DNA from: Dehalococcoidia bacterium | GTDB taxonomy: Bacteria > Chloroflexota > Dehalococcoidia > Bin125 | DNA: 64,000 bases | Reading direction: 5' to 3' | Assembly (NCBI GenBank): GCA_965242485.1 | Contig: CBDESM010000003.1 | Coordinates: 1,549,362 to 1,613,361 of the forward strand | In this document: in pieces, positions 1-64,000 of the stretch | How the letters are laid out: each line of letters opens with the position of its first letter | Position numbering within the stretch: position 1 is the first letter of the stretch | The notes under the pieces: model-generated | What the model was told of the DNA's origin: nothing | What the model saw: only the letters and a program-made list of their open reading frames with translations | Databases searched by the model: none | Position numbers and translations under genes: made by a program

Positions 1-1
1 T

Positions 2-481
2 TCATTCCGCGACCCAGACACTGGCCAAACACACACCTACAACCAATACAACACAAAATCAACAAACAGAACCAATCAGCAATTCCTTGCAGCCTTTGAG
101 CAACATCTCCCTGCTGGCACAATAGAGACAGATTGCTATAGACTATGTGAGTTTCGGTATGTTGATCTAGATGAATCGCCAAATTGTCTTTCGTTTGAAA
201 AATTACGAGAAATAGGTCATGCCCCTGTAGGCGCTTGGGCTCCCACGGATAATCTGCCTTGCACTGGAGATTTCCACTCAAAGATTATCGATAATATATT
301 TGCTGTACTACCGTTATCGCCCGAGGTCTGTATTGTAAGAAATGGAAATCCTCACCCTTACATCGCAGGTTTAGCATTTCAAAGAACTCCGAGCATTCCC
401 CCCTTTATCATTGTCTTTGAGGATAATAAACGAACCGATTCGGGATACCTTGCATCTCTTCTGCAAACAGAGGTGCAATGA
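2..481 (+). CDS. Hypothetical protein, C-terminal fragment entering from upstream, in AT-rich segment
   Basis: Open frame from the window edge to the TGA at 479-481; GC is far below the rest of the window; no recognisable motif. Confidence 0.3.
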   Translation, partial: SFRDPDTGQTHTYNQYNTKSTNRTNQQFLAAFEQHLPAGTIETDCYRLCEFRYVDLDESPNCLSFEKLREIGHAPVGAWAPTDNLPCTGDFHSKIIDNIFAVLPLSPEVCIVRNGNPHPYIAGLAFQRTPSIPPFIIVFEDNKRTDSGYLASLLQTEVQ

Positions 482-899
482 GCTATGCCATGTCAATCAA
501 GCTTGGCATGAAGAGCAACAATTGCGATTAGATTCACTGTTTCATAGAATCAATAGAGTCAATAACTTCAACGACAGCAAACATGGAAAAGAATTCATTG
601 ACATCATAGGATTTACAACGACAGAGAATGGAACACTGGCACTGCCAACAGGCAGCATATATCGGGATATATATCACAGAAATAACGAAGGATGGGCCCG
701 TAATACCCTCGAGCTTGCAGCCGAACTTTGCGCTATATATTTAATAGATGCCATGGGGGAACCGAGTCCATATGAATGGCATCGATATAATATCGGGAGA
801 TTGCCGCAAAGGCAAAAATTTGACGTTGGCAAATACCTGACCCCCGAAGTTGTTGAGTGGCTGGAGACCTACATGATTCTGCCGGAGATCGCGGACTGA
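411..899 (+). CDS. Hypothetical protein (AT-rich island)
   Basis: 162-aa ORF in roughly 43% GC DNA; no recognisable domain; start uncertain because it overlaps the upstream partial ORF. Confidence 0.35.
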   Translation: MSLRIINEPIRDTLHLFCKQRCNELCHVNQAWHEEQQLRLDSLFHRINRVNNFNDSKHGKEFIDIIGFTTTENGTLALPTGSIYRDIYHRNNEGWARNTLELAAELCAIYLIDAMGEPSPYEWHRYNIGRLPQRQKFDVGKYLTPEVVEWLETYMILPEIAD

Positions 900-926
900 G
901 CATGGCGGTCTTGGTCGGCGTGCGAC

Positions 927-1121
927 TCAGCCGCCGGGGCCGGTGATGGGCGGGAGGGAGAGGCGTTGGGAGGTGCGGCAGCGGCGGCAGCGCCAGCGGA
1001 CGGTGACGGTGCCTTTGGGCGGGCGTTCGAGTTCGCAGGCTAGTGCGCCTTGGCCGTGCTTGCGGCTGGGGCAGGCGGGGTTTTGGCAGCGGATTTGTTC
1101 GCGGATCATTTGCTTGGGCAT
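927..1121 (-). CDS. Small zinc-ribbon protein (C-x4-C ... C-x2-C)
   Basis: 64 aa with CQNPAC and CRRC pairs; lies directly downstream of, and co-oriented with, the 628-aa gene. Confidence 0.3.
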   Translation of the reverse strand: MPKQMIREQIRCQNPACPSRKHGQGALACELERPPKGTVTVRWRCRRCRTSQRLSLPPITGPGG

Positions 1122-1172
1122 GGATCGGTTCCTTTCGTTGGCGGCGGCGGAGCGCTGCGGCTGGCGGCGGGG

Positions 1173-3059
1173 TCAGAGGATTCCGGGGGCGGCATCGAGG
1201 TCGCCGAGGCTGCCGAGATCGGGCGCGAGGGGCGGTGTGAGCGGTGGCGGGACTGCTGCGTCCGCGGGGGCGGTTGCAGGAGCGGCTGGGTGCTGGCCGG
1301 CGGCGCGGGCGAGTTCGTGCTGGAAGGCGGCGCGTTCTAGGAGCCAGCGGCGGTGGCGGGCGATGGCGGCTTCGGGGTGCTCGTCGCCGATGTACTGCTC
1401 GAGGTAGCCGCGCTGGTCGAGCGGATCCAGCGGGTCGTTGAGGCGGGCGCGGCCGTGCTCCTGGATGGCGATGCGCTGGGCCTGGCTGTAGGGGTCGATG
1501 CGGACGTCGATGTCGAGCGAGGGGATGCCGGCGGGGTCGACGCCGACGACGGTGTCGCGGAGGAGGCGGCCTTCGCGGGTGCAGGCGAAGACCCAGACGG
1601 GCTCGCCGAAGCCGCCGTCGGCGGCGGGCTTGGACATGACCATGGCCATGTTGCGGAGCATGGTGCGGACGGCGCGTGCCTGCTGCTGCTTGAGGTGCTG
1701 GACTTGGGCGTTGCGCGCGGAGAGGAGGAGGTTGAGCGTGTGCGGGCGTGTGTTGGGGCCGGCCTCGCCCTGGAGGATGGCGCCGGTGTCGGGCGCGGCG
1801 GCGGCGAGGTCTTCGGCGGCGACGCGCATGAATTCGATGAAGGCGGGATCGAGGCTGAAGTCGATCTTTTCGAGCGATGCGCCGGCGGGGAGGGAGCGGG
1901 CGGCCGCGGCCGAGGCGCTGACTTGGACGCGGACATCGTCGTCGTCGGTCTCGTAGCCGCCGCCTTCGAGGCGGATCCAGTAGAGCGGGACGGCGGCCTG
2001 GTCGGCGAGGACGCGGGCGAGGGAGCGGTCGTAGTCGAACATCGGTTTGACGCGGTAGACGCCTTCGAGCAGCGGTTCCCAGCGGCGGAGCGGGTCGGGA
2101 TGGTCGTTGACGTCGGCCGCGGCGATGGCGAAGGGCGGCATTTCGTAGGGGTGCGGGTGCGATTTGACGAGGGTCCAGCCGCCGTGTTCGGGCGCGGCGA
2201 GCTCGTAGTAGCGGGAGCGGGTCCAGAGCGCGGCGACGCGGATGCGCCCGCCCCAGCCGGCGGCGGAAGGGTCGGCATCGGACGGGACCCCGCCGGGGAC
2301 GGCAATTTCGAGGGCTGGGCGGCCGCGTCCGCGCTCGGGGCGGAGGTCGATGCGGTCCTGCGCGGCGAGGGCGGCGCGGTACTCGGCGAGGCCGATCTCG
2401 CGGAGGACGAGGGCGACGCCGATGCCGTTGGGCGCGAGGCGGTCTTCGATGAAGGCGAATTGGTCGGGGCGGACGACCTCGATGCGCCAAGGGAAGCCGG
2501 CGCGGGCCTTGGCGCGGCGGTCGCGTTCGCGGCGGGCGGCGAAGGACTCGGCGCTCGGGCCGCCGGCATCCGCGGACGGGAAGGGCGGCAGCTGGTCGGG
2601 GGAGCGCTGCCAGTGGAGGACGCCGTAGCAGAGGCAGACCTGGCCGTAGGCGAGTTCGCCTTGGATGCCGGCGGCGGAGCGTTCGTCGGCGAGGACGAGG
2701 CCGTGCTCGAAGACCTGTTCGAGGTCGTTGGCGGAGCGGCGCGCGGCTTCGGAGTCGTTGGGCGGCTCGACGTGGACGCGGAGCGGATGCTCGCGGAGGC
2801 GGACGCGGAGTTCGGACCAAGTGCGGCGTGCGAGGTCGGTCTGCCAGGCTTTGAACTCGTGGAACGGTTCGGGCAGGCGCGGGTCGGCGGCGGGGGCGTT
2901 GAAGAGGTGCTGCTCGCGTTCGCGGATGCGTTCGTGGAGGACGGCGAAGCGGGCCCGGCCGCCGCCGGCGGGGGCGCTGGCGGTTGACGCGGCGAGCCGG
3001 GCGATCAGGTCGGAAAGTTGGCCGAGGGAGAGGGGCGTCTCCGGAGCGGAGGGAGGCAT
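1173..3059 (-). CDS. Hypothetical 628-aa protein, no recognisable catalytic motif
   Basis: Long ORF with non-degenerate composition (not simply Arg/Pro-rich), co-directional with the upstream amidohydrolase gene; no P-loop or obvious nuclease motif. Confidence 0.55.
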   Translation of the reverse strand: MPPSAPETPLSLGQLSDLIARLAASTASAPAGGGRARFAVLHERIREREQHLFNAPAADPRLPEPFHEFKAWQTDLARRTWSELRVRLREHPLRVHVEPPNDSEAARRSANDLEQVFEHGLVLADERSAAGIQGELAYGQVCLCYGVLHWQRSPDQLPPFPSADAGGPSAESFAARRERDRRAKARAGFPWRIEVVRPDQFAFIEDRLAPNGIGVALVLREIGLAEYRAALAAQDRIDLRPERGRGRPALEIAVPGGVPSDADPSAAGWGGRIRVAALWTRSRYYELAAPEHGGWTLVKSHPHPYEMPPFAIAAADVNDHPDPLRRWEPLLEGVYRVKPMFDYDRSLARVLADQAAVPLYWIRLEGGGYETDDDDVRVQVSASAAAARSLPAGASLEKIDFSLDPAFIEFMRVAAEDLAAAAPDTGAILQGEAGPNTRPHTLNLLLSARNAQVQHLKQQQARAVRTMLRNMAMVMSKPAADGGFGEPVWVFACTREGRLLRDTVVGVDPAGIPSLDIDVRIDPYSQAQRIAIQEHGRARLNDPLDPLDQRGYLEQYIGDEHPEAAIARHRRWLLERAAFQHELARAAGQHPAAPATAPADAAVPPPLTPPLAPDLGSLGDLDAAPGIL

Positions 3060-3229
3060 GGAGGGTTCTCGTGCGCCTCAGCCCCTGCGGCGCCTGCGGG
3101 CCATCGTGCGGCGGCTGACCTTACGCCGGAGGCCGGAGATTTGTCAAACGGGCGTGCTATTGACGTTCGGCGCGGCACGACGCGACGCAGGTGGATCGGC
3201 GCACACGGGATTGGAGCGGAAGCTGCGGA

Positions 3230-4429
3230 TCAGCCGCCGGCTGCCGCTGCGGCCGCCTGCTGGATGCCTTCGGGCATCGCTTCGGGGAGGGAGATGTTGT
3301 AGAGCTTGGCCGCGTTTTCCCAGAGGATCTTGCGGCGGGTGGTTTCGGACTGGCCTTCGAGCCCGGCTTCGATGGTTTCCTGCACGTTGCCGTAGAGGCA
3401 GGTGGGGTGGGGGAAGTCGGTTTCGAAGAGGATGTTGTCTTCGCCGATGTCGTCGATCAGTTTGCGCGGGGCGATCTTTTCGAACCAGTAGCAGGCGTAG
3501 ACCTGCCGGCGGAAGTAGTCGCTGGGCATCATCTCGAACTCGGGGCGGGCCTTGCGGATGTCTGCGGCGAGGAAGTGGTAGTCGCAGCTTTCGAGACAGA
3601 AGGGGACCCAACCGATGCCGGATTCGACGGAGATGAATTTGAGTTCGGGGAAGCGGGGGAGGAGTCCGCAGAGGAGCAGGTCGGTCATCTGCAGGCCGTT
3701 GGCCATGAAGAGGACGGTGGAGGTGCGGGCGTAGGTGACTTCGGCGCCGTCGACGGCGAGGCGCTCGGGGGTGAAGCCGTCGGTGAAGTCGCCGGAGCCG
3801 ATGTGGAAGGAGATCGGCAGGCCGGTTTCGACGGCGGCGTTCCAGATCGGGTCCCAGTGATGGTCGCCGAGGAAGGGCTGGCCGTGCGACTGCGGGTCGC
3901 CGGTGAAGAGGATGCCGCGGTGGCCGAGATCGGCGGCGCGGTAGATCTCCTTGGCCGATTCCGCGACGTCCCAGAAGGGGATCGAGGCGTTGGCGACGAA
4001 GCGTTCGGGCGCGGCGTCGATCCATTCGGCTTGGAAGTCGTTCCAGGCGCGGACGCATTCGAGCATCAGCTCGGGCTCCTTGAGCTGGAGGAAGCGCTGG
4101 GAGCCGAAGCCGGCGACGTTGGGGTAGAGGACCTGGGCGTAGACGCCGGTCTCGTCCATGAGCTTGATCCGCTCGTGGACGTCGAAGGAAGCGGGGTGCG
4201 CTTCTTCATAGGTGGGAGGCGAGGAGGGGAACTTGCCCTTCCAGCCGGCGAAGACGCCGGAAGGCGCGTTGGCGATCTTGGCGTCGCCGACGAACCAGGC
4301 GTTGATGTTCTTGTCGTCCTGGCGGACATGGGGGACGCGGTCGCCCCACTTGGCGGAGACGCGGGAGGTCCAGAGGTCGGCGGGTTCGGTGATGTGGGTG
4401 TCGGCGTCGATGAAGGTGGTGAAGGGCAT
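3230..4429 (-). CDS. Amidohydrolase family 2 (ACMSD-like metal-dependent hydrolase)
   Basis: TIM-barrel amidohydrolase-2-like sequence (FETDFPHP, HIGSGD motifs). Confidence 0.75.
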   Translation of the reverse strand: MPFTTFIDADTHITEPADLWTSRVSAKWGDRVPHVRQDDKNINAWFVGDAKIANAPSGVFAGWKGKFPSSPPTYEEAHPASFDVHERIKLMDETGVYAQVLYPNVAGFGSQRFLQLKEPELMLECVRAWNDFQAEWIDAAPERFVANASIPFWDVAESAKEIYRAADLGHRGILFTGDPQSHGQPFLGDHHWDPIWNAAVETGLPISFHIGSGDFTDGFTPERLAVDGAEVTYARTSTVLFMANGLQMTDLLLCGLLPRFPELKFISVESGIGWVPFCLESCDYHFLAADIRKARPEFEMMPSDYFRRQVYACYWFEKIAPRKLIDDIGEDNILFETDFPHPTCLYGNVQETIEAGLEGQSETTRRKILWENAAKLYNISLPEAMPEGIQQAAAAAAGG

Positions 4430-4493
4430 GCTTGCTCCTGCTGATCCGCGATCGTGCCAATGCTAGCGATTCGGAGGCGCGGGCGCGCGGGGA

Positions 4494-6245
4494 TCAACGG
4501 ATGGCGGACTCGCCGGAGACGGCGCGGACGATGTCGAAGTAGGAAACGACGATGATGAAGATGATGAAGGCGGCGAGGCCGGCGAGGTGGACGAGGCCCT
4601 CGCGTTCGGGCGAGATGCGCTTCCCGCGGCGGAGGATTTCGATGAAGATGAAGAAGATGCGTCCGCCGTCGAGCATGGGCAGGGGGAGGATGTTGATGAT
4701 GGCGAGGTTGAGGGAGAGCAGGGCGGCGAGCTCGATCAGGCGGGCCCAGCCGGCGCGCTCGATGACTTCGCCGGTGACGCGGGCGATGCCGATGGGGCCG
4801 GAGAAGTCGAGGCCGGGGCCGCCGGCGATCCAGGAGCGGATGCGGTTGCGGACGATCAGGACGGTGTCGACGATCTGGCCGCCGGAGCGGGCGATGGAGT
4901 CGAAGAAGCCGTAGCCGACGCGGCTGGTGCCGGTGAGGTCGTTGCGGACGCCGATGCCGGTCGCGCCCTGGGGGATTTCGATTTCGGTGCCGGGCGGGGG
5001 ATGGCGCGGATCGATGCCGAGGGAGCGGTAGAGGGCGGAAGTGCGGATCCAGGGCTTGGCGGCGATCGCGCCGATGGTGTCGCCGTCTTCCACGACGTAG
5101 GAATCGCCGCCGGGCAGGTCGATCACGCGGCCCTCTTCGAGTTCTTCAGATTCGACGCCCCAAGCGCCGAGGACCTGGCCGGCGGTGACTCCGAGCAGAT
5201 CGGCGATCTCGGTGACGGATTCGCCCTCCCGGACGACGTGCCGGAGTTCGGAGGGGGCGAGGCGGAGGTGGACGGGCGCCTCGAAGGTTTCGGCGATGCG
5301 GACGTCGGCGGGGACGGAGGCGAGGGAGCCCGCGCCGTCTGACGCGGGGCGCTCGACGGTGAAGACGACGTTTTCGCCGAGGTTGGTCTGGGTTTCGCGG
5401 AGCAGGTCGGTGGTGTTGCGGATCGGCGTTCCGTCGAAGGCGACGATGCGGTCGCCGGGCTCGATGCCGGCGCGGTCGGCGGGCGCGCCGCTGATGACGG
5501 AGGTGACGATGACGGGCCCGTTGGGGACGTCGTCGGGGATGAGGTTGCCGATGGTGAAGAGGAAGACGGGCAGGACGGCGTTGACGGCCGCGCCGGCGGC
5601 GAGGATGACGATGCGGGTGGCGCGCGATTTGGAGCCGAGCGAGTGGGGGTCGGCGCCGGTGGTGATGCCGATGACGCTCTCGAAGCGTTCGAGGGCGGCG
5701 TCGGTGTCGGCCTGATCGCCCGATTCTTCGGCGCTGCGGAATTGGGCGACGATCGAGGGGGCGGCGGCGAACTCGGGGGCTTGGCCCGATTCGCGGTACA
5801 GGTCGCGGCGGGTGAAGCTCCAGTTCTTGATCGTGCCGTCGTCCTCGGTGCGGCTGTAGCTGATCATCGCTTCGCCGGAGGCGAGGGCCTCGGAGTACAT
5901 GCGGGCGAACTGGAGGCGGTCGTAGACGCGCTTGCCGCCGACGTGGCTGATGCGGTCGCCGGCGCGGAGGTATTCGGGGTCGATCAGATCGCGGTCGACG
6001 CCGTGGACGAGGATGCCCGAGGATTCCTCGCCGGTGAGGCGGACGAAGCCGCCGATGGGGAGCCAGTTGATCGAGTAGAGGGTGCCGCGGAAGACGCGGC
6101 CGGTGATGCGGGGGGGGAGGCCGACGCCGAACTCCTCGACGCGGACCTTGGCGAGCTTGGCGGTGACGAAGTGGCCGAGCTCGTGCAGGATGACGAGGAC
6201 GAGGAGGATGGCGATGAAGGCGAGGACGTAGGCGACGGTATCCAT
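4494..6245 (-). CDS. rseP: RseP/Rip-type site-2 zinc metalloprotease (M50) with PDZ domain and inserted LysM pair
   Basis: HELGHF zinc motif, C-terminal NILPLPMLDGG motif, PDZ segment, two LysM-like segments; start MDTVAY overlaps the dxr stop (ATGA). Confidence 0.85.
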   Translation of the reverse strand: MDTVAYVLAFIAILLVLVILHELGHFVTAKLAKVRVEEFGVGLPPRITGRVFRGTLYSINWLPIGGFVRLTGEESSGILVHGVDRDLIDPEYLRAGDRISHVGGKRVYDRLQFARMYSEALASGEAMISYSRTEDDGTIKNWSFTRRDLYRESGQAPEFAAAPSIVAQFRSAEESGDQADTDAALERFESVIGITTGADPHSLGSKSRATRIVILAAGAAVNAVLPVFLFTIGNLIPDDVPNGPVIVTSVISGAPADRAGIEPGDRIVAFDGTPIRNTTDLLRETQTNLGENVVFTVERPASDGAGSLASVPADVRIAETFEAPVHLRLAPSELRHVVREGESVTEIADLLGVTAGQVLGAWGVESEELEEGRVIDLPGGDSYVVEDGDTIGAIAAKPWIRTSALYRSLGIDPRHPPPGTEIEIPQGATGIGVRNDLTGTSRVGYGFFDSIARSGGQIVDTVLIVRNRIRSWIAGGPGLDFSGPIGIARVTGEVIERAGWARLIELAALLSLNLAIINILPLPMLDGGRIFFIFIEILRRGKRISPEREGLVHLAGLAAFIIFIIVVSYFDIVRAVSGESAIR

Positions 6246-7413
6246 CAGGGCGGTTCGATTCCGGCGATGCGCTGTTCCGTGAAGCGGCGGGCGGCGGCGT
6301 CGGCGCCGTCGATCTGTTCGAGGTCGAGCTCGTCGCCGGGCTGGTGCCGTTCGAGGGCGGCTTCGACGAGGCCGGGGATATCGGTATAGCGGATGCGGCG
6401 TTCGAGGAAGGCCCGGACGGCGATCTCGTCGGCTGCGGCCATGGCGGCGGGACAGGTGCCGCCTTGGCGTCCGGCCGCGATGGCGAGGCGGAGGCAAGGG
6501 TAGCGGTCGAGATCGGGGCGGGCGAAGTCGAGCGTGCCGACGGCGGCGAGGTCGAGCGGGTCGGCGGTGGGCCGGAGGCGTTCGGGGTAGCTGAGCGCGA
6601 GCTGGATCGGGAGCCGCATGTCGGGGTAGCCGAGCTGGGCCTTGACCGAGCCGTCGGAAAATTCGACGAGGGAGTGGACGATGGATTGGGAGTGTTGGAC
6701 CACTTCGACGGCGTCATAGGGGACGTCGAAGAGCCAGCGGGCTTCGATGGTTTCCATGCCCTTGTTCATGAGGGTGGCGGAGTCGACCGTGATCTTGTCG
6801 CCCATGTCCCAAGTCGGGTGGGCGAGCGCCTGCTCGGGGGTGACGTCGCGCAGCTGATCGGCCGGGAGGCGGCGGAGCGCGCCGCCGGAGGCGGTGAGGA
6901 TGATGCGGCGGACGTGGCGGGGCTGCTCGCCGAAGAGGCACTGCCAGACGGCGGAGTGTTCGGAGTCGACGGGGCGGAGCTGGCCGCCACCCTCGTCGGC
7001 GGCGCGGCGGACGAGGGCGCCGGCCATGACGACGACTTCCTTGTTGGCGAGGGCGACGGCGCCGCCGCGGCGGAGGGCGGCGAGCGTGGGTTCGAGGCCG
7101 GCGCGGCCGGCGGTGCCGACGACGAGCACGTCGCAGGCCGGATCGGCGGCCATTTCGTCCATCGAAGCGACCGATGCGCCGGCCTCGCGGGCGATGGCGT
7201 CGAGGCGGTCGCGCGGCTGATCGCCGCCGGTGTCGGCGCAGATGAAGGCGGGGCGGAACTCGCGGGCTTGTTCGCGGAGGCGGTCGAGGTTGCGGCCGGC
7301 GGCGAGGGCGCGGATCGTGAAGCGGTCGGGCATCGCGCGGACGACGTCGAGCGTTTGGCGGCCGATGCTGCCGGTGGAGCCGAGCACGGCGAGTTGGGCG
7401 GGTGCTTGAGTCA
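6245..7413 (-). CDS. dxr: 1-deoxy-D-xylulose 5-phosphate reductoisomerase
   Basis: LAVLGSTGSIG N-terminus and Dxr-like sequence; GTG start overlaps the cdsA stop (GTGA). Confidence 0.9.
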
Positions 7414-8268
7414 CGTGGTCCACTCGACGAAAAAGTACACGGCGGGGATGCCGAAGAGCAGCGAGTCGAGGCGGTCGAGCACGCCGCCGTGGCCGGGGAT
7501 CAGGGCCGAGGAGTCCTTGACGTCGTGCGCGCGCTTGAAGAGCGATTCGGCGAGGTCGCCGACTTGGGCGAAAAGGGGCAGCGCGAGGGCGAGGATGACG
7601 AGTGGCCAGATTTCGACGCGGAGGCCGAGAATCTGGTCGAGCGCGATGGCCGCGCCGAAGCCGCCGAGCCAGCCGCCGATTGCGCCCTCGACGGTTTTGT
7701 TGGGCGAGATCGCGGGGGCGAGGCGTCGGCGGCCGAGGCTGCGCCCGACGGCGTAGGCGGCGGCGTCGGTGCTCATCACGGCGAGGACGGCGAGCAGGAC
7801 CCACTCCGCGCCCTGATCCGCGCCGCGCAGCAGGACGAAGGCCGCGCCGGCGGTCGCGAACGCGGTCGCGGCGAGGGCGGAGACCGAGGATGCGCGCAGG
7901 GCGCGGCGGAGCGCGGGCAGGTCGGGCCCGCGGATGCGCAGCGCCGCGATGCAGGCGGGCAGCCCGAAGATCGCGAGGAGCGACCAGGCGAGGACGTGGT
8001 GGATCGGGGCGGCACCGGCCAAGGCGGCCGCCAAGGCCGCGCCGATGGCGGCGACGCCGAGCAGGAAGGCGAGCGAGCGGCGCGGCGCTCCGGTCGCGGC
8101 GGCGACCTCCCAGAACGCGATTGCGAGGGCGAGCGCGAGCAGCGCGGTGAAGAGCGGGCCGCCGACGAGGATGGCGGCGATGATCGGGGGGATGCCGACG
8201 GCGGCGGAGAGCAGGCGGAGTGCGAGCGGGCTGGCCGCGACGCGGGCCGGGAGGGCGGGGCGGCTCAC
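7411..8268 (-). CDS. cdsA: Phosphatidate cytidylyltransferase
   Basis: Polytopic membrane protein with a CdsA C-terminal motif (PGHGGVLDRLDS). Confidence 0.85.
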   Translation of the reverse strand: MSRPALPARVAASPLALRLLSAAVGIPPIIAAILVGGPLFTALLALALAIAFWEVAAATGAPRRSLAFLLGVAAIGAALAAALAGAAPIHHVLAWSLLAIFGLPACIAALRIRGPDLPALRRALRASSVSALAATAFATAGAAFVLLRGADQGAEWVLLAVLAVMSTDAAAYAVGRSLGRRRLAPAISPNKTVEGAIGGWLGGFGAAIALDQILGLRVEIWPLVILALALPLFAQVGDLAESLFKRAHDVKDSSALIPGHGGVLDRLDSLLFGIPAVYFFVEWTT

Positions 8269-8296
8269 GCGGCCCGCGTCCGCATTCCGGCGCCGG

Positions 8297-9088
8297 TCAG
8301 TCGCCGCGGCCGCCGAAGTTGCGGCGGCGGCGGGCGTAGGCCTCGAGTGCGTCGTCGATGTCGCGGTCGCCGAAGTCGGGCCACCAGGTGGGCGTGAAGA
8401 GGAACTCGGCGTAGGCCGACTGCCAGAGCAGGAAATTGGAGACGCGCTGGCGGCCGCCGGTGCGGATGATCAGGTCGGGATCGGGCAGGTCGCCGGTGTA
8501 GAGCCGGCGGGCGAGCGCAGCCTCGTCGATCTCGGAGGCGGGCACGCCCTCGCGGACGAGGTCGCGGACGGCGTCGACGATCTCGGCGCGGCCGCCGTAG
8601 TTGAAGGCGATGCAGACGGTCATCTGGTCGTTGCTGCGGGTCCGTTCGACGGCCTCGTCGATCTTGCGGCGCAGGCGATCCGAGAGCGCGTCGAGCCGGC
8701 CGATGTAGCGGAGGCGGACGCCGGCCTCGTCGAGCGGGCGCAGCTCGCGGTCGATGGTGCGCGAGAGGATGTTCATCAGGCCGCGCACTTCGGGGCGGGG
8801 GCGGGACCAGTTTTCGGTCGAGAAGGCGAAGAGCGTCAGCACGCGGACGCCGCGGCGGCCGAAGGCCTCGATCACGTGGCGGATATTTTCGGTGCCGGCG
8901 CGGTGGCCGTCGGTGGGCCTGAGGCCGCGGTGCTCGGCCCAGCGGCCGTTGCCGTCCATGATCACGGCGACGTGGCGCGGGACGGCGGCGGGGGACGCGG
9001 GCGGCTCGGCCGGCGCGGCGATCGGCGCGATCCGGGGCGGCGGGAGGGTGGCGATGGACGGGCGTGCAGGAGCTTGGCGGAGAGTCAA
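8297..9088 (-). CDS. uppS: Undecaprenyl diphosphate synthase
   Basis: HVAVIMDGNGRWA and FSTENWSRP motifs. Confidence 0.9.
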   Translation of the reverse strand: MTLRQAPARPSIATLPPPRIAPIAAPAEPPASPAAVPRHVAVIMDGNGRWAEHRGLRPTDGHRAGTENIRHVIEAFGRRGVRVLTLFAFSTENWSRPRPEVRGLMNILSRTIDRELRPLDEAGVRLRYIGRLDALSDRLRRKIDEAVERTRSNDQMTVCIAFNYGGRAEIVDAVRDLVREGVPASEIDEAALARRLYTGDLPDPDLIIRTGGRQRVSNFLLWQSAYAEFLFTPTWWPDFGDRDIDDALEAYARRRRNFGGRGD

Positions 9089-9105
9089 GTGGTGCGCCTC
9101 CGGTG

Positions 9106-9681
9106 CTAGACCTCGAGGAGCTCGCGCTCCTTCTGATTCCCCGCCGCGTCCACTTTAGCGATGAACTGCTTGGTGAGGGCGTCGAGCCGTTCTTCGGCGA
9201 CGTGCTCCTCGTCCTGCGAGATGTCGCCGTCGCGCTGCATCTTGCGGAAATCGTCGTGTACGTGGCGGCGGACGTTGCGGACGGCGACGCGCGCCTCCTC
9301 GGTCTTGCGGTGGACGAGCTTGACCAGTTCGCGCCGGCGCTCCTCGGTGAGTTCGGGCAGCACGAGCCGGATCAGGATGCCGTCGGACTGCGGGTTGATG
9401 CCGATGTCGGAGGCCTGCAAGGCCTTGGTGATCGGGTCGAAGGCGTTCTTGTCCCAGGGCTGGATCGCGATCAGGCGGGCCTCCGGCGCGTTGATCGTGG
9501 CGAGCTGGTTGAGGTCCATCGCGGTGCCGTAGTAGTCGACGCGGATCTTCTCGACGAGCGAGGAATGGGCGCGGCCGGTGCGGACGGCCTGGAGTTCGGC
9601 GTCGAGCGCGGAGACGGCGCCGGCCATGCGCGAGTCGGCGTCGTCGAAGGCGAGCTCGAACAGTTCCTCGTCGACGGCCAT
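9106..9681 (-). CDS. frr: Ribosome recycling factor
   Basis: Full-length Frr-like sequence; conserved position between pyrH and uppS. Confidence 0.9.
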   Translation of the reverse strand: MAVDEELFELAFDDADSRMAGAVSALDAELQAVRTGRAHSSLVEKIRVDYYGTAMDLNQLATINAPEARLIAIQPWDKNAFDPITKALQASDIGINPQSDGILIRLVLPELTEERRRELVKLVHRKTEEARVAVRNVRRHVHDDFRKMQRDGDISQDEEHVAEERLDALTKQFIAKVDAAGNQKERELLEV

Positions 9682-9696
9682 GGCGGGCTCCGCGGA

Positions 9697-10428
9697 TCAG
9701 CTCGCGAGCGCGGTCGGACCCGCGTGGATGCGGGTGCCGATGCGGTCGCGCAGGACGGCGTCAACGATAGCGCCGTCGGATTGGATGCTGAACACGTGGA
9801 TCGGGAGGCCGTGTTCGGCGCAGAGCGAGATGGCGGCGGAGTCCATGACGACGCCGAGCCGGGCGGCGATGGCGTCTTGGAAATTGAGCGTCTCGTAGCG
9901 GCGCGCGTCCGGTTCCCGGTTGGGGTCGCTGGTGTAGACGCCGTCGATGCCGTGCTTGCCCATGAGCAGGGCGGAGGCCTCGATCTCGATGGCGCGGAGC
10001 GCGGTGGCAGTGTCGGTGGTGACGAAGGGGTTGCCGGTGCCGCCGACGCAGATCACGACGCGGCCCTTGTCGAGGTGGCGGATGGCGCGGCGGCGGATGT
10101 AGGGCTCGGCGATCTGGGGCATCTGGAAGGCGGACATGGTGCGGACGTCGGCGCCGCGGGCCTCGACGGCGTCCTGCAGGGCGAGGCCGTTGAGGACGGT
10201 CGAGAGCATGCCGACGGTGTGGGCGGTGGCGGCGGTCATGCCGGAGGCTTCGGCCTCGCGGCCGCGGAAGAGGTTGCCGCCGCCGATCACGACGGCGATC
10301 TGGACGCCGGCGGCGCTGCATTCCGCGACTTGGCCGGCGATGCGGTCGAGCTCGGCCGGATCGATGCCGAAGGGACGGTCGCCCTGGAGGGCCGCGCCGG
10401 AGACCTTGAGGACGATGCGGCGCTCCAC
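9697..10428 (-). CDS. pyrH: UMP kinase
   Basis: KVSGAAL ... VVIGGGN amino-acid kinase motifs. Confidence 0.9.
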   Translation of the reverse strand: MERRIVLKVSGAALQGDRPFGIDPAELDRIAGQVAECSAAGVQIAVVIGGGNLFRGREAEASGMTAATAHTVGMLSTVLNGLALQDAVEARGADVRTMSAFQMPQIAEPYIRRRAIRHLDKGRVVICVGGTGNPFVTTDTATALRAIEIEASALLMGKHGIDGVYTSDPNREPDARRYETLNFQDAIAARLGVVMDSAAISLCAEHGLPIHVFSIQSDGAIVDAVLRDRIGTRIHAGPTALAS

Positions 10429-10446
10429 GGCGGGCGCGGGCCGCGG

Positions 10447-10935
10447 CTACTCGCCGAGCTGCCAGCGGACGAAGCGGGCGACCTCGATGCGCTCCTTGGC
10501 GCTGGCGACGACTTCGTTGATGCGGTCGCCGATGGTCTTGGAGGAGTCGCGGATGAACTCCTGGTCGAGCAGGGCGGGGCCCTCGTCGCCGTCTCCGAGC
10601 TGGTCGGCGCTGACGGCGGCCGGGTTCATCGAGGCGACCTGCATGGCGATGTCGTGGGCGAGCTCGCGGAAGGGCTCGGTGCGGGCGACGAAGTCGGTTT
10701 CGCAGCGGAGGTCGACGAGGACGCCGATGCGCCCGTTGTGGATGTAGGACTCGATCAGCCCCTCGCTGGCGTCCTTGTCGGCGCGCTTGGCGGCGGTGGC
10801 GACGCCCTTTTCGCGGAGGACGGCTTTGGCGGCTTCGAAGTCGCCGCCGGAATCTTCAAGCGCGTGGCGGCAGTCCATGATGCCCGCGCCGGTCTCCTCG
10901 CGGAGCGCCTTGATCTGTTCGATGGATGCGGGCAC
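10447..10935 (-). CDS. tsf: Elongation factor Ts (short form, 162 aa)
   Basis: UBA-like N-terminus (IKALREETGAGIMDCRHAL) and conserved position after rpsB. Confidence 0.8.
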   Translation of the reverse strand: MPASIEQIKALREETGAGIMDCRHALEDSGGDFEAAKAVLREKGVATAAKRADKDASEGLIESYIHNGRIGVLVDLRCETDFVARTEPFRELAHDIAMQVASMNPAAVSADQLGDGDEGPALLDQEFIRDSSKTIGDRINEVVASAKERIEVARFVRWQLGE

Positions 10936-10975
10936 GGCGGGTCCTTCCCGGTGCTGGCGGCGTCCGCGTCGGCCG

Positions 10976-11743
<768 letters not shown>

Positions 11744-11895
11744 AGTGCTCCAAGCATGGGAGGGGCGCGGTCGCGGGTGCCGTTCGAGTATACGCAGGGC
11801 CCGGCGGACGTGATAGATTCGCGCCCTGAGCGGCGCGGGCGGCTCGGCGGCATCGCCGTGCCGTCGCGCATCGCCCCGTGCGCGGAGGAAACGAC

Positions 11896-12199
11896 AGTGC
11901 CACGATACGCCTACGAATGCTTCGAGTGCGGACACACGCTGGAGAAGCTGGAGGGCTGGGACGCGCCGGCGAAGCAGCCGTGCAGCGAGTGCGACTCGGA
12001 GCTGCAGCGGATTCCGAGCGCGCCGGCGATCGTGTTCAAGGGTTCGGGCTGGTACTCGACCGACAACCGCAAATCGTCTTGGAAGTCGCGCTCGGACGAG
12101 GATCGGGACGGCGGATCCGGCGATTCTGAGAGCGGCGGCGAGGGCAGCGAGGCGAAGGCCGAGGGTGGCAAGGAGGCCGTCGCGTCCGCCGCCGAATAG
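11896..12199 (+). CDS. FmdB-family zinc-ribbon regulatory protein
   Basis: YECFECGH ... CSECD CxxC pairs; GTG start; acidic Gly/Ser-rich tail. Confidence 0.65.
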
Positions 12200-12208
12200 C
12201 GGCGCGGG

Positions 12209-12673
12209 ATGCGGGTCGTCGTCCAGCGGGTCAGCCGCGCCGAGGTCCTGGTCGATGGCGAGCCGGTCGGCAATATCGGCCGCGGGCTGTTGATCCTGAT
12301 CGGCGCGGCCGAAGGCGACGATGAGGCGCGGGCCGACGCGCTGGCGGCGAAGGTGGCGGGGCTGCGCATCTTCCCGGGCGAGGACGGACGGCCCGATCTA
12401 CCGCTGGCAGATGCCGGCGGCGCAGCGCTCGTGGTGAGCCAGTTCACGCTGCATGCGGACGTGCGCAAGGGGCGGCGGCCGAGTTTCACCGCCGCCGCCG
12501 CGCCGGAGATCGCGGAGCCGCTGGTGGAGCGGTTCGCGGACGCGCTGAGGTCGCGCGGCATCCGCGTCGAACAGGGCAGGTTCGGGGCCTACATGGAGGT
12601 CGATCTGGTCAACGACGGGCCCTTCACGCTCGTGATCGATTCGGCCGATCTGGAACGCCCGCGCAAGGGCTGA
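12209..12673 (+). CDS. dtd: D-aminoacyl-tRNA deacylase
   Basis: [14 protein letters not shown]-terminus and SQFTL motif. Confidence 0.85.
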
Positions 12674-12681
12674 GGCGCGGC

Positions 12682-13533
12682 TCAGAAAGCGAGATCGAGC
12701 GCGATGTCGAGGGCGGGGGCGGAGTGGGTGAGCGCGCCGAGGGAGATGTAGTCGACGCCGGCGGCCGAGATCGCTTCGATGTCGGCGAGGGCGATGCCGC
12801 CGCTGGCTTCCGTGGTCGCGCCAGCGCGGGCCGCGAGCGCCGCGGCGGCGGGGAGGTCGGCGAGCGCGAAGTTGTCGAGCAGGAGCGAGCGCGCTCCCGC
12901 CGCCAGCGCTTCCTCGGCTTCCGCCGCGGAGGTGACTTCAACCTCGACTGCCGTGGCGGGGCCGACGTTCTGCAAGGCGGTGCGGACGGCGTCGCCGAGG
13001 CTGCCGCCGGCGGCGCGGACGGCGGTGATGTGGTTGTCCTTGATCAGGACGCCGGCGGCGAGGTTGTCGCGGTGGTTGAGGCCGCCGCCGCAGCGGACGG
13101 CATAGCGCTCGGCCGCGCGCAGTCCGGGCGTCGTCTTGCGGGTGTCGAGGATGCGGGCGCGGCCGCCGCGCCGGGCCGCGGCGACGGCGGCAGCGGTCAG
13201 CGTGGCCGTGCCGGAGAGGCGCTGGAGGAAGTTCAGCGCGACCCGCTCGCCGGCGAGGATGCCGGCGGCGGAGCCTTCGATGCGGGCGATTCGGCGGCCG
13301 GCGGCGACCTGCTCGCCGTCTGCGGCATCCGCCGCGAATTCCGCGCCGATGGCGGTGATCTCGAAGGCGGCGCTGGCGAAGCCGATGCCGCAGATGACGC
13401 CGTCGGCGCGGGCGATGATCTCGCCGGCCGCGTCGCGCATCCAATCGGCGAGCGACATCGTCGTGACGTCGAGGCCGGCGCGGTCCTCGGCAAGCGCGGC
13501 TGCGGCGAGCGCGCGGATGGCGGCGCGATCCAT
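12682..13533 (-). CDS. nadC: Nicotinate-nucleotide pyrophosphorylase (quinolinate PRTase)
   Basis: QPRTase-like sequence; start at MDRAAIR, 5 bp after the nadB stop. Confidence 0.85.
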   Translation of the reverse strand: MDRAAIRALAAAALAEDRAGLDVTTMSLADWMRDAAGEIIARADGVICGIGFASAAFEITAIGAEFAADAADGEQVAAGRRIARIEGSAAGILAGERVALNFLQRLSGTATLTAAAVAAARRGGRARILDTRKTTPGLRAAERYAVRCGGGLNHRDNLAAGVLIKDNHITAVRAAGGSLGDAVRTALQNVGPATAVEVEVTSAAEAEEALAAGARSLLLDNFALADLPAAAALAARAGATTEASGGIALADIEAISAAGVDYISLGALTHSAPALDIALDLAF

Positions 13534-13537
13534 CGGC

Positions 13538-15052
13538 CTACTCGACCGCCATCCGCCAGAAGCGGCTGCGCGCCTGGCGGGCGTCTGCTTCGGGGAAGTC
13601 GGAGCGGACATGCGCGCCGCGGCTCTCCTCGCGGGCGAGCGCTGCGCCGATGATCGCGCGCGCTGCGAGCGCCGCGGAGTGCGTTTCCCGCTGTGCTTTG
13701 CTCGCTGGGTGCCGCCGCGCGTCGATCTCCGCTGCTGCCGCGGCGAGCCCGTCGGCGTCCCGGACCAGGCCCGCGCCGGCGGACATCGCGCCCCGGAGCG
13801 CGTCCCATGAGGGAGCGGCGGCGGAGGCGGGCAAGGCGAGCTGCTCCGGTGCGCAGCCGAATTCCGCGCCGCGCGGCGTTTCCGCTGCGGCGCGCGCGGC
13901 CCGGGCCGAGAAGACGGCGGCTTCGAGCAGGGAGTTGGAGGCGACGCGGTTCGCGCCATGCGCGCCGGTGGCGGCGGTCTCGCCGCAGGCGAAGAGGCCG
14001 GGGACGCTGGTGCGCCCGTCGAGATCGGTCGCGGCCCCGCCCATGTGGTAGTGGGCCGCGGGCGCAACGGGGACGGGGCCAGAGGCGAGGTCGTGGCCGC
14101 GCTCGAGGCAGCCGGCGCGGACGCCGGGGAAGCGTCCGCGGATGAAGTCGGCGCCGCGGTGGGAGATGTCGAGCCAGACGCGGTCGCTCCCGTCGCGGCG
14201 CATCGTTTCGGCGATGGCGTTGGCGACGACGCTGCGGGGGGCGAGCTCGGCGTCGGGGTGGACGCCGGCCATGAAGCGGTCGCCGCGGGCGTCGAGCAGG
14301 ATCGCGCCTTCACCGCGGAGGGCTTCGGAGACGAGGAAGGCGGAGCCGTCGCCGGCGACGAGCGCGGTGGGGTGGAACTGCACGAACTCGACGTCGCGGA
14401 CGATCGCGCCGGCGCGGAGCGCGAGGCCGAGTCCGTCGGCGGTGGCGCCGGGCGGGTTGGTCGTGTGGCGGTAGAGGGCGCCGGCGCCGCCGGTGGCGAG
14501 GATCGTCGCGCGGGCCTCGATCGCCGACGCGTTGCCGTCGGCGTCTTCGACCACCGCGCCGGCGCAGCGGCCGGCATCGATGATCAGCTCTCGCGCGCGC
14601 GCGCCGATGCGGAGATCGAGGCCGGCCTCCGCCGCTTGGGCGGCGAGCGCGGATTGGATATGCAGGCCGGTGCGGTCGCCGCCGGCGTGGAGCACGCGGT
14701 CGACGGAGTGCGCGCCCTCGCGGCCGAGCGCGATTGCGCCGTCCGCCGCGCGGTCGAAGTCGACGCCGAGCTCGATCAGGCGACGCACCGCCGGCGGTCC
14801 CTCGCGCGCGAGGACGCGGACGGCCGCGGGGTCGCAGAGGCCCGCGCCGGCGCGGATCGTGTCCGCCGCGTGCCGTTCGGGGTCGTCGTCCGCGCCGACG
14901 GCCGCGGCGATGCCGCCCTGCGCCTGATTGGTGTTGGTGCCCGCGAGCGGCGTCTTCGAGACGACGGCGACGGAACCGCGTTCGGCGGCGATCAGCGCGG
15001 CGTTGAGTCCGGCCAGGCCGCCGCCGATGACGAGGACGTCGACGCGGCGCAT
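13538..15052 (-). CDS. nadB: L-aspartate oxidase
   Basis: FAD-binding VLVIGGGLAGL N-terminus and fumarate reductase/succinate dehydrogenase flavoprotein-like sequence. Confidence 0.9.
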   Translation of the reverse strand: MRRVDVLVIGGGLAGLNAALIAAERGSVAVVSKTPLAGTNTNQAQGGIAAAVGADDDPERHAADTIRAGAGLCDPAAVRVLAREGPPAVRRLIELGVDFDRAADGAIALGREGAHSVDRVLHAGGDRTGLHIQSALAAQAAEAGLDLRIGARARELIIDAGRCAGAVVEDADGNASAIEARATILATGGAGALYRHTTNPPGATADGLGLALRAGAIVRDVEFVQFHPTALVAGDGSAFLVSEALRGEGAILLDARGDRFMAGVHPDAELAPRSVVANAIAETMRRDGSDRVWLDISHRGADFIRGRFPGVRAGCLERGHDLASGPVPVAPAAHYHMGGAATDLDGRTSVPGLFACGETAATGAHGANRVASNSLLEAAVFSARAARAAAETPRGAEFGCAPEQLALPASAAAPSWDALRGAMSAGAGLVRDADGLAAAAAEIDARRHPASKAQRETHSAALAARAIIGAALAREESRGAHVRSDFPEADARQARSRFWRMAVE

Positions 15053-15059
15053 CGCCGGC

Positions 15060-16289
15060 TCAGGTGATTTCCAGCATGCGGTTGAGCGCGACCTGCGCCC
15101 ACTCGCGGGTGTCGTCGTCGACTTGGATGCGGTTCACGACGCGGCCCTCGACCAGCGACTCGGCGGCCCAGGCGAGGTAGGCCGGGTGGATGCGGTACAT
15201 CGTCGCGCAGGGGCAGACGACCGGGTCGAGGCAGAACGCGGTCTTGCCCTGCGGCGCGACCTCTTGGTCGAGCCGGTGGACGAGGTTGATCTCGGTGCCG
15301 ACGGCGTAGACGCCGGGCTCGCCGCCGCGGACGTAGTTGATGATGAATTCGGTGGAGCCGACTGCGTCGGCCGCGTCGACGACGGGTTCGGGGCATTCCG
15401 GGTGGACCACGACCTTGCAGCCCGGATGCTGCGCGCGGGCCTTCTCGATCTGGTCGGTGCGGAAGCGGACGTGGACGGAGCAGTGGCCCTGCCAGAGCAG
15501 CACTTTGGACTGCTCGACGCGTTCGGGGCGCAGGCCGCCGAGCGCCTTGTTCGGGTTCCAGACGGCCGATTCGGCGCGGACATCGATGCCGAGCGCCTTG
15601 GCGGTGTTGCGGCCGAGGTGCTGGTCGGGGAAGAAGAGCACGCGGTCGCCGCGCTCGAAGGCCCAGCGCAGGACGGCATCGGCATTGGAGGAGGTGCAGA
15701 CCGCGCCGCCGTGCTTGCCGACGAACGCCTTCAGGGAAGCGGCCGAGTTCATGTAGGTGATCGGGATCACGCGCTCGGCGTCGACGACTTCGGAGAGCTC
15801 GTCCCAAGCGGCGTAGACGTCGTCGGGCTGGGCCATATCGGCCATCGAGCAGCCGGCGGCGAGGTTGGGCAGGACGACGATCTGGTCGGGCCGCGTGAGG
15901 ATGTCGGCGCTTTCGGCCATGAAGTGGACGCCGCAGAAGATGATGAATTCGGCTTCGCCGGCCGCGGCGGCCTGCTGCGCGAGCTTGAAGGAGTCGCCGC
16001 GGAAGTCGGCGAACTCGATGATGTCGTCGCGCTGGTAGTGGTGGCCGAGCACGAGCAGCCGATCTCCGAGCTCGCGGCGCGCGGCTCGGATGCGCTCGCG
16101 CAGTTCGCCGCCGCCCAAGTCGAGGTACTGCTGGGGGATTTCGGGCTGCCACTCCGGCAAGTGCGGTTCGGAGGCGAGGGGGACGGTGGCGATGCCGGTC
16201 TCGCACTGATCGTCGGGCAAATTCGGCGGCAGGCGCGGGGGTTCGTAGCGCGGGGTGATGATCACGGAAGCGGGCGATGCAGTGGTCAT
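15060..16289 (-). CDS. nadA: Quinolinate synthase A
   Basis: NadA-like sequence; start trimmed to MTTASPAS. Confidence 0.85.
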   Translation of the reverse strand: MTTASPASVIITPRYEPPRLPPNLPDDQCETGIATVPLASEPHLPEWQPEIPQQYLDLGGGELRERIRAARRELGDRLLVLGHHYQRDDIIEFADFRGDSFKLAQQAAAAGEAEFIIFCGVHFMAESADILTRPDQIVVLPNLAAGCSMADMAQPDDVYAAWDELSEVVDAERVIPITYMNSAASLKAFVGKHGGAVCTSSNADAVLRWAFERGDRVLFFPDQHLGRNTAKALGIDVRAESAVWNPNKALGGLRPERVEQSKVLLWQGHCSVHVRFRTDQIEKARAQHPGCKVVVHPECPEPVVDAADAVGSTEFIINYVRGGEPGVYAVGTEINLVHRLDQEVAPQGKTAFCLDPVVCPCATMYRIHPAYLAWAAESLVEGRVVNRIQVDDDTREWAQVALNRMLEIT

Positions 16290-16308
16290 GGGCGGCTCTC
16301 GAACAGCG

Positions 16309-16329
16309 TTTAGTGTCAATATGACACTA
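16309..16329. promoter_or_regulatory. Perfect 21-bp palindrome TTAGTGTCAATATGACACTAA; putative NrtR operator
   Basis: Located 20 bp upstream of the nadA start and downstream of the Nudix-wHTH regulator gene; perfect 9-nt inverted-repeat arms around ATA. Confidence 0.5.
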
Positions 16330-16385
16330 ACGGGAATGGCGCAAGTGTTGCAGATTTTGGAGCAATTTGTCAACTGGTTGACCCG

Positions 16386-17036
16386 CTAACCGCGGTCGCG
16401 GAAGCGGTAGAGGCGGGCCGGCCGGCCGCGGCTGCTGATGCGGGTTTCATCCGTTTCGCGCAGGAAGCCGGCGGCCCGGATGCGGCGGCGGAAGTTCCGC
16501 TTGTCGAGCGGGCGGCCGAGGATCGCCTCGTAGACCGACTGGAGTTCGGGCATGCTGAAGCGCGGCGGCAGCAGCGAGTAGGCCGCGTCGGTGTACTCCA
16601 GCTTGTTGATCAGCCGCTGGCGGGCCGTGGCGATCACCTCCTCGTTGCGGAAGGCGAGCGGCGGCAGCGCGTCGAGCGGGAACCAGGCCGGGCGCCAAGC
16701 CGGGCGCGTGGCGAGGCGGACGCCGTCGCGCCGCACGAGCGCGAACGAGGCGACCGCGACGCTGCCGTCGGCCGGGCTCGGATCGAGATCGTTGAAGGTG
16801 TAGAGCTGCTCGAGGAAGAGATCGGCGACGCCGGTTTCCTCTTCGAGCTTGCGGACGGCGGCGCGGTCGAGCGATTCGCCCGGCTGCAGCGCGCCGCCGG
16901 GCGCGGCCCACTTGCCCTCTTCGGGCGGCGCGGAGCGCTCGATCAGCAGGACTTGCAGGCGGCCGGGATGGCGGGAGCCGATGGATTCGCCGACGCTGAA
17001 GATGACGACGACGACCGCGACGTCGGGGCGCCGCAT
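16386..17036 (-). CDS. nrtR: NrtR-type Nudix-related transcriptional regulator (Nudix domain plus C-terminal winged helix)
   Basis: Nudix box (GGALQPGESLDRAAVRKLEEETG), C-terminal DNA-binding domain, directly upstream of nadABC. Confidence 0.7.
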   Translation of the reverse strand: MRRPDVAVVVVIFSVGESIGSRHPGRLQVLLIERSAPPEEGKWAAPGGALQPGESLDRAAVRKLEEETGVADLFLEQLYTFNDLDPSPADGSVAVASFALVRRDGVRLATRPAWRPAWFPLDALPPLAFRNEEVIATARQRLINKLEYTDAAYSLLPPRFSMPELQSVYEAILGRPLDKRNFRRRIRAAGFLRETDETRISSRGRPARLYRFRDRG

Positions 17037-17051
17037 CTCGGCGGGTCGGAG

Positions 17052-18401
17052 TCAGCTGCCGGCCGGCGCGGCGGTCGGCTGGCCGCTCAGCGACCATGCG
17101 CCGGCGCGGGTGATCGCCACGTCGACCAAGTCGCCGTTGGCGATGGCGCCGCGCTCGGCGTTGAAGTGGACCAGCTTCATCGTGCGGGTGCGGCCGGTCA
17201 CCCGGTCGGTCGGCTCGTCTTCGGGCGACTTGATCGACTCGACCAGCACTGCCTCCTCGCGCCCGAGGTAGGCGGAATTGATCCCGAACGCGACGCTCTT
17301 CTGCAGTTCTTCGACGGCGTGCAGGCGCTCCGCCTTGACCTCGGCCGGCACGTCGTCGGGCTGGTTGCGGTCGGCGAAGGTGCCGGCGCGCGGGCTGTAG
17401 GCGGCGACGTGGACCTTGTCGAAGCGCAGCTCGGCGAGCAGGTCGTGCGTGGCCCGGAAGTCGGCCTCGGTCTCGCCGGGGAAGCCGACGATCACGTCGG
17501 TGCTGATCGAAACATCGCTCCAGAGCGAGCGGACTTTTTCGACGCGGTCGCGGAACTCGGCGACGGTGTAGCCGCGCCGCATCTCGGCGAGGACGCGCTC
17601 CGAGCCCGATTGGACGGGGAGCGAGAAGGCTTCGCAGACTTTGGGCAGCGAGGCCATCCCTTCGAGGATGCGGTCGGTCATGTCGGGCGGGTAGCTGGTG
17701 AGCTGGCGGATGCGGACCAGGCCGTCGAGGTCGTGCAGCGCGGCCATGAGGTCGTAGAGGTCGGCGTGCTCCGCGCCGTCGGCGACGGCAGGCTGATCCT
17801 TGCCGTAGGCCTCGACGGTTTGGCCGAGCAGGGTGACTTCGCGGACGCCGCGCTGGACGTGGGCCTCGACCTCGCGGCGGATCTCGCCGATGGGCCGGCT
17901 GCGCTCGCGGCCGCGGCGGAGCGGGACGATGCAGTAGGTGCAGAACTTGTCGCAGCCTTCGATTACGGGGACGTAGGCCGTGGCGCGGGTCTCCTCGGGG
18001 AAGATCGCGGGCCAGAACTCGCCGCCGTCGTCGGCTTCATCGGCGATGTCGAGCAGGGCGGCGACGTCTTGGAACTGCTGCGGTTGCGCGAAGGCGTCGA
18101 CGAAGGGGAAGCGCTTGGCGAAGGCGTCGTCGCGCCGCGCCGTCTTGGGGCCGACCATGCAGCCCATCACGGCCACGCGCATGTCGGGGTTGGCCTGCTT
18201 GAGCGAGGCGAGCGTGCCGAGCTTGGCCTGCGCCTTGTCCTCCGCGTGCCGGCGGACGGCGCAGGTGTTGAGCACGACGAGGTCGGCGTCGCGCGGGGAG
18301 TCGGTCGGCTCCATGCCGAGCCGTCGCAGGCCGGCGGCGAGCTTGGCGCTGTCGGCGACGTTGACTTGGCAGCCGACGGTCCAGATGTGGAACTGGCGCA
18401 T
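17052..18401 (-). CDS. miaB: MiaB-family radical SAM methylthiotransferase
   Basis: N-terminal MTTase domain (WTVGCQVN), CTYCIVP radical-SAM motif, C-terminal TRAM domain. Confidence 0.8.
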   Translation of the reverse strand: MRQFHIWTVGCQVNVADSAKLAAGLRRLGMEPTDSPRDADLVVLNTCAVRRHAEDKAQAKLGTLASLKQANPDMRVAVMGCMVGPKTARRDDAFAKRFPFVDAFAQPQQFQDVAALLDIADEADDGGEFWPAIFPEETRATAYVPVIEGCDKFCTYCIVPLRRGRERSRPIGEIRREVEAHVQRGVREVTLLGQTVEAYGKDQPAVADGAEHADLYDLMAALHDLDGLVRIRQLTSYPPDMTDRILEGMASLPKVCEAFSLPVQSGSERVLAEMRRGYTVAEFRDRVEKVRSLWSDVSISTDVIVGFPGETEADFRATHDLLAELRFDKVHVAAYSPRAGTFADRNQPDDVPAEVKAERLHAVEELQKSVAFGINSAYLGREEAVLVESIKSPEDEPTDRVTGRTRTMKLVHFNAERGAIANGDLVDVAITRAGAWSLSGQPTAAPAGS

Positions 18402-18433
18402 GGGCGGGGCCTTCGGCGGAAAGCGGCAGGTGG

Positions 18434-18526
18434 TGGCGGAGGGTGAGGGATTCGAACCCTCGACGGAGTCTCCCCCGAACCCGCTTAGCAGGCGGGCGCA
18501 CTAGGCCACTATGCGAACCCTCCGCC
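18434..18526 (-). tRNA. tRNA-Ser (anticodon GCT)
   Basis: Cloverleaf with long variable arm; anticodon loop CTGCTAA; T-loop GGTTCGAATCC; CCA encoded. Confidence 0.8.
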
Positions 18527-18587
18527 AGCGATGGTACCAGCGCAGCGCTCCCCCGGGAGGACGCGGATCGGCTTTAGGCTGCACCCG

Positions 18588-19475
18588 ATGAAGCGGATCG
18601 CGGAACTGCTGCGGGGCGCGGCCGGGCGCGCGGGGGCGCTGGCGATGCGGCCGCGCGCCGTTCCCGTGATCGCCGCCGGCGCAATTGCGGGGGCGCTGAT
18701 CTTCGCCGTCGCGCTGGGCGCGGCGACCAAGTCGGACGGCTTCGTGCTGCGCTCCGACGACGGCCTGCCGTTCGTCGCCGAGCTGACCGGCGACGGCGAC
18801 CGCTGGGTGCTGCTCGGCCACATGTGGCCCACCAACCGGCACATCTGGGACGTGCTGGAAGCGCGCCTGATCGCCGAGGGCTACCGCGTGCTGAGCTGGG
18901 ACTTCCGCTGCCACGGCGACACGCGCTGCCAATACAGCGGCGAGCCGCTCGACGACGTCCCCGAGGTCTACCTCGAGTGGGAGGCCGCGCTGGACCACGC
19001 GATCGAGGAGGACGCCGAGGAGATCATCTGCATCGGCGCGAGCATGGGCGGCACCTCGTTGATGCAGATCGCGGCGTACCGGACGGAGTGCGCCGCCGTC
19101 GCCGCCATCTCCAGCCCCAACGTCTTCCCCAACAAACTGCCCGAAAACTACCGCGACGGCCGCCTCAACGGCCTCTCGACCGTCGCCGAGATCGCCGTCC
19201 CCAAGCTCTTCATGGTCGGCGCGACCAACCGCTGCGCCTACCTCTACTCCGAGCGCTACTACGAGCGCTCGACCGCACCCTCCCGCCTAATCGTCTACGA
19301 CACCAGCCTGCACGGCACCACGATGATCGACGACGCCGAGTTCCGCCAAGACGCCCAACGCGAAATCCTCGCCTTCCTCCGCACCCACGCCGCAATGCAA
19401 GGCAAGCAAGTCCGCAACGAAGCCCCAGAGGTCGTGGCATACGACGAGTGCTACCCGGACGACGAGGATGACTAG
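18588..19475 (+). CDS. Alpha/beta hydrolase fold protein
   Basis: GASMGG nucleophile elbow; N-terminal hydrophobic segment; start at MKRIAELL. Confidence 0.6.
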   Translation: MKRIAELLRGAAGRAGALAMRPRAVPVIAAGAIAGALIFAVALGAATKSDGFVLRSDDGLPFVAELTGDGDRWVLLGHMWPTNRHIWDVLEARLIAEGYRVLSWDFRCHGDTRCQYSGEPLDDVPEVYLEWEAALDHAIEEDAEEIICIGASMGGTSLMQIAAYRTECAAVAAISSPNVFPNKLPENYRDGRLNGLSTVAEIAVPKLFMVGATNRCAYLYSERYYERSTAPSRLIVYDTSLHGTTMIDDAEFRQDAQREILAFLRTHAAMQGKQVRNEAPEVVAYDECYPDDEDD

Positions 19476-19526
19476 TTAGCGTTGTCGTGGTCTGTGTCTT
19501 GGGCGAATGTCGGCCCTTCAGCGGCT

Positions 19527-19557
19527 CGACTGCTGGACAGCAGTCGAGCCGCACGGC
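19527..19557 (+). terminator. GC-rich hairpin (13-bp stem GGCTCGACTGCTG/CAGCAGTCGAGCC) after the hydrolase gene
   Basis: Perfect inverted repeat about 50 bp downstream of the stop; no T-tract. Confidence 0.3.
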
Positions 19558-19620
19558 CCTATGCGGCGCTTACAATCCCCCCGAGAAAGAGACGGGCCAA
19601 TTCAAGACGGGGCGAACGGG

Positions 19621-20337
19621 ATGACCAGTTCGGACAACAAGGGGGTCGACAGCGGATTCATCGAGTTGGCGCAAGAACAGCTGGATGGCGTTGAGGCGCG
19701 GCTCGGCGAGATCGAAGTCGAGATGAAGAATCTGGCGCGCGAGCGCGGCACCTTGCTCAATAACCGACTCCACTTGCAAGGCTTGGTCGGCGTTTCCAAC
19801 GCCGCGAACGACGGGGTGCAGCGTGGCGGCAACCTTGATGTGCAGGCGACTCGCGACGCGGTTGTTGACGTAATCCGCGCTCACGGACGTCCCATGCACT
19901 TCCGCGACGAGATCTACCCGAGCCTGGCAGCAGCCGGGCACGAGATCGGCGGGCAAGATCCGGCAAGCACGCTGCTCTCGCGGATGACCCCCGACAAGCG
20001 CCTGCATCGAACCGGGCGCGGCGAATACGGCCTCGCCGAGTGGTCCGATCCGGTCCCGTCTCCGGTCCGCGCGGTTTCTGTAGCGGAGAGAGGAGGTTCG
20101 AAGGTGGTTGCGGCAGCAGTGCAAGCCTTACGAGATGCCGGCGAACCTCTCCACTACCGAGAAATCACGAAGCGGACGCTCAGAGGCGGATTGTGGGAGA
20201 CGTCAGCCAAGATGCCGAACGACGTGATGGCACGCGCATTGAACAAGAGCATCGAGAAAAGCGGCAATAAATCACCTGTCATCAAGATTCGCCCCGGCAT
20301 ATTCGGGCTTCGCGGGCGCGACGAGGCGGACTCCTAA
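19621..20337 (+). CDS. Hypothetical protein with two tandem winged-helix (HARE-HTH/Mrr-N-like) domains after a coiled-coil N-terminus
   Basis: Two repeats each ending in a G(R/L)(G/R)EYGL(A/R) hairpin motif; lower-GC leader. Confidence 0.45.
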   Translation: MTSSDNKGVDSGFIELAQEQLDGVEARLGEIEVEMKNLARERGTLLNNRLHLQGLVGVSNAANDGVQRGGNLDVQATRDAVVDVIRAHGRPMHFRDEIYPSLAAAGHEIGGQDPASTLLSRMTPDKRLHRTGRGEYGLAEWSDPVPSPVRAVSVAERGGSKVVAAAVQALRDAGEPLHYREITKRTLRGGLWETSAKMPNDVMARALNKSIEKSGNKSPVIKIRPGIFGLRGRDEADS

Positions 20338-20981
20338 TCCAGCTGTTTCTCCATGCGGTGGACTTCGTCGGAGCCGGTGATGTACTTGACTAGGAAGCCG
20401 CGTGTCGTCTTGACGATTTTGTAGCCGAGGCGTTCGTAGAGGCGAATTGCGCCTTGGTTGTCGCCGATCACGTCTAGGGCCAGGATGGGGAGATTGAGTT
20501 CGCGGGCGCAGGCTTCCGCCTCGGCCATCAGTTTGCCGCCGATGCCCAGGCCGCGGATGTCGGCGTCTACGGCGATGGATTCGACGTAGAGCGCGTTTGG
20601 CGGCGGGGACTCGTTGAGCAGCAGGAAGTTGAACAGGACGCGGAGGGTTTTGAGCGGCCAGAAGGTGGCGAGCAGGCGGCGGGTGCCGATGTTGTAGAAC
20701 GTTTCGCCGCTGGATTGGCGGGTGAGGATGCCGGCGATGCGGCCGTCGACGATCGCCGTCCAGCAGGCGGAGCGGTCGACTTCGCCGGCGAAGAGGCGAA
20801 CCATGTCATCGGGGCCGTCGAGGCCGATGCGGAGCTTGTAGGCGAAGGCGGCGTGGAGGATGCGGAGCGCGCCGGCTTCGTGTTCCGGGTCCAATCCCTC
20901 GCGGATTTCGACCTCCGCAGCGGTCACTGGTCGTCGGCTTCCGGCGGTGCCGGCGGAGGCGCGCGCTTGGCGAGGAACCAC
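20334..20981 (-). CDS. GNAT family N-acetyltransferase
   Basis: Acetyl-CoA binding motif (RGLGIGGKLM) in the C-terminal half. Confidence 0.7.
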   Translation of the reverse strand: MVPRQARASAGTAGSRRPVTAAEVEIREGLDPEHEAGALRILHAAFAYKLRIGLDGPDDMVRLFAGEVDRSACWTAIVDGRIAGILTRQSSGETFYNIGTRRLLATFWPLKTLRVLFNFLLLNESPPPNALYVESIAVDADIRGLGIGGKLMAEAEACARELNLPILALDVIGDNQGAIRLYERLGYKIVKTTRGFLVKYITGSDEVHRMEKQLD

Positions 20982-21193
20982 ATGATCGCGGGGAGGGCGA
21001 GCAGAGTGGCCGCGAGGCCGACGGCGACGCCGGCCCAGGGGTCGACGGCGAGGCCGAGGATGAGCATCAGGGCGATGCCGATCAGCGGCGCGAACACGCC
21101 GGCGCGGGCGGCATCGGCGGGGCGGCGCTGCATCGCGGCGAGGATGCCGCGGCGTTCCGGATCGGTCGGCTCGGGAGTCGGGTGCTCGGCCAT
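20924..21193 (-). CDS. Small membrane protein (2 TM helices)
   Basis: 89-aa ORF from MAEHPTPEP with two hydrophobic helices; weak. Confidence 0.3.
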   Translation of the reverse strand: MAEHPTPEPTDPERRGILAAMQRRPADAARAGVFAPLIGIALMLILGLAVDPWAGVAVGLAATLLALPAIMWFLAKRAPPPAPPEADDQ

Positions 21194-21210
21194 GGTCGTC
21201 GGCGCGGCGG

Positions 21211-22116
21211 CTATTGCGCGGAGATCGCGCTGGCGAGGCCGTTCTGCCGCAGCACGCGCAGCATCGTCTGGCCGATCTGGGCCGGGCTGCGCGAGATCGT
21301 CGCGCCGTTCTGCTTCAGCACGCGCAACTTGGCGTCGGCGGTGCCGTCCTTGCCCTCGATGATCGCGCCGGCGTGCCCCATCCGCCGTCCCGGAGGCGCC
21401 GACGCGCCGGCCACGAAGGCGACCACGGGCTTCTTCATCTCGCGTTTGATGTAGGCGGCGGAGGCTTGCTCGGCGGTGCCGCCGATCTCGCCGATCAGCA
21501 CGACCGCGTCGGTCTCCGGGTCCTCGTTGAACCACTCCAGCACGCGGACCTGCGGGACGCCGATGATCGGGTCGCCGCCGACGCCGACGCAGGTCGATTG
21601 CCCGATGCCGAGCCGGGTCAGCTGGTCGACGGCTTCGTAGACCAAGGTGCCGGAGCGGGAGACGACGCCGACGCGGCCGGGCAGGAAGACGTCGGGCGGG
21701 TGGATGCCGACGCGGCAGCGGCTGGCGGGATGGATCACGCCGGGGCAGTTGGGGCCGATCAGGCGCGATTTCGAGCCGGCCAGCGCCTCGCGGACGCGGA
21801 TCATGTCGTGGACGGGCACGCCCTCGGTGATGCAGATGATCAGCGGGATTTCCTCGGCGGCCGCCTCGAGGATCGCGTCGGCGGCGCCGGGCGCGGGGAC
21901 GTAGATGATCGTGCAGTTGGGCTTGGCCGCTTCCTTGGCCTCGCGCACGGTCGGGAAGACGGGGAAGCCCTCGAACTCGTCGCCGCCGCGGAAGCCGGGG
22001 TGGACGCCGGCGACGACTTTGGTGCCGTAGGCGAGGGAGCGGCGGATCTGGTTCTGGCCCTCGCCGCCGAGGCCCTGGATCATCACCTTGGTGTTCTTGT
22101 TCAGCAGCTGCTTCAT
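21211..22116 (-). CDS. sucD: Succinyl-CoA synthetase alpha subunit
   Basis: CoA-binding GxxGxxG N-terminus and active-site His loop region. Confidence 0.9.
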   Translation of the reverse strand: MKQLLNKNTKVMIQGLGGEGQNQIRRSLAYGTKVVAGVHPGFRGGDEFEGFPVFPTVREAKEAAKPNCTIIYVPAPGAADAILEAAAEEIPLIICITEGVPVHDMIRVREALAGSKSRLIGPNCPGVIHPASRCRVGIHPPDVFLPGRVGVVSRSGTLVYEAVDQLTRLGIGQSTCVGVGGDPIIGVPQVRVLEWFNEDPETDAVVLIGEIGGTAEQASAAYIKREMKKPVVAFVAGASAPPGRRMGHAGAIIEGKDGTADAKLRVLKQNGATISRSPAQIGQTMLRVLRQNGLASAISAQ

Positions 22117-22143
22117 CGGTCGTCTCCAGTGCTGGCGGCGGGT

Positions 22144-23397
<1,254 letters not shown>

Positions 23398-23558
23398 GTT
23401 CACCGCCGTCGGAGTGGCGCGCCGGCCGGCCGCCGCGGGGAGCGCGAGCGGTCGAATCGCCGCCGCCGCGCCGCACTTGCGAACATAACCGCGCCCCGCG
23501 CGTGGGACAACATTTCGGCCCCGATCAGGGCGGAATCCGCGCCGAGATCGCGCCCGGA

Positions 23559-24779
23559 TCAGCGTTTCCGTGCGAAGCCGCCGGGGATGATGCCGCGTCC
23601 GAGGCCCTTGATTCGGCGGTCTTCCGACTGCGCGGCGCGCTCGGAGAGCGTGTGCAGCGCCTCGCCGAGCGTCGTCTCGCGGAACAACCAGCGGTTCAGC
23701 GCCGCGTCGTCGGGCTGCGCGCCGGGCTGCGCCGATGCGGCCTCGAAGTACCAGGCGCGCATGTCGTCGGCGGCGTACTTGAGCCGGATCGGCATCGGGT
23801 GGCCCCAATCGCCGCCGGGGTCGTGGTCCTCGAAGGCGTTGCGGGCGATCAGCTCGGCCATGCGCTCGATTCCGTCGGCCCCGACGCCGGAGCCGCCGAC
23901 CGACGTGCGTCCGCGTTCGCGCACCCATTGGTCGTGCCAGGGCTGGAGCCGGCGGATCTCTCCGGTCAGGCGCTGCAGCAGCGCGTCGGCGCCGCTCGCC
24001 GGTTCGGGCGCGGCGAGCTGGACGGGGCAGGTCCACTGCCCGCCGTTCGCGTCCGCCGGCACGTCGTGCGGATAGTCGGCCAGCGTCGTCTCCGCCGCCG
24101 TCTCGAGCAGTCCGAGCGCGGCGCGGAGCACGCCGGTCTGGAACCCGGCGTCGCCGGGCGCGCCCAGCGGCAGGCCGAGCGGGAACGGGACGAAGAGGGA
24201 GCGCGGCGGGCGCATGCCGGCGGCGTGCTCGCGGATCAGGCTGATCCCGGCCGTGGCGACGCCGGCCCGCTCGATGTAGTGCGAGAGCGCGCAGACCGCG
24301 CGCGTGCACCACGGTCAAACCGGCGTCAGCAGCACCGCGTCGGCGCCGTCATCGCGCAGCAGCCGGCCGACTTCCTCGCCCGTTTCGCGCAGGCCCGTCG
24401 GGTCGCCCTGCGCGCCCATGAACGAGTAGTGGTAGTTCGCCACTCCGCCGATCTCCCCCGCCGCGGCCAGCTCGCGCAGGCGCTCGATCGGGAAGACGAC
24501 GTTCGGATCGCCGCGGAAGCCGGAGCGGTCGAAGGCGATCGAGGCGTGAGACATGCTCAGTTCGCCGGCGTCGACGTCGCCGGGGATCAGCCGGTAGCCC
24601 GTGTCGCCCGCTTGGAAGGGGCGGTCGCCGCGCTGCGCGAGGCCGGCCGTGGTGACGATCGCGATCGTGGACTCGGCGAGCGGCTTGGGCGCGATCCAGG
24701 GCGCGGGCTCGATCTCGGGCAGGTCGAGCTTGAGCAGGCCCTCGGCCATGGCTGGATGGAGATCGGCGGTGCGGACCAT
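23559..24779 (-). CDS. GrdB/PrdB-family selenoprotein (glycine/betaine/sarcosine/D-proline reductase protein B-like) with in-frame UGA at 24315-24317
   Basis: Two ORFs in the same frame separated by a single TGA; flanking sequence DAVLLTPV-U-PWC resembles the PrdB Sec region; SECIS-like hairpin just downstream. Confidence 0.7.
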
Positions 24780-24904
24780 GCTGTCGGCCTCCTCGCGAGC
24801 CGCGCGGCGTCGACGTGCGCGGCTCGGCGCAGGATAGGCGCGGGCAGGCGGTACGATTGGGCGCGGAAAGCAGGTCCCGCGGCGCGGGCAGAGCGGAGGC
24901 GCAG

Positions 24905-25246
24905 ATGCCGGAAGACACCGTCGAGGTCAGCGTACGGATGGCGGATCGGGGCGAGGTCGGCTACCGCATGATCTCCGCCTCGATCAGCAGCCGCGAAGGG
25001 TCGCTCGCCGGCGCGCCGGTCGACTTCAGCATCGTCGAGGGGCCGGGCGCGCTGACCCAATCCGGAGGCCGCGACCGCACGGTCGAGTCGGACGAGTGGG
25101 GCATCGCCGAGGTCAACTGGTACCCGGAGCAGCACCCGCGCTCGTCGCCCGAGGCCGAGGCGGTCCAGACCGTGACCATCCGCGCGCTCTGCGAGACCGC
25201 GGCCCAAGTCGATCTGAACGTCGCCAGCCCGATCTGGAAGCACTGA
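24905..25246 (+). CDS. Hypothetical small protein
   Basis: 113-aa ORF from MPEDTVEV; no motif. Confidence 0.3.
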   Translation: MPEDTVEVSVRMADRGEVGYRMISASISSREGSLAGAPVDFSIVEGPGALTQSGGRDRTVESDEWGIAEVNWYPEQHPRSSPEAEAVQTVTIRALCETAAQVDLNVASPIWKH

Positions 25247-25385
25247 TCAGCGAATCCAGCGCATCCCCGCAGCCAGCGCCGGAGCCGCCGCGCGGGCGCT
25301 ACGTCGTTCCCGACGAGCTGATCGAGCGCGTCGCCCGGGCGCGGCTCGAGCGCAGCCGGCTGCCGATCTACGACCAGACCGCGGG

Positions 25386-25974
25386 CATGGGCCTGCTGCC
25401 GCTCATCGCCTTCCTGGTCCTGCTCGAACTGGCCGACGTGCGCTGGGCGATCTGCGTCTCGCTCGCCGTCGCGCTGGCCGTCTTCGCGGTCCAGCGGCGG
25501 CTCGAGCGGAGCGGCGGGCTGGTCTTCAAATTGGCGCTGCTGGGCCTGGTGACGCAGATCGGGGCGGGAATCGCCGGCATCATCGTCGAGTCCGAGCGCG
25601 TCTTCCTCTGGCAGGACCCGGTCGGCGATTTCTCCATCGCCGCGCTCTGCTTCGCTTCGCTGGTGCTGCGCTGGCCGATGATCGGCCGCTTCCTGGGCGA
25701 GCTCTTCCCGCGCGTCGCCGCGGCGCTGCCCGCCGGCCACAAGGTCTTCTTCTGGATCACGATCATGTTCTTCGTCGAGAACATCGGGATGGGCTTCGTC
25801 CGCGTCTGGATGCTCGAGGCGACCGACACCTCCGCTTTGGAGTACGCGCTGTTCTCGCGCGCCGTCGGCATCCCCTTCCGCATCCTCCTGATCGTCGCCG
25901 GCTGGTGGCTGATCCGCCGCGCGATCCGCAACGAGGAGTACGCGATCCTGCTCGCCGGCCGCAGCCCCCGTTAG
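25386..25974 (+). CDS. Integral membrane protein (start uncertain)
   Basis: Multiple hydrophobic helices; start could be further upstream. Confidence 0.4.
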
Positions 25975-25983
25975 CCGGGGCCG

Positions 25984-27060
25984 CTAGCCGAAGTGGTCGG
26001 GCAGGCCGTACTCGGCGAAGAGGCCGCGGAAGTATTCGATCACGTCCGGGTGGTAGGGGATGCCCAGCTCGCGGCGCTCGATCTCCTGCTCGTGTTCTTC
26101 GAGGCCGGCGTAGAGGACGCGCTCCTGGCCCGGCGCAGGCGGGGTTTCGCGCAGCGCCTTGAGGTACGCGTCCATCCCCGCCTTGAACTCGTCCACGTCC
26201 GTGAACGCGGCCACGTTCATCACCGTGAAGTGGTGGCCGACGCCGTTGTTCCGCTGGACAGCGGAGCCGGCGGCGGAGAGGATGCCGGCGAGGATGTCGA
26301 TCGAGGCGGCCAGCGAGTAGCCCTTGTGGGAGCCGATCTCGCGGGTGCCGCCCAAGGGCAGGATCAGGAACTCGTCCGGCGTCTGGGCGGGTTCCATGAT
26401 CGGCGTGCCCTCGGCGTCGGCGACCCAGCCGGGCAGCAGCGCTTCGCCGAGCCGCTGCGCCAGCCGCACCTTGTTGCCGGCGACCGACGACATCGAGGCG
26501 TCGAAGATGAACGGGGCCTCTGCGCCGGCCGGGGCCGCGATCGAGAGCGGGTTGAGGCCGACCATCGCCTTGGAGCCGAAGGTGGGCGCGACGAGCAGGC
26601 CGCCCACGGTCATCGAGATGCCGATCATGTCGTGTTCCAGCGCCATCTGCGCGTGGAACGCGGCCGCGCCGTAGTGCCGCCCGTTGTTGGCCACGACGGT
26701 CGCGACGCCCGCGTGCCGCGCCTTCTCGATCGCGATCTCCATCGCCTGCGGGCCGATCGTCAGGCCGAGCCCGCGGTCGCAGTCGACCGTGGCCGCGGCC
26801 GGGTGATCGCGCTCGATCTTCATCACCGGCGCCGGGTTGATGTCGCCCGATTTCAGCCCGTCGACGTAGAACCGCATCATGTTCGAGATGCCGTGCGAGT
26901 CGATCCCGCGGATGTCGGCGTAGAACAGCGTCTCGGCCGAGCGTGCCGCGTCGGCTTCGGGCATCCCCAGGGCGCGGAAGATGTCTTGGATCGCGGCGCG
27001 CACGTTCGCCGCCGGCATGCGCACGGCGATCTCGTCGGGGACTTTGAACTGCTTGAGCAT
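25984..27060 (-). CDS. Ldh_2 family malate/L-lactate/sulfolactate dehydrogenase
   Basis: Type-2 malate/lactate dehydrogenase family sequence (HKGYSLA motif region). Confidence 0.75.
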   Translation of the reverse strand: MLKQFKVPDEIAVRMPAANVRAAIQDIFRALGMPEADAARSAETLFYADIRGIDSHGISNMMRFYVDGLKSGDINPAPVMKIERDHPAAATVDCDRGLGLTIGPQAMEIAIEKARHAGVATVVANNGRHYGAAAFHAQMALEHDMIGISMTVGGLLVAPTFGSKAMVGLNPLSIAAPAGAEAPFIFDASMSSVAGNKVRLAQRLGEALLPGWVADAEGTPIMEPAQTPDEFLILPLGGTREIGSHKGYSLAASIDILAGILSAAGSAVQRNNGVGHHFTVMNVAAFTDVDEFKAGMDAYLKALRETPPAPGQERVLYAGLEEHEQEIERRELGIPYHPDVIEYFRGLFAEYGLPDHFG

Positions 27061-27299
27061 GGCGGGGCTCCGGATTCGGCGCTTGAACGACGGCGGCAGG
27101 CTACAGCGGGCGCGCGCCGGGCCCGATTCGGCGGCTCCGATGGGAATCTCGTGTTAACGATGCGGCATTCGGGCGGCGGATGTAGTCCGTGACACATTTC
27201 ACAATCGCTTTCCCCCATAACGTCGCAATCAAGCGCGGCGGGAGCGAATCGGCCCGGGAGCCCGTCGACCGGAGCGCCGCGCACTGGAAGGCAAGGAAG

Positions 27300-27542
27300 A
27301 TGGACCCCACCCTGATCAACTTGGCGCTGCCGCCGGAGGCGGCGGCCGCGCGCCGGATCGAACTCGCGCAGCGCGCCGCGGTGCAGCGGGAGATCGAGAT
27401 CCGCGCGCGCCTGGCCCGGCCGGCGCGGCGGCCCCTGATCGCGGCCATCCGCGACCGCGCGGCTGCCATCGCGTTCCCCGCGCCGCAGCCGCCCTACGGC
27501 CGCCCCGCCCCGCGCGCGCAGCAGCCCTCGCTGCCCTACTGA
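27300..27542 (+). CDS. Hypothetical small protein
   Basis: 81-aa ORF in a 640-bp intergenic gap; weak. Confidence 0.2.
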   Translation: MDPTLINLALPPEAAAARRIELAQRAAVQREIEIRARLARPARRPLIAAIRDRAAAIAFPAPQPPYGRPAPRAQQPSLPY

Positions 27543-27699
27543 GCGCCGTCGCGCCGCGATCCGACGCGGCCGCGGCAGTCGCCGCCGCGGATCGCGCGTA
27601 CCACCGCCCCCGCTTAGGATGCTAAGCGGCGGCGCGCCGGGCTTCGGCGCACCGCTTCAGCGCGGCCCCGCAGCGGGCCGAATCGCAGAGGAGGCGGCG

Positions 27700-28128
27700 A
27701 TGGCCGATGAGAAGACGGAAGCCGGCTACAGCCTGCCGATCCCGGAGCCGGATCCGGTCTCGCAACCATTCTGGGACGCGGCCAAAGAGGGCCGCCTGGC
27801 GCTGCCGCGCTGCACCGACTGCAACCGCGTGCACTGGTACCCCCGCGTCATCTGCCCCTTCTGCCACTCCGACGATATTGAGTGGATCGAGGGCTCCGGC
27901 AAGGGCACGATCCACACCTTCGCCGTCCAGACCCGCAAGTGGGGCCCTTGGGATCCTCCCTACGTCACCGCCTACATCGACCTCGCCGAGGGCGACCGCA
28001 TGGTGACGGTGCTGCGCGGCGTCGACGCCGAAGACCCCGAGTCGATCAAGATCGGCGCGCCCGTCGAGATCGAGTTCGAACCCGCCAGCGACGACGTCCA
28101 CATCCCCTTCTGGCGGGTCGTCGGCTGA
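27700..28128 (+). CDS. DUF35-type Zn-ribbon plus OB-fold protein (thiolase partner)
   Basis: CTDCNRVHWYPRVICPFC zinc ribbon followed by an OB fold; precedes an SCP-x-type thiolase. Confidence 0.75.
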   Translation: MADEKTEAGYSLPIPEPDPVSQPFWDAAKEGRLALPRCTDCNRVHWYPRVICPFCHSDDIEWIEGSGKGTIHTFAVQTRKWGPWDPPYVTAYIDLAEGDRMVTVLRGVDAEDPESIKIGAPVEIEFEPASDDVHIPFWRVVG

Positions 28129-28168
28129 GGCCGGCGCGAGCCCCGAACGCACGAACAGGAGCACCCCG

Positions 28169-29425
28169 ATGCCAGGTCCCGCATCCAACGCAGCCGCCAT
28201 CGTCGGAGCCGCCGAAGCCGACGAGATCGGCTACCCGGCGACGCCCAAGTCCTCGCTCACCCTCCACATGGAGGCGATCCGCAACGTCTGCGCCCAGACC
28301 GGCATCCCGATCCGGGCCATCGACGGCATCTTCTCGGCCGGCTGGTCGTCGCAGATCGCCGAGTACCTCGGGCTGCATCCGAAGTACATCGACACCACCG
28401 CCGTCGGCGGCTGCTCGTTCGAGATGCACGTCCACCACGCGCTGGCCGCGATCCACGCCGGGATCGTCGACGTCGCCCTCGTCTCGCACGGCGAGATGGG
28501 CTTCAACGCGCGCAACACCCGCGGCCGCGGCACCGGCCGCCCCTTCGGCGGCGGCGACCCGTGGGACCCCGCGACCCAGCACTCCGTCGCCTACGGCATG
28601 GGCGGCGCGCCCACGGCCTATTCGCACGCGCTCAACCGCCACATGCACCGCTACGGCACGACCCAGGAGGACTTCGCCGAGATCGCCGTCGTCACCCGCG
28701 AATGGGCCGGGCTCAACCCCAAGGCGATCATGTACAAAAAGGCCGCCAAGGAGGACCTGCCCGAGGGCAGCATGGGCGGCGGCAAGATGGGCCACCCCTT
28801 CGGCGGCCCGATCACCGTCGACGACGTGATGAACTCCCGCGTCATCTCCTGGCCCCTCAAGCTGCTCGACGTCTGCCTCGTCACCGACCACGGCGGCGCC
28901 GTCCTGATCGTCGGCAAGGAATTCGCCCACTCGACCAAGAACAAGCCCGTCTGGATCACCGGCGCGGGCGAGAACATGTCGCACTCGAACATCATGGAGA
29001 TGAGCGACTTCACCGCCACCTCCGCCTCCGCCTCCGCCGCCACCGCCTACAAGATGGCCGGGATGGGCCCCGAAGACATGGAAATGGCCATGATCTACGA
29101 CTCGTTCACGGTCACCGCCGGGATCACGGCCGAGATGCTCGGCCTCGCCCCGCGCGGCGAGGGCTTCCGGCTCTGGAAGGACCGCCACGCCGCGCCCGGC
29201 GGCCGCCTGCCGATCAACACCAACGGCGGCGGCCTCTCCTTCAACCACTCCGGCATGTACGGCATGCAGCTGCTGGTCGAGGCTTACCGCCAGCTCTCCG
29301 GCACGGCCGAGGACGGCGGCGTCACCGGCGACCTCGGCAAGCAGACCGACGCCCGCTCCTGCGTCGTCAACGGCACCGGCGGCTCGCTCTCGACCACCGG
29401 CACGCTGGTGCTCACCGCCGACTAG
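28169..29425 (+). CDS. Thiolase-like protein, SCP-x / lipid-transfer protein type
   Basis: Thiolase fold with conserved Cys region and GGGLSFNHSGMYG C-terminal motif. Confidence 0.8.
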   Translation: MPGPASNAAAIVGAAEADEIGYPATPKSSLTLHMEAIRNVCAQTGIPIRAIDGIFSAGWSSQIAEYLGLHPKYIDTTAVGGCSFEMHVHHALAAIHAGIVDVALVSHGEMGFNARNTRGRGTGRPFGGGDPWDPATQHSVAYGMGGAPTAYSHALNRHMHRYGTTQEDFAEIAVVTREWAGLNPKAIMYKKAAKEDLPEGSMGGGKMGHPFGGPITVDDVMNSRVISWPLKLLDVCLVTDHGGAVLIVGKEFAHSTKNKPVWITGAGENMSHSNIMEMSDFTATSASASAATAYKMAGMGPEDMEMAMIYDSFTVTAGITAEMLGLAPRGEGFRLWKDRHAAPGGRLPINTNGGGLSFNHSGMYGMQLLVEAYRQLSGTAEDGGVTGDLGKQTDARSCVVNGTGGSLSTTGTLVLTAD

Positions 29426-29473
29426 AGTGGGCGGCGCGGGCGGGCCGATGCCCGCCGGAACGGGTGCATCGAC

Positions 29474-29899
29474 ATGGCTGAAGCGGGATCCGCCAGCAGC
29501 AGGTTCGACAAGGTCTGGTACTGGCTGTGGCTGCTCGGCTTGGGCGGCGGCGTCGTCGTCTACGGGCTCACGGCCGGCGGCGTGTTCAGCGACGGCGACC
29601 TCCCGGTCTCCGAGGTCGGCGTCATCGCCGCCGGCGCCGTCAACGCCATCGGCGTCATCGCCGTTGCCCCGATCAACGCGATCGGCATCGTCGCCATCGG
29701 CGGGGTCAACTCGATCGCCGTCGTCTCGATCGGCACCATCAACAGCGTCGGCGTGATCGCGATCGGCGGCTGGAACACCGCCGGCCTGGTCTCCCTGGGC
29801 GGCGCGTTCAACAGCTACGGCGTGATGATGGCGACCGTCAACGCCCGCACCGGCGGCCCGCTCGTCACCATGCACGACGTCAAGGTGCTCCGCAAGTAG
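29474..29899 (+). CDS. Small hydrophobic protein built from 11-residue repeats (xN[AS]IGVIAIGG)
   Basis: About 8 hendecad repeats after an N-terminal hydrophobic helix; paralog immediately downstream. Confidence 0.5.
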   Translation: MAEAGSASSRFDKVWYWLWLLGLGGGVVVYGLTAGGVFSDGDLPVSEVGVIAAGAVNAIGVIAVAPINAIGIVAIGGVNSIAVVSIGTINSVGVIAIGGWNTAGLVSLGGAFNSYGVMMATVNARTGGPLVTMHDVKVLRK

Positions 29900-29950
29900 C
29901 CCCGCCGCCGCGCTGCACGCATCCCGCTTGGCATCCCGGAGGAGTGATCC

Positions 29951-30418
29951 ATGTCCGAACCTGCAAATCAGGGCAACGCGGCTCACCGCGCGGCCGAAGG
30001 CTGGACCGACGTCTGGGTGATGCTGCTCGGCGGCGGTATCGTGATCTGGGCGCTGGCGCACGCCGGCATCCTCGGCGATATCGAACTGGATTCCGAAGTC
30101 GGCTGGTTCGCGATGGCGTCGCTCAACGCGATCGGCCTCGTCGCGGTTTCGCCGCTGAACGCGATCGGGCTGATCGCGATCGGCGGCGTCAACTCGATCG
30201 GCGTGATCACCATCGGCACGGTCAACAGCATCGGCTTCATCGCCGTCGGCGGCGTCAACGCGCTGGGCGTGATCTCGTTCGGCGGCGCGTTCGGCAGCTA
30301 CGCGCTGCTGATCGCCACGGGCGACTTGGTCTCGCGGGACGGCAAGACCTGGGGCCGCCAGGCCGCGCCCGTCGCCTGCAACCCGCTCGGCCGCCGGCTC
30401 CTGCACTTGGACGATTAG
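29951..30418 (+). CDS. Paralog of the 11-residue-repeat protein
   Basis: Same repeat architecture (LNAIGLVAVSP/LNAIGLIAIGG/VNSIGVITIGT ...). Confidence 0.5.
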   Translation: MSEPANQGNAAHRAAEGWTDVWVMLLGGGIVIWALAHAGILGDIELDSEVGWFAMASLNAIGLVAVSPLNAIGLIAIGGVNSIGVITIGTVNSIGFIAVGGVNALGVISFGGAFGSYALLIATGDLVSRDGKTWGRQAAPVACNPLGRRLLHLDD

Positions 30419-30435
30419 CGATCTGGTAGCCTCGC

Positions 30436-30530
30436 GCCACGAGTTGATGCCGGGGTGGTCCGCTTGAGGCGGGCCTGAGAGCACACCCGCTGAACCTGAT
30501 CCGGGTAATGCCGGCGCAGGGAGCGTTCCA
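30436..30530 (+). promoter_or_regulatory. TPP (THI-box) riboswitch
   Basis: GGGGUG ... CUGAGA ... ACCC ... GAACCUGAUCCGGGUAAUGCCGGCGCAGGGA matches the THI-element consensus directly upstream of thiD. Confidence 0.75.
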
Positions 30531-30544
30531 GGTCCGCCCGCAGC

Positions 30545-31402
30545 TTGTCCGAACCGGCGCGAAAGCGTCAGCGCGTGCGCGTCATCTGCAGCATCGCCGG
30601 TTCCGATTCCTGCGCCGGCGCCGGCATCCAAGCCGACATCAAGGCCGCCGCCGCCTTCCTCGGCTGCCACGCCGCCACCGTGATCACCGCGATCACCGCC
30701 CAGAACACGCTCGGCGTCCAAAGCGCGCACCAGCTGCCCACCTCCGTCGTGCGGGCCCAGATCGCCTCCGTCTTCGACGACCTCGACGTGGCCGTGGTCA
30801 AGACCGGCATGCTCGGCGACTCCGAGATGATCGAAACGGTCGCCGACGAGCTCTCGGCGCGGCCGAGGCGCTGGACCGTCGTCGACCCGGTGATGATCTC
30901 CAAGACCGGCTTCGCGCTCTTGGCGGACGACGCGGTCGCCACGTTCACCAGCCTGATGCTGCCACTGGCCGACCTGCTCACGCCCAACACGCACGAGGCC
31001 GAACGGCTCACCGGCATCGCCGTGCGCACGCTCGACGACGCTAAGCGCGCCGGCCAAGCGCTGCTCGAACTCGGCGCCAAGGCCGTGCTCGTCAAGGGCG
31101 GGCATCTCGAGGAAGCGCCCGGCACCGACACGCTCGTCACCGCCGAGGGCTTCCAGATCTTCGAAGGCCGCTGGATCGAAACCAAGCACACGCACGGCAC
31201 CGGCTGCACCTACGCCTCCGCCATCGCCGCCCGCCTCGCCCATTCCTTCAACATCGACGACGCGGACCCGAGCGGCGCGATCGAGGACGCGAAGCTCTGG
31301 CTCGACGCCGGCGTGATCCAGTACGGCCTGCCGATCGGCCATGGCGTCGGCCCGACCAATCCCTTCTACGACCGCGAGTGGTACGGATGGAACGGCGGAT
31401 GA
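30545..31402 (+). CDS. thiD: Hydroxymethylpyrimidine/phosphomethylpyrimidine kinase
   Basis: PfkB-family ThiD-like sequence (VKTGML, GTGCT). Confidence 0.85.
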   Translation: MSEPARKRQRVRVICSIAGSDSCAGAGIQADIKAAAAFLGCHAATVITAITAQNTLGVQSAHQLPTSVVRAQIASVFDDLDVAVVKTGMLGDSEMIETVADELSARPRRWTVVDPVMISKTGFALLADDAVATFTSLMLPLADLLTPNTHEAERLTGIAVRTLDDAKRAGQALLELGAKAVLVKGGHLEEAPGTDTLVTAEGFQIFEGRWIETKHTHGTGCTYASAIAARLAHSFNIDDADPSGAIEDAKLWLDAGVIQYGLPIGHGVGPTNPFYDREWYGWNGG

Positions 31403-32055
31403 CGGGCGCGCCGCGGATCGGCCGCCTGCACGTGATCACCGACGAGGTCCTGCAAGACCGCTTCAGCCACGCGGAGCTGGCCCGTTTCGCCGCAGAGGGC
31501 GGCGCGGACGTCATCCAGTACCGCGAGAAGCGCCCGCTGGCCACGCGTGAGCTGGTCGAGGCCGCCGCCGCCGTCCGCGACGCGATCAACGGCAGCGGGG
31601 CCGGCCTGATCGTCAACGACCGCGTCGACGTCGCCGCGGCCGCCGGTGCGGACGTGCATCTCGGCCGCGATGACCTCGCCCCCGCCGCCGCCCGCCGCCT
31701 GCTCGGGCCCGGAGCGGTGATCGGCGGCACGGCCAACAGCATCGAGGAAGCGCGCCGCGTCGCGGCCGGGCCGGTCGATTACATCGGCGTCGGCCCCGTC
31801 TACGGCACTGCATCGAAGGGCGACCGCGCGGCGCCGAAGCTGGGGCTGGAGCGCCTGGCCGAGATCGCCGCGGCGGTGGACAAGCCCGTGATCGCGATCG
31901 GCGGCATCCAAGCCTCGAACGCGGCCGAGGTCATGGCGGCGGGCGCGCACGGCATCGCGGTCCTCTCCGCCGTGGTCTGCCGGGCCGATCCGCGCGCGGC
32001 GGCGGCCGAGTTCCGCGCCGCGCTCGATGCTGCGCTGGCGGAGCCGGGGCCATGA
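31398..32055 (+). CDS. thiE: Thiamine-phosphate synthase
   Basis: TMP-TENI family; start overlaps the thiD stop (ATGA). Confidence 0.8.
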
Positions 32056-33215
32056 TCCATACGTTCGAAGCCTTGGTCGTCGGCGCGGGCGCGATCGGCC
32101 TCTCGGTCGCGTTCGAGCTGATCCGCCGCGGCCACGACGTGCAGGTGATCGACACCCGCCGCGGCTGGGACGTCCGCGCCAGCAACGTCGCGGCTGGCAT
32201 GCTCGGTCCCGCCTCCGAAGCCGAGATCGCGGAACCGGCCGCGCTCGAACTGCAGCTCGACAGCCTGCGGCGCTATCCCGAATTCATCGCCGCCCTCGAA
32301 TCCGCGTCGGGCGAGCCCTCCGGCTACCGAGCCGAAGGCACGCTGTGGCCCGCGCGGCACCGCGACGACGAGCTGCAGTTGGAACACCTCCATCAAGTCC
32401 AACGGGATCGCGGCCTGGAAGCCGAGTGGCTGACCGCAGCGCAGGCGCGGGCGCTGGAACCGGCGCTCGCCCCGCGCGTGATCGGCGGCCTCTTCGTAGC
32501 CGGCGACCACCAAGTCGACCCGCGCCGCTTCACCAACGCGCTCCAGCGCGCAGTCACCAACCACCGGAGCTGGCTGCATTGGGAAACCCGGATTCGGCGC
32601 TATGAGGAAATCGCGGACGGGTTCCACGTCTGGTACGGCGGCGCGAGCGGCATGAACTTCCGCGCGCGCCACATCGTCATCGCCACCGGCCCTTGGAACG
32701 ACCAGCTCAAGCAGCCGCCGCTGCCGCCGATCGGGATGCGCCCCGTCAAGGGGCAGCTGCTGCGCCTGCGCGGCGAACCGCTTGCCGACCGCGTCCTCCG
32801 CACGCCGGACGTCTACATCGTCCCGCGCGCCGACGGCGAGCTGATCATCGGCGCGACCGAGGAAGAACAGGGCTGGGACGACCGCCCGATGGCCGGCGGG
32901 GTGCTCGACCAGCTGCGCTACGCCTGGGAGGTGCTGCCGGGCATCTACGACCTCGAACTCCGCGAGATCAGCGTCGGTTTCCGCCCCGCCGTCGGCGATC
33001 ACATGCCCGTGATCGGCCGCGCCGATGATCATGAGCGGATCATCTACGCGACCGGCCACTACCGGCACGGCATCCTGCTCGCGCCGGCCACCGCTTGGCA
33101 CGTCGCCAACCTGATCGAAGGGCGGGACGCGCCCGATGTGCTGCGCCCGTTCGCGCCGCGGCGGCTGACCGCCCCCATCGCCTCGCCCCTTCCCCGCAAG
33201 GAGGCCGTCAGATGA
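32052..33215 (+). CDS. thiO: Glycine oxidase
   Basis: FAD-binding GAGAIG N-terminus and DAO-family sequence, within the thiamine cluster. Confidence 0.8.
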   Translation: MIHTFEALVVGAGAIGLSVAFELIRRGHDVQVIDTRRGWDVRASNVAAGMLGPASEAEIAEPAALELQLDSLRRYPEFIAALESASGEPSGYRAEGTLWPARHRDDELQLEHLHQVQRDRGLEAEWLTAAQARALEPALAPRVIGGLFVAGDHQVDPRRFTNALQRAVTNHRSWLHWETRIRRYEEIADGFHVWYGGASGMNFRARHIVIATGPWNDQLKQPPLPPIGMRPVKGQLLRLRGEPLADRVLRTPDVYIVPRADGELIIGATEEEQGWDDRPMAGGVLDQLRYAWEVLPGIYDLELREISVGFRPAVGDHMPVIGRADDHERIIYATGHYRHGILLAPATAWHVANLIEGRDAPDVLRPFAPRRLTAPIASPLPRKEAVR

Positions 33216-33430
33216 GCTCCGCGACGATCGAACTCACGGTCAACGGCGAACCCGCAGCAGTTGAGGCCGCCGCGATCCCCGACCTGCTCCGCGCGCTCGG
33301 CTACGACCCGGAGCAGCAGGGCATCGCCGTCGCGGTCAACGCCGAGGTCGTGCCGCGCAGCCAATGGGCCGAATCAACGATCGCCGCCGGCGACCGCATC
33401 GAGATCGTCGGCGCGAAGCAGGGCGGATAG
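33212..33430 (+). CDS. thiS: Sulfur carrier protein ThiS
   Basis: 72 aa ending in GG; ATGA overlap with thiO. Confidence 0.8.
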
Positions 33431-33438
33431 GAGGCGGC

Positions 33439-34245
33439 ATGGCCGGACTCGCTGATCAATGGACGCTCGCGGGCGAGGAGATGTCCTCGCGCGTGCTGCT
33501 CGGCACGGCGCGCTATCCCAGCCGGCAGGTCCTGCTCGACGCGCTCGAGGCCTCCGGCACGGAGCTCGTCACCGTCGCGCTGCGCCGCGTCGGCGTCGAC
33601 GGCGGCGGCGAGAACCTCTACGACGCGCTCACCGGGCGCGGCTACAAGCTGCTGCCCAACACGTCCGGCTGCTTCACCGCCTCCGACGCCGTGCTCACCG
33701 CCGAACTCGCCCGCGAAGCGCTCGGCGTCGACCTGGTCAAGCTCGAAGTGATCGCGGACGAGGAGACGCTGCTGCCCGACACGCACGAGCTGCTCGAGGG
33801 CGCGCGCGAACTGATCCGCCGCGGCTTCCGCGTGCTGCCCTACACCAACGACGACCCGATCGTCGCCAAGAAGCTCGAAGACGCCGGCTGCGCCGCCGTG
33901 ATGCCGCTGGGCGCGCCGATCGGCTCCGGCCTCGGCATCCGCAATCCGCACAACATCGAGCTGATCGTCGAACGCTCGAACGTGCCCGTCATCGTCGACG
34001 CCGGCGTCGGCACCGCCTCCGACGTAGCCATCGCGTTCGAGCTCGGCGTCGACGGCGTGCTGCTCAACACGGCCGTCGCCCGCGCGCGGGATCCGGTCCG
34101 CATGGCCCGCGCGGTCAACGCCGCGGCGCGGGCCGGGCGCGACGCCTTCCTCGCCGGCCGCATGCCGCGCAAATTCTTCGCCGAAGCGTCTTCCCCGGCG
34201 GCGGGGAGGATCGAACGCGCCGGAACCGATGGAGGAACCGAATGA
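33439..34245 (+). CDS. thiG: Thiazole synthase
   Basis: ThiG-like TIM-barrel sequence ([20 protein letters not shown]). Confidence 0.9.
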
Positions 34246-34874
34246 GCGAACCCGGACTCTCCCAGCGCCTCTGGGAGGCCAACGCCGACTTGGCGCAGGC
34301 CTCCCTCGAGCATCCATTCGTGCAGGGCCTGGCCGACGGCACCCTGCCCGACGAGACCTACGCCTTCTTCTCCGGGCAGGATCACTTCTACCTCGACGTC
34401 TTCGCCCGCTGCTACGCGCTCGGCGCATACCGCGCGCCCGACCGCGCCTCGCGCCGCAAGTTCGGCCAGCTGCTCAGCGGGCTCGTCACCGAGGGCACGC
34501 TGCACGAGCGCACGGCCGAGGAATTGGACCTCGACTTGGAATCGGCTGAGCCCGCGCCGGCCGCGCGCGAGTACACCGACTTCCTGCTCGCCGCCAGCGC
34601 CGTCGGCACGCTCGGCGAGCACCTCGCCGCGATGGCCCCCTGCGCCCGCCTCTACCGCTTCCTCGGCACCCGGCTCGCCGACCAGCCCTACGACCCCAAG
34701 TACAAGTTCTGGATCGAGATGTACGCCGGCGACCGCTACGGCGGCAACGTCGCCGCCGTCGAGGCGCTGCTCGATCAACACGGGCGGGACGCGCCCGGCG
34801 AGCGCTCCAAGTACCGCACCGCGATGCAGCTGGAATGGAACTTCTTCGAGTCGGCCTGGAACGGAGGACAGTGA
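34242..34874 (+). CDS. tenA: Thiaminase II / aminopyrimidine aminohydrolase
   Basis: TenA/PqqC-family sequence; ATGA overlap with thiG. Confidence 0.8.
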
Positions 34875-36157
34875 TGCGCAGGATTCTCAAATTCCCCCTG
34901 CTCGTGGCGGCGCTCGCCATAGCCGCGGTGCTCGCCATCGCCTGCGAGCCCGAACCGCCGCGCGAAACCGCGCCGGTACCGCCGAATCTGCCGACCCTGA
35001 CCGCGACTCTGGGAACCGCCTACGAAACGGTGCTGCCCGAATCCGAGGGAACGCCCGCGCCCACGATCACACTCGCCGGCGTTCCCGACGGCCTCAAGTA
35101 CACGGCGGCGACGCGGACCTTGGCCGGCACGCCGGCCGAGCCGGGCGCCTTCACGCTTCAATACACCGCGACCAATACCGCCGGCGAGACCACCGTCGCG
35201 TTCGGCTTGGTCATCGAACCCGCCAGCGTCAAGCTGCAGCTCGACTGGCTGCCCAACACGAACCACACAGGAATCTACGCCGCACTTGAACAAGGCTGGT
35301 ACGACGCCGAAGGCATCGCACTCGAGATCCTGCCCTACAGCGGCGCGAACGGCGATGTCCTGGTCGCCGAGGGCGTCGCCGATGTCGCGTTCTCGTTCTC
35401 GACGACGCTCCCTTTCGCCCGCGCCCAAGGCCTCGAAGTCGTCAGCATCGCCGCCGTGCTGCAGAAGTCGCCCACCGCCATCGCCGTCCTCGCCGACGGC
35501 CCGATCTCGCGCCTGCGCGACCTCGACGACCGGCTCTACGGCGGCTTCGGACTGCCCTACGAGAAGCCGCAATGGACGGCCGTCGTCCAGGCCGACGGCG
35601 GCGAAGGCACCGTGCAGGGCGTGATCCTGAATACCGCCGCCTACGAGGCGCTCTATAACGGCAACGTCCAGGCTGCCGAGATTTTCGTTACTTGGGAGGG
35701 CATCGAGGCAGCCCAGCGCGGCGTCGACCTGCGCACTTGGACCTACCAGGACTTCGGCATCCCCGACCGCTACGGCGTGCTCCTGGTCGCGTCGGAATCG
35801 GCCGTCGAGGAAAACGCCGACGTCTTGGAACGGTTCCTCCGCGCCACCATCCGCGGCTACGAGTTCGCCGCCGCCAACCCGCGCGAAGCCTCCGACATGC
35901 TCGTCCGCGGCGCCGGCGAGGAAGCCTTCCCCAGCCTCGATCTCGTCTACGAGTCCGCCGAATTGCTCGGCGCCGAGTACTACCTCGACGCCAGCGCCCG
36001 CTGGGGCTCCCAAACGCTCGACCGCTGGACCGGCTACACCCGCTGGCTCTACCAAGCCGGCCTGCTCAGCAACGCCGACGGCGAGCAACTCTCCGAAGAG
36101 CTCGACTACGCCGCGATGTACACGGACGCGATCTACCAAGCCGCCCTCGACGACTGA
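34874..36157 (+). CDS. thiY: ABC transporter substrate-binding lipoprotein, NMT1/THI5 (ThiY-like), with an extra N-terminal Ig-like domain
   Basis: Lipoprotein signal (LAIAC), Ig-like segment, then NMT1/THI5-like periplasmic binding domain. Confidence 0.75.
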   Translation: MRRILKFPLLVAALAIAAVLAIACEPEPPRETAPVPPNLPTLTATLGTAYETVLPESEGTPAPTITLAGVPDGLKYTAATRTLAGTPAEPGAFTLQYTATNTAGETTVAFGLVIEPASVKLQLDWLPNTNHTGIYAALEQGWYDAEGIALEILPYSGANGDVLVAEGVADVAFSFSTTLPFARAQGLEVVSIAAVLQKSPTAIAVLADGPISRLRDLDDRLYGGFGLPYEKPQWTAVVQADGGEGTVQGVILNTAAYEALYNGNVQAAEIFVTWEGIEAAQRGVDLRTWTYQDFGIPDRYGVLLVASESAVEENADVLERFLRATIRGYEFAAANPREASDMLVRGAGEEAFPSLDLVYESAELLGAEYYLDASARWGSQTLDRWTGYTRWLYQAGLLSNADGEQLSEELDYAAMYTDAIYQAALDD

Positions 36158-36179
36158 GCGCGGCGATTGTCCATGCCGG

Positions 36180-36297
36180 CTCGCGCGTGCTCACGCTTAT
36201 CATTGAGGGACCGGACGAGAAAGGCCGCTGGCATATCGTTACCGTGTTCCCAACCAGCAACGCTGCCGACCTCGATCGCTACTGGCGATCCCGATAG
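36180..36297 (+). pseudogene. Remnant of the 3' end of a brnT-like toxin gene
   Basis: Frame encodes RVLTLIIEGPDEKGRWHIVTVFPTSNAADLDRYWRSR, which aligns to the C-terminus of the BrnT-like protein at 42308-42625; no N-terminal half. Confidence 0.35.
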
Positions 36298-36317
36298 GGC
36301 GAAGAACGCGTACTCCG

Positions 36318-36569
36318 ATGCACGACCCCGACGATCCCGACGCTGAGTTCTACGAAGACGATGACGATGTGGAAATCGTCCTCGGCGGGCCGCCGCTCTG
36401 GGGGTTCGAGGTCTTCTTCGAAGACGACGAGTTTGAGCGCCTGCTCCGCATGCAAGGCGACTCCGGCGGCAAATTCAACGTCTTCATCCATGACATCGCG
36501 ATGCGGGCGCTGGCCGAGTGGGAAGCCGGCGCGGCCGACCGTCCAGCGCCGGTCACCGCGGCCGACTGA
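36318..36569 (+). CDS. Orphan BrnA-like ribbon-helix-helix protein with acidic N-terminus
   Basis: C-terminal KFNVFIHDIAMRALAEWEA aligns with NRYLKDLAMRAIEEWQA of the three paralogs at 42642-43547. Confidence 0.45.
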   Translation: MHDPDDPDAEFYEDDDDVEIVLGGPPLWGFEVFFEDDEFERLLRMQGDSGGKFNVFIHDIAMRALAEWEAGAADRPAPVTAAD

Positions 36570-36602
36570 CCCGCCGCGACGACTTCGGCTCCGAGTCGCT
36601 TC

Positions 36603-37372
<770 letters not shown>

Positions 37373-37376
<4 letters not shown>

Positions 37377-38152
37377 ACGCCGGCCGCCAGCGCAGCTGGG
37401 CGCTCAGCGCCGGCGCGCCGCTCGCATTGATCATCGTCGTGCTCGCCGTCTGGCAGGCCTACGTCTGGCTCTCCGGCATCCGCCCGCAGATCCTGCCCGG
37501 CCCGGTCCGCATCGTCCGCGAGAGCGTCCAAGCGGCGGACCTGATCTGGTCGCACTCGCTCGTCACCATGAGCGAGGTCGCGATCGGCCTCGCCATCTCG
37601 ATCACCGGCGCGCTCCTGCTCGGCCTCGCGCTCGATCTCTCGGCCCCCGCGCGCCGCGCGCTCTACCCCCTCATCGTCGCCTCGCAGACCGTCCCGATCC
37701 CCGTCGTCGCGCCGCTGATGATCGTCTGGTTCGGCTTCGGCATCCTGCCCAAGATCATCGTGATCAGCCTCTTCACCTTCGTCCCCATCGTGCTCGGCTT
37801 CACCGCCGGCCTCGCCGCCGTCGACCGCGAGGCGCTCGACCTGATGCGCACCTTCCGCGCCTCGCGCTGGCAGCTCTACCGCCACCTCAAGATCCCCGCG
37901 GCCCTGCCGGACCTCTTCACCGGACTCCGCATCGGCGCGATCTACGCGGTGATCGGCGCTATCTTCGGCGAGCTGGCCGGATCAATAGATGGGCTCGGCA
38001 TCTTCATGGAGCAAGCGCGCCTCTCCTTCCGCCTCGACTTGGTCTTCGGCGCGATCTTCGTCAGCACCCTGCTCTCCTACCTGCTCTTCCTCGCCGTCGT
38101 CGCCGCCGAGCGCCTGCTCGTCCCGTCGCGCTTCGCCGACAGGGAGCGTTGA
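37373..38152 (+). CDS. ABC transporter permease (ThiX-like)
   Basis: Six TM segments with a BPD-transporter-type inner-membrane fold; overlaps the neighbouring genes. Confidence 0.8.
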
Positions 38153-38796
38153 TCGTGCCCGGCGAGCTGCCGCGCCTGATGCTCGTGACCGACCGCGGAG
38201 CGACCCGCGGCCGCCCGCTTGAAGACGTCGTCCACGCGGCCGCGGTGGGCGCGGACGGGCGCTTGTTCGTGCAGGTGCGCGAACCCGATCTCGGCGAAGA
38301 TGCGCTGGCCGAACTTTGCGAGCGCATCCTCCGCAGCCTCGAACCCTCCGTCCGCGTCGCCGTCAACGGGAACCCCGCGGTCGCCGCCCGGCTCGGCATC
38401 GGCCTCCACCTGCCCGCCCGCGCGCCTGCGGCGGAGCCGGGCGCAAGCCTCGTCGGACGTTCCGTTCACGACCGGTCGGAAACCGATGCCGCCGTCGCCG
38501 AGAAGGTCGATTACGCGGTGATCGGCACCGTCTTCGAGACCGCGTCCCACCCCGGACGCGAAGCCGGGGGGCTCGAACACGTCCGCGTGCTCGCCCAGCG
38601 GCTCGGCGGCATTCCGGCCTACGCGATCGGCGGGATGACGTCCGCCAACGCCGCGCTCGCGATCGCGTCGGGGGCGCACGGCGCGGCGGTCCGCTCCGCC
38701 ATCCTCGCGTCCGAAAACCCGGCCGGCGCCGCGCGCACGATCCTCGCCGCCGTCGAGGCGATGGCTGCCGCCGCCGCTCCGTCTGCTGCCGGCTGA
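38149..38796 (+). CDS. TMP-TENI family protein (second ThiE paralog or TenI-like thiazole tautomerase)
   Basis: ThiE/TenI-fold sequence (LMLVTDR ... AIGGM). Confidence 0.65.
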   Translation: MIVPGELPRLMLVTDRGATRGRPLEDVVHAAAVGADGRLFVQVREPDLGEDALAELCERILRSLEPSVRVAVNGNPAVAARLGIGLHLPARAPAAEPGASLVGRSVHDRSETDAAVAEKVDYAVIGTVFETASHPGREAGGLEHVRVLAQRLGGIPAYAIGGMTSANAALAIASGAHGAAVRSAILASENPAGAARTILAAVEAMAAAAAPSAAG

Positions 38797-38816
38797 GCCG
38801 CGGCTAGCCTGCCTCC

Positions 38817-41789
38817 ATGCCCGTCTCCGCCCCGCCCAGGCCCGTGCTCGAAGGCGCGACCGCCTCGCGCTACCCCAGCGTCGAGCGCGCCCGCCGGATG
38901 CTGCGGGACGCGCCCGCCGGCCTGCGCGCGCTCGCCGACGACCTCCGCGCCGCCGTCGAACTCCCGGCGGACGTGCTCGTCGATCGCCCCTCGCGCCTGC
39001 TCTTCGCCACCGACGCCTCGCTCTACGAGATGGAGCCGGTTGCCGTCGTCTTCCCCCGCAGCGCCGAGGATGCCGCCGCCGCCGTCAACGTCGCGCGCGC
39101 CCGCGGCGTGCCCGTCCTGCCCCGCGGCGCCGGCACCAGCCTCGCCGGCCAGGGCGTCAACCACGCCGTCGTACTCGACTTCACCCGCTGGATGGACGGC
39201 ATCATCGAGATCGATCCCGCCGCCCGCACCGCCCGCGTCCAGCCCGGCCTCGTGCTCAGCGAACTCAACAAGGCGGCCCGCGAGCACGGGCTGCAGTACC
39301 CGATCGACCCGTCGACCGCCAACCGGGCCACCATCGGCGGCGGCATCGGCAACAACTCCTGCGGCACACACTCCGGCCTCTACGGCAAGACCATCGACGT
39401 CGTCGACTCCGTCGCCGTCGTGCTAGCCGACGGCTCCCGCCTCGAATTCGCCCGCCGCGAAGGCTCCGAACTGCGCGGCCTGCTCGACGCCGGCGGCCCC
39501 GAAGGCCGACTCTTGGCGGACCTCCGCGCCATCGCTGACGAGCACCGCGGCGAGATCGCCGAGCGCTTCCCCGACATCCCCCGCCGCGTCTCCGGCTACA
39601 ACATCGAAACCCTGCTCGATCCCGATGCCGCCGATCTCTCGCAGCTGATCGTCGGCTCCGAGGGCACCCTCGCCGTCGTCACCGAGGCCTCCGTCCAGCT
39701 CGCGGAACTGCCCAAGCGCCGCGGCGTGCTGGCCGCGCACTTCCGCACGCTCGTGGAGGCCGCCGAGGGCACGCTGATCGCCCGCGAGCGCGATCCGGCC
39801 GCCATCGAGCTGGTCGACGACATCATCATCGAGCGCTGCCGCTCCTCGACCGGCTACGCCCCGCTCGCCGATTTCGTCCAGGGCGAGCCCGGCGCGGTGC
39901 TCCTGATCGAGGCGTTCGGCGAGGACGAGGAGGACGTGCGGGGGCAGCTCGCGCGGATCGAGCACGACCTGCTCCGCGCCCGCACCTGCTACGCCGCCGT
40001 CACCGAGCTCGATCCCGCCGCGCAAGCGCGGATGTGGAGCATGCGCCAGGCCGGACTCGGGCTGCTCATGTCGATGCACGGCGACGCCAAGCCCGTCGCC
40101 TTCGTGGAAGACGCCGCCGTCCCGCCCGAGCATCTGCCCAAGTTCGTCGCCCGCTTCGATGTCGCCGTGCGCAATTTCGGCCTCCGCGCCGGCTACTACG
40201 GCCACGCCGCAGCCGGCTGCCTCCACATTCGCCCCATCGTCGACGTCAAGGACAAGGCCGGCCTCGAAACGGCCGAGCGCCTCGCCGAAAAGATCGCCGA
40301 CCTCGTGGTCGAGTTCGGCGGCAGCCTCTCCGGCGAGCACGGCGACGGCATCGTCCGCGGCGCATTCCTCGAGAAGATGTACGGCCCGCGCCTGGTCCAG
40401 GCCTTCCGCGACGTCAAGTCCGTCTTCGATCCCGAAGGCATACTCAACCCCGGCAAGATCATCGATACCCCGCCGTTCCGCGACAATCTCCGCCTCTCGC
40501 CCGCGACGGTTAACCATGATCCGCAGCCGCTGCTCGGCTTCCAAGCCGAGGGCGGCCTCGCCCGCGCCGTCGAGATGTGCAACGGGCAGGGCGCGTGCCG
40601 CAAGTTCGACGGCGCCATGTGCCCCTCGTTCCAAGTCACGCGCGACGAGGAGCACTCCACCCGCGGCCGCGCCAACCTGCTCCGCCAAGTCCTCAACGGC
40701 GGGCTGCCGGCCGACGAGCTCGCCGGCGACCGCCTCCATGCCGCGCTCGATCTGTGCGTCGAGTGCAAGGCCTGCAAGGCCGAATGCCCTTCCGGCGTCG
40801 ACGTCGCCAAGCTCAAGTACGAAGTGCTCTCCCAGCGCCGCCTTGCCCGCGGCGCTCCATTGAGGGACCGCGCCTTCGCCCGCATCGACCGATTGGCCGC
40901 CTGGGGCGCCCGCGCCGCGCCGCTCGCCAACCGAATCGCCGGCATCGGCCCGGCCCGCTCCCTGCTCCACCGCCTCGGCATCCACCGCGACCGGCCGCTG
41001 CCGCAGTTCGCATCGCGCACCTACGACCAATGGCGCGCCGATCGCGAGCCGCCGAGAACGAAGCGCGGCGAAGTCGTCCTGTTCGTTGATACGTTCACCA
41101 ACTACTTCCATCCCGAAGTCGGCATCGCCGCCACGCGCATCGCCGAAGCGCTCGGCTATCGCGTGATCAGCGTTGACCAGCGCGAATGCTGCGGCCGCCC
41201 CTCGATCTCCAAGGGCGAGCTCGGCCGCGCCAAGCAATTGGCCGAACATAACGTCGCCGCGCTCGTCGGCTACGCCCGCCGCGGTATCCCCGTCATCGGC
41301 GTCGAGCCCTCCTGCATCCTCACGCTGCGCGACGAGTACCCGCTGCTGCTGCGCAGCGCCCCCGCCGCGATGGTGGCCGAACGCGCGCTCCTCTTCGACG
41401 AATGGCTCGCCGCCGAGCTCGAGCGGGAAGACGGCCCCGGCATCTTCCGCCCGGCCGACCGCGAGCTGCTCGTCCACATCCACTGCCACCAGAAAGCGCT
41501 CGCCGGCTTCACGCAGACGCTCGACGTACTGAAATCCGCCGGCTACGCCGCCAGCGTCGTCGACTCGGCCTGCTGCGGCATGGCCGGCTCCTTCGGCTTC
41601 GAAGCCGAGCACTACGAGATCTCGCGCCAAATGGCCGACCTGCGCCTGCTCCCCGCCATCGAGAACGCATCGCCCGACGCCCAAATCGCCATCACCGGCG
41701 TCTCCTGCCGCCAGCAAATCTCCCACTTCGCCACCCGCCAACCCCGCCACCTGCTCGAATACCTATCCGACGCCCTCACCACCGATTGA
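38817..41789 (+). CDS. FAD-linked oxidase (GlcD-like) fused to a 4Fe-4S dicluster and CCG (GlcF/GlpC-like) domains; putative D-lactate/glycolate/2-hydroxyacid dehydrogenase
   Basis: FAD_binding_4 N-terminus, CxxCxxCxxxCP ferredoxin motifs, C-terminal cysteine-rich CCG repeats. Confidence 0.8.
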   Translation: MPVSAPPRPVLEGATASRYPSVERARRMLRDAPAGLRALADDLRAAVELPADVLVDRPSRLLFATDASLYEMEPVAVVFPRSAEDAAAAVNVARARGVPVLPRGAGTSLAGQGVNHAVVLDFTRWMDGIIEIDPAARTARVQPGLVLSELNKAAREHGLQYPIDPSTANRATIGGGIGNNSCGTHSGLYGKTIDVVDSVAVVLADGSRLEFARREGSELRGLLDAGGPEGRLLADLRAIADEHRGEIAERFPDIPRRVSGYNIETLLDPDAADLSQLIVGSEGTLAVVTEASVQLAELPKRRGVLAAHFRTLVEAAEGTLIARERDPAAIELVDDIIIERCRSSTGYAPLADFVQGEPGAVLLIEAFGEDEEDVRGQLARIEHDLLRARTCYAAVTELDPAAQARMWSMRQAGLGLLMSMHGDAKPVAFVEDAAVPPEHLPKFVARFDVAVRNFGLRAGYYGHAAAGCLHIRPIVDVKDKAGLETAERLAEKIADLVVEFGGSLSGEHGDGIVRGAFLEKMYGPRLVQAFRDVKSVFDPEGILNPGKIIDTPPFRDNLRLSPATVNHDPQPLLGFQAEGGLARAVEMCNGQGACRKFDGAMCPSFQVTRDEEHSTRGRANLLRQVLNGGLPADELAGDRLHAALDLCVECKACKAECPSGVDVAKLKYEVLSQRRLARGAPLRDRAFARIDRLAAWGARAAPLANRIAGIGPARSLLHRLGIHRDRPLPQFASRTYDQWRADREPPRTKRGEVVLFVDTFTNYFHPEVGIAATRIAEALGYRVISVDQRECCGRPSISKGELGRAKQLAEHNVAALVGYARRGIPVIGVEPSCILTLRDEYPLLLRSAPAAMVAERALLFDEWLAAELEREDGPGIFRPADRELLVHIHCHQKALAGFTQTLDVLKSAGYAASVVDSACCGMAGSFGFEAEHYEISRQMADLRLLPAIENASPDAQIAITGVSCRQQISHFATRQPRHLLEYLSDALTTD

Positions 41790-41846
41790 GCATCTGATAC
41801 CCCGGACGCAAAGCCGGGCTGCCGCGTACTCGCGCCACAAGAGGAG

Positions 41847-42183
41847 GTTGGTGGCCCGGGGCAGAGTCGAGCTGCCGGCGCCGCGCCTCCGGCAATGGCA
41901 GCCAGTGCCTGCTCGCATCGCAAGCGGAAAGGTTGGTGGCCCGGGGCAGGGTCGAACTGCCGGCACCACGCCTCCGGCAATGGCAGTCAGTCGTGTGCTG
42001 GTGGCGCAAGTGGGAAAGGTTGGTGGCCCGGGGCAGAGTCGAACTGCCGGCACCACGCCTTCGGCAATGGCAGTCAGTCGTGTGCTGGTGGCGCAAGTGG
42101 GAAAGGTTGGTGGCCCGGGGCAGAGTCGAGCTGCCGGTGCCGCGCCTTCGGCAATGGCAGTCAGTCGTGTGCTGGTGGCGCAA
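41847..42183 (-). repeat. Four tandem ~87-bp repeats, each containing a degenerate tRNA-Phe 3' portion (T-arm plus acceptor plus CCA)
   Basis: Unit starts at about 41847, 41921, 42008, 42095; each carries GGCAGTTCGACTCTGCCCCGGGCCACCA on the minus strand. Confidence 0.6.
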
Positions 42184-42259
42184 GTGGAAAGGTTGGTGGC
42201 CAGGGGCAGAGTCGAACTGCCGACACCACGATTTTCAGTCGTGTGCTCTACCAACTGAG
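42184..42259 (-). tRNA. tRNA-Phe (anticodon GAA)
   Basis: Cloverleaf; anticodon loop CTGAAAA; T-loop GTTCGACTC; CCA encoded. Confidence 0.85.
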
Positions 42260-42307
42260 CTACCTGGCCGCGGGCACCAATCATACAGTGCAGCGGGAGG
42301 CCGAGTG

Positions 42308-42625
42308 ATGCCGCCGGACGTTGACGAGCTGGATTGGAGTGCCGACATTCCGTCGAAGCTCGGACGACACGGCTTGACGACCGACGATGCGCAGGACGTG
42401 TTCAGAATCCGTCCGCTGCTCGCGTGGCAGAAGGAGGAATGGCAGTTGGGAGACGATGGACTGCTCCGTCTGAGGCCTCGACGCGTCAGGATGATCGGCC
42501 CTGACTACTCGGGGCGCTTCCTGACGTTTATCCTTGAAGCACCGGACGATCGTCGCGTGTCACAGATCGTCTCGGGCTGGCCGGCTACGCGGCGCGACAT
42601 CGCCCGCTACCGCCGAGCCAGATGA
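42308..42625 (+). CDS. brnT: BrnT-like (DUF497) toxin of a type II toxin-antitoxin module
   Basis: GRHGLTTDDAQDVF and GRFLTFILEAPDDRRVSQIVSGWPATRRDIARY resemble the BrnT family; toxin-first gene order. Confidence 0.55.
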   Translation: MPPDVDELDWSADIPSKLGRHGLTTDDAQDVFRIRPLLAWQKEEWQLGDDGLLRLRPRRVRMIGPDYSGRFLTFILEAPDDRRVSQIVSGWPATRRDIARYRRAR

Positions 42626-42641
42626 TCCGCGCGACTGCACA

Positions 42642-42929
42642 ATGACCGACTACGACGACTGCATCTGCCCGAATGACAGCAGGGACCACCTCCCCCACTG
42701 CGCCTTCGCCGATGAGGACCAATGGGAAGAGGGCGAGATCATCGAAGGCAAGACCGTGAGGATGCATGTGCGCGCCGTTTTCGAAGGCGACGAGTACCGC
42801 GCTTTCTCGGCGATGATGCGCGCGAACGGCGAGTGGCATCCCAACCGCTATCTCAAAGACTTGGCGATGCGCGCCATCGAGGAATGGCAGGCAGTGCCGC
42901 AGCACTCTGCCGTCGCGGAGGGCGACTGA
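42642..42929 (+). CDS. BrnA-like ribbon-helix-helix antitoxin paralog 1 with Cys/His-rich acidic N-terminal extension
   Basis: DDCICPNDSRDHLPHC N-terminal segment, C-terminal RHH (KTVRMHVRAVFEGDEYRAFSAMMRANGEWHPNRYLKDLAMRAIEEW). Confidence 0.5.
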   Translation: MTDYDDCICPNDSRDHLPHCAFADEDQWEEGEIIEGKTVRMHVRAVFEGDEYRAFSAMMRANGEWHPNRYLKDLAMRAIEEWQAVPQHSAVAEGD

Positions 42930-42935
42930 CCGGGC

Positions 42936-43232
42936 ATGCCTGCTACCGCTGATCCGGGCTGTCGTCTAGACGACTGCATTTGCCCGGCAGACAGACGGGA
43001 TCACCGGCCCGATTGCCCGTATTCCGATATCGGGCTCTGGGACGACGAAGAAGATGGCGTTGGCATGATCGTACGGGTCCCGTTCGAGCAGCAGCAGTAC
43101 GGCGCGCTCCGCGCGATGATGCGCGCGCATGGCGAGGACAACCCCAACCGTTTCGTTCGAGACATGATGCTCCGCGCTATCGAGGAATGGCAGGCGGTGC
43201 CGCCGCACTCCGCCGTCGCGGAGGGCGACTGA
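42936..43232 (+). CDS. BrnA-like antitoxin paralog 2 (diverged copy)
   Basis: DDCICPADRRDHRPDC ... MIVRVPFEQQQYGALRAMMRAHGEDNPNRFVRDMMLRAIEEW. Confidence 0.5.
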   Translation: MPATADPGCRLDDCICPADRRDHRPDCPYSDIGLWDDEEDGVGMIVRVPFEQQQYGALRAMMRAHGEDNPNRFVRDMMLRAIEEWQAVPPHSAVAEGD

Positions 43233-43238
43233 CCGGGC

Positions 43239-43547
43239 ATGGCCTCCGCTGTTGATCTGGAAGATCGCCTAGACGACTGCATCTGCCCGAATGACAGCAG
43301 GGACCACCTCCCCCACTGCGCCTTCGCCGATGAGGACCAATGGGAAGAGGGCGAGATCATCGAAGGCAAGACCGTGAGGATGCATGTGCGCGCCGTTTTC
43401 GAAGGCGACGAGTACCGTGCTTTCTCGGCGATGATGCGCGCGAACGGCGAGTGGCATCCCAACCGCTATCTCAAGGACTTGGCGATGCGCGCCGTCGAGG
43501 AGTGGCAGGCGGTGCCGCCACATTCCGCTGTTGCGGAGACTGATTAG
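43239..43547 (+). CDS. BrnA-like antitoxin paralog 3 (near-identical to paralog 1)
   Basis: Near-identical DNA to 42650-42930. Confidence 0.5.
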   Translation: MASAVDLEDRLDDCICPNDSRDHLPHCAFADEDQWEEGEIIEGKTVRMHVRAVFEGDEYRAFSAMMRANGEWHPNRYLKDLAMRAVEEWQAVPPHSAVAETD

Positions 43548-43554
43548 CGGGGGC

Positions 43555-44250
43555 TCAGGGCTCGCGCATGCTGGCTACTACGGGGGCGGCCTTGGCGCGG
43601 ACTTGGTCGAAGACCTCTTCGACCGAGCCGCGGGCGTCGACTACGTCGAAGCCGTAGCGGTCCGACATTTCGCGGAACTCGGCGATCATCTTGCCCTGGT
43701 GTTGCACGAACGCGTCGTGGATCGACGCCCCCTGCAGGTAGTCGCCGCCCGACTCCCAGTAGTCGAACCCGCGCTCCAGCACCCGCAGCACGAGCTGATC
43801 GACGTCGATGTCGAGGTAGATCACCTGGTCCGGCACCAGCGCGAACGAGTAGACGTCTTCCAGCCAGGCCCGCGGCGCACCGCGCACCGTCGCGCGCGCG
43901 ATCAGCGAGAAGATGTAGCGGTCGACCAGCGCAACCATGCCCGCGCGCAGCGCCGGCAGCACGATCCTCTCGAAGCGGTCCCAGAAATCGGTCGCGTAGA
44001 ACAAATTCAGCGTGATCGGGTCCAGCGTGTGCCCGCGCTTGGCCCGCTCGATCCCCGGCCCGACCAGCGGCGAGCGCCGCAGGCCGCTGTCGACGACGCC
44101 GAACCCTTCCGCCTCGAGCCATTCCTTCAGCAGCGAGATCGCGGTCGAGCGGCCCACTCCGTCGGTGCCCTCGATCACGATCATCCGGCCCGGCAGGTCG
44201 GCCGTGCCGACGCCCGGCGGCGGGTCGCCGTAGAAGCGCAGGTCGGTCAT
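43555..44250 (-). CDS. Thymidylate kinase-like P-loop kinase (paralog 2)
   Basis: P-loop IEGTDGVGRST and DRY lid motif; tandem with a paralog. Confidence 0.55.
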   Translation of the reverse strand: MTDLRFYGDPPPGVGTADLPGRMIVIEGTDGVGRSTAISLLKEWLEAEGFGVVDSGLRRSPLVGPGIERAKRGHTLDPITLNLFYATDFWDRFERIVLPALRAGMVALVDRYIFSLIARATVRGAPRAWLEDVYSFALVPDQVIYLDIDVDQLVLRVLERGFDYWESGGDYLQGASIHDAFVQHQGKMIAEFREMSDRYGFDVVDARGSVEEVFDQVRAKAAPVVASMREP

Positions 44251-44260
44251 CGCGCCCGCC

Positions 44261-45055
44261 TCACGATCGCGTCTCGCGGCGCGCGCCGACATCGGGCAGG
44301 TACACCCCTTGCAGCCCCGTCGCCTTGAGCAGCTCCGGGATCTCGTGCGGCTGCCGCCGCGGCAGCCCTTCCAAGTGCGGCGCCACGATCGCCCGCAGCT
44401 TCGCCTGCTGCGCGACGAGCGTGTCGGTCGCGTCGATCCGCTGGATGTCGAACTCTTCGCACAGCGCTTCGTACTCGGCCACGATCCGGCCTTGGAAGAT
44501 GCGGAACGATTCGACGATGTCCTCGCTCAGCCCCATGTCGAGGCCGGCTTCGTAGTACTGGATCGCCTCCCGCGCCGACGAGATCCGCGAGATCGATTCC
44601 TCCAGCGGCACGTCGAAATAGAACGCCAGCGTCGGCGGCACCGCGAACGAGTACAGATCGCGCACCCAGCCGCGGTTGACCCCGCGCGCCGCATCCCGGG
44701 CGAACGCGGTGTAGACGTAGCGGTCGGCCAGCACGATCACGCCGGATTGCAGCGCCGGCAGGATCTGCTCGTAGGTCCGCGAGGCGAAGTCGGCGGCGTG
44801 GATCAGGCTGAAGCTCATCGGCGTCAGCAGCCGCCGCCGCTTCCCCCGCCGCGTCGTGCCGCGCACGATCGGGGCCGAGTTCCAAGTCGTGAAGACGGTG
44901 ACGTAGCCCTCGGCCCGCAGCCATTTGTGCAGCAGGTCCAGCTGCGTGCTCTTGCCCGAGCCGTCGATTCCCTCGACGACGATCAACTTGCCGGGCAGCG
45001 CCGAATGGTCGACATCGGCCGGATGGGGCATCCCGGTGCCGGCGTGCTGGGTCAT
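44261..45055 (-). CDS. Thymidylate kinase-like P-loop kinase (paralog 1)
   Basis: P-loop VEGIDGSGKST and DRY motif. Confidence 0.55.
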   Translation of the reverse strand: MTQHAGTGMPHPADVDHSALPGKLIVVEGIDGSGKSTQLDLLHKWLRAEGYVTVFTTWNSAPIVRGTTRRGKRRRLLTPMSFSLIHAADFASRTYEQILPALQSGVIVLADRYVYTAFARDAARGVNRGWVRDLYSFAVPPTLAFYFDVPLEESISRISSAREAIQYYEAGLDMGLSEDIVESFRIFQGRIVAEYEALCEEFDIQRIDATDTLVAQQAKLRAIVAPHLEGLPRRQPHEIPELLKATGLQGVYLPDVGARRETRS

Positions 45056-45131
45056 GCGGCCATCATCGCAGTTCGGGCCGCTTGCCGGGAATGCGGCTGG
45101 TTGGCGGCGGAGCGGAATCGCGGAGGGGCGA

Positions 45132-45207
<76 letters not shown>

Positions 45208-45274
45208 ACTGCGACGGGCGCCGCGAGGGCGGAACCGGACACGCCCCAATCCTACATCGCCCGCGAGCCGCCGT

Positions 45275-45835
45275 TCAATCGGCGCGATCCGCGATCCGCC
45301 CGCCGCGTCCGCCGCGCGCGTCCGCAGATTGCCCGACCTGCGGCTCCAGCCCGTCCGGCAGGTCCACGACCATCCGCCCGGCCGCGGCATCGACCTCCAC
45401 GACCACGTCCCGCAGCGCCGGAATCAGCAGATCGCGCTGCTCCTTGCGCGAGACGACGTAGACGTCGTTCGCCCCCGTCTGCAGCACCTCCGACACGGTG
45501 CCGATTGACTGCCCGTCCCGCGAGACGACGGCGATCCCCTCGATCTGATCGATGTACCAGGCCCCTTCTTCGGGAATCTCGCCGTCCGGAATCTCGATCA
45601 GCAGGTTTCGCAGTTCCTCCGCCGCCTCGCGCCCGGCCACGCCGTCGATCTTGAAGTAGACCCGGTCCTTGTGCCAGCGCGACTGCCGCACGGTGCGGGG
45701 GCGTTGCCCGATGAATACCGTGGCGCCCGGTTCGAACCGTTCCGGGTAGTCGGTGAGCGGCCGAGCCTTCAGTTCGCCCTTGAGGCCGGCGGGCCGCTCG
45801 ACCAGGCCGATGGCGCGGAAGCCCGGCCGCGGCAT
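45275..45835 (-). CDS. rimM: 16S rRNA processing protein RimM
   Basis: RimM N-terminal barrel plus PRC domain; conserved position after rpsP/KH. Confidence 0.75.
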   Translation of the reverse strand: MPRPGFRAIGLVERPAGLKGELKARPLTDYPERFEPGATVFIGQRPRTVRQSRWHKDRVYFKIDGVAGREAAEELRNLLIEIPDGEIPEEGAWYIDQIEGIAVVSRDGQSIGTVSEVLQTGANDVYVVSRKEQRDLLIPALRDVVVEVDAAAGRMVVDLPDGLEPQVGQSADARGGRGGRIADRAD

Positions 45836-45872
45836 CCGCAGCGGCTCGCGCCGCGCCGCCACGCCGGCTGCC

Positions 45873-46121
45873 TCAGCGGATTTCCAGCGAGGCGTCGACC
45901 CCCCGCGCATGCCCCGAGACCGAGAGCAGCGTCCGCATCGCGCTGGCCAGCCGCCCGTCGCGCCCGATGATCCGCCCCATGTCGTCCTCGCCCACCTCGA
46001 GTTGGACCAAGACGCGGCTGCCGGGTTCGGGCTCCCCGTCTCCGTCCCCCTCCACCGTGATCGCGACCGCGTCCGGGTCGTCGACGATCCACTTGGCCAC
46101 GTAGTCGATCAGCTTTTCCAT
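45873..46121 (-). CDS. KH domain RNA-binding protein (YlqC/UPF0109)
   Basis: IGRIIGRDGR KH motif; between rpsP and rimM. Confidence 0.75.
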   Translation of the reverse strand: MEKLIDYVAKWIVDDPDAVAITVEGDGDGEPEPGSRVLVQLEVGEDDMGRIIGRDGRLASAMRTLLSVSGHARGVDASLEIR

Positions 46122-46125
46122 CGTG

Positions 46126-46437
46126 CTACTCCGCCGCCGCTGCCGCCGCGGCGCGCTTGAGGTCGGAACGCTTGCTGCGCGGCTTCGCCACCAGCGGATC
46201 GATCAGCCCCTCTTTGGCGAGGAAGCGGTGCACCGTCTCCGTCGGCTGCGCGCCCTTGCCCAGCCAGTGGCGGGCGCGCTCGTGATCGACGTTGAAGACC
46301 GGCTGCTCGGGCAGCGGGTCGTACTGCCCCAGGATTTCGACGAATCCGCCGTCGCGCGGGGCGCGGCTGTCCTGCACGACGACGCGGTAGAAGGGCCGGC
46401 CTTTGCGGCCGTGGCGGGCGAGTCGGATTTTCAGCAT
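46126..46437 (-). CDS. rpsP: 30S ribosomal protein S16
   Basis: MLKIRLARHGRKGRPFYRVVV N-terminus. Confidence 0.9.
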   Translation of the reverse strand: MLKIRLARHGRKGRPFYRVVVQDSRAPRDGGFVEILGQYDPLPEQPVFNVDHERARHWLGKGAQPTETVHRFLAKEGLIDPLVAKPRSKRSDLKRAAAAAAAE

Positions 46438-46460
46438 CGGATCTGCTCCTCGGGAACTGC

Positions 46461-47801
46461 TCAGCGGGCTCGGGCGCCGGCCAGTCCGGCCGGCATCTTC
46501 CCGCTCGCCAGCTGCTTCATCAGCTTCTTCGCTTGCTTGTACTGGTTCAGGAGCTGGCTCACCTCTTGGGTCGAGGTCCCGCTCCCGTTCGCGATCCGCC
46601 GCCGCCGCGAGCCGCGGATGATCTCCGGCTTGCGCCGCTCCTCCGGCGTCATCGACGACACGATCGCCTCGAACTGCTTGAAGTAATCATCGTCGAGTTC
46701 ATCTACTTCCAATTGCTTCTTGACGTTCCCCAAGCCGGGGATCATGTTCAGCAGCTGACTCAGCGTACCCATGTTGCGCACGCGGTCAATCTGCTCCATG
46801 AAGTCCTCGAGGTTGAAATCGCCGTCGCGCATCCGCCGCTGCATCTGCTTGGCGTCGGCCTCGCCGAATTCGGCCTGCGCCCTCTCGGCCAGGGTCGCCA
46901 TGTCGCCGCGCCCGAGGATGCGCGAGGCGAGGCGGTCGGGGTGGAACGCCTCCAGCGCGTCGGGCCGCTCGCCGACGCCGAGGAAGCGGATCGGCGCGCC
47001 CGTCACGGAGCGGATCGAGAGCGCCGCCCCGCCGCGCGCGTCGCCGTCCATCTTCGACAGGATCACGCCGGTGATCCCGACCGCCTCGTGGAAGGCCGAG
47101 GCCGCGTTGACGGCGTCCTGCCCCGACATCGCGTCGGCGACCAGCAGCACCTCCGACGGCTCGAAGCGATCGCGCAGCTCGCGGATCTCGTCCATCATCG
47201 CCTCGTCGACGTGCAGCCGCCCCGCCGTGTCCACGATCACGGTTCCCGCGCCGGCCGAGGCCGCGTGCTCCAGCCCCCGCTCGACGATCCGCCGCGGCGT
47301 TTCCTCCGCGCCGAGCTCGAAGACCTCGATGTCGAGCTGCGCGCCGAGCTGCTTCAGCTGCTCGATCGCCGCCGGGCGGTAGACGTCGGCCGCGATCAGC
47401 AGCGGCCGCTCGCCGCTCCTGCGCGCGCGCAGCGCCAGCTTGGCGCAGGTCGTGGTCTTGCCGGAGCCTTGCAGGCCGACGATCAGCACGATCGTCGCTC
47501 CCTGCGAGGCCCGCTGCAGCTTGGCCGACTCCTCGCCGAGCAGCGCGATCAGCTCGTCGTTGATGATCTCGATCAGCCGGTTGAGCGGCGTCGTGCTGCG
47601 CAGCACTTCGTCGGTCGCGGCCCGCGCGCGCACCGCCTTGATGTAGTCGCGCGCCACCTTGTAGTTGACGTCCGCCTCGAGCAGCGCCATCCGCACTTCG
47701 CGCAGCGCCGCGTCCAAATCCTGCTCCGAGAGCGTGCCGCGACGGCCGACGGATTGGAAGACCCCCTGCAGTTTCGCGCTCAGCGCGTCGAACATCGCCA
47801 T
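46461..47801 (-). CDS. ffh: Signal recognition particle protein Ffh
   Basis: N domain, SRP GTPase G domain (GLQGSGKTT), Met-rich M domain. Confidence 0.9.
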   Translation of the reverse strand: MAMFDALSAKLQGVFQSVGRRGTLSEQDLDAALREVRMALLEADVNYKVARDYIKAVRARAATDEVLRSTTPLNRLIEIINDELIALLGEESAKLQRASQGATIVLIVGLQGSGKTTTCAKLALRARRSGERPLLIAADVYRPAAIEQLKQLGAQLDIEVFELGAEETPRRIVERGLEHAASAGAGTVIVDTAGRLHVDEAMMDEIRELRDRFEPSEVLLVADAMSGQDAVNAASAFHEAVGITGVILSKMDGDARGGAALSIRSVTGAPIRFLGVGERPDALEAFHPDRLASRILGRGDMATLAERAQAEFGEADAKQMQRRMRDGDFNLEDFMEQIDRVRNMGTLSQLLNMIPGLGNVKKQLEVDELDDDYFKQFEAIVSSMTPEERRKPEIIRGSRRRRIANGSGTSTQEVSQLLNQYKQAKKLMKQLASGKMPAGLAGARAR

Positions 47802-47841
47802 GGCGCGACTGTACCCGTCCCGGCGCGGCGGTCGGCCCGGC

Positions 47842-48864
<1,023 letters not shown>

Positions 48865-48949
48865 GGTTCCTGCTCTCGCTGCGCGGATGGACTCCCGAAA
48901 GGTTGCCAGCGCGGGCGCGTTGGCACAACCGCGCCGCCCGCCCTCCCGC

Positions 48950-49861
48950 TCAGAGCAGGATGCGCTTGGGCGCGCCCGACGGCTGGCGGCGGAAATTGTC
49001 GATCAACAGCCGCTGGCGTCCCGCGTCGCTGATCCACTCGGCCCGGCAGCGGCCCGGCTGATCGTTCAGCTGGATCGAGAGCCGGTGCAGCCGCTGGTAC
49101 TCGGCGCGGTCCTCGGCCTCCGCGGCGAACAGGCCCGAGCCGATCGCGAAGCGGCACTGGCGTTCCTGCAGGAGGCGCTGCCAGCCGAGCAGCAGCTGGG
49201 CCCAGCCGCAGTGGAAGCGCGGCTCGGCCCAGGAGACGGCGAGCCGCTTGTCGTGCGATTCCGCGGCCGAGAGCAGGGCCGAGGGGCCGAAATGCGAGCG
49301 GGCCAGCTCGGCCGCGGCGCGGTAGGCCGCGCCGGTCTCCTCCGACATCGCGATCTGCTGCCCCGCCATGTACTGGCCCATCGCGACGTCGGTCGCGCGC
49401 AGCTCCGGGTGCGGCCCCCAGCCGCCCTGCGGGTCGCCGCGCAGCCAGTCCTCGAACTCGATTTGCTCCTCGCCGACCACGGCCTGCTCCGCGCCGAGCC
49501 ACTCGAAGGCGGAGCGCAGCAGCGGCAGGCAGGAGCCGTAGGACGCCCCCGCGGTGAGGGCGAGCAGATCGATCCCGGCGAGATGCACGCGGGACCAGAA
49601 CAGCAGCGCCGAGGCGAAGCGTCGGTTGCGGTGCTTCGAGTGCGTGCTGCCGGCGACGATCCGCCGCTGCAGGTTGAGCGTGTCGAGCAGCCACTTCAGG
49701 TCCGGCCCCAGCGCGAAGCCGGTCTCGCGGAAGGCGTCGCGGACGGACTGCGGCGCATCGGGCGGTGCTTTCGGGAGCGCCAACGGCTGATCGCCGAGCG
49801 TGATCGGCGAAATCCGCTGCCTCGGCGCCGGCCGCTCGGCCCCGCCGGCCGCTTCGTTCAC
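48950..49861 (-). CDS. Hypothetical protein
   Basis: 304-aa ORF; GTG start overlapping the upstream gene's stop (GTGA); no recognisable domain. Confidence 0.4.
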
Positions 49862-50382
49862 TGATCGCCCGCCTCCGGCATCACCCGTTCCAAGTACTCG
49901 ATCAAGCGCCGCCCCTGATGTTCGACGAACGGCCGATCCGGGTGCCAGCTCCAGAACTCGCGCACGACTTCCAGCGTCGACCAGAGGTTGGTTTCGCCGT
50001 TCTCGACGATCTGCGCGCAGCGCCGCGCGATGTCGTCGCAGGTCCAGAGCATCGGGCGCAGATCGTCCAGTTTGCCGACGGTCTGCGTCATCGCCTGCAT
50101 CAGCCGTCCGGAGGTATCGAACGGCATGCCTTCGTCGTGGAATTTGGCCCGCAGGGCGAGCACTTCGGGCAGGTCGACGCTGCGGGCGGGAGGGCGGTCG
50201 GGCGGCTCGATCGGGGCCGGCCCGTCGTCTTCCGGCATCGCGGCGAGCGCGGCGCTCCAGCTCGACGACGGCGCAGCCCGCAGCTCGCGGTAGAGCAGCA
50301 GGCCGCCGGAACCGTCGCGCCACCAGGCGCTAAGCCGTTCGAGGTTGGTCTGCCCGAGATGGGGAGCGGAGGCGGCGGTCAC
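49858..50382 (-). CDS. Hypothetical protein
   Basis: About 174-aa ORF downstream of eno; start chosen at the first GTG after the eno stop. Confidence 0.35.
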   Translation of the reverse strand: MTAASAPHLGQTNLERLSAWWRDGSGGLLLYRELRAAPSSSWSAALAAMPEDDGPAPIEPPDRPPARSVDLPEVLALRAKFHDEGMPFDTSGRLMQAMTQTVGKLDDLRPMLWTCDDIARRCAQIVENGETNLWSTLEVVREFWSWHPDRPFVEHQGRRLIEYLERVMPEAGDQ

Positions 50383-50434
50383 GCGGGGGATGGTATCGCA
50401 GCCCGGCCGGATGCCCGCCGGGCAGGATCCGCCG

Positions 50435-51796
<1,362 letters not shown>

Positions 51797-52063
51797 CTAG
51801 ATGGGCAGATGCTTCGGTTAGGTTCCGCGCGGCCTCCCCGCTATCAGGCGACCAGATAGGAATCGGGCCCGCGCGCGTAAAATCCGCGTCCGATTCCGAG
51901 CCCCGTTACATGACCGCGTAGGGCTGCGCTCGGGCGCATTGGTACAGCGGAACCGCGCACGAATCACAGCCGCGCGAAGCCGCCCCAGGCCCCGCCTGAT
52001 GCAGCAGCCGAGCGCTCCGCCAACGACCCCCGTGCGCGCCACGCGGAAAGGACAGCGCGCCTC

Positions 52064-53047
52064 ATGCAGCCCGAGATCAAGCAGTTCCTGACCTACCTCA
52101 CGACCGAGAAGGGCGCGTCCGCGCACACCATCTCGGCCTATCGCAACGACCTCAACCAGTTCCGCACCTTCTGCGCGGACCAGTCGCGCGGCCTCGTCGC
52201 CGCCTCCGCCGGCAACGGCGCGAACGGGAACGGCCGCAACGGGCACGCCAACGGCAACGGGGCCGCCAAGTCCTGCGACAGCGTCGACGCCGTCGACGCC
52301 AACATGCTCACCGCCTACGTCGCCCACCTGCGCGAGCAGGGCTACGCCCAGGCCACCGTCGCCCGCAAGGTCGCCGCGGTCAAGAGCTTCTTCGGCTACC
52401 TCTCGGCCGAGGAACTGGTCGCCGCCAACCCGGCCCGCGAGATGCCCGCCCCCCGCGTCGGCCGCTCGCTGCCGCGCGCGCTCTCGATCGACGAGGTGGA
52501 CGCGCTGCTCGAACAGCCCGGCCGCAAGGACACCCCGGAGGCGCAGCGCGACCGCGCGATGCTCGAGCTGCTCTACGCGACCGGCGTCCGCGTCTCCGAG
52601 TTCGTCAACCTCGACCTGACCTCGGTCGAGCTGCGCAACGGCTCCGCCTCCGTCCGCTGCATCGGCAAGGGCGACAAGGAGCGGCTGATCCCGATCCACG
52701 ACGCCGCCGTCTCGGCGCTCTGCACCTACCTCGAACAATCGCGCCCCAAGCTGGCGCGGCGGCGCGGCGAGCGGGCCCTCTTCGTCAACCGTCGCGGCGA
52801 GCGCCTCACCCGCCAGGGCATCTGGCTGATCCTCAAGAACTACGCCAAGGAAGCCGGCATCGACGACGTCACCCCGCACACCCTGCGCCACTCCTTCGCC
52901 ACCCACATGCTGCGCGGCCGCGCGCCCCTGCGCAGCGTCCAGGAGCTGATGGGCCACGCCAACATCTCGACCACGCAGATCTACACGCAGCTCACCGACG
53001 ACCACATCCGCGAGGTCTACGACCACGCCCACCCGCGCGCCAGCTGA
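52064..53047 (+). CDS. xerD: Tyrosine recombinase XerC/XerD
   Basis: SAM-like N domain; catalytic R..HxxR..Y (TPHTLRHSFATHML ... STTQIYT). Confidence 0.8.
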   Translation: MQPEIKQFLTYLTTEKGASAHTISAYRNDLNQFRTFCADQSRGLVAASAGNGANGNGRNGHANGNGAAKSCDSVDAVDANMLTAYVAHLREQGYAQATVARKVAAVKSFFGYLSAEELVAANPAREMPAPRVGRSLPRALSIDEVDALLEQPGRKDTPEAQRDRAMLELLYATGVRVSEFVNLDLTSVELRNGSASVRCIGKGDKERLIPIHDAAVSALCTYLEQSRPKLARRRGERALFVNRRGERLTRQGIWLILKNYAKEAGIDDVTPHTLRHSFATHMLRGRAPLRSVQELMGHANISTTQIYTQLTDDHIREVYDHAHPRAS

Positions 53048-53067
53048 CCGAATTCCGCCCCGGCGGC

Positions 53068-54954
53068 CTACAGCTCGCGCTTGAGCGTCTCGGCCAGCTG
53101 CAGCGTCAATCCCGGCGTCGCCGCGATGTCCGACGCCTCCGCCTCGCGGATCGCCTTGAGCGAGCCGAACTTGCGCAGCAGCGCCTTCTTCCGCGCCGGC
53201 CCGATCCCCGCGATCCGGTCCAGCGGCGACTGCGATGCCCGCCGCGCCCGCACCCGCCGGTGGTACGAAATCGCGAACCGGTGCGCCTCGTCGCGGATGC
53301 GCTGCACCAGGTACATCCCCTGCGAGCGCCGGTCGAGCCGCACCGGCTCGGCTGAATCGACTTGGAACAGCAGCTCCTCCCGCTTGGCCAGCCCCACCAG
53401 CGGGATGTCGTCGACCGCCGCGTTGCGCATCACGTCGGCCGCGGCCGAGACCTGCCCGCGCCCCCCGTCGACGATCACCAGATCGGGCACGGCCCCCCAG
53501 CCCTCGCGCTCTTCCTCGCTCGGCTCCGCCGACGGGTCCGCGCCGGACTCGCGCCGTTCCCGCCGCGCCTCAGAGAGCCGCTTGAAGCGGCGCCCGATCA
53601 CCTCGGCCATCGACGCGAAGTCGTTGGGCCCCTCGCCGTCCTGCGCGACCGCCTTGATCTGGAACCGCCGGTACTCGTTGCTGACCGGGCGGCCGCCGAT
53701 GAACACGACCATCGAGGCGACGGTGCTGTCGGACTGCGTGTTGGAGATGTCGTAGCACTCGATCCGCTCCGGCCGGCGGGGCAGGCTGAGCGCCTCTTCG
53801 ATCTCGTCCAGCGCCGCGTCCGTCCGCTGCCGGTCGGCCATCCACTGGACCCGCCGCATCTGCAGTGCCTCGGCCGCGTTCTCCTCGGCCATCTCGACCA
53901 GCCGGCGCCGCTCGCCGCGCTGCGGGCGCCTCAGCTCGACCCTGCCCCCCCGCCGCTCCGCCAGCCAGGCCGCGACCAGCTCGGCCTCGCCGATCTCCTC
54001 CGGCACCAGCACCAGCTTGGGCACCTGCACCGCTCCCTCGTAGTACTGCCGCAGGAACGAGGAGAGCACGTCGGCCGGCGCTTCGTCGCGCACCCCCGCC
54101 AGCGCGAAATGGTCCGATCCCGTCATCTTCCGCCCGCGGATGAACAGCACCTGCACGACCGCCTCGTCGCCGTCCACGGCCATCCCGAACGCGTCGATCT
54201 CGGAGGCCTGCACGTCGGCGGTGAGCTGCTGCTCGGTGACCTTCTCGACCGCCGCGAGCTGATCGCGCAGCCGCGCCGCGCGCTCGAACTCCATCGCCTC
54301 AGCCGCCTCCGACATCTCCCGCCGCAGGTCGTCCGCGAGCTGCCCGCCGCGGCCCTCGAGGAAGAGGATCGTCTGGTCGATCACCGAGCGGTACTCCGCC
54401 TCGGTGCAGTACGACGTGCACGGCGCGATGCAGCGCTTGATGTAGTAGTCGAGGCAGGGCCTCGGGTCGTCGCCCGTGATCTCCTTGTCGCAGGAGCGCC
54501 AGGGGAACAGCTTCTTGACCAGATCGAGCGAGGTGCGCACCGACTTGGCCGAGGCGTAGGGGCCGAAATAGCGCGCCCCGTCCTTCTGCACCCGCCGCGT
54601 GATCGTCACCCGCGGCCAGGGCGAATCGACGTCGATCTTGAGGTACGGGTAGTGCTTGTCGTCCTTCAGCCGCACGTTGAAGAAGGGCTGGTGGCGCTTG
54701 ACCAGTGTCGCCTCCAAGTGCAGCGCGTCCTGCTCGCTGCGCGTGGTCACGTACTCGACCGAGGCGATCCGCGAGGCGAGCACGCGGGTCTTGCCCTCGA
54801 GCGAGCGCGGCGAGCCGAAGTAGGAGCGCACCCGCGACTTGAGGTTGGCCGCCTTGCCGACGTAGATCACGCCCCCGTCGCCGCCGCGGAAGGTGTAGAC
54901 GCCGGGCTTGGCCGGGACGGCGGCGACTTGGGCTCGGAGTTCTTCCGAAGTCAC
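53068..54954 (-). CDS. uvrC: Excinuclease ABC subunit C
   Basis: GIY-YIG N-terminus (PGVYTFRGGDGGVIYVGKA), UvrBC domain, C-terminal HhH. Confidence 0.9.
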   Translation of the reverse strand: MTSEELRAQVAAVPAKPGVYTFRGGDGGVIYVGKAANLKSRVRSYFGSPRSLEGKTRVLASRIASVEYVTTRSEQDALHLEATLVKRHQPFFNVRLKDDKHYPYLKIDVDSPWPRVTITRRVQKDGARYFGPYASAKSVRTSLDLVKKLFPWRSCDKEITGDDPRPCLDYYIKRCIAPCTSYCTEAEYRSVIDQTILFLEGRGGQLADDLRREMSEAAEAMEFERAARLRDQLAAVEKVTEQQLTADVQASEIDAFGMAVDGDEAVVQVLFIRGRKMTGSDHFALAGVRDEAPADVLSSFLRQYYEGAVQVPKLVLVPEEIGEAELVAAWLAERRGGRVELRRPQRGERRRLVEMAEENAAEALQMRRVQWMADRQRTDAALDEIEEALSLPRRPERIECYDISNTQSDSTVASMVVFIGGRPVSNEYRRFQIKAVAQDGEGPNDFASMAEVIGRRFKRLSEARRERRESGADPSAEPSEEEREGWGAVPDLVIVDGGRGQVSAAADVMRNAAVDDIPLVGLAKREELLFQVDSAEPVRLDRRSQGMYLVQRIRDEAHRFAISYHRRVRARRASQSPLDRIAGIGPARKKALLRKFGSLKAIREAEASDIAATPGLTLQLAETLKREL

Positions 54955-55034
54955 GCGCTCAGGGTATCGGGACGGCGCCGGCTGGGGCCCGTCCGGGGAC
55001 TCGGGGGCAGATGCCGATGAAGGAAAGGGAAAGA

Positions 55035-55111
55035 TGGCGCGCCCGGCAGGACTTGAACCTGCGGCCTCTGCCTCCGCAGGGCAGCGCTCTAATCCGCTGA
55101 GCTACGGGCGC
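55035..55111 (-). tRNA. tRNA-Arg (anticodon reads GCG)
   Basis: Cloverleaf; anticodon loop CTGCGGA; T-loop GGTTCAAGTCC. Confidence 0.7.
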
Positions 55112-55153
55112 GGGTCGCGTCGCGGCCGCGGGGGCCGCGCTGCGGGTGATGGA

Positions 55154-55240
<87 letters not shown>

Positions 55241-55319
55241 ACGCGGCTCGGCGCGCCATGCGCGCCGCTGCTCCTCGCTTTCGGCGGCGCCCCGCCGGGC
55301 GTCCGCAACGTTGGGCGGC

Positions 55320-55397
55320 TGGTGGGCGATGCAGGACTTGAACCTGCGGCCTCTCGGATGTGAACCGAACGCTCTAGCCAGCTGAGCTAATCGCCCC
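55320..55397 (-). tRNA. tRNA-Val (anticodon CAC)
   Basis: Anticodon loop TTCACAT; T-loop GGTTCAAGTCC. Confidence 0.8.
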
Positions 55398-55432
55398 CTT
55401 GGTTCGGCAACGCCGCCCGGCGCTTCGCGGCG

Positions 55433-55508
55433 GTGGTAGCAGCGGCAGGACTCGAACCTGCGACACGGGGCTTATGAGTCCCCTGCTCTGCCAACTGAGC
55501 TACGCTGC
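55433..55508 (-). tRNA. tRNA-Met (anticodon CAT)
   Basis: Anticodon loop CTCATAA; T-loop GGTTCGAGTCC; G1.U72 wobble. Confidence 0.7.
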
Positions 55509-55707
55509 CGCGCCTCACGGCCGGCGGGCCCGCGCGGCGGCGCCCGCCTCCCGCAACGCTATCCGCATCGCCCCCGCTCGTCAAAGCGCTCCGCCGGACC
55601 CCGCCGGCGGGCGCGCAGCGCGGCCGTTCGCCTACGATCAGGTGCAGACAGGCAGAAGCGGCCCGCACCCGGCGCCGCGCCGGCCCGCGCAGGGGAGCGC
55701 GCGAACG

Positions 55708-56277
55708 ATGCCCGACTCGGAGCTGCTGCGGACCCTGCGCGGACGCCTGCTGGTCGCCGCGCCCTCGCTCGGCGACGCCAACTTCTTCCGCACCGTCATC
55801 CTCATGCTCGAACACCACGGCGGCACACTCGGCCTCGTCCTCAACCGCCCCTCCTCGATCACCATCGCCGAAGCCGCCCCCGATTGGGCTGCCCTCGTCG
55901 GACGCCCCGGCATGGTCTTCCAAGGCGGCCCGGTCGAGCGCACCTCCGCGATCGGCCTCGCCCGCTACGACCCGGACGCCGACCTCGATCCCGGCCTCGT
56001 CACCCCGCTGCACGGCGACGTCGGCATCGTCGACCTCGCCCGCGGTCCCGAAGGCGTCGCCGGCCGCGTCCGCGACATCCGCATCTTCTCCGGCTACGCC
56101 GGCTGGGCAGAAGGCCAGCTCGAGGGCGAGATCGAGGACGGCGGCTGGCTCGTGCTCGACGCCGCCACGTTCGATTCGCTCACCCCCGATACGGCCGCGC
56201 TCTGGCCCCGCGGCCTCTACCGCGCCTTCGCCAACGGCCCTTGGGACAACGCCGTCGTCTACCGCGGCGACAACTGA
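55708..56277 (+). CDS. YqgE/AlgH family protein (UPF0301)
   Basis: Conserved family sequence (LVAAPSLGDANFFRTVILMLEH). Confidence 0.75.
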   Translation: MPDSELLRTLRGRLLVAAPSLGDANFFRTVILMLEHHGGTLGLVLNRPSSITIAEAAPDWAALVGRPGMVFQGGPVERTSAIGLARYDPDADLDPGLVTPLHGDVGIVDLARGPEGVAGRVRDIRIFSGYAGWAEGQLEGEIEDGGWLVLDAATFDSLTPDTAALWPRGLYRAFANGPWDNAVVYRGDN

Positions 56278-56285
56278 GCGCGCGC

Positions 56286-57470
56286 ATGGAACTCCTCCGC
56301 AGCATCTCCCGCCGGCTCGACTCTTGGGTCCAGTTCACCGTCCTCCGCCGTCCGCGCAACGTCCGCGAAGCCGCCAACCGCGCGCTGATCCTCGCCCTCG
56401 TCGTGCTCGCCGCCGTCTCGCCCGTCTTCATCAGCTCCGACCCCGGCGACGTCGACCAGGGCGCTTCCGACGAGTTCGCCGCGCTGCAAGCAGAGCTGGC
56501 GGAGGCCCGCGCCGACCTCGAAGCGCTGGACGGCGGCACGGCCGCGGCCGCCGACTTGCGCGAACGCATCGCCGAACTCGAAGACGCGACCCGGCTCGGC
56601 TACATCGAACGCGACGGGGACGCCGCCCGTCGCAACGCCCTCGCGCCCGACTTTCGCCTACTCGATCTCGAAGGCGACCCCGTCCGCCTCGCCGACTTCG
56701 AGACGCCGGTCGTGCTCAACTTCTGGGCCTCTTGGTGCCAGCCCTGCATCCAGGAAATGCCCGACTTCCAGCGCCTCCACGAGCAGTACGGCGACCGCCT
56801 CGCCATGATCGGCGTCAACGATGGCGAAGACCTCGCCACCGCCGCCGAGTTCGCCGGACCCAACCGCACCGATGTCCGCTACCGCATCCTGATCGACCCC
56901 TCCAAGTCGCTCACCGACGGCCCCTACCGCCTGATCGGACGCCCCACCACCTACTACATCGACGCCGGCGGCATCATCCGCGACATCCGCGTCGGTGAAC
57001 ACGACCTCGAGACGATGCGCGAGCTCGCCGCCAACCTGCTCGGCGAAGAGCCCGCCGAACAATCGGCGGAAGAGGCGACCGGCGACTACCCCGCCGACGC
57101 CGCAACCCTGCTCGAATCGATCACCGCCAACTTCAACGCCGCCCAAGCCGAATTCGCCCGCGCCGCCGAGGACGCCGCCCTCTACGACGACCCAGCCTGG
57201 CGCCGCAACGCCGCCGCCCAAGCCGCCATCTGGCAGGAACGCATCGACCGCTGGCGCGAGCTGGAACCGCCGACGCAATACGCCGACCTCCACACCGCAG
57301 TGAACCGCCCCCTCAACGTCATCCGCATCGCCGCCGACCTCCTCACCCAAGCCCTGACCGCCCAAGACCAGCCCGCCACAGAAACCGCCATCCAGACCTT
57401 CCAAACCGCCCTCTCCGACTACACCGGAGCAGCCGACGACCTCTCCGACGTCCTAGAAGCCGCGCAATGA
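56286..57470 (+). CDS. TlpA/ResA-like thiol-disulfide oxidoreductase with N-terminal TM anchor and long C-terminal helical extension
   Basis: Thioredoxin fold with WASWCQPC (CxxC) motif; signal-anchor helix. Confidence 0.65.
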   Translation: MELLRSISRRLDSWVQFTVLRRPRNVREAANRALILALVVLAAVSPVFISSDPGDVDQGASDEFAALQAELAEARADLEALDGGTAAAADLRERIAELEDATRLGYIERDGDAARRNALAPDFRLLDLEGDPVRLADFETPVVLNFWASWCQPCIQEMPDFQRLHEQYGDRLAMIGVNDGEDLATAAEFAGPNRTDVRYRILIDPSKSLTDGPYRLIGRPTTYYIDAGGIIRDIRVGEHDLETMRELAANLLGEEPAEQSAEEATGDYPADAATLLESITANFNAAQAEFARAAEDAALYDDPAWRRNAAAQAAIWQERIDRWRELEPPTQYADLHTAVNRPLNVIRIAADLLTQALTAQDQPATETAIQTFQTALSDYTGAADDLSDVLEAAQ

Positions 57471-57502
57471 GTCGCGCGAATGGCGAGTAGGCTGCCCCAA
57501 AC

Positions 57503-57578
57503 GGGCGATTAGCTCAGCGGCCAGAGCGTCCGGTTTACACCCGGAAGGCCGGAGGTTCGACCCCTCCATCGCCCACCA
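57503..57578 (+). tRNA. tRNA-Val (anticodon TAC)
   Basis: Cloverleaf; anticodon loop TTTACAC; T-loop GGTTCGACCCC; CCA encoded. Confidence 0.85.
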
Positions 57579-57638
57579 AGCCGACGATTCTTGACGAGAG
57601 ATCGCGCATACCCGTAGCCTCTCCAGCGCTCAGGAGAC

Positions 57639-58286
57639 GTGGCGATGACCCGCTCGACACCGCCAATCACTTGGACTCAGGCGCTTGGTGCGCCAACCCC
57701 AAGCGCATCGCTGCTCGGTATGCGAAAAGGTGATGTGGTGAAGGGCTGCGTCTGCGAAGTACGGAGTGCCTCGGTCAATGTGAGATTGATGAACGGGGAA
57801 TATGGCTGGGCACACGACCTAGGACTTGGGCTCGATGGTGACGAGCAGCCACAGGACCGATACCGCGAGGGAGATTTGGTATCTGCGGAGGTGACCGGTC
57901 TCGATCGTGGCAATGAGTGCGTCACGTTGTCGATTCGCTGGCACGTGCCCAACCCTTATCAATGGCTGTCGCCAGCGTCTACGGCTTCCAGATATCCTGC
58001 TCCGCAGCTGAATGGGATGCAATCCGGCTCTTGGTTGTATGCGTCCATCCGAGAAGTGCGGGAGACCGGGCTGCGCGTAGTTGCGCAGAATGTGCCCGGT
58101 TGGATTGATCGTCGGGATGCCGGCATCTCGGAGGAGGCCGCCGTTGCTGACTACCACCGAACTGGCGGGGCCATATGGGTGCGGGTGACTGGCGTGAATC
58201 ATGTCGGTGGGGAATTCACTGCGCGGGCGGTTTCGCCACCGTCCCCCCAGCCAGTCGCCGGCCGTTGGTACGAAGCTATCCGTTAG
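57639..58286 (+). CDS. Small protein with two S1-like OB-fold domains; paralog of the repeat unit of the large S1-Schlafen protein
   Basis: Lower GC than its neighbours; [16 protein letters not shown] resembles [16 protein letters not shown] of the large-protein repeats. Confidence 0.5.
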
Positions 58287-58305
58287 CCGTGGCGAGGAGT
58301 TGCGC

Positions 58306-59989
58306 GATGACCGCTGAAGAACAGCTGGCGAGCTGGCGCGAGGGGACCTATGGGAAGGCGGTCTCGCGGTTTCCGGAGCGGCGGGGGGAGTTCCGGCGCT
58401 CTTCGGGGGGGGCGCTGGAGCCCGTCTATGTGGGGGGGGACGGGGATGGGGTGCCGTTGCCGGGGGAGTTCCCGTATACGCGGGGGATTCAGCCGACCAT
58501 GTACAGGGGGCGGCTGTGGACGATGCGGCAGTACGCGGGGCAGGAGGATGCGGAGGCCTCGAACCGGCGCTACCGCTTCCTGCTCGAGCAGGGGCAGACG
58601 GGGCTCTCCGTCGCCTTCGACCTGCCGACGCAGATCGGCTACGACTCCGACGCGCCGATGGCCGAGGGCGAGGTGGGCAAGGTCGGCGTCGCGATTGATT
58701 CCATCGACGACATGCGGACGCTGTTCGACCAGATCCCGCTCGACCGGGTGACGACCTCGATGACGATCAACGCGACCGCGGCGATCCTGCTCTCGCTCTA
58801 CGCCGCCGTCGGCGAGGAGCAGGGCGTGGCGCTGGACAAGATCGGCGGCACGGTCCAGAACGACATCCTCAAGGAATACGTCGCGCGCGGCACCTACATC
58901 TACCCGCCCGCGCCCTCAATGCGGCTGATCACGGACACCTTCGCCTACTGCACTGAGAACGTGCCGCGCTGGAACACGATCTCGATCTCCGGCTACCACA
59001 TGCGCGAGGCCGGCTGCACGGCCGCGCAGGAGATCGGCTTCACGCTGGCCAACGCCATCGCCTACGTCGAGGCCGCGCAGGCCGCCGGGCTCGCCTTCGA
59101 CGACTTCGGCCCGCGCCTCTCCTTCTTCTTCGCCTGCCACTCCAATTTCCTCGAGGAGGTCGCCAAGTTCCGCGCCGCCCGCCGGCTCTGGGCGACCATC
59201 GCCCGCGACCGCTTCGGCTCAGCCAACGAGCGCGCCCAGATGCTGCGCTTCCACACCCAGACCGGCGGCGTCACCCTGACCGCGCAGCAGCCCGACAACA
59301 ACGTGATCCGCACGGCCCTGCAAGCGCTCGCCGCGGTGCTCGGCGGCACCCAATCGCTGCACACCAACTCGCTCGACGAAGCGCTCGGCCTGCCCTCCGA
59401 GCACGCCGTCGAGATCGCCCTCCGCACCCAGCAGGTGATCGGCTACGAAAGCGGCGTCGCCGACGTGATCGACCCGCTCGGCGGCTCCCACTACATCGAG
59501 CAGACCACCGACCAGCTCGAGGACGAAGCCCGCCGCATCATCGACCAGGTCGACGCCCTCGGCGGCGCCGTCTCCGCCATCGAAGACGGCTTCCAGCAGT
59601 CCGAAATCCTGGCCGCCGCCACCGAGTTCCAGCACGAAGTCGAGACCGAAGTCGAAGCCGCCCGCGCCGGCGACGGCTCCGCCGGCGCCAAAGGCCGCGT
59701 CATTGTAGGCGTCAACCGCTTCCAGACCGAAGAACCCACCGACGTGGAGATCGTCCGCGTGGACCCCAGCGTCCGCGAACGCCAAACCGAAAAACTCGCC
59801 CGCCTCCGCGACGCCCGCGACGAAGCCGCAGTCCGCGCCGCCCTCGACCAGATCTCCCAAGCCGCCGCCGGCGACGAAAACCTGCTCCCCCTGATGCTCA
59901 ACGCCGTCAAAACCTCCGCCACCCTAGGCGAAATCTCCAACGCCCTCCGCCAAGTCTGGGGCGAATACCGCGAACGCATCGTGGTCTAG
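58306..59989 (+). CDS. Methylmalonyl-CoA mutase family protein, substrate-binding (N-terminal TIM-barrel) domain only
   Basis: MCM large-subunit catalytic-domain sequence ([20 protein letters not shown]); no B12-binding domain in this ORF. Confidence 0.8.
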
Positions 59990-62643
59990 CGATCCTCGTC
60001 CTCAACGGCAGCACGCTGGTTGCGCTTCACCAAATGATCACGGATTGCCTCGCGGGTATGGAGTCGCTCGGTGCTATCTCCTTTGCGGGCATAGAATTCT
60101 GATTTGCCCTTCACGATCCAGTTTGCCCCGGATTCGGGGCCCGGATCACAGCTGACGATCAACAGGGTTTTACCACGGATAGTCACTGTTTCCCAAACAA
60201 CAAGCGTCACGATGTCAAAATCTTCCAAAGGGTTGCCTGAATGAATATTCTGCAGATTACTGTGAAGGATCTGATTCGCGCTATCAATCTTCTTATCGAT
60301 AGTATCACCTGCCAAACCTTGATCTGCTTCAAGGCCGACCACATCTCGGTTGCTGTCTTCAATGCCGATGATCAGCCGACCTCCATCTGTGTTGAGAAAA
60401 CCGACGACTGTGCGAATCGCCTCGCGAGTCATTTCACGTGTATCGTCAGCTGATTCATCTCCTTTCAAGACCGCTTTGAATTCTAGCGTTTGCGATTCTG
60501 ATTCTCCAATCAGTGCCTCAAGCCACTGGTCGCGGTGTTCGGCAGTGATATGGTGGTTGTCATAGTCAATGCTGGTTACACGAATCGGGATAGTTTCTCC
60601 GATCCGATCGCGACGGGATCTGCTGGGCTTGTCAGATTCGGGGATATGTTCAGGAGAGATTATGGCCAGCAGCCCAGAACCGAGGTCAACTTGGGCTGCC
60701 CTTGAGCTGACCGTGCGCAGTTCTGCATTGACCTCGCTACCAACTTCAAACTTTGCCACGAGATCCTGCCAGCGAGCATCAAAATCCTTTAGCGAGACGA
60801 TTGCGGAACCTCCCTCGGGGTCAACAGATTCGATGACGACACCAAGAGGGTGGTTGGCCTTGAAAGACATAAACTCGGCTGCATCAGCCGGGCTAAATTC
60901 TTCTTCCCGAATATATCCTGTGATCGGACCAAGATCGACCGCGACACGTTGTTCATCATCTGGCATCGCAGCCTCAGGGATGACCACAGCATTAGACACG
61001 AGCACCCCATCTGCGAATTGTGCGACATAGTCTTTCCAATCGCCTATAGCACGGCGATGCGATAACCGGTTGGCCAAGCCATCATCACCGATATCAAGTA
61101 CGACGACATCGATCTCCGAATTGGATTCGAAACGAAATTGCCGTTCAACAAAGCAATCTAGCTCATGATTAGGAATGAAAACATTCGTACTCGCAACAAG
61201 GACGTTGATGCCACCGATTCGGCTACCTCGCACTACAGCTTTGATCGTCGCGCCCACGGCGTGGGCCTTGAGCTCGGCTGCTCGTGATTGATTGCTGAGA
61301 ATAATCATGCGACTCTCACGGTCGATCTGCCAGACGAACAGGTTCTGCACAATGTCCCTGGTTTTGTAGAGGTCCGTTGCCATTTCACCTGTTGGCACCG
61401 GCCATTCGCCTGCGGGGACAACGCCGATCACACCATTGATGTCTACCCAGAGCGAATTGGGTAGCACATCCGTGGCTGTGCCTGAGACGCCGACACCGAC
61501 ATAGAGCTTATCAAGCGTGTCAAGGTAGCCAGGCATGTTGCGACGGATGGAGAGTCCGAGATGACGAGAGTCCCGGTCGATCCACCAGACGAACAGGCCC
61601 TGCACTGTGTCGCCTGTCTTGTAGAGGTCTGTGGCCATCTCGCCGGTTGGCAGTGGCCATTCTCCTGTAGGGACGGCACCAATCACGCCATCAATGTCTA
61701 GCCAGAGCGTGTCGGGCAACACTGCCATGGCGGTGCCGGAAACGATGTCGCCGACATGGTACTTGTCAAACGCATCAAGGTAGCCAGGTACATTGCGACG
61801 GATAGAGAGTCTAAGTTCCCGAGAGTTGCGGTCGGTCTGCCAGACAAACAAGTCCTGCACTGTATCACCTGTTTTGTAGAGATCTGTAGCCATCTCACCG
61901 GTTGGCAGCGGCCATTCTGCTATAGGAACGAAGCTGATTACGCCATTGACGTCCAACCAGAGCTCGTCAGGTAGCACTGTTGTGGCGGTGCCGGAGACGA
62001 CGTCGCCGACGCGGTGCTTGTCAAGTACATCAAGGTAGCCGGGCGCATTGCGACGGATAGAGAGTCCGAGTTCCCGAGAGTTGCGGTCGATCCGCCAGAC
62101 GAACAGGTCCTGCACAGTGTCACCGGCCTCGTAGAGGTCGGTTGCCATTTCGCCTGTAGGCAGCGGCCATTCGGCTGTGGGGACAAAGCCGATCACGCCA
62201 TCAATGTCCAGCCAGAGCGTACTTGGCAGCACCGCCATGACGGTGCCGGAGACGACATTGCCGACACGGTGCTTGTCAAACGCATTGAGGTAACCGGGCG
62301 CATTGCGGCGAATGGAGAGTCCGAGATGGCGCTCCTCACGGTCGATCCGCCAGACGAACAGGTCCTGTACAGTGTCACCGGCCTTGTAGAGGTCGGTTGC
62401 CATTTCGCCTGTAGGCAGCGGCCATTCGGCTGTGGGGACAAAGCCGATCACGCCATTGATGTCCACCCAGAGCTCGTCAGGCAGCACCTCAGTGACAAGG
62501 CCAGTGACGTTGTCGCCGACATGGAGTTGCCCGAGCCGATCGTTGGTTATCGGGGAGGGAGGGCGAGCAGTCATTCCCCTATCACGTGATGGGCGCGGCA
62601 ACTTCTGGGGCGGCTTCCGGCGGGACTTCTTGGGCTTGGGCAT
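59986..62643 (-). CDS. Multi-S1-repeat protein with C-terminal Schlafen/AlbA_2 domain (putative RNA-sensing defence or stress protein)
   Basis: Lower-GC gene; about 8 S1-like OB repeats, 5 of them near-identical 74-aa units; C-terminus [11 protein letters not shown] ... [31 protein letters not shown] matches the AlbA_2/Schlafen N-terminal domain; start at MPKPKK. Confidence 0.7.
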
Positions 62644-62697
62644 GGTGGGGAGTTTAGGGCATGTCGTAGACTGCGCTGCCGTAGAGGAGGGTCGGTC

Positions 62698-63516
62698 ATG
62701 GCATTGACGCGGATTCATCACATTGGGGTGGCGGTGCGGGATGCGGATGCTGCCGCGGCTGTTTGGGCTGAGGCGTTCGGGCTTTCTGTGGCGCTGGATG
62801 CGGAGCTGGAGGAGCAAGGGGTGCGGGGGGTGATCTTGCCGTTGGACAACTGCGAGATCGAGCTGCTGCAGCCGACGCGGGAGGGGACGGGGATCGCGAA
62901 GTACTTGGAGGCGAACGGGGAGGGGTTCCATCACGTCTGCTTCGAGTCGACCGATGTGGCGGGGGATTTGCGGGCGGCGGCGGACTCGGGGATGCAGATG
63001 ATCGACCGGGAGCCGCGGGTGGGGCTGACGGGGATGATCGGGTTCATCCATCCGCGCGAGAATCACGGGGTGCTGGTCGAGTACGCGCAGCCGCCGGAGG
63101 ATGCGCCGCGGCACGGCGGGCCGGCGGGGGACGACGCGGCGCACGCGCTGCACCACATGACCGTCGCGGTGCACGACGTGGCGGCCGTGGCGGCTGAGTT
63201 CGCGGGCAAGTTCGGGTTCGAGGGGCGGGAGCCGTTCGAGAACGCGGGGCTGGGGATCGCGGGGCAGTTCACGGATTTGGGGCCGACGGCGATCGAGCTG
63301 ATCACGGGGCTGCCAGGAGCGGCGGAGGGGCCGTTGCAGAAGCGGCTGGCGAATCAGGGCGAGGGGATGTTCATGATGGCGCTGACGGTGCGCGACGCGG
63401 AGGCGGCGGTGGCGCGGCTGCGCGGGCACGGGATGACCGTGACGGACGCGGGCGCGGGCGCCTTCATCTCCCCCCGCGGCACGTTCGGCGCGCGGGTGCG
63501 GCTCTCTGAGGCCTGA
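62698..63516 (+). CDS. Tandem VOC (glyoxalase-fold) protein, likely methylmalonyl-CoA epimerase
   Basis: Two VOC modules (HHIGVAVRD ... HHMTVAVHD); genomic association with the mutase-family gene. Confidence 0.65.
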   Translation: MALTRIHHIGVAVRDADAAAAVWAEAFGLSVALDAELEEQGVRGVILPLDNCEIELLQPTREGTGIAKYLEANGEGFHHVCFESTDVAGDLRAAADSGMQMIDREPRVGLTGMIGFIHPRENHGVLVEYAQPPEDAPRHGGPAGDDAAHALHHMTVAVHDVAAVAAEFAGKFGFEGREPFENAGLGIAGQFTDLGPTAIELITGLPGAAEGPLQKRLANQGEGMFMMALTVRDAEAAVARLRGHGMTVTDAGAGAFISPRGTFGARVRLSEA

Positions 63517-63545
63517 GGCATAATCCGAGGCATGGGAGGGATCAG

Positions 63546-64000
63546 ATGATCGACTTGTCTATTGGCGCCCGGGCGTTGTCGGCGCTGAAGATCCGCAGGC
63601 CGGTTCGGCTGTGGGCAGCAGTTCTCGCGGGTTTGGCGGCGCTGTTGCTGCTCGGCGGCACGGCGCTGGGGCAGGAGGCCGCGGGCGGCGAGACGGGGCG
63701 GCCGGAGGTGCTCCAGTTCTCGGCGGAGATCAGCGACCTCAACTCGCTGATCGCTTGGGTCACGGTGAGTTTGAGCGATGAGGCGCGGGTGCAGATCGAG
63801 TACCGCAACGGGGGCGCGGGGCGCTTCCGGACGCGGCTGAGCGAGCCGGCGGTGCACCATTACCTGCCGGTCGTGCGGCTGCGGGCGGAGACGACGTATG
63901 AGTACGTCATCGGCGTGGAAGGGGCCGACGGGGAGATCGCGTTCGATGCGGACGATGCGGGGGAGTTCACGACCAGGCCGTTGCCGGAGATCATGCGGAG
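63546..64000 (+). CDS. Secreted/anchored hypothetical protein, N-terminal part (runs off the window)
   Basis: Signal-peptide-like hydrophobic N-terminus; open to the window end. Confidence 0.4.
   Translation, partial: MIDLSIGARALSALKIRRPVRLWAAVLAGLAALLLLGGTALGQEAAGGETGRPEVLQFSAEISDLNSLIAWVTVSLSDEARVQIEYRNGGAGRFRTRLSEPAVHHYLPVVRLRAETTYEYVIGVEGADGEIAFDADDAGEFTTRPLPEIMR

Follow-up and report, generated by a model that had tools for sequence, protein, structure and literature searches.

The TGA at positions 24315-24317 on the minus strand of the window (the whole 64-kb stretch of DNA analysed here) is, on comparative sequence evidence, a genuine selenocysteine codon. The frame in which it lies, 24779..23559 on the minus strand, is very probably a single gene of 406 codons, including UGA-155; its product would be a stand-alone selenoprotein, 406 residues long, that belongs to the PrdB/GrdB 'protein B' superfamily. 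This adds a member to a family rather than introducing a new concept, and it has a consequence for annotation. In public records the gene and hundreds of its relatives appear as two entries, a truncated fragment of the 'selenoprotein B family' and a 'hypothetical protein', and recognising the UGA together with the hairpin that follows it restores a protein of 400-450 residues.

The organisation of the gene is simple. An open reading frame at 24779..24315 (minus strand) specifies 154 amino acids and is closed by the TGA at 24315-24317, past which the same frame is free of stops down to the TGA at 23559-23561, giving the 406-codon read-through; the second listed open reading frame, 23559..24215 (ATG at 24215), is the tail of this same frame. 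A sequence-only reading of this DNA had proposed that the two open reading frames share one frame and are separated by a single TGA, and both the coordinates and the motif around the internal TGA, ...ADAVLLTPV-U-PWCTRAVC... (UxxC), are exactly as it claimed. Inspection of the sequence reveals a Shine-Dalgarno-like GAGGAGG (24788..24794, minus strand) 8 nt 5′ of the start codon (ATG, 24777-24779). Between the internal TGA and the ATG at 24215 lie 33 codons (residues 156-188) encoding PWCTRAVCALSHYIERAGVATAGISLIREHAAG, a segment which is strongly conserved across phyla and to which several of the protein's best-conserved positions belong. Among them is Cys158 (24306..24308, minus strand), the cysteine of the U-x-x-C motif and presumably the resolving one; at least 98% of the 96 homologues compared retain it. 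When the window was scanned on the basis of GC3, the TGA at 24315-24317 was the only site with coding-like composition on both sides and no nearby restart; the remaining matches were normal gene junctions or antisense frames and were rejected as selenoprotein candidates. TGA also acts as a standard stop at the end of the selenoprotein gene itself and at the end of the neighbouring sucC. The code is therefore the standard one, and recoding of the internal UGA must depend on its context.

Conservation of the internal TGA extends well beyond the close relatives of the window gene. Species-representative genomes were scanned and yielded at least 597 related loci, and the best 80 of these, together with three contigs from the nearest relatives, made up the set that we compared (L001-L083). 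The best 80 derive from Chloroflexota (Dehalococcoidia among them), Gammaproteobacteria (among them Azotimanducaceae), Alphaproteobacteria (among them Ca. Puniceispirillum), Burkholderiales, Actinomycetota, Desulfobacterota and one spirochaete bin. Of the 97 homologous sites in the 83 loci, every one has a TGA exactly here, and their consensus is P-[VI]-U-P-x-C-[TS]. Cysteine is found in place of selenocysteine in P0003 (PVCLLCT), P0040 (PVCPYCT), P0051 (PVCPACS) and P0063 (GCPLCH), and glycine in P0037 and P0039; full-length Cys homologues are both rarer and more distant than the Sec forms. The frame is maintained on either side of the codon. Against the nearest relative, L001, dN/dS (Nei-Gojobori) amounts to 0.16 for the part before the TGA and 0.12 for the part after it; over the relatives compared, the downstream value ranges from 0.12 to 0.64 and stays below 1 against the more distant ones as well. 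These ratios indicate that purifying selection acts on both sides of the TGA. The way in which relatives are deposited in databases fits the same picture. With the N-terminal 154 residues as the query, 792 matches were obtained, and the best 120 of them are almost all 153-156 amino acids long, indicating that these entries have been cut at the same UGA, and our first homologue search recovered mainly fragments of ~250 amino acids that begin just past it. The sequence-only reading had interpreted the in-frame UGA as selenocysteine and had suggested checking whether orthologues carry TGA or Cys at this position; that interpretation is borne out by the conserved TGA, by the Cys replacements in rarer homologues and by the selection detected on either side.

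The RNA immediately 3′ of the UGA is itself under constraint. An 81-nt stretch folds (RNAfold) with a predicted free energy of -44.7 kcal/mol (z = -2.1). In the window, the predicted fold comprises a lower stem (GUGGUGC at 24306-24312 paired with GCACUAC at 24276-24282), an internal loop, an upper stem (GCGCGC at 24298-24303 paired with GCGCGC at 24287-24292) and an apical GGUCU loop (24293-24297), all on the minus strand. The full local hairpin (24276..24312) folds here and in L001, and the core formed by the upper stem and its loop (24287..24303) is the part for which we find covariation. The hairpin begins 3 nt past the UGA, somewhat closer than the roughly 5 nt claimed previously, and its upper stem begins 11 nt past it. 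We assessed the structure in an ungapped alignment (A3) of 95 distinct sequences, covering the UGA with 6 nt on its 5′ side and 51 nt on its 3′ side. The upper stem (columns 21-27 and 31-37) is paired in 86.9% of cells, with two-sided changes in all but one of its seven pairs. Doubly changed cells number 63 in this stem, compared with 21 ± 3.5 in shuffled alignments, and none of 500 shuffles reaches 63; control stems in which the pairing partners were slid by 1-3 columns gave at most 36. Within the loop, G28 is invariant and U29 nearly so (at least 90%). A representative compensatory change converts ACG-CGC-GCC...GGC-GCG-CUC to ACG-GGU-ACC...GGU-ACC-CUC, with the encoded amino acids altered. 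Since some of the compensatory changes in the stem alter amino acids in this way, the RNA structure constrains the protein sequence here. The lower stem behaves differently. Family-wide, only 55% of its cells are paired, mostly through fixed Cys and His codons, and we do not regard it as a feature of the family because it is not conserved beyond the close relatives of the window gene. Thus, of the hairpin as originally described, the upper stem is real and conserved with compensatory changes, but the lower stem does not hold across the family.

The comparison with the E. coli fdhF SECIS that had been drawn for the apical loop holds up well. Both are hairpins that lie inside the reading frame directly 3′ of the UGA, both carry an apical GGUCU, and comparison with the fdhF sequence places this loop 17 nt after the UGA in the window and 18 nt after it in fdhF. 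On the other hand, the stem sequences are unrelated, no bulged U is evident, and most members of the family have, instead of GGUCU, a 3-nt GUN loop closed by a C-G pair. No SECIS model in Rfam matched at its gathering score, nor was there any meaningful match at E ≤ 10, which is unsurprising for bacterial SECIS elements.

Within the 64-kb window we found no tRNA-Sec (ARAGORN) and no homologues of SelA, SelB or SelD (tblastn with the E. coli proteins). Independent support for selenocysteine decoding in the family comes from relatives in which such genes adjoin the selenoprotein gene: tRNA-Sec, selA and selB in Ca. Puniceispirillum (L082); selD, selA, selB and tRNA-Sec in another alphaproteobacterium (L077); selA, tRNA-Sec, selB and selD in a member of the Chloroflexia (L027); and selD and selB in a member of the Dehalococcoidia (L032). 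We infer that the genome of the window gene likewise decodes selenocysteine. By the general bacterial mechanism, a ribosome arriving at UGA-155 would encounter the in-frame hairpin, with its upper stem 11-16 nt and its GGUCU loop 17-21 nt past the UGA, and this would recruit SelB with Sec-tRNA(Sec), such that selenocysteine is inserted and termination avoided. At the terminal TGA of the gene, which has no such hairpin context, translation would stop.

The restored protein has two domains. The first (residues 23-229; 24093..24713, minus strand) is a PrdB/GrdB-like alpha/beta domain, identified by two profile matches and by the model of a homologue. It scores above threshold against Pfam GRDB (PF07355; 41.8 bits against a gathering cut-off of 22, E = 1.1e-10), with residues 23-152 aligned to profile positions 214-345 of 347. 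Its best NCBIfam match is to D-proline reductase PrdB (TIGR04483, E = 1e-35), with residues 31-229 covering model positions 24-222 of 238 in an alignment that spans the UGA. Both matches agree with the PrdB/GrdB resemblance that had been noted from the residues around the TGA. The second domain (residues 240-406; 23562..24062, minus strand) is predicted to be all-helical and is defined by the model and by conservation, as this part of the protein (from about residue 240) has no Pfam or NCBIfam match. A phmmer search with the C-terminal part alone against 1.84 billion representative proteins gave 419 matches, and the best 150 of these are all members of the present family, nearly all of them post-UGA fragments. 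We conclude that the domain is specific to this family and that Sec forms dominate within it. Nearly all of the 96 read-through homologues are 392-457 amino acids long and share the same architecture. At least 98% of them agree at 35 positions, which are spread over both domains; these include R63, S80, D84, R85, D91, N93, H117, U155, P156, C158, T159, R183, R193 and Q214 in the PrdB-like part and C251, E274, D339, Y344, E346, W364 and T369 in the C-terminal domain.

For structural information we turned to an AlphaFold model of the Cys homologue P0003, which is 49% identical to the window protein (pLDDT 91.9, pTM 0.88). The model predicts alternating strands and helices in the alpha/beta domain, followed by six helices (helical region H232-361). 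The residues equivalent to the U155/C158 pair are C121 and C124; in the model C121 sits at the N-terminus of a helix preceded by a beta-strand, and C124 lies one turn further along. Nothing significant was found in the PDB either by sequence or with Foldseek, in which the weak matches were to generic flavodoxin/B12-binding-like folds.

The description of the gene as stand-alone is also supported within the neighbourhoods compared. We clustered all open reading frames within ±8 kb of 84 loci and found no conserved partner gene. Apart from the halves of the gene itself and their antisense shadows, no neighbour is common to more than 19 of the 84 loci, and those neighbours that are shared reflect lineage-specific synteny. 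In the clade of the window gene, for example (L001, L002 and L004-L017, the last of these mostly Dehalococcoidia MAGs), the gene is accompanied by Ldh_2, a DUF3159 membrane protein, sucC, sucD and tRNA-Ser(GCU). This synteny suggests that the window derives from a related genome of the Chloroflexota, probably of the Dehalococcoidia. An SDR and an enoyl-CoA hydratase recur across loci and were considered as operon partners, but their distance and orientation vary and we attribute them to background. Contigs annotated with Pfam gave the same result. The neighbourhoods contain only unrelated genes such as Ldh_2, DUF3159, sucCD and aconitase, a gammaproteobacterial member and a Cys form each stand alone among unrelated genes, and neither GRDA, PrdA nor PrdC appears among the gene annotations of any annotated neighbourhood. 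Many genomes carry two or three diverged copies of the gene in tandem, and this expansion of paralogues is seen in Dehalococcoidia and in some Alphaproteobacteria.

What the protein does can be approached by analogy with PrdB and GrdB, and it is from this analogy only that ideas about its substrate, its reductant and its reaction type can be drawn. The PrdB-like domain would present the U155-P-W-C158 motif at the N-terminal end of a helix, and the helical domain unique to the family would contribute further invariant polar residues, including C251. The selenolate would then attack a small-molecule substrate at an electrophilic centre, the resulting adduct would be resolved by C158 with formation of a Se-S bond, and the enzyme would be regenerated by a dithiol, for example thioredoxin.

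Two readings of this chemistry deserve consideration. The first is that the protein is a general thiol/selenol-disulfide oxidoreductase or a peroxidase, with a UxxC motif of the thioredoxin type, rather than a reductase that cleaves a bond in a specific substrate. We regard this as a live, if rather unlikely, alternative. Several observations point towards it: the placement of the UxxC motif at a helix N-cap in the P0003 model is the classical geometry of a redox motif, the gene is monocistronic and lacks a conserved partner, and surveys of selenoproteomes place 'PrdB' among the thiol-dependent redox selenoproteins. Against it, the 35 near-invariant residues extend over both domains, with many charged or polar side chains among them, and a third invariant Cys and a dedicated domain of 165 residues exceed the needs of a simple redox carrier. 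Moreover, the tandem arrays of two or three diverged paralogues in many genomes suggest diversification of substrates, and the fold is PrdB-like, not thioredoxin-like.

In the second reading, the protein would be a self-sufficient, single-polypeptide selenocysteine reductase in which the helical domain takes over from the pyruvoyl subunit found in the Stickland reductases, and which cleaves a C-N or C-S bond. We put this forward as a tentative and, on present evidence, unlikely proposal. Its hosts would be abundant marine bacteria, largely pelagic and sponge-associated, and its substrate might be one for which no Schiff base is needed, such as a quaternary-amine or sulfonium osmolyte, as in betaine reductase. 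If correct, such a self-sufficient reductase would represent a new oxygen-tolerant selenoenzyme activity, and it would explain why whole selC-selA-selB-selD clusters travel with the gene in some lineages.

A more conventional possibility is that the protein is the true PrdB of a D-proline reductase, or the GrdB of a glycine or betaine reductase, with its PrdA, GrdE or GrdA partners encoded elsewhere in the genome. The name PrdB is in use both in public annotation and in the literature, and PrdB is indeed the top NCBIfam match. The window protein shares with the PrdB of Clostridium sticklandii and Clostridioides difficile a homologous alpha/beta domain whose selenocysteine lies in a UxxC motif at the corresponding position, and with GrdB, GrdF and GrdH the Sec-containing region and a score that passes the Pfam GRDB threshold. 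Nevertheless, we consider this possibility very improbable. The match to TIGR04483 reaches 123 bits, far short of the equivalog cut-off of 300. That to the glycine/betaine/sarcosine/D-proline reductase selenoprotein B subfamily (TIGR01918) is also below its cut-off (54 against 65.45 bits), and the scores against GrdB (TIGR01917, 47.1 bits against 602), GrdF (NF040794, 61.6 against 800) and GrdH (NF040795, 59.8 against 775) are lower still in relation to theirs and are confined to the C-terminal halves of those models. The architecture differs in both directions: relative to PrdB, the window protein adds a helical C-terminal domain of ~165 residues which is absent from the 238-position PrdB model, and relative to GrdB it lacks the N-terminal half, matching only the C-terminal third of the Pfam GRDB profile. 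The genomic context differs as well. The gene is usually monocistronic, with neither the pyruvoyl subunit PrdA nor PrdC nearby in the window, nor any grdA, grdE or grdC; no partner recurs in either the clustered or the Pfam-annotated neighbourhoods; and the hosts are largely of marine, sponge-associated and pelagic lineages. Given the lack of a pyruvoyl partner nearby, the extra domain and scores far below the family cut-offs, the window protein very probably does not serve as the B subunit in a classical complex of the D-proline or glycine reductase type. For this family the inherited name 'D-proline reductase PrdB' is probably a misnomer, applied to a separate enzyme with two domains and no such partner.

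Finally, the TGA might be a genuine stop that separates two genes or marks a pseudogene or an assembly error, as the output of gene callers and public annotation (a 154-residue 'GRDB family' protein and a hypothetical protein of ~250 residues) would have it and as the indirect case for Sec machinery in this genome, none of which lies in the window, might permit, but this is extremely improbable in view of a TGA that is invariant across phyla, the strong conservation of the 33 codons between it and the first ATG, the existence of full-length Cys homologues, purifying selection on the downstream frame and a covarying hairpin at SECIS distance.

The family to which the window gene belongs is not new. 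In their survey of the Sargasso Sea, Zhang, Fomenko and Gladyshev (2005; PMC1088965) reported a 'Proline reductase PrdB' with a UxxC motif that ranks third in abundance among selenoprotein families (42 Sec genes, one Cys form), and in the GOS data 235 Sec and 110 Cys forms were counted under pfam07355 (Zhang and Gladyshev, 2008; PMC2398784). Related 'proline reductase' selenoproteins have also been recorded in Anaeromyxobacter, in Geobacter and in a symbiont of Olavius. In the text of the Sargasso and GOS papers the family is treated simply as PrdB, with no discussion of the extra domain or of the absence of PrdA; recent reviews still carry only 'D-proline reductase, TIGR04483', and our literature searches found no functional study of, or biochemical function for, the stand-alone long form. 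The family is among the most abundant selenoproteins of marine bacteria, and some of its members adjoin a complete set of Sec-decoding genes. That the window gene is a member of this same family is clear from direct comparison of the sequences. The window protein shares with the Sargasso/GOS family the UxxC motif, the pfam07355 assignment and the sequence that follows the selenocysteine, and differs from it in nothing essential; the gene described here comes from a genome of high G+C content (69.4%). The Sargasso supplement contains 19 sequences with PVuP or PIuP, and one of these entries, AACY01068648 (VPVuPICTGAVGALSNF...), aligns by BLASTP with all 251 residues that follow selenocysteine in the window protein, the C-terminal domain included, at 44% identity over 251 amino acids (E = 1e-71).

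Genes for selenocysteine (Sec) decoding directly adjoin the PrdB-like selenoprotein gene in metagenome-assembled genomes (MAGs) of different phyla. At locus L082 (9504-12964) these are tRNA-Sec, selA and selB; at L077 (1201-5797) and L027 (3303-7855) the same set is joined by selD, and at L032 (9363-12299) selB and selD lie beside the gene. These arrangements suggest a linkage between the gene and the Sec trait, perhaps reflecting co-transfer of the two, and the PrdB-like protein may be the main selenoprotein of the genomes concerned. In Dehalococcoidia and Alphaproteobacteria MAGs, two or three diverged selenoprotein paralogues are arrayed in tandem (L033, L036, L044, L047, L050, L056, L059, L063, L066-L068 and L075), with L036 holding three copies, at positions 4892, 7082 and 8478. 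Every copy in these arrays has its own TGA and its own hairpin.

Compensatory changes in the SECIS stem alter the encoded residues in a coupled fashion (columns 22-36 of the ungapped alignment of 95 sequences, equivalent to window positions 24288-24302), as where R160...A164 (CGC...GCG) gives way to G160...T164 (GGU...ACC). The 'conserved' A-V-G peptide that follows the UxxC motif may therefore reflect, in part, constraints on the RNA as well as on the protein.

Public gene calls cut the family in two, yielding a 153-156-aa protein, labelled 'glycine/sarcosine/betaine reductase selenoprotein B family protein' or 'D-proline reductase PrdB', and a 'hypothetical protein' of ~250 aa. The N-terminal fragments are homologues P0071-P0190 and the C-terminal fragments P0001-P0062; this two-gene misannotation is systematic. 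There are also odd members. Gly replaces Sec/Cys at the active-site position of the full-length homologues P0037 and P0039 (PLGPMCT), and P0035 lacks the entire segment surrounding the Sec site. All three may be relatives that have lost catalysis or function differently; alternatively, P0035 may be a gene-model artefact. A further family member is carried by a 2.6-kb contig binned as the archaeon Nitrosopumilus (L043, JABMOR010000145.1). Its hairpin is of the bacterial type and lies within the ORF, and its placement is probably a binning error rather than evidence of an archaeal member.

At the Chloroflexota loci L017 (9248-10027, gap 18 bp) and L080 (9286-10077, gap 85 bp), a co-directional short-chain dehydrogenase (SDR) gene comes close behind the selenoprotein gene; at other loci SDR and enoyl-CoA hydratase genes recur nearby at variable distances. 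In the window, an Ldh_2-family (malate/L-lactate dehydrogenase-like) gene (25984-27060, minus strand) is found 1.2 kb upstream, in the same orientation as the selenoprotein gene, and is kept across the window's clade (L001, L002 and L004-L017). Among the members of the Ldh_2 family are pyrroline/piperideine-2-carboxylate reductases, which act in the catabolism of D-proline and D-lysine. The Ldh_2 and selenoprotein genes are probably not co-transcribed, since a DUF3159-like membrane gene (25096-25974) intervenes on the opposite strand.

Elsewhere, the window contains a TPP riboswitch (30441-30539, plus strand; Rfam RF00059, 66.9 bits); the matching place in the syntenic locus L002 holds the thiamine-biosynthesis genes ThiD, ThiE, ThiO, ThiS, ThiG and TenA. 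Four tRNA genes (Arg-GCG, Leu-CAG, Val-CAC and Met-CAT) are clustered within ~480 bp at 55035-55509 on the minus strand.

Follow-up and report, generated by a model that had tools for sequence, protein, structure and literature searches.

Several described repeat and membrane proteins resemble, in part, the products of two small genes, here called A and B, that lie in tandem within the 64,000-nucleotide stretch of DNA that we analyzed (the window). The curli subunits CsgA and CsgB share with them short imperfect repeats, fixed Asn and Gly positions, and a likely self-association, and the strands of A and B, one per half-repeat, are predicted to stack, which would recall CsgA/CsgB-type solenoids. 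However, the unit is 11 (or 22) residues in A and B versus 19 to 23 in curli-type solenoids, the surface has aliphatic residues and no charge where that of curli is Gln/Asn/Ser-rich, and the N terminus carries a predicted membrane helix, not a cleaved signal peptide. The curlin repeat profile (Sx5QxGxGNxAx3Q) is unmatched by A, B, and nine relatives, and neither a cleavable Sec signal nor csgB or csgEFG nearby was found; the N terminus consists of a long acidic region plus a helix. NSVAIG is the signature of YadA-like head repeats (Hep_Hag), which form a parallel beta-roll, and the N-S-[IV]-G-x-x-A-I-G pattern of A and B resembles this motif of trimeric autotransporters. Here, in contrast, the unit has 11 rather than 14 residues, neither a stalk nor a beta-barrel anchor is present, the whole protein is only 100 to 200 amino acids (aa) long, and the carriers are mostly monoderm. 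No Pfam match to Hep_Hag or the YadA anchor was found, and the proteins end 20 to 45 residues past the repeats.

Left-handed beta-helix and ice-binding proteins (GlmU, LpxD, gamma-carbonic anhydrase, CfAFP, and FfIBP) likewise have glycines at turns and an aliphatic core, but their periods are 6/18 or 15 rather than 11, and they are soluble, with polar exteriors. Neither period 6 nor period 18 gives a self-match peak in A or B, the hexapeptide pattern [LIV]-G-x4 and a Hexapep Pfam match are absent, and superposition on solved left-handed beta-helices gave nothing significant (E ≥ 1.3, TM-score ≤ 0.19). Glycine-zipper proteins (GxxxGxxxG; Gly-zipper_Omp/YMGG/OmpA, Rick_17kDa_Anti) share with A and B a small size, many glycines, hydrophobicity, and a probable oligomeric state in membranes. 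A and B differ in their invariant Asn, in their predicted strands, and in the spacing of their glycines, which fall at i, i+5, i+6, and i+11 (repeat positions 5, 10, and 11) rather than i+4; no Pfam zipper family matches, and a glycine zipper, one of two folds suggested in an initial annotation of this locus, is absent in the strict GxxxG sense. Transmembrane helices that pack tightly likewise tend to have segments of 20 to 22 residues rich in Val, Ile, Gly, and Ala, which counts against a beta reading of A and B. The F-type ATPase c subunit and Gly-rich helical hairpins resemble A and B in being small, in their Gly, Ala, Val, Ile, and Leu composition, and in a probable oligomeric packing in membranes. 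Compared with the c subunit, A and B have no polar loop or carboxylate, an 11-residue repeat, predicted strands, and no sequence relationship.

Genes A and B and their repeat

The products of the two genes are small paralogues, about 50% identical to each other, from a family that has no annotation. Gene A (29474..29899, + strand) encodes 141 aa and is an extra, "A-type" paralogue; gene B (29951..30418, + strand) encodes 155 aa, the second family member, with a diverged basic/acidic tail. Both open reading frames (ORFs) appear in the ORF list at the coordinates initially annotated, and their frame is supported by third-position GC content (GC3) and by full-length orthologues. GC3 is 0.97 in gene A and 0.92 in gene B (flanking thiolase, 0.97; thiD, 0.92), and at the A/B locus values of 0.92 to 0.97 are confined to the called frames. 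Orthologues of A are 99% (P0093), 91% (P0092), and 80% (P0028) identical, with a further one as copy 1 in L007, while those of B are 90% (P0001) and 86% (P0002) identical; P0093 and P0001 match A and B, respectively, over their full length and share their starts and ends. A strong Shine-Dalgarno-like motif, GGAGG, can be read at 29938..29942 (+ strand), 8 nucleotides 5' of the gene B start codon.

It might be argued that these are no genes at all but ORFs that arose by chance in a tandem repeat of GC-rich DNA, as the region is 70% GC and long spurious ORFs do occur, for example a 1,098-aa antisense ORF. That reading has almost no probability and is already refuted by the homologue set: about 150 homologues exist at the protein level, with conserved ends, some of them in genomes of 58 to 65% GC. 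The confinement of high GC3 to the called frames and the Shine-Dalgarno motif also speak against it, as does the DNA repeat itself, which matches at only 70 to 72% while the protein motif is nonetheless kept.

Formal tests bore out the 11-residue periodicity first noticed in the sequence. BLOSUM62 self-matching ranks offset 11 highest, with z = 6.2 in both A and B (500 composition shuffles), followed by offsets 22 (z of about 5) and 33 (z of about 4 to 5), with all others at z of 3.6 or lower; since offset 22 scores lower than offset 11, there is no 22-residue super-period. Tandem Repeats Finder (TRF) reports a 33-bp period in both genes (70 to 72% matches), with arrays in gene B at 30099-30202 and 30158-30287. 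A register print-out places the gene A repeat block at residues 45 to 132 (29606..29869, + strand; z = 6.2) as eight 11-residue units without indels. A motif scan recovers five canonical units at residues 56 to 110 (29639-29803, + strand), preceded by one degenerate unit and followed by two. Gene B likewise has five canonical units, at residues 58 to 112 (30122..30286, + strand; motif scan, z = 6.2, TRF), flanked by degenerate ones to roughly residues 50 to 122, and its register is that of gene A with a one-residue offset. The earlier count of "about 8" repeats is thus fair if degenerate units are included, there being five canonical and about three degenerate ones.

The unit is well defined across the family. 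In a logo of 343 units from 63 homologues, the positions are V/L/A/W/I at 1, N at 2, S/A at 3, I/V at 4, G (94%) at 5, V/L/I at 6, V/I at 7, A/S/T at 8, I/F/L/V at 9, G (84%) at 10, and G (75%) at 11; the frequency of Asn2 is preset, since the motif was anchored on it. N57, N68, N79, and N90 are invariant columns in the alignment of 63 sequences. The fixed Asn2 and the Gly positions noted at the outset are real, with Gly5, Gly10, and Gly11 conserved. Among relatives, the spacing from Asn to Asn is 11 (429 times), 10 (59 times), or 12 (10 times), and some relatives consist purely of 10-mers. This length variation is confined to the Gly turn, as would suit modules of a strand plus a turn but not an uninterrupted helix locked in phase. 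The sharing of Asn/Gly columns and register by about 150 homologues sustains the proposal that selection acts on the repeat architecture. The dN/dS of A against its L007 orthologue, 0.55 (range obtained, 0.55 to 0.75), indicates only moderate constraint and is weakly informative, because a GC3 above 0.9 compresses synonymous sites and the ratio is inflated by the compressed dS at GC3 0.97.

Annotation, distribution, and genomic context

The initial annotation recognized no named family, and our searches agree. Pfam gave no family (E ≤ 10 for A and B, E ≤ 1 for nine relatives), and an NCBIfam scan of A, B, and relatives gave nothing significant. The PHROG scan was also without significant matches (best E 0.037, to a family of unknown function), and a sequence-profile search of the PDB returned a spurious hydrogenase match alone (E = 0.5). 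A literature search on this family, or on hydrophobic repeat proteins of sponge symbionts, turned up nothing relevant. The family is rare: its members form about 130 clusters among 5.8 billion proteins, every one of them unnamed or "hypothetical," and are 100 to 200 aa long. A and B belong to it by their at least four consecutive x-N-[SA]-x-G-x3-x-G-G units (five canonical in each) within an uncharged block, and they match relatives with HMMER E values of 1e-18 to 1e-83.

Judging by public data, nearly all bacteria with this family are symbionts of marine sponges, and they represent at least three phyla. Carriers are metagenome-assembled genomes (MAGs) of Dehalococcoidia/Chloroflexota, Acidimicrobiia (Ca. 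Poriferisodalis, Aldehydirespiratoraceae), and Ca. Poribacteria. The best 80 of 153 genome matches are to MAGs of Dehalococcoidia/Chloroflexota, Acidimicrobiia, Ca. Poriferisodalis, or Aldehydirespirator, plus one unclassified bin of a sponge series, and the named proteins come from Ca. Poriferisodalis, Chloroflexota, and Ca. Poribacteria. Poriferisodalaceae and Aldehydirespiratoraceae include sponge-symbiont lineages (PMC11706023). In a neighbor-joining tree of the family, the pattern suggests one transfer from Chloroflexota to Acidimicrobiia. Metagenomes yielded 12 matches in 241 million records, 8 of them from assemblies of the sponges Sarcotragus, Petrosia, and Aplysina, and all matches with an identifiable source are from sponge metagenomes. 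This habitat restriction could partly reflect the long-read MAG projects that dominate the databases. The family adds a candidate symbiosis-associated gene family common to distant sponge symbionts, one that differs from the eukaryotic-like repeat proteins usually discussed and that annotation pipelines miss, calling all members "hypothetical."

In the lineage of the window, the repeat gene sits between a ChsH2/thiolase pair and an operon of thi genes with a TPP riboswitch. Control of A and B by that riboswitch was rejected, as its aptamer (30441-30539) comes after gene B and before thiD. Scans of 29200-30700 for promoter and terminator consensus sequences found no matches, and shuffling the sequence of a GC hairpin at 29439-29456 leaves its stability about the same (z = -0.35). 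The repeat gene has no partner that is conserved from one lineage to another: six homologue contexts from the syntenic lineage, three from other lineages, and ORF clustering in 49 non-syntenic loci show only lineage-level synteny, along with common metabolic enzymes. The neighbors seen are thiolase/ChsH2, thi genes, CoA-transferase, acyl-CoA dehydrogenase, short-chain dehydrogenases (SDRs), and ABC components. The largest "neighbor family" in the 49-locus clustering is an antisense ORF of the repeat gene itself. A role as a phage holin or small phage membrane protein was rejected, given no relative among 2.9 million viral contigs and no PHROG family. For anti-phage defense, the PADLOC models matched none of seven family members at E ≤ 1.

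Predicted structure and competing explanations

The type 1 architecture is defined by a polar N terminus, one hydrophobic helix, an acidic "GD.P.SE" linker, the repeats, and a [WF]-x-P-x-x-x-R tail motif. A and B have the helix, linker, and repeats, while their tails have diverged and lack the W-S-P motif of most type 1 members. AlphaFold2 places the N-terminal helix of A, a predicted membrane anchor, at residues 9 to 34 (29498..29575, + strand; pLDDT 75 to 82) and that of B at residues 6 to 37 (29966..30061, + strand). The best 19-residue window of this helix has a mean Kyte-Doolittle hydropathy of 2.1 across the family and reaches 1.77 in B, centered near residue 30. Charged residues (D/E/K/R) are absent from residues 48 to 124 of A and 50 to 124 of B, and 19-residue means in the repeat block are 1.3 to 2.0. 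The transmembrane-like helix, the uncharged block, and hydropathy up to about 2 make the membrane association that was originally suggested plausible for both proteins. The linker after the helix is acidic, without lysine or arginine; over 63 proteins, linkers average 0.11 K+R and 2.5 D+E, and tails 2.9 K+R and 0.6 D+E. Under the positive-inside rule, this asymmetry would have the repeat block begin on one side of the membrane and end on the other. Type 2 relatives have 8 to 9 repeats and neither an N-terminal helix nor any signal peptide, which makes it likely that the repeats are what resides in the membrane.

After the N-terminal helix, AlphaFold2 predicts one strand of about 9 residues per repeat (63 sequences, pLDDT about 90). 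In A (63 sequences; pLDDT 87 to 91 over residues 51 to 100, pTM 0.64), the strands are at residues 46-53, 57-65, 68-76, 79-87, 90-98, 101-109, 113-123, and 128-131; in B (23 sequences; repeats at pLDDT 74 to 79), they are at 59-67, 70-78, 81-89, 92-100, and 103-110. AlphaFold2 disregards the membrane and may over-predict regular beta-stacks from short repeats. Foldseek found nothing in the PDB at E ≤ 0.001 for either model; its only matches, all insignificant (best E 1.3 to 1.9, TM-score 0.13 to 0.19, rmsd about 10 angstroms), are to parallel beta-helices, namely GlmU, LpxD, gamma-carbonic anhydrase, and insect and bacterial ice-binding proteins. The predicted strands and these beta-helices agree with the beta-solenoid that was the other fold first suggested; overall, the original interpretation is partly supported. 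A solenoid is preferred over an antiparallel meander in these models only because of the folds that Foldseek weakly retrieved. Size complementarity within the 11-mer (an anti-palindrome, expected if consecutive repeats pack antiparallel) was not significant (p of about 0.21, with the expected axis ranked only third).

We consider a membrane-embedded or -attached, self-associating, solenoid-like beta-repeat domain to be the best, if tentative, reading, with a probability of roughly 45%. A short polar N terminus would be followed by one hydrophobic helix anchoring the protein in the cytoplasmic membrane, then by the acidic linker, the uncharged x-N-[SA]-[IV]-G-[VLI]-[VI]-[AS]-[IVF]-G-G units, and a short basic tail. 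Each unit would form one strand of roughly 9 residues closed by the Gly turn, and the strands would stack into a compact domain, whose likeliest form is a flattened solenoid of two sheets in which Asn and Gly line up as ladders. With strands that are aliphatic on both faces and carry no charge, such a domain could not be a soluble monomer. It would sit in or on the membrane, where strands of roughly 30 angstroms would match the bilayer core, and could self-associate, each protein with itself or A with B, to give a beta-sheet array, perhaps a structural component of the envelope or membrane, useful specifically for life inside sponges. We know of no non-barrel beta domain in a bacterial cytoplasmic membrane, which gives a beta membrane reading a low prior.

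The same hydrophobicity could instead belong to a multi-pass alpha-helical protein in which two 11-mers (20 to 22 residues) make each transmembrane helix, type 1 having 1 + 3 = 4 helices and type 2 (8 repeats) also 4. Gly, Ala, and Ser would allow tight packing, and buried Asn would zip helices or subunits together, giving a small oligomer in the form of a ring or channel. The continuous uncharged segment of 60 to 90 residues, with hydropathy of about 1.3 to 2.0, suits this arrangement. A linker outside and a tail inside need an odd number of crossings, which three 22-residue helices fit; type 2 would exchange the canonical helix for two extra repeats and so keep 4 x 22 residues, and 2 x 10 and 2 x 11 residues both span a membrane. 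However, AlphaFold2 gives strands, with confidence that grows with alignment depth to about 90, and polar loops between helices are almost absent. Nor is there the 22-residue super-period that paired units imply: every 11-mer has the invariant Asn and GG, though turn and mid-helix should differ, and single-residue indels at GG would turn helix halves by about 100 degrees. On balance, a helical bundle seems rather unlikely.

Stacked strands are also what an extracytoplasmic functional amyloid or hydrophobic coat would predict, a curli-, chaplin-, or adhesin-like protein, tethered by its helix, whose beta-solenoid polymerizes outside into fibers or a hydrophobic layer for sponge adhesion or concealment. 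Short imperfect repeats with conserved Asn and Gly recall curli-type solenoids, the acidic linker after the helix is predicted to be outside, and the habitat restriction suggests a role in host interaction. However, type 2 members have no signal peptide or anchor, the basic C-terminal tails argue for a cytoplasmic C terminus, and the surface is aliphatic, not Gln/Asn/Ser-rich; with no secretion, nucleator, or sortase partner in any context examined and no Curlin_rpt, chaplin, or adhesin Pfam match, we regard an amyloid or coat as unlikely. The sponge connection also brings to mind polytheonamides, which are Val/Ile/Gly/Asn-rich, originate from sponge symbionts, and yield a membrane-spanning beta-helix. 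A and B could, by analogy, be proteusin-like RiPP precursors with a core that is epimerized into such a peptide, yet the resemblance in composition and the sponge-symbiont origin are all that speak for this. Compared with polytheonamide-type proteusin precursors, A and B lack a leader domain (no NHLP or Nif11 match in Pfam or NCBIfam), and a transmembrane helix occupies the leader position. No radical-SAM epimerase, methyltransferase, or protease occurs in nine annotated contexts or among recurrent neighbors at the 49 loci, and the long-conserved sequence at a syntenic, housekeeping core-genome position is unlike a RiPP core. With leader and maturation genes absent, a RiPP precursor is effectively refuted and highly improbable.

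A bolder form of the membrane beta-repeat domain, which we think quite improbable, would make the repeat block a transmembrane cross-beta slab: 9-residue strands would span the membrane in a two-sheet solenoid whose open edges polymerize laterally. The gene would have passed horizontally among unrelated Chloroflexota, Acidimicrobiia, and Poribacteria symbionts, and the altered envelope would be needed for persistence in the host, for example by resisting membrane-active metabolites or phagocytic digestion. If so, this would be the first natural non-barrel beta-structured integral protein of an inner membrane. The family adds to the tandem-repeat beta proteins and is possibly something newer. 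The models show, with confidence, a repeat domain that is all beta, has a surface of aliphatic residues throughout, and lacks a counterpart in the PDB. Should the domain truly reside in the membrane, it would call into question that inner-membrane proteins of bacteria are, as a rule, helical, and hydrophobic beta-solenoids could be designed on a minimal natural template. The proteins are small and follow clear sequence rules, and biophysical tests would be cheap and decisive. The tandem duplication is lineage specific, occurring in the window, in L007, and in the P0028/P0092-99 clade, while most relatives are single copy.

Two tandem genes for 11-residue repeat proteins

Gene A (141 aa; 29474–29899, + strand) and gene B (155 aa; 29951–30418, + strand) are genuine genes, despite the long spurious ORFs that are common in the window at a GC content of ∼70%. 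Besides the ORF list, the evidence comes from codon-position GC and from orthologs. Third-position GC is 0.97 in A and 0.92 in B, and second-position GC is ∼0.49, a profile like that of the flanking thiolase and thiD genes; GGAGG can be read 8 nt ahead of the gene B ATG. Among the homologous proteins from database searches (P-numbers), P0093 and P0028 are 99% and 80% identical to A, and P0001 and P0002 are 90% and 86% identical to B, all full-length with the same termini. The chance that A and B are not genes is negligible. A 1,098-aa antisense ORF (28046–31342, − strand) covering the thiolase, A, B, and thiD was rejected as a no-stop artifact of 70% GC, because the GC3 signal sits in the + strand frames. 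The gap from the thiolase stop to the start of gene A contains a 7-bp perfect GC hairpin (GGCGGGC-cgat-GCCCGCC, 29439–29456, + strand), which has no U-tract and a folding energy no better than that of shuffles (z = −0.35).

The initial annotation described about eight 11-residue hydrophobic repeats per protein with fixed Asn and Gly, and the formal repeat detection that it proposed recovers the 11-residue period in both. In self-comparison against composition shuffles, 11 residues is the single dominant period (z = 6.2), with harmonics at 22 and 33 that fall off and z of at most 3.6 at every other offset. TRF finds a 33-bp DNA period in both genes with matches of just 70 to 72%, which argues that the repeats are old and maintained at the protein level. 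In A, eight units run in register from residue 45 without indels (five canonical at 56–110, one degenerate before them and two after), and B has an equivalent layout. The logo of 343 units reads [VLAWI]-N-[SA]-[IV]-G-[VLI]-[VI]-[AST]-[IFLV]-G-G.

The N-terminus of both proteins is short and polar and is followed by a hydrophobic helix (predicted by AlphaFold2 at residues 9–34 of A and 6–37 of B). An acidic linker, GDLPVSEV in A and GDIELDSEV in B, leads to the repeat block, and each protein ends in a short Arg/Lys-rich tail. Asp, Glu, Lys, and Arg are absent from the repeat block (A 48–124, B 50–124), where Kyte-Doolittle means over 19-residue windows are ∼1.3 to 2.0. Gly, Ala, Val, Ile, Leu, Ser, and Asn together make up 71 to 74% of each protein.

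Relatives and their carriers

That the proteins belong to no named family, as was first supposed, stands: the A/B family has no match among Pfam, NCBIfam, PADLOC, and PHROG models or PDB sequences, and the sole name on any relative is “hypothetical protein.” A single-sequence search of 5.8 billion proteins returned 27 relatives, phmmer run exhaustively on 1.84 billion representatives returned 44, and profile search returned ∼130 clusters. Type 1, the kind in the window, has the helix, the linker, and five or six repeats; its tail carries a [WF]-x-P...R motif, which A and B have lost. Type 2 (∼100 to 110 aa) has eight or nine repeats but neither an N-terminal helix nor a signal peptide, and its extreme C-terminus is conserved as ...GG.xS[RK]SxLP[LIV]x, a motif that matched no known sorting signal (homolog loci L043 to L086 in other genomes, e.g., L055 ∼5944–6261 and L054 ∼5947–6258). 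Type 3 (170 to 200 aa; P0039, P0042, P0049, P0110, P0127, P0139, and locus L089 at 6001–6561) has a conserved TFNxExFKK N-terminus, a helix, 7 to 10 repeats of period 10 or 11, and the conserved tail GRYxFSPxRQDxEAVxFFTRWxPKLK. Covered by no Pfam or NCBIfam model, type 3 includes “Ca. Poribacteria” members, and the repeat is strictly 10 residues in some.

A scan of 185,579 species, one genome per species, yielded 153 relatives. The best 80 of these come from MAGs labeled Dehalococcoidia/Chloroflexota, Acidimicrobiia/Acidimicrobiales, “Ca. Poriferisodalis,” or “Ca. Aldehydirespirator,” plus one unclassified bin, and named protein records add “Ca. Poribacteria.” Many of these MAGs are from bin series (RHO, IRC, COS, SB, bin125, and PNGco) known in sponge-microbiome studies. 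A search of 241 million metagenome records recovered only 12 loci, eight of them in LXNI (Sarcotragus foetidus), LXNJ (Petrosia ficiformis), and MKWU (Aplysina aerophoba) and none in the paired seawater assembly LXNH, which the scanned collection may not include; 2.9 million viral contigs held no relative. Sponge-symbiotic lineages occur in two Acidimicrobiia families, Poriferisodalaceae (TK06) and Aldehydirespiratoraceae (UBA11606) (PMC11706023). The A/B family is rare and cross-phylum and appears to be specific to sponge symbionts.

Types 1 and 2 both occur in Chloroflexota and in Acidimicrobiia. In a neighbor-joining tree without support values, the type-1 proteins of Acidimicrobiia group as a single clade inside those of Chloroflexota, which suggests horizontal transfer between co-resident symbionts. 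Most genomes carry one copy, and the tandem pair is seen again only at locus L007 (OZ242037.1) and in a metagenomic clade (P0028, P0029, and P0092 to P0099), so gene A is a lineage-specific paralog that predates the window's species. A “Ca. Poriferisodalis” MAG (isolate aea9684f) has two unlinked, diverged type-1 paralogs on separate contigs (L025 and L037), indicating that multi-copy states arise independently of this tandem pair.

Predicted fold and proposed membrane placement

For B (23 sequences), AlphaFold2 predicts the N-terminal helix followed by one 9-residue strand per repeat, with pLDDT of 74 to 79 in the repeats. For A (63 sequences), pLDDT rises to 87 to 91 over residues 51 to 100 (pTM 0.64), and the model has eight strands set apart by gaps of two or three residues at the G-[VI] junction. 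Foldseek against the PDB gave nothing significant (best E 1.3 to 1.9, TM-score at most 0.19), and its weak, insignificant matches are all parallel beta-helices; the predicted fold is confident and has no PDB counterpart. Three independent arguments from sequence point to modules of a strand plus a turn rather than to a helical unit, whether continuous or of 22 residues: Asn and Gly are invariant in every 11-mer, self-comparison finds no 22-residue super-period, and units differ in length at the Gly turn alone (Asn-to-Asn spacing of 11 in 429 cases, 10 in 59, and 12 in 10, with pure 10-mers in some relatives). The initial annotation had offered a glycine-zipper-like membrane assembly or a beta-solenoid, and this interpretation is supported in part; a strict glycine zipper is absent, and a beta-solenoid-like, membrane-associated structure is the better guess.

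Because the predicted strands are uncharged and aliphatic on both faces, a soluble monomer is excluded for the repeat domain. In 63 type-1 proteins, Lys+Arg and Asp+Glu number 0.11 and 2.5, respectively, in the linker after the helix and 2.9 and 0.6 in the C-terminal tail. The positive-inside rule would place the linker outside and the tail on the inner side, so the repeat block itself should traverse the membrane between them, and 9-residue strands of ∼30 Å would match the bilayer core. Type 2, which lacks a helix or signal peptide yet has more repeats, fits the repeats as the membrane-resident element. We therefore tentatively favor, at a probability of about 0.45, a membrane-embedded, or at least membrane-apposed, beta-repeat domain that would self-associate and serve a structural envelope role beneficial inside sponges.

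Hydropathy and topology would fit a four-TM helical bundle with two repeats per helix, but the AlphaFold2 models and the periodicity arguments do not, and we consider this arrangement less likely. Short-repeat beta-solenoids such as curli are nearest to the family in working, and the family shows none of the testable hallmarks of curli, hexapeptide left-handed beta-helices, glycine-zipper proteins, trimeric-autotransporter heads, proteusins, holins, or defense proteins; an anchored extracellular amyloid or adhesin seems improbable, and a RiPP precursor barely credible. The family is best described as unannotated, a variant of tandem-repeat beta proteins that is hydrophobic and membrane-associated. 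A transmembrane cross-beta structure, if confirmed, would be categorically new, and we see a slim chance that the family is something of that order.

Genomic neighborhood and other features of the window

In the window's lineage, the repeat gene or genes follow a divergent Ldh_2-family dehydrogenase (25984–27060, − strand), a zf-ChsH2/OB_ChsH2_C protein (27697–28128, + strand), and a Thiolase_C_1 (SCP-x/Ltp2-like) protein (28169–29425, + strand), and they precede a TPP riboswitch and thiD-thiE-thiO-thiS-thiG-tenA, of which thiD (30545–31402), thiE (31378–32055), and thiO (32052–33215) are on the + strand. This order is kept in ∼35 related genomes, in which ThiD is only 61 to 83% identical. The TPP aptamer (30441–30539, + strand; Rfam RF00059, 66.9 bits) begins 22 nt past the gene B stop, and riboswitch control of A and B was ruled out because the pair lies upstream of it.

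In “Ca. Poriferisodalis,” the neighbors are an FMN reductase and, following the repeat gene, CoA-transferase III, acyl-CoA dehydrogenase, and enoyl-CoA hydratase. One type-2 locus has SDRs nearby, and one type-3 locus has DUF3500 and a sugar ABC system. The loci examined have no neighboring partner in common and no radical-SAM, secretion, or sortase gene alongside. Acyl-CoA and steroid-side-chain-type enzymes are repeatedly near repeat genes, which possibly reflects a weak connection with acyl-CoA or sterol side-chain metabolism, or mere gene abundance; we give this proximity little weight because such genes are abundant in these genomes.

Elsewhere in the window, GC is lower at 1–2000 (0.59) and 42001–44000 (0.64). 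Four tRNA genes (Arg-GCG, Leu-CAG, Val-CAC, and Met-CAT) cluster at 55035–55509 (− strand), and five are dispersed (13008, 18434, 42194, 45132, and 57503). A low-GC island (59986 to ∼62600, − strand; GC 0.53 versus ∼0.70), probably acquired horizontally, codes for a large protein in which S1 RNA-binding repeats of ∼85 aa, five in tandem and nearly identical, are accompanied by a C-terminal Schlafen/AlbA_2 domain (Pfam S1, 4.5e-34; SLFN_AlbA_2, 5.7e-16).

Follow-up and report, generated by a model that had tools for sequence, protein, structure and literature searches.

What is the 83-residue acidic protein encoded between the substrate-binding and ATPase genes of a thiamine transporter operon, and what was the gene of which only the end survives immediately upstream of it? 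The question arises from a stretch of 64,000 nucleotides of a Dehalococcoidia genome (the window; 69% G+C), in which the initial annotation saw, wedged inside the operon, a brnTA-like locus with a truncated toxin gene and an orphan antitoxin-like gene. Here, we conclude that the locus is very probably a decayed type II toxin-antitoxin module in the thiamine operon. The conclusion draws on the remnant and its deletion junction, on homologous pairs elsewhere, and on related genomes in which the same site is empty, carries an intact pair, or carries a frameshifted toxin gene.

The insert in the thiamine operon

The operon is headed by a TPP riboswitch (Rfam RF00059, 66.9 bits against a gathering score of 54.3), behind which the list of open reading frames gives, tightly packed and all on the plus strand, thiD, a thiE-like gene, thiO, thiS, thiG, tenA, thiY, the toxin remnant, the antitoxin gene, thiZ, thiX, and a further thiE-like gene. 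These thi names are backed by the Pfam families of the orthologues in the relative L001, whose thiY product matches PF09084 (NMT1) and PF05345. The thiY stop (36157) and the thiZ start (36603) are 445 nt apart, a space that holds a toxin pseudogene and an intact 83-aa reading frame. The features of the operon that matter here are as follows, in window coordinates:

30441 to 30539, plus strand: TPP riboswitch at the head of the operon
34835 to 36157, plus strand: thiY-type gene for the substrate-binding protein (NMT1/THI5-like; He_PIG extension at the N-terminus), next to the insert on its upstream side
36170 to 36195, plus strand: deletion junction, with the crossover in TGCC (36174-36177)
36173 to 36346, plus strand: out-of-frame reading frame of 57 codons from the kept toxin ATG (listed from a TTG at 36167)
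36178 to 36297, plus strand: what is left of the toxin gene at its 3' end, about 40 codons and a TAG stop (36295-36297)
36318 to 36569, plus strand: intact antitoxin-like gene, 83 aa (residues 1-28 a disordered acidic tail, residues 29-72 a predicted strand-helix-helix)
36603 to 37376, plus strand: thiZ-type ABC ATPase gene (an orthologue matches PF00005), the downstream neighbour of the insert

Because the spacers are only 12-15 nt (thiY to toxin), 20 nt (toxin to antitoxin), and 33 nt (antitoxin to thiZ), the pair is probably co-transcribed with its neighbours, and transcription within the TPP-riboswitch-headed thiamine operon is the most likely arrangement. Consensus scans, which are uninformative for this phylum, found no promoter-like site in the 30-44 kb region and no terminator-like site inside the operon, and a search for inverted repeats or operators around the insert returned only weak GC-rich matches, none of them convincing and none conserved with the insert.

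The remnant belongs to the same family as the intact 105-aa protein encoded at 42308-42625. Up to the TAG ending at 36297 its frame translates as ...HAGSRVLTLIIEGPDEKGRWHIVTVFPTSNAADLDRYWRSR, and the alignment that the initial annotation had named as a check is significant (BLASTP, pairwise, 41% identity over 37 aa, E 1e-6). It is closer still to the toxins of related genomes: 36 of 37 residues are identical to the C-terminus of the intact toxin of L007, the match to the L001 toxin has a tblastn E of 5e-15, and the corresponding sequence of L006 is identical. The remnant is thus genuine, if slightly longer than the roughly 38 residues first ascribed to it.

How the toxin was lost has to be redrawn. 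A 5' truncation had been supposed; the alignments instead reveal an internal deletion, which pairwise comparison puts at 207 bp against L006 and at 208 bp against L007, with the multiple alignments in agreement. Its crossover falls in imperfect 15-nt direct repeats that the undeleted alleles carry at the start codon (ATGCCTGCTCCGCGCG) and close to codon 68 (GTGCCGGCTCGCGCG), and 3' of the junction the window equals L006 at 157 of 157 nt. The original ATG (36173-36175) and its leader of 13-15 nt have been kept; the last 40 codons now lie in a different frame. Gone is the N-terminal two thirds of the toxin, including the HAxxRM and H-G/A motif region and, within it, the histidine that aligns with the KHG histidine of BrnT-like toxins. 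With its presumed catalytic motifs lost and the remainder frame-shifted, the toxin of the window can no longer be active. The reading frame that now runs from the kept ATG overlaps the antitoxin gene by 29 nt, and the C-terminal sequence of the post-frameshift reading frame of L006 (281-661) shares the window's wrong frame; it is probably a meaningless by-product.

The neighbouring gene tells a different story, being intact as first described. Its product has a pI of 4.05 and 23 Asp or Glu among its 83 residues, as against a pI of 11.3 for the toxin. The AlphaFold2 model has an extended segment at residues 29-36 and helices at 38-46 and 52-72 (pLDDT 75-83 for residues 30-70), and the best PDB match of the antitoxin profile, a weak one, is the ribbon-helix-helix (RHH) protein HP0222 (E 0.09). 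No match came from Pfam, from a Foldseek search with the monomer model, or from hhalign comparisons with CopG and Arc. A C-terminal RHH fold is therefore plausible as a model. The family itself is tiny, a profile search retrieving 25 proteins.

Related pairs and family assignment

Some 6 kb downstream lies a second, intact set of genes of the same family:

42308 to 42625, plus strand: intact paralogous toxin gene, 105 aa, adjoining tRNA-Phe
42642 to 42929, 42936 to 43232, and 43239 to 43547, plus strand: three tandem antitoxin paralogues behind the one toxin

Aligned over its full length, the 105-aa protein shares 32% identity with the intact toxins found between thiY and thiZ in related genomes (hereafter thi-locus toxins). 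The 83-aa protein is 30-33% identical to the three tandem paralogues over its entire C-terminal half, with 17 invariant columns and tblastn E values of 4e-4 to 3e-3, so that the C-terminal resemblance noted in the initial annotation is borne out as an alignment and its description as RHH stays at the level of plausibility. The thi-locus antitoxin is closer to proteins from unrelated loci of other genomes (57-60% identity to P0094 and P0095, 42-44% to P0101-P0103) than to the tRNA-Phe-locus type (28-35%). The module at 42.3-43.5 kb is a distant paralogue (31-38% identity), of which the thi pair is no recent local duplicate, and the description of the thi pair as a dispersed member of the same family was correct.

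Homologous pairs or arrays also occur at unrelated loci, beside tRNA-Phe and in L074, L076, and L078. The array of L074 consists of a toxin, three antitoxins, a frameshifted toxin, and a fourth antitoxin, and P0089 and P0091 are 143-aa chimeras in which a tRNA-Phe-locus toxin lacking its middle and 3' part is fused to an antitoxin. To judge from these arrangements, the family tends toward antitoxin multiplication and toxin loss.

To which known family do the toxins belong? Scans of the window's proteins against Pfam, NCBIfam, and PADLOC gave nothing above threshold, and no toxin or antitoxin in or near the window reached a curated Pfam or NCBIfam threshold. Below threshold, the BrnT_toxin model (PF04365; cut-off 34.5) matches the 105-aa paralogue with 15 bits (E 0.032) and gives no hit to the intact thi-locus toxins. 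Three intact thi-locus toxins instead score 19.6-20.4 bits against DUF4258 (PF14076; cut-off 25; E about 1e-3), aligning to as much as profile positions 2-70 of 71. A profile built from both toxin subfamilies and searched against 1.84 billion representative proteins retrieved 67 at E <= 1e-3; among 65 family representatives, 16 match BrnT_toxin (E <= 0.01, best 1.2e-7), 10 match DUF4258 (best E 2.6e-7), and one matches a BECR nuclease family.

Searched against the PDB, the 65-sequence toxin profile matches 7vd7_A, the toxin of a Salmonella toxin-antitoxin complex with a clear BrnT-type sequence (E 7e-4), and Mycobacterium tuberculosis RelS (9sdc_C, E 6e-3); a narrow profile of 7 sequences returned only noise. 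The AlphaFold2 model of the toxin, also from 7 sequences, has the topology H-H-E-E-E-E-E-E-H at a mean pLDDT of only 53, and Foldseek places this low-confidence model nearest to 7vd7_A (probability 0.93, TM 0.41-0.47), with HigB2 and RelE next and no E value below 0.1. The toxins would thus form a small, unclassified family, related to BrnT and DUF4258 within the RelE/ParE superfamily, for which divergent is a fair label. The pair is, as far as its sequence goes, brnTA-like in layout and no demonstrable member of the brnTA family; the label of the initial annotation was right about a decayed toxin-antitoxin pair and approximate about BrnT, since the thi-locus toxins score best, albeit below threshold, against DUF4258.

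In the most general respect, that of two small, adjacent, co-oriented genes encoding a basic and an acidic protein and conserved as a pair, the locus resembles any type II system. BrnT/BrnA is such a system, known from Brucella abortus (PF04365; PDB 3U97; Salmonella complex 7VD7), and DUF4258 is an uncharacterised toxin family of the RelE/ParE superfamily in which an N-terminal HAxxRM motif is typical. BrnT modules are toxin-first, with a C-terminal RHH domain in the antitoxin (PMC11980606); likewise, the toxin comes first in L001, L002, L007, and L079, the remnant of the window precedes the 83-aa gene, and the putative DNA-binding strand-helix-helix domain of the antitoxin is C-terminal. The toxins also share with BrnT their small size and basic character, an N-terminal (K/R)-H-G-like motif, and a C-terminal '..I(V/I)(T/S)....(E/D)..RY' motif, both of which align with 7vd7_A. 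They differ in that the thi-locus toxins have HAxxRM where BrnT has W-D..K..N..KHG. The thi-locus antitoxin differs from BrnA in having no BrnA or CopG Pfam match and in its long acidic N-terminal tail.

The residues to which catalysis and toxicity of BrnT have been ascribed are the Lys and His of the KHG motif and Arg72, the His being essential in both BrnT and RelS (PMC13284704). A KHG-type His is aligned in most of the toxins studied here (consensus 'HGL'), with a Tyr in its place in L007 and L008. The position of the BrnT Lys is occupied by Arg or Asp, and at that of Arg72, which in BrnT lies in 'ISAR', there appears to be Phe/Trp-Pro.

Of the Pfam families, DUF4258 lies closest to the intact thi-locus toxins, below the cut-off as noted, yet the published order of DUF4258 modules is antitoxin-first (PMC11980606), and all the loci examined here are toxin-first. 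RelS of M. tuberculosis (PDB 9SDC) has been described as BrnT-like and is encoded ahead of its antitoxin (PMC13284704), an order shared with the present pair, and the profile match to it spans the HG motif and the 'IGPD..GRLL.LV' strand. RelS differs in being 77 aa long as against about 110 aa here, and its partner RelI, described as having no structural homologues, is a putative HTH protein and not RHH-like.

The pair in related genomes

A genome scan with ThiY as the query, one genome per species, identified the relatives of the window as metagenome-assembled genomes of Dehalococcoidia (Chloroflexota). Among 5.8 billion proteins, the 83-aa protein has 7 close homologue clusters, at 80-100% identity, and every contig that reaches far enough has the antitoxin gene between thiY and thiZ. 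At the same junction, an intact toxin of 109-110 aa is encoded in L001, L002-L005, L007/L008, and L079/L080. These toxins are basic, and each is followed 20 nt downstream by a partner gene encoding 80-84 aa. Where measured, this pair-bearing clade is about 90-93% identical to the window in nucleotide sequence.

The nearest relative, L006 (97.4% nucleotide identity over 2.9 kb), retains the toxin DNA at full length with a 1-bp deletion that puts it out of frame after about 40 codons; its antitoxin gene is intact despite the dead toxin. At greater distance the site is empty. L009 (about 86% nucleotide identity; amino acid identity 81% for ThiY and 85% for ThiZ) has the thiY TAG, 14 nt, and the thiZ ATG, with the pair absent. 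In the 15 genomes L010-L024 (ThiY about 58-64% identical), tblastn found no match to either protein of the pair, and the matched segments of thiY and thiZ are at most about 160 nt apart. The idea of a module inserted into the operon, which the initial annotation had suggested could be checked in relatives, therefore holds: L009 and L010-L024 have no insert, and members of the clade have an intact toxin of the same family. One observation might have been taken to mean that the 3' end of the antitoxin gene is a remnant of the ancestral intergenic sequence, as it matches the L009 thiY-thiZ spacer at 14 of 15 nt. This match is judged to be chance because members of the family at unrelated loci share the same '...PAPVTAAD' C-terminus.

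The two genes also stand out from their neighbours in composition and rate. Their G+C is 59-65% and their GC3 70-83%, compared with 68-74% and 86-95% for the flanking thi genes, and at synonymous sites they have diverged 2-5 times as much as thiZ and thiX between the same genomes. Where both genes are intact, the antitoxin has a dN/dS of about 0.2 and the toxin one of 0.2-0.4, and both genes of the pair are under purifying selection across the clade. On this comparative evidence, the pair is a clade-specific insertion between thiY and thiZ that is ancestral in the clade and did not arrive recently in the genome of the window; the one recent event there is the deletion in the toxin gene.

In light of the toxin having been lost, might the antitoxin owe its retention to some separate role? 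One option is that it serves as an 'anti-addiction' or cross-neutralising partner of paralogous toxins at other places in the genome, such as that at 42308; another is that it acts as an RHH repressor of the thiamine operon or of toxin-antitoxin loci. We regard such retention as improbable. The gene is intact in both toxin-dead genomes (the window and L006), its dN/dS across the clade is about 0.2, and surplus antitoxins and lost toxins recur in the family, as in the trio at 42642-43547, the frameshifted toxin of L074, and the P0089 and P0091 chimeras. However, nearly all of the signal behind the low dN/dS stems from toxin-bearing lineages, and window and L006 differ at 3 codons only, by 3 substitutions of which 2 are non-synonymous, too few to reveal selection on the orphan. 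The antitoxin shares no more than 30-33% identity with the partners of the 105-aa toxin, beside which three antitoxins of the cognate type already stand, and the search around the insert showed no operator-like repeat conserved with it.

A second explanation would make the deletion an artefact of assembly or of the sampled population, the real toxin gene being intact or merely frameshifted. The source is evidently a metagenome-assembled genome and the relatives are all metagenome-assembled genomes or metagenome contigs, and the deleted allele may represent a variant within the population; moreover, assemblers and polishers occasionally err at deletions between short repeats. Collapse during assembly is less likely. 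The repeats are about 15 nt long and imperfect, far below read length, and the records of the window's antitoxin and of its 105-aa paralogous toxin each place the protein on a contig of 2.6 Mb. The toxin of L006, the closest independent relative, is inactivated too, which lends separate support to the loss of the toxin in this lineage, and we consider an artefact very unlikely.

The least credible explanation, that the pair is a lineage-specific accessory of the thiamine transporter or pathway whose upstream gene was simply lost here, can appeal to the close packing of the pair in the operon (12-33-nt spacers) and to the lack of a curated family assignment for either protein, but it is opposed by the absence of the pair from the corresponding operon in L009 and in another 15 Dehalococcoidia, by homologous pairs and arrays at unrelated loci (tRNA-Phe, L074, L076, L078), by family members that match BrnT_toxin, DUF4258, and a BECR nuclease family, and by a composition of the pair unlike that of the thi genes.

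Proposed history and significance

For a decayed toxin-antitoxin module, we propose the following history, which builds on the homology, the insertion, the deletion with its junction, and the purifying selection on both genes across the clade, all of them shown by the data. A toxin-first pair, encoding a basic protein of about 110 aa and an acidic one of about 83 aa, would have entered the thiY-thiZ junction in a recent ancestor of one Dehalococcoidia clade. The intact toxin was presumably an RNase that the acidic partner presumably neutralises, and the latter may also bind DNA. In the lineage of the window, a 1-bp frameshift of the kind seen in the sister genome L006 may have come before the deletion, in which slippage or recombination between the imperfect 15-nt direct repeats would have removed the 207-208 bp. 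The surviving antitoxin is probably still expressed, and its persistence most likely reflects the recency of toxin loss and its position in the middle of an essential operon.

Decay that begins with the toxin is the expected course, because prior loss of the antitoxin would kill the cell. In this the locus resembles other degraded chromosomal toxin-antitoxin loci, with the toxin lost first (by frameshift, then deletion) and the antitoxin reading frame left open; it differs from them in that the series of decay can be read directly across near-identical genomes and in that the locus lies inside a riboswitch-headed operon.

A more ambitious idea, to which we give little weight, is that the intact pair served as an RNase switch coupled to thiamine starvation and that the surviving RHH protein may have been kept in a regulatory role or to cross-neutralise paralogous toxins. 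Because 12-15 nt leaves no room for a promoter, the pair would stay silent until the TPP riboswitch opens the operon. If this were true, toxin dosage would be tied to cofactor status, and the switch would have been dismantled in the lineage of the window.

A degraded type II toxin-antitoxin locus that leaves an orphan antitoxin is in itself a familiar, ordinary, and well-documented outcome. What is mildly new is an unannotated family that bridges BrnT and DUF4258, its position in a riboswitch operon, and the complete series of decay. For annotation, 36173-36297 is to be treated as a pseudogene and the 83-aa reading frame as a putative orphan antitoxin, no component of thiamine transport. The locus also flags a small, unannotated toxin-antitoxin family of Dehalococcoidia, whose arrays carry surplus antitoxins and for whose antitoxin there is no Pfam model. 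Above all, it offers a clean, datable example of the death of a chromosomal toxin-antitoxin locus, in which genomes from 86% to 97% identical display the series from empty site to insertion, selected pair, frameshift, and microhomology-mediated deletion.

Variation of the toxin and its neighbours in relatives

Two family proteins encoded on metagenome contigs, P0089 and P0091, are chimeric open reading frames of 143 aa each, in which an N-terminal piece of the tRNA-Phe-locus toxin (residues 1 to 35-40) continues in frame into the leader of its antitoxin and the complete antitoxin. They look like an independent internal toxin deletion in relatives. The thi-locus toxins of the relatives' contigs L007 (314-646) and L008 (81-413) are otherwise intact, with Tyr replacing the His of other members at the position aligned with the KHG His that BrnT-like toxins require, and the putative toxin may be attenuated in this lineage too.

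Synonymous divergence (dS) of the antitoxin (window 36318-36569 and its orthologues in the relatives L001 and L002) and toxin genes was compared with that of thiZ and thiX, genome pair by genome pair. The toxin and antitoxin genes have 2-5 times the dS of the neighbouring thiZ/thiX; between L001 and L002, the toxin/antitoxin genes give 1.43 and 0.63, against 0.27 and 0.22 for thiZ/thiX. Relaxed codon bias, recombination with paralogues and small-sample noise are all possible sources of this elevation.

Within the operon itself, ThiY carries an N-terminal extension of approximately 100 aa in the window (34835-35230), in L001 (where it is Pfam He_PIG) and in L009, the relative lacking the thi-locus insert; ThiY of L002 and L079, of the same clade, is 342 aa long and has no such extension. 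The one riboswitch-headed operon also holds two TMP-TENI (thiE/tenI-like) genes:

Window 31378-32055: first TMP-TENI gene, near the operon start
Window 38149-38796: second TMP-TENI gene, at the operon end

Family arrays at loci unrelated to thiamine

The same toxin/antitoxin family is arrayed at thiamine-unrelated loci on three further contigs:

L074, 5215-6990: one toxin; three antitoxin paralogues; one toxin with a frameshift; one further (fourth) antitoxin
L076, 2-1690: alternating toxin and antitoxin genes, the toxin being a weak DUF4258 match
L078, 1071-2318: array of the same family

The module and repeats at tRNA-Phe

In the window, a single 105-aa toxin is followed by three tandem antitoxin paralogues (42642-43547); copies 1 and 3 share 97% identity, with copy 2 at 57%. 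At the orthologous locus of L001 (10266-10891), toxin and antitoxin are each present once. Immediately adjoining the window's intact module is a repeat array:

Window 41845-42230: tandem repeat, 87-nt unit, 4.5 copies (91% matches)
Window 42194-42269, minus strand: tRNA-Phe(GAA)

The array overlaps the 3' part of the tRNA gene, which is therefore trailed by partial tRNA copies; similar partial copies are also present in L009 and L001. Recurrent integration and excision events at this tRNA may have left these repeats behind as a scar. In L009, the approximately 400 bp beyond tRNA-Phe (12918-13314) do not resemble the 105-aa toxin, and thus both toxin-antitoxin modules, at the thi and tRNA-Phe loci, may be specific to the clade of the window and L001.

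Follow-up and report, generated by a model that had tools for sequence, protein, structure and literature searches.

Why would an intact tRNA gene be followed by several partial copies of itself? In annotation, partial 3' copies of a tRNA that lie downstream of the gene are usually read as island boundaries (att sites). At the locus described here, from an uncultured Dehalococcoidia bacterium of the Chloroflexota (GenBank assembly GCA_965242485.1, contig CBDESM010000003.1), this would be the wrong inference. Throughout the text the window is the whole stretch of 64,000 nt that was analysed, and positions are counted from its first letter. The features of the locus are the following:

38817-41789, convergent to tRNA-Phe: FAD-oxidase/Fe-S gene (Pfam), with its stop codon at 41787-41789
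41790-41848, minus strand: 59-nt remnant of a decayed distal unit, flanked by unit D and the FAD-oxidase stop codon; it aligns to the 5' part of a unit
41849-41933, minus strand: unit D, 85 nt, the most divergent of the four; the 5' hairpin GCTTGC-GAT-GCGAGC is retained, as seen in relatives
41934-42020, minus strand: unit C, 87 nt (tandem repeat detection, alignment, profile)
42021-42107, minus strand: unit B, 87 nt, 98% identical to unit C
42108-42193, minus strand: unit A, 86 nt; 21 nt derived from the flank, tRNA nt 23-35, a 16-nt insert, and tRNA nt 40-76 with CCA
42194-42269, minus strand: intact tRNA-Phe(GAA) with encoded CCA (ARAGORN; Rfam RF00005, 71.8 bits, E 3.8e-15)
42280-42287, minus strand: extended -10-like promoter element TGTATGAT, read directly in the sequence

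The gene order around tRNA-Phe is kept across the syntenic loci: thi genes, FAD-oxidase, tRNA-Phe, two tmk-like genes, tRNA-Ala, rimM, a KH-domain gene, rpsP and ffh. A conserved housekeeping gene abuts the array in every genome examined. The tandem tmk-like genes, already recognised in a preliminary description of this DNA, are recovered by the Pfam scan. Among named proteins, those closest to the FAD-oxidase come from Chloroflexota and Dehalococcoidia MAGs.

On the 5' side, the 3' end of the TGTATGAT element lies 10 nt upstream of the mature tRNA-Phe 5' end. At an equal distance from tRNA-Phe, CTGTATGAT is found in all syntenic loci, with GGTGTATGCT in the most distant relative (L106). A generic two-hexamer scan detects no full sigma-70 site at tRNA-Phe; judged from its sequence, the TGTATGAT element may be the promoter of the gene.

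The array begins directly after the encoded CCA of tRNA-Phe and consists of four contiguous units of 85-87 nt (41849-42193), followed by the decayed remnant of a fifth. Tandem Repeats Finder reports the region 41845-42230 with a period of 87, 4.5 copies, 91% matches and a score of 611, where the half copy is the 3' part of tRNA-Phe itself. Together with ARAGORN and Rfam, this bears out the preliminary description of a tRNA-Phe followed by four tandem repeats of about 87 bp. The count of four units stands, while the remnant at 41790-41848 had been missed. Within this remnant, CTTGTGGCGCGAG is identical at 13/13 positions to the 5' part of a unit from a related genome (L100_2), and another relative (L099) carries a matching remnant.

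The window units are 80-98% identical to each other, and a unit profile searched against the 64-kb window retrieves only the four units and tRNA-Phe (E 1e-19 to 2e-24). The 25-nt 3' tail of tRNA-Phe recurs four times with 1-2 mismatches. Beside the other eight predicted tRNAs of the window no 3'-tail copies are present; the sole extra tRNA-tail match in the window is that of the two tRNA-Val genes, whose tails match each other. Short repeats alternating with unique spacers, the feature of CRISPR, are absent, as had been noted before: the units adjoin one another directly and are homologous from end to end.

What, then, is a unit made of? Its 5' segment of about 21 nt, ACCTTTCCCACTTGCGCCACC, is homologous to the native downstream flank of tRNA-Phe, which is the 3' end of the FAD-oxidase gene. 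The second segment is 13 nt long, AGCACACGACTGA, and identical to tRNA nt 23-35, and the third is the 16-nt CTGCCATTGCCGRAGG, which stands in place of the four anticodon-loop bases AAAT. The last segment corresponds to tRNA nt 40-76, i.e. the 3' strand of the anticodon stem, the variable loop, the T arm, the acceptor 3' strand, the discriminator A and CCA. Except at the loop insert the units align gap-free to tRNA nt 23-76, and in the unit profile positions 20-86 align to the 3' 55 nt of tRNA-Phe (nt 22-76). The expected alignment of the units to the tRNA 3' half is accordingly found, and the stretch from the anticodon stem to CCA is indeed derived from the tRNA; its extent had been understated, since tRNA nt 23-35 are also present before the insert.

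The homology of the 5' segment to the flank can be seen in several comparisons. The 21 nt match the downstream flank of L025, a relative that lacks the array (CTTTCC-CACTT..GCCA-CCAGC against CTTTCCTCACTTGCCAGCCAGC), and the FAD-oxidase stop codon is located inside this L025 stretch. Further, the unit 5' part in L104/L105 matches the FAD-oxidase 3' end of L100/L102 at 13/14 positions (CGGCTTGATCYGCG), and the stretches past the last unit of the arrays are again similar to unit 5' parts. All these flank-homology alignments have shuffle p-values of at most 0.002.

A duplication of the whole tRNA would also give about the observed length (76 - 4 + 16 ~ 87). It was rejected because the 5' 21 nt of the unit resemble the native flank, whereas they agree with the tRNA 5' part at only about 5/20 positions (manual count from the alignment). 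A unit is composed of tRNA nt 23-76 and about 21 nt of native flank, and it is therefore best described as the product of a local tandem duplication.

The units are not tRNA genes in the usual sense: ARAGORN and the Rfam tRNA model call the first gene only. They are without a 5' acceptor strand, and their 5' 20 nt are not complementary to the acceptor 3' strand.

The 16-nt insert is carried by every unit, the oldest included, and is not found elsewhere in the window. Its core was searched for in three collections using exact or degenerate patterns, where diverged units such as those of L104/L105 would escape the exact patterns. There are 7 matches in IMG/VR, 16 in the GTDB species representatives (185,579 genomes) and 73 in the JGI metagenomes, all of them chance matches with unrelated flanks. 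In addition, the unit profile has no match outside the syntenic arrays in any of the fetched loci. The suggestion that the non-tRNA part of the unit might be carried by a mobile element thus finds no counterpart in the window, IMG/VR, the GTDB representatives or the JGI metagenomes.

Next, the locus was compared between relatives. Their syntenic loci were fetched via FAD-oxidase homologues and cluster members. The seven array-bearing relatives come from independent assemblies; the identities below are those of the FAD-oxidase to that of the window.

L106: 71%, no array; tRNA 32 nt from the FAD-oxidase stop
L025: 77%, no array; tRNA 6 nt from the stop
L107: 78%, no array; tRNA 6 nt from the stop
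L024: 89%, one decayed unit and a partial one
L105: 91%, one unit and a partial one
L104: 91%, three units and a partial one
L100: 96%, two units and one decayed
L102: 96%, three units and one decayed
L101: 96%, five units and one decayed
L099: 98%, three units and a remnant
Window: reference, four units and a remnant

An array is present in every examined locus where the FAD-oxidase identity is at least 89% and absent at 71-78%. Because it is absent in L025, L107 and L106 and present in all loci from 89% upwards, the array appears to have arisen once, after the split from the 77-78% group, and its copy number to have changed since. The comparison with related genomes proposed in the preliminary description consequently shows a locus that is variable, with 0-5 units, and neither single-copy nor a misassembly. 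In the eight genomes that carry it, the window included, the array has the form of a minisatellite or VNTR: head-to-tail non-coding units, 1-5 per array.

The clearest difference in copy number is between L100 and L101. Their flanks are 97.9% identical in DNA, and 100% over the 60 nt upstream of the tRNA, yet the arrays are three units apart. The units of L100 correspond to the three distal units of L101 only. Recombination of a unit with the 3' part of the tRNA would be expected to produce a contraction of this kind.

Decay follows the position in the array. In every array the distal-most unit is the most decayed, with 60-73% identity to the others, while the proximal units are 71-98% identical among themselves. 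The single unit of L024 clusters with the distal units of L100-L102.

Our answer to the question is that the array is likely a lineage-specific, non-coding minisatellite that derives from the tRNA gene, was born by local tandem duplication and is maintained by unequal recombination. A tRNA-derived tandem repeat had been the second option of the preliminary description, and it is the one that the alignment of the units to the tRNA upholds. The ancestor would have had a tRNA-Phe gene adjoining the convergent FAD-oxidase gene, an arrangement still seen in L025, L107 and L106. A segment from about tRNA nt 23 to about 21 nt beyond the tRNA 3' end would have been duplicated in tandem, at a junction where the alignments suggest a microhomology of 3 nt only, AGC. 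The copied segment would have borne the 16-nt replacement of the anticodon loop. The 5' third of the tRNA and the promoter would be kept by the first copy only, which would stay a functional gene, and the remaining copies would be truncated pseudo-tRNAs.

Once such a duplication was in place, each unit and the tRNA 3' part would share a nearly identical stretch of about 55 nt, which would permit unequal homologous recombination or replication slippage, and by this the array could expand and contract between 1 and 5 units. Patchy gene conversion against the tRNA would homogenise the units partially, and those at the far end would escape homogenisation and decay. There is a small residual probability that the initial duplication was one ancient event mediated by an integrase.

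A scan for promoters and terminators found neither an intrinsic terminator nor a sigma-70-type promoter inside the array. With no intrinsic terminator between tRNA-Phe and the first unit, transcription probably runs on through the units, which would form a 3' trailer of tRNA-Phe and be removed in 3' maturation. On the transcript strand a C>G skew of the kind seen at rho-utilisation sites is only moderate: it reaches no more than the 80th-95th percentile in the proximal units, the distal units being unremarkable. Any function of the array, for instance as a spacer or termination zone between the convergent genes, or as the source of an RtT-like by-product RNA, is putative and probably weak.

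The preliminary description had put forward a different origin, in which tyrosine-recombinase elements integrated repeatedly at the tRNA-Phe 3' end and were excised or decayed, each leaving a displaced tRNA 3' fragment, so that the units are stacked attachment-site scars. Anticodon-loop-type att sites are a recognised class, and like them the direct repeats of the tRNA 3' part start near the anticodon stem. The oldest copy is the one most distant from the tRNA and occupies the original tRNA position, as for a displaced attR, and the locus gains and swaps toxin-antitoxin cassettes. However, the spacers are only about 37 nt long and of one kind in every unit, and, as the decisive argument, 21 nt of each are native flank. 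A constant unit length of 82-88 nt fits tandem duplication, whereas independent decay of different elements would not yield such constancy. Among the features of an integration scar, the tRNA 3' direct repeat downstream is present, while the other two, foreign DNA and an attP on a mobile element, are both missing. In the collections searched, no viral, genomic or metagenomic contig contains the insert core except by chance, and Pfam identifies no integrase, transposase or element remnant in the flanks of eleven loci (precomputed annotation within 3-6 kb in the ten related loci, and scans of the window genes next to the array). That no integrase is nearby had been stated correctly before; the decayed integration hotspot deduced from it and from the flanking genes is not supported, given that there is no element remnant and that cassettes are swapped 5' of the tRNA and not within the repeats. 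We regard stacked scars as very improbable. An error of assembly, in which the array was collapsed or expanded, and a coding repeat of 29 residues (87 = 3 x 29) are extremely improbable. The window period is 87 and all six frames are open across the array. These open frames extend through the tRNA gene, though, and long spurious frames are common across this G+C-rich region. Unit lengths of 85, 86 and 87 nt, and a period of 86 in relatives, break any reading frame and so rule out a coding repeat, and misassembly is ruled out by units that can be told apart (80-98% identity) and by similar arrays in seven other independent assemblies.

The cassettes deserve a description of their own. In the window, L099, L101, L102 and L105 a weakly BrnT-like gene of 105-134 aa and a small partner gene are found 5' of the tRNA; in L100 only the partner is called. 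A SocA/Panacea antitoxin gene occupies this side in L024, L025 and L104, beside an unannotated 130-aa gene in L024 and L104, and L106 and L107 have no cassette there. The brnTA triplet reported earlier survives in a weakened form: the match to BrnT (PF04365) is weak (E=0.032, 15 bits against a cut-off of 34.5), and the three small paralogues match no family. At 95% flank identity L104 and L105 have different cassettes, from which it follows that the 5' side of tRNA-Phe is a hotspot of toxin-antitoxin cassette turnover, unrelated to the array.

The units might instead be kept for what their RNA does. Cleavage at their tRNA-like 3' ends would release them from the primary transcript of tRNA-Phe, and they would serve as small RNAs, be it as an RtT-like regulator, as a sponge of the 3'ETS type, or as CCA-ended mimics of a tRNA that lure away an enzyme or toxin directed against tRNA. 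We consider this unlikely. In its favour, the array is kept in all four sublineages with a FAD-oxidase identity of at least 89%, the proximal units retain the T arm, the discriminator A and CCA, and toxin-antitoxin cassettes adjoin the locus. The insert hairpin UGCCR/YGGYR is paired in 16/16 units and has one covarying pair (A-U, G-U, G-C); three of its wobble pairs become Watson-Crick pairs in unit A, and variation is greater in loops than in stems. RtT, the E. coli counterpart, is annotated as an RNA, with covariation support reported in PMC8250186 and PMC3318445. On the other hand, the predicted stability is no better than that of dinucleotide shuffles (single units: z -0.66 to +0.16; complete tRNA-plus-array transcript: z +0.09), and the MFE folds computed for 23 units are varied, with no common architecture. 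The insert hairpin is reduced to all-wobble or mismatched pairs in the units of L104/L105, distal units decay, and L024 keeps only a decayed one. Without a 5' acceptor strand the units form no tRNA-like minihelix, in line with the lack of any tRNA call on them by ARAGORN and Rfam. L025 has a Panacea cassette without an array, which shows that the array and the toxin-antitoxin genes are unlinked.

Three candidate structures were considered: the one predicted by RNAalifold, a tRNA-like three-way junction with a new hairpin, and a retained anticodon stem. The RNAalifold structure is a small three-way junction made of GCC/GGC, the hairpin UGCCR-loop-YGGYR and the T arm, with a covariation term of -0.5 kcal/mol. 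One covarying pair occurs in the 5-bp insert hairpin and one in the T stem, and the overall covariation measures, which are not clearly above the shuffle controls, are equalled by 23-354 of 500 shuffles. The junction with a new hairpin and the retained anticodon stem were given shuffle and slide controls, and neither is clearly above them. In the window region 41000-43500, Rfam at E<=10 finds tRNA only.

The sequence conservation of the unit is uneven. In the subgroup of the window the best conserved segment is the insert core CTGCCATTGCC, with 93% pairwise identity; the T arm reaches 86%, and the 5' leader and one hairpin loop only 53-58%. This cannot be attributed to conversion by the tRNA-Phe gene, because that gene cannot supply the segment, and the unevenness could reflect selection instead of neutrality. 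The contrast becomes weaker when the L104/L105 subgroup is added, where 8/32 positions around the insert differ. In addition, the array has outlasted about 15% divergence of the flanking DNA, and this persistence could point to some benefit. Still, we find it quite improbable that the units, with their CCA ends and T arms, are stable tRNA-mimic RNAs (RtT/3'ETS-like, or decoys that draw off tRNA-directed activities, for example those of toxins from the neighbouring cassettes) whose copy number is selected and in which CTGCCATTGCC is the functional motif.

The minisatellite reading suggests that no mobile element is needed for a minisatellite to arise from the 3' end of a tRNA gene and its flank. 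Relatives with 0, 1, 2, 3, 4 and 5 units, together with a gradient of decay away from the gene, form a natural record of how an array is born, expands, contracts and decays. Were the units stable RNAs, the question of what RtT-type trailer repeats do would be revived; nothing found here requires such RNAs.

How does the array compare with known systems? In the attL/attR pairs of genomic islands and prophages, as here, a duplicated tRNA 3' part lies downstream of an intact tRNA and the oldest displaced copy is the farthest. In contrast, the window copies are contiguous with a fixed period, have no element, integrase or foreign DNA between them, and share a spacer that is native flank plus 16 nt, of the same kind in all units. 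Bacterial minisatellites and VNTRs, e.g. the mycobacterial MIRU, are intergenic head-to-tail units of tens of bp in which copy number varies and edge units diverge. Unlike MIRU-type repeats, the window unit comes from the tRNA gene beside it and occurs at one locus only, without being dispersed. In the E. coli 3'ETS-leuZ sponge, a 3' external transcribed spacer of a tRNA is functional. This spacer too is located immediately 3' of its tRNA, and for the window array co-transcription and release in maturation seem likely from the sequence; 3'ETS-leuZ is, however, neither repeated nor derived from a tRNA.

Of the known systems, the E. coli tyrT/tyrV repeats (RtT, RF00391; rttR/tpr) come closest to the array, which they resemble in architecture. 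In both cases tandem units follow right after the tRNA 3' end on the tRNA strand, each ends in the tRNA's own 3'-terminal sequence with CCA, and about 3-4 copies are present between the tRNA gene and the next gene. In E. coli (NC_000913.3) a 178-bp unit is repeated 3.1 times behind tyrV with 95% identity, in a region annotated rttR/tpr, and the AATCCTTCCCCCACCACCA at the end of each copy equals the final 19 nt of tRNA-Tyr. Used as a positive control, RF00391 scores 133-137 bits on the E. coli units, while in the window region 41000-43500 it has no match even at E<=10 (gathering score 45 bits).

The two arrays differ in several respects. The window unit is about half as long (85-87 vs 178 nt) and holds more of the tRNA (13 + 37 nt vs 19 nt), with an insertion in the anticodon loop. 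The tRNA is Phe and not Tyr, and the phylum is Chloroflexota, as opposed to Enterobacteria. There is no sequence similarity, and the window array has no tpr-like ORF. For E. coli an RNA product and a structure supported by covariation are reported, whereas the window array is known from sequence alone; for RtT biology we follow the secondary accounts in PMC3318445, PMC8250186 and bioRxiv 10.1101/2024.07.17.603846. Structurally and evolutionarily the array behaves as the tyrT repeats do, yet it is outside the RtT family. It is a second, independent and phylogenetically remote case of the E. coli tyrT/tyrV architecture, non-homologous in sequence.

The spot on the 5' (promoter) side of tRNA-Phe, outside the repeat array, carries unlike cassettes in different loci. 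In four of the syntenic relatives' loci, each in its own coordinates, the stretch from the tRNA-Phe promoter to the tmk-like genes is:

L104, 7420-8354
L105, 7173-7793
L024, 3969-5250
L025, 9100-10001

A BrnT-like pair occupies it in the window and in L099, L101, L102 and L105, while a SocA/Panacea antitoxin gene is found there in L024, L025 and L104, adjoined in L024 and L104 by a 130-aa gene. In L106 and L107 nothing lies between the promoter and the tmk-like genes. Since the cassettes of L104 and L105 differ despite 95% identity of their flanks, cassette replacement is rapid. No recombinase gene is visible at this spot, either in the window or in the relatives' loci.

On this side of the tRNA gene the window contains:

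42308-43547, plus strand: weakly BrnT-like gene and three tandem small paralogues
43555-45055, minus strand: a pair of neighbouring genes of the thymidylate kinase family (PF02223), one of 245 aa (E 2e-16) and one of 264 aa (E 3e-19)

The likeness of the 105-aa gene to BrnT is weak (PF04365, E=0.032, under the cut-off). After it come the three paralogues, 95-102 aa each, which conserve a DDCxCP...DH...C motif; for the window's copies no family match was obtained. Copy 1 shares 94% identity with copy 3 and 57% with copy 2, and L099 and L105 have a single copy. With the triplet, the tRNA-Phe locus shows recent tandem duplication for a second time. The thymidylate-kinase-family pair, whose ORFs as called have about 30 nt in common, is kept in 11 of 11 related loci.

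Within the repeat units 3' of tRNA-Phe, the 11-nt core of the insert replacing the anticodon loop, CTGCCATTGCC, shows 93% pairwise identity among units of the window's subgroup, compared with 86% for the T arm. The tRNA gene cannot be the source of this core by conversion. Further, its first five bases duplicate the 3' strand of the T stem (CTGCC), which leaves room for an alternative long hairpin, with the core's CTGCC pairing with GGCAG.

L101 differs from the window and from the remaining relatives in not encoding the terminal A of the tRNA-Phe CCA, as follows from the sequence at the end of its gene:

L101 7466-7475, minus strand: 3' end of the tRNA-Phe gene, ...GGCCACC then TTCC (sequence)

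Elsewhere in the window there are two other features:

13008-13094, plus strand: 87-nt "tRNA-Ile(GAT)" call (ARAGORN)
61319-62487, minus strand: tandem repeat with a 255-bp unit, present in 4.6 copies at 80% identity, inside ORF 59986-63429

The tRNA-Ile call is probably a false positive; its 3' end reads ...GCCGCCGCCGCAGC, lacking a CCA-like end, and a GC-rich simple repeat (12976-13025) overlaps it. The 255-bp repeat is coding, giving 85-aa repeats (...VGDVVSGT...) within the long minus-strand ORF, whose 1147 aa are counted from the first possible start codon and include an N-terminal part that looks non-coding. By eye, we take these 85-aa repeats to resemble S1/OB-type domains.

Follow-up and report, generated by a model that had tools for sequence, protein, structure and literature searches.

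A candidate toxin–antitoxin locus in an uncultured Dehalococcoidia bacterium: a diverged BrnT-like protein with three tandem small partners

BrnT/BrnA of Brucella abortus (Pfam PF04365; structures 3U97 and 7VD7) is the described toxin–antitoxin (TA) pair closest to the locus reported here. The toxin gene comes first and encodes a protein of about 100 aa, with the secondary-structure order strand-helix-helix-strands-helix and a catalytic N-terminus reading W-D-E-x-K. The residues of its RNase activity are D6, E7, K9, R41 and E78 (reviewed in PMC5086665). Directly downstream and co-oriented lies the gene for BrnA, a small protein in which an acidic N-terminal part is followed by a C-terminal RHH domain (PMC11980606).

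MqsR/MqsA is also a toxin-first system, and its antitoxin has an N-terminal part with Cys ligands. [quoted passage not shown] Zinc occupancy and oxidation gate the degradation of MqsA by ClpXP (PMC8808172).

Layout of the locus

The locus lies in the window, by which we mean the whole 64,000-nt stretch of DNA that was analysed. It consists of a 105-aa ORF and, behind it in the same orientation, three intact, in-frame paralogous ORFs that repeat with a period of 303 nt, as the original prediction of a toxin-like gene with three consecutive paralogs had it. The three-paralog pattern is far beyond chance, and homologous genes are present in other assemblies. The features of the locus, several of them predicted, are these:

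42194-42269, minus strand: tRNA-Phe(GAA) gene (ARAGORN; Rfam 71.8 bits), left boundary of the inserted module
42270-42307, plus strand: leader of 38 bp, with GGGAGG 7 nt upstream of the toxin ATG (read from the sequence)
42308-42625, plus strand: putative toxin of the BrnT/DUF497 superfamily, type A (hhalign, dN/dS)
42642-42929, plus strand: copy 1 of the small protein (95 aa, type A), with orthologs behind the toxin in L001-L005
42660-42701, plus strand: CxCx6Hx3C segment of copy 1 (C7, C9, H16, C20); equivalents, also on the plus strand, at 42975-43016 in copy 2 and 43278-43319 in copy 3
42756-42893, plus strand: predicted RHH core of copy 1, residues 39-84 (AlphaFold2; HP0222 profile match); equivalents at about 43059-43196 in copy 2 and about 43374-43511 in copy 3
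42930-42974, plus strand: junction 1 and 5' extension of copy 2, with partial likeness to the toxin 3' end and intergenic region
42936-43232, plus strand: copy 2 of the small protein (98 aa, type B), with no adjoining type B toxin
43233-43277, plus strand: junction 2 and 5' extension of copy 3, resembling the junction between the A and B genes of L017
43239-43547, plus strand: copy 3 of the small protein (102 aa), with a body of type A
43272-43472, plus strand: near-identical 201-nt tract of copy 3, with one difference from 42654-42854
43555-44292, minus strand: thymidylate-kinase-like (tmk-like) gene (ORF list; Pfam PF02223 on syntenic genes), bounding the insertion on the right

The module is an insertion between tRNA-Phe and the tmk-like gene, which is convergent with the array. 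The site is empty in L022, where the tRNA-Phe gene lies 80 bp from the tmk-like gene, and the GC content of the module is 0.61-0.65 against 0.67-0.74 in the flanks. Coupling between the genes is tight: copy 1 starts 16 nt past the toxin stop codon, and in L006 toxin and small gene overlap in ATGA. Only 38 bp separate the 5' end of the tRNA-Phe gene from the toxin start codon, so the promoter of the operon must, to judge from this spacing, overlap the tRNA gene. No sigma-70-like promoter site was found in a promoter scan of the locus, and no promoter or operator was identified there. The single terminator-like site that a terminator scan returned is inside the toxin gene and within chance expectation.

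The toxin-like protein and its small partners

The 105-aa protein was originally predicted to be a BrnT. Profile–profile comparison bears out homology over the full length, but the Pfam threshold is missed. Against the Pfam family BrnT_toxin (PF04365, DUF497) the protein scores E 0.032 and 15 bits, below the gathering cut-off of 34.5; the match spans profile positions 9-75 of 77, and BrnT is the best sub-threshold Pfam match for three of seven toxin family members. An NCBIfam scan of the toxin gave nothing. The reference for hhalign was a set of seven annotated BrnT proteins, the profile of which itself matches structures 3U97 and 7VD7. A profile of the toxin matched it with 90.6% probability and a broader alignment with 95.8% (E 7.6e-9, 94 columns, full-length), whereas shuffled (30 column shuffles) and reversed controls reached at most 2.9%. 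The AlphaFold2 model of the toxin is weak (pLDDT 53) and found no match in the PDB with Foldseek; its predicted secondary-structure order, E-H-H-E-E-E-H, is that of BrnT and is compatible with a RelE-like fold, in which an antiparallel sheet of four strands packs on short helices. Comparison with orthologs gives dN/dS of 0.16-0.28. The protein appears to belong to the BrnT/DUF497 (RelE-like) superfamily, from the rest of which it has diverged strongly, and its presumed role is that of an RNase toxin.

Divergence extends to the active site. The alignment places S11, A12, I14, R59 and D97 at the positions of D6, E7, K9, R41 and E78 of BrnT, leaving only two of the five kept (R41 as R59 and E78 as D97), and the N-terminus of the family reads W-S-x-D-[IV]-P. 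With three of the five residues replaced, enzymatic activity is uncertain, but invariant D13 and K17 nearby could substitute for the missing ones.

The small proteins had been called BrnA-like, an identity that comparison with BrnA did not uphold. With hhalign, relaxed settings included, no relationship between the small-protein family and BrnA was found; probabilities were 0.15% and 0.8%, within the range of the column-shuffle controls of the toxin comparison, and none of the 23 family members examined had a Pfam match. A weak match to Endonuclea_NS_2 (E 0.03, three or four members) was judged to be due to chance. The likeness to BrnA is one of place and layout, for in all loci of this family the gene is directly downstream of the toxin gene and co-oriented, and the product joins an acidic N-terminal stretch to a predicted RHH-like core at the C-terminus. 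Unlike BrnA, the partners occur here in up to three tandem copies, and they possess the CxCx6Hx3C cluster and an invariant ...A-x-x-D tail at the C-terminus.

An RHH fold had also been predicted, and this part of the prediction is favoured by two observations, while structure searches were negative. The best match of the family profile among solved structures, at a marginal E of 0.0022, is HP0222 of H. pylori (1X93), and it spans the strand, helix A and helix B that the small-protein core would share with the RHH regulators of the Arc/MetJ/CopG kind, in which such a unit of about 45 residues makes up an intertwined dimer. In copy 1 these elements are the strand VRMHVRAVF and helices 49-61 and 67-84, the two helices having pLDDT of 74-91. 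Overall confidence of the AlphaFold2 models is low (pLDDT 53 and 67), and neither fold nor structure searches with them returned anything useful; sequence searches of the PDB with narrow family profiles also gave nothing. HP0222 is a dimeric RHH protein (PMC6269979), with no counterpart to the N-terminal Cys/His and acidic segments of the small proteins. Before the core, the sequences P-Y-S-D-I-G-L-W of type B and A-F-A-D-E-D-Q-W of type A are collinear with D-Y-S-D-I-P...W of the antitoxin fragment in 7VD7, part of the N-terminal segment by which BrnA binds its toxin; the resemblance was judged by eye and lacks statistical support. This acidic aromatic segment may be what binds the toxin. The small proteins would neutralise the toxin and repress the operon, and copy 1 is presumed to be the cognate antitoxin of the resident toxin.

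The Cys/His-rich segment to which the original prediction had drawn attention, D-D-C-I-C-P-x-D-x-R-D-H-x-P-x-C, is indeed common to all three copies. Numbered as in copy 1, C7, H16 and C20 never vary among type A and B sequences and C9 hardly does, with the complete CxCx6Hx3C in 15 of 16; the motif is absent from more distant members of the family. The segment is under purifying selection, pN/pS over the N-terminal 32 codons of type B being 0.05-0.31 (0.05-0.13 in comparisons with copy 2 of the window). AlphaFold2 confidence is low across it. MqsA offers a precedent for regarding this candidate site as a sensor, but no sequence relationship between MqsA and the small proteins was found, and in place of the four Cys ligands and HTH of MqsA-like zinc antitoxins the small proteins have CxCx6Hx3C and a predicted RHH-like core.

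Both families are sparsely represented. Protein searches covered 5.8 billion clusters through a word index and, with HMMER, the full sequences of 1.84 billion representatives; they recovered about 25 family sequences, nearly all from one metagenome study; the small-protein profile had only two HMMER matches among the 1.84 billion. A scan of GTDB species genomes and JGI metagenomes found no relatives of the small proteins, and scans of the four proteins and their family members with Pfam, NCBIfam, PHROGs and PADLOC gave nothing at threshold. On these searches the locus appears to be very rare and highly diverged, belonging to one narrow lineage of uncultured, Dehalococcoidia-like Chloroflexota.

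Copy types and relatives at the same site

Near-identity of copies 1 and 3 and divergence of copy 2 had been predicted, and the alignments agree. Copies 1 and 3 are 96% identical over 267 nt (42654-42920 and 43272-43538; 94% at the aa level), and copy 2 is only 57-59% identical to either. Of the 13 codons that differ between copies 1 and 3, 12 lie in the last 75 nt, and the single difference in the preceding 201 nt points to a recent event of gene conversion or duplication. Copy 1 resembles copy 2 in its 3' end and in the junction that follows it. Copy 3 has the 3' end and downstream flank of a 'terminal copy', as single-copy loci do. Junctions 1 and 2 both open with TGACCGGGCATG, and the likeness of junction 1 to the toxin 3' end and intergenic region takes the form GCTACCGC...TGATCCG...GACGACTGC.

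Genes of three other assemblies share 83-84% identity with copy 2. For the L006 gene, the sole partner of toxin allele P0012, the figures are 84% in aa and 86% in DNA. Values of dS between types A and B are about 0.95-1.6 and saturated. By these comparisons copy 2 is of an old second type, B, and no decayed duplicate. All copies are under purifying selection: dN/dS is 0.16-0.26 for copy 1 and 0.07-0.16 for copy 2 against its type B orthologs, and 0.07-0.35 everywhere, second-position B copies and their Cys/His N-termini included.

A survey of copy number in related genomes had been suggested; relatives were found to carry one small gene, two, or an empty site. Five arrangements occur: toxin followed by A alone (L001-L005), toxin followed by B alone (L006 and L007), toxin-A-B (L016 and L017), a disrupted toxin, and the empty site. 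The toxins of the A-only and B-only loci are intact. Three copies are found in no assembly other than that of the window, and wherever this site has more than one small gene (window, L016, L017), B invariably follows A in second place. The flanks of L016 and L006 are 96.8% and 99.3% identical, but the toxin and first small gene together only 70.6%, and toxin alleles change together with the first small gene. The locus thus seems to swap cassettes between strains.

The toxin is also lost repeatedly. In L016 it has a premature TAG at codon 10, in P0002/P0003 and L015 an in-frame deletion has fused it to the small gene, and in the window itself a 5'-truncated remnant lies at 36158-36297; the small gene adjoining each of these pseudogenes or remnants is intact. 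The order of the two genes is shared by at least four diverged types, and the pair is found at two other genomic sites (three in all). As in type II TA modules generally, it moves as a block and can lose the toxin while the partner is kept. The type C locus has two-copy arrays of diverged paralogs with scars of the toxin 3' end. At the A-B junction of L016 there is a longer copy of this end, closer to the type A than to the type B toxin. The site appears from these comparisons to be a small recombination hotspot and not the seat of a simple fresh triplication.

Origin and retention of the extra copies

The account that we think probable is that the locus is a chromosomal type II TA-like operon, whose A-B-A antitoxins derive from two old types by cassette exchange and have been selectively kept. 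Four co-oriented, closely spaced genes would have been inserted between tRNA-Phe and the tmk-like gene, gene 1 encoding a diverged BrnT/DUF497 RNase toxin and genes 2-4 acidic antitoxins that repress the operon. Type A would be the cognate of the resident toxin and type B that of a different toxin allele, resident at the same site in related strains. Small-gene units would be gained and lost by unequal or illegitimate recombination, each internal unit carrying a scar of the toxin 3' end, and copies 1 and 3 would have been homogenised or duplicated recently over about 200 nt. Selection would keep the extra copies, most likely because they cover toxin variants circulating in the population, as stacked, cross-protecting antitoxins; added antitoxin dose is the second possibility.

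Tandem amplification, which the original prediction had named as possibly ongoing, would make the array a recent expansion of one antitoxin gene for dosage, with copy 2 diverging in place. The regular period, the 201-nt tract and the almost identical junctions after copies 1 and 2 all suit such an origin, but as the sole explanation it is quite unlikely: copy 2 is far closer to genes of three other assemblies than to its neighbours, dS between the types is saturated, A-B arrays with homologous junctions already exist in other strains, and in L006 type B is the only partner of another toxin allele. That last observation, with the other loci in which A or B alone accompanies an intact toxin, also tells against an obligate multi-antitoxin system, in which A and B form heterodimeric RHH complexes, toxin-A-B functions as one unit and the third copy is surplus. 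The constant second place of B, the strong purifying selection that acts on it there with no type B toxin present, and the diverged paralog pairs of the type C locus would be expected of such a system, but toxin allele and first small gene vary together, and we consider the system unlikely.

A similarly low probability is given to a function outside TA, with the BrnT-like protein a non-toxic RNA-binding protein or RNase and the small proteins RHH transcription factors that respond to metal or redox state and act on another target. Replacement of three RNase residues, the lack of any threshold match in curated libraries, the fixed chromosomal site of the pair and a Cys/His cluster compatible with a sensor are in keeping with this. 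Repeated breakage of the toxin by premature stop, internal deletion and 5' truncation beside an intact small gene is not, nor are the tight gene coupling and the insertion of the module at lower GC. It is also conceivable that strain variants of a single-copy locus were laid in tandem during assembly of a metagenome-assembled genome (MAG). The genome is of an uncultured organism, each of its nearest relatives is a MAG, samples of the same study contain several allele types side by side, and three copies are seen only here. An artefact is nevertheless very improbable: the source contig is 2.6 Mb long, the frames are open in all copies and the extensions are under selection, the junctions made of TGACCGGGCATG and a new 5' extension are absent from single-copy loci and recur in the independent contig L017, and the assemblies of two other samples independently contain two-copy arrays.

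Extra neutralisers kept without a toxin of their own are familiar from orphan antitoxins or anti-addiction modules and from the orphan toxin-tip/immunity arrays of CDI and Rhs systems. As in the latter, a remnant of the toxin 3' end stands before each extra unit and the arrays are polymorphic between near-identical strains. Unlike CDI and Rhs, the toxin here is without sign of secretion and the remnants are only about 15-20 codons long. Type B would be either the relic of a displaced allele or an old duplication, two origins between which the scars, too short and too conserved, do not discriminate.

A bolder reading, which we hold only tentatively and regard as rather doubtful, is that the locus records toxin-allele turnover and that its RHH antitoxins are gated by metal or redox state through CxCx6Hx3C. 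Addiction would forbid loss of the resident antitoxin, and replacement of a toxin allele would succeed only where the old antitoxin is retained at each swap. Antitoxin genes still under selection would stack up in this way, each behind the scar of a toxin 3' end, as an intracellular counterpart to the CDI/Rhs arrays. For gating, CxCx6Hx3C adjoins the segment presumed to bind the toxin.

If the reading of a TA-like operon built by cassette exchange is right, the locus would extend the known BrnT/BrnA-type TA systems by a far-diverged BrnT branch with an altered active-site N-terminus, paired with a previously undescribed family of RHH antitoxins. Arrays of one, two and three antitoxins, and derivatives without toxin, would then occupy one chromosomal position in closely related strains, and this series would be a convenient system for the study of antitoxin specificity, cross-protection and addiction in allele replacement. 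The Cys/His cluster would make this the second antitoxin, after MqsA, whose stability or binding may be tied to metal or redox state.

Organization of the array and its toxin-like gene

The locus is best read as a type II toxin–antitoxin-like operon, encoding a diverged toxin of the BrnT superfamily and ribbon-helix-helix (RHH) antitoxins. Four co-oriented ORFs were found where the original prediction had placed them.

Features of the array and its borders (window coordinates; coding features from ORF reading)
42194-42269, minus strand: tRNA-Phe, 38 bp from the toxin start
42308-42625, plus strand: 105-aa ORF, the presumed toxin
42642-42929, plus strand: copy 1, small antitoxin-like paralog, 95 aa
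42936-43232, plus strand: copy 2, 98 aa
43239-43547, plus strand: copy 3, 102 aa
from 43555, convergent with the array: thymidylate-kinase-like gene

The gaps between the ORFs are, in order, 16, 6 and 6 nt. GGGAGG lies 7 nt 5' of the toxin gene ATG, and copies 2 and 3 are probably translationally coupled, as each starts 6 nt past the preceding TGA. GC content is 0.61-0.65 in the module versus 0.67-0.74 in its flanks.

Two neighbouring thymidylate-kinase-like paralogs (245 and 264 aa; 43555-45055, minus strand) are kept in all relatives, including one with an empty site. Adjoining the tRNA-Phe gene are about four tandem 87-bp units derived from it (41845-42192, minus strand), with the D-arm deleted and 12 nt inserted in the anticodon loop; the T-arm, acceptor 3' strand and CCA are retained, and neither ARAGORN nor Rfam calls them as tRNA. 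Similar units occur in the related loci L016 and L001. A TPP riboswitch (30441-30539, plus strand; Rfam RF00059, 66.9 bits) is also present, and the NMT1-like, ABC transporter and TMP-TENI genes seen in the syntenic L001 lie farther downstream in the window.

The 105-aa protein matches Pfam BrnT_toxin below threshold (E 0.032; 15 versus 34.5 bits) over positions 9-75 of the 77 in the profile, and has no match in NCBIfam, PHROGs or PADLOC. A reference alignment was built from seven plasmid proteins annotated ‘BrnT family toxin’, the profile of which matches the BrnT structures 3U97 and 7VD7. Compared with this reference by hhalign, the toxin family of the window scored 90.6%, rising to 95.8% (E 7.6e-9, 94 aligned columns) with more distant members added; 30 column shuffles gave at most 2.9%, and reversed and unrelated controls <1%. 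With scores so far above the controls, profile comparison identifies the protein as a real, far-diverged member of the BrnT/DUF497 superfamily, and the predicted likeness to BrnT stands as remote homology but not at the Pfam threshold. The residues needed for BrnT RNase activity, D6, E7, K9, R41 and E78 [reviewed in PMC5086665], align to S11, A12, I14, R59 and D97. The C-terminal pair R41/E78 is thus kept as R59/D97, whereas an invariant W-S-x-D-[IV]-P-x-K takes the place of the N-terminal W-D-E-x-K of BrnT. The protein may plausibly act as an RNase. The AlphaFold2 model is poor (pLDDT 53) and gave no Foldseek match; its strand-helix-helix-strand-strand-strand-helix order, at this low confidence, is compatible with BrnT.

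The small proteins and their Cys/His cluster

The small proteins match no curated family. Nor are they similar to the annotated BrnA or CopG partners of BrnT (hhalign 0.15% and 0.8%, inside the range of the shuffle controls), and their predicted membership of the BrnA family is not supported by such comparison. Searched exhaustively with HMMER, 1.84 billion representatives yielded nothing beyond the family itself and P0014, a distant relative of 80 aa. The 23-member family alignment matches one solved structure, Helicobacter pylori HP0222 (1X93; E 0.0022), across the predicted strand and both helices; HP0222 is a dimeric RHH protein of the Arc/MetJ family [PMC6269979]. AlphaFold2 places confident helices at 49-61 and 67-84 of copy 1 (pLDDT 74-91), preceded by an extended segment, with low confidence over the N-terminal 24 residues. 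The structural match and the two helices lend weak support to the predicted RHH fold, which is likely.

All 23 members, comprising type A (copies 1 and 3), type B (copy 2) and the more distant types C and D, end in A-x-x-D with an invariant terminal Asp (42909-42926, 43212-43229 and 43527-43544 in the window), despite the types sharing merely 14-33% identity with copy 1. This tail may act as a degron or contact the toxin.

The N-terminal segment with three Cys and a His, noted in the original prediction, is present as CxCx6Hx3C in 15 of 16 type A/B sequences, the second Cys being lost in the other; C7, H16 and C20 (copy 1 numbering) are invariant. Gene callers frequently choose an internal Met as the start codon of such genes (P0023, P0024). 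Between the window and either L006 or L016, the 32 N-terminal codons of type B differ by 15 synonymous and 3-4 non-synonymous changes (pN/pS 0.05-0.07), and this predominance of synonymous differences indicates that the segment is translated and constrained. The motif was not found in types C and D in the family alignment, and by sequence it is a clade-specific addition rather than a family hallmark. It lies immediately N-terminal to a segment that is acidic and contains Trp (P-Y-S-D-I-G-L-W in type B) and that resembles, by eye, the D-Y-S-D-I-P...W stretch in the BrnA fragment of the toxin co-crystal 7VD7. Metal or redox sensing by the cluster is a reasonable hypothesis, and MqsA is a precedent for such an antitoxin [PMC8808172].

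Variation among relatives

The family is extremely rare. Among 5.8 billion protein clusters, a word-indexed search gave eight small-protein and four toxin relatives, and a broader profile gave 21 relatives; none was found in GTDB species genomes or JGI metagenomes. Almost every relative traces to a single ENA metagenome study, with a few from Logan runs. The Ffh protein of the window is 76-77% identical to that of MAGs labelled Chloroflexota or Dehalococcoidia.

Arrangements in relatives at the equivalent chromosomal site
L001-L005: toxin A and a type A small gene
L006, L007: toxin allele P0012 (63% identical) and a type B small gene
L016: type A toxin (TAG at codon 10), A and B
L017: third toxin type, A and B
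P0002/P0003, L015: in-frame toxin deletion fused to A
L022: empty site, 80 bp from the tmk-like gene to tRNA-Phe

In L016 (979-1260), toxin codon 10 is changed from W to a premature TAG and both small genes 3' of it are intact. In L006 (4211-4549), P0012 is without its usual stop codon and reads through the intergenic region, adding KRQQRRRR and overlapping the small gene at its end by ATGA.

Members also occur elsewhere. Type C loci (L099 4683-5537; L102 2305-3131; L103 4319-5171) occupy a different genomic site with the same architecture: toxin, small gene, 16-codon scar homologous to the 3' end of the toxin, and second small gene. A radical-SAM/DUF3463 gene and a Glyoxalase_3 gene flank them on either side. 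Their first small gene encodes 79 aa; the second is intact in L102 and frameshifted in L099, an additional 89-aa paralog is present in L102 and L103, and the toxin is apparently missing from L102. Tandem Gp49 (HigB-like)/dnstrm_HI1420 pairs a few kb away (L099 9159-9932; L103 8576-9934) indicate that these genomes hold several toxin–antitoxin-like modules. The window itself contains a second, distant member (36158-36569, plus strand; tblastn E 5e-5 and 4e-4). Here, a 5'-truncated toxin remnant (36158-36297), ending ...LTLIIEGPDEKGRWHIVTVFPTSNAADLDRYWRSR and a stop, directly follows the stop of the NMT1-like gene, and the small protein encoded after it (36318-36569, 83 aa) is intact, lacks Cys and has the C-terminus ...VTAAD.

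Origin and retention of the extra copies

As predicted, copies 1 and 3 are near-identical (96% over 267 nt) and copy 2 is diverged (57-59% protein identity). The three copies are real, but they are no simple triplication, representing two old types and one recent homogenization. By its 84% protein and 86% DNA identity to the type B gene of L006, copy 2 is judged an old second type and not a decayed duplicate. Over 201 nt (42654-42854 versus 43272-43472), a single position distinguishes copy 1 from copy 3, and 12 of their 13 differing codons fall in the last 75 nt, where copy 1 is like copy 2 and copy 3 is like terminal copies found at other loci. Between copies 2 and 3, the 5' extensions have diverged far more. 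Such a pattern is consistent with either a recent gene-conversion tract or a recent unequal crossover superimposed on an older array. An assembly artefact is unlikely: an independent contig shows this type of junction as well, and assemblies of other samples also contain two-copy arrays.

On this best-supported reading, a toxin–antitoxin-like module inserted beside tRNA-Phe, and its antitoxin part is polymorphic in copy number and in type. A toxin–antitoxin relationship is favoured by the asymmetry between repeatedly disrupted toxins and small genes that remain intact and constrained; for every small gene and toxin, pairwise dN/dS falls within 0.07-0.35, a range that covers B copies without a neighbouring type B toxin too. 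Cassettes have evidently been exchanged between near-identical strains, judging from L016 and L006, the flanks of which are 96.8% and 99.3% identical while the toxin-plus-first-gene cassette is just 70.6% identical. We favour the inference that extra copies are kept as cross-protection from the toxin alleles in circulation at this recombining locus, where addiction would bias allele replacement toward retention of the old antitoxin. Alternatively, the extra copies could reflect obligate A-B heteromers or simple dosage. Short sequences at the internal junctions are homologous to the toxin 3' end and the intergenic region; these scars are compatible both with stacking of antitoxins and with an old in-place duplication. 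The main interest of the locus is as a natural series for work on antitoxin specificity and allele turnover.
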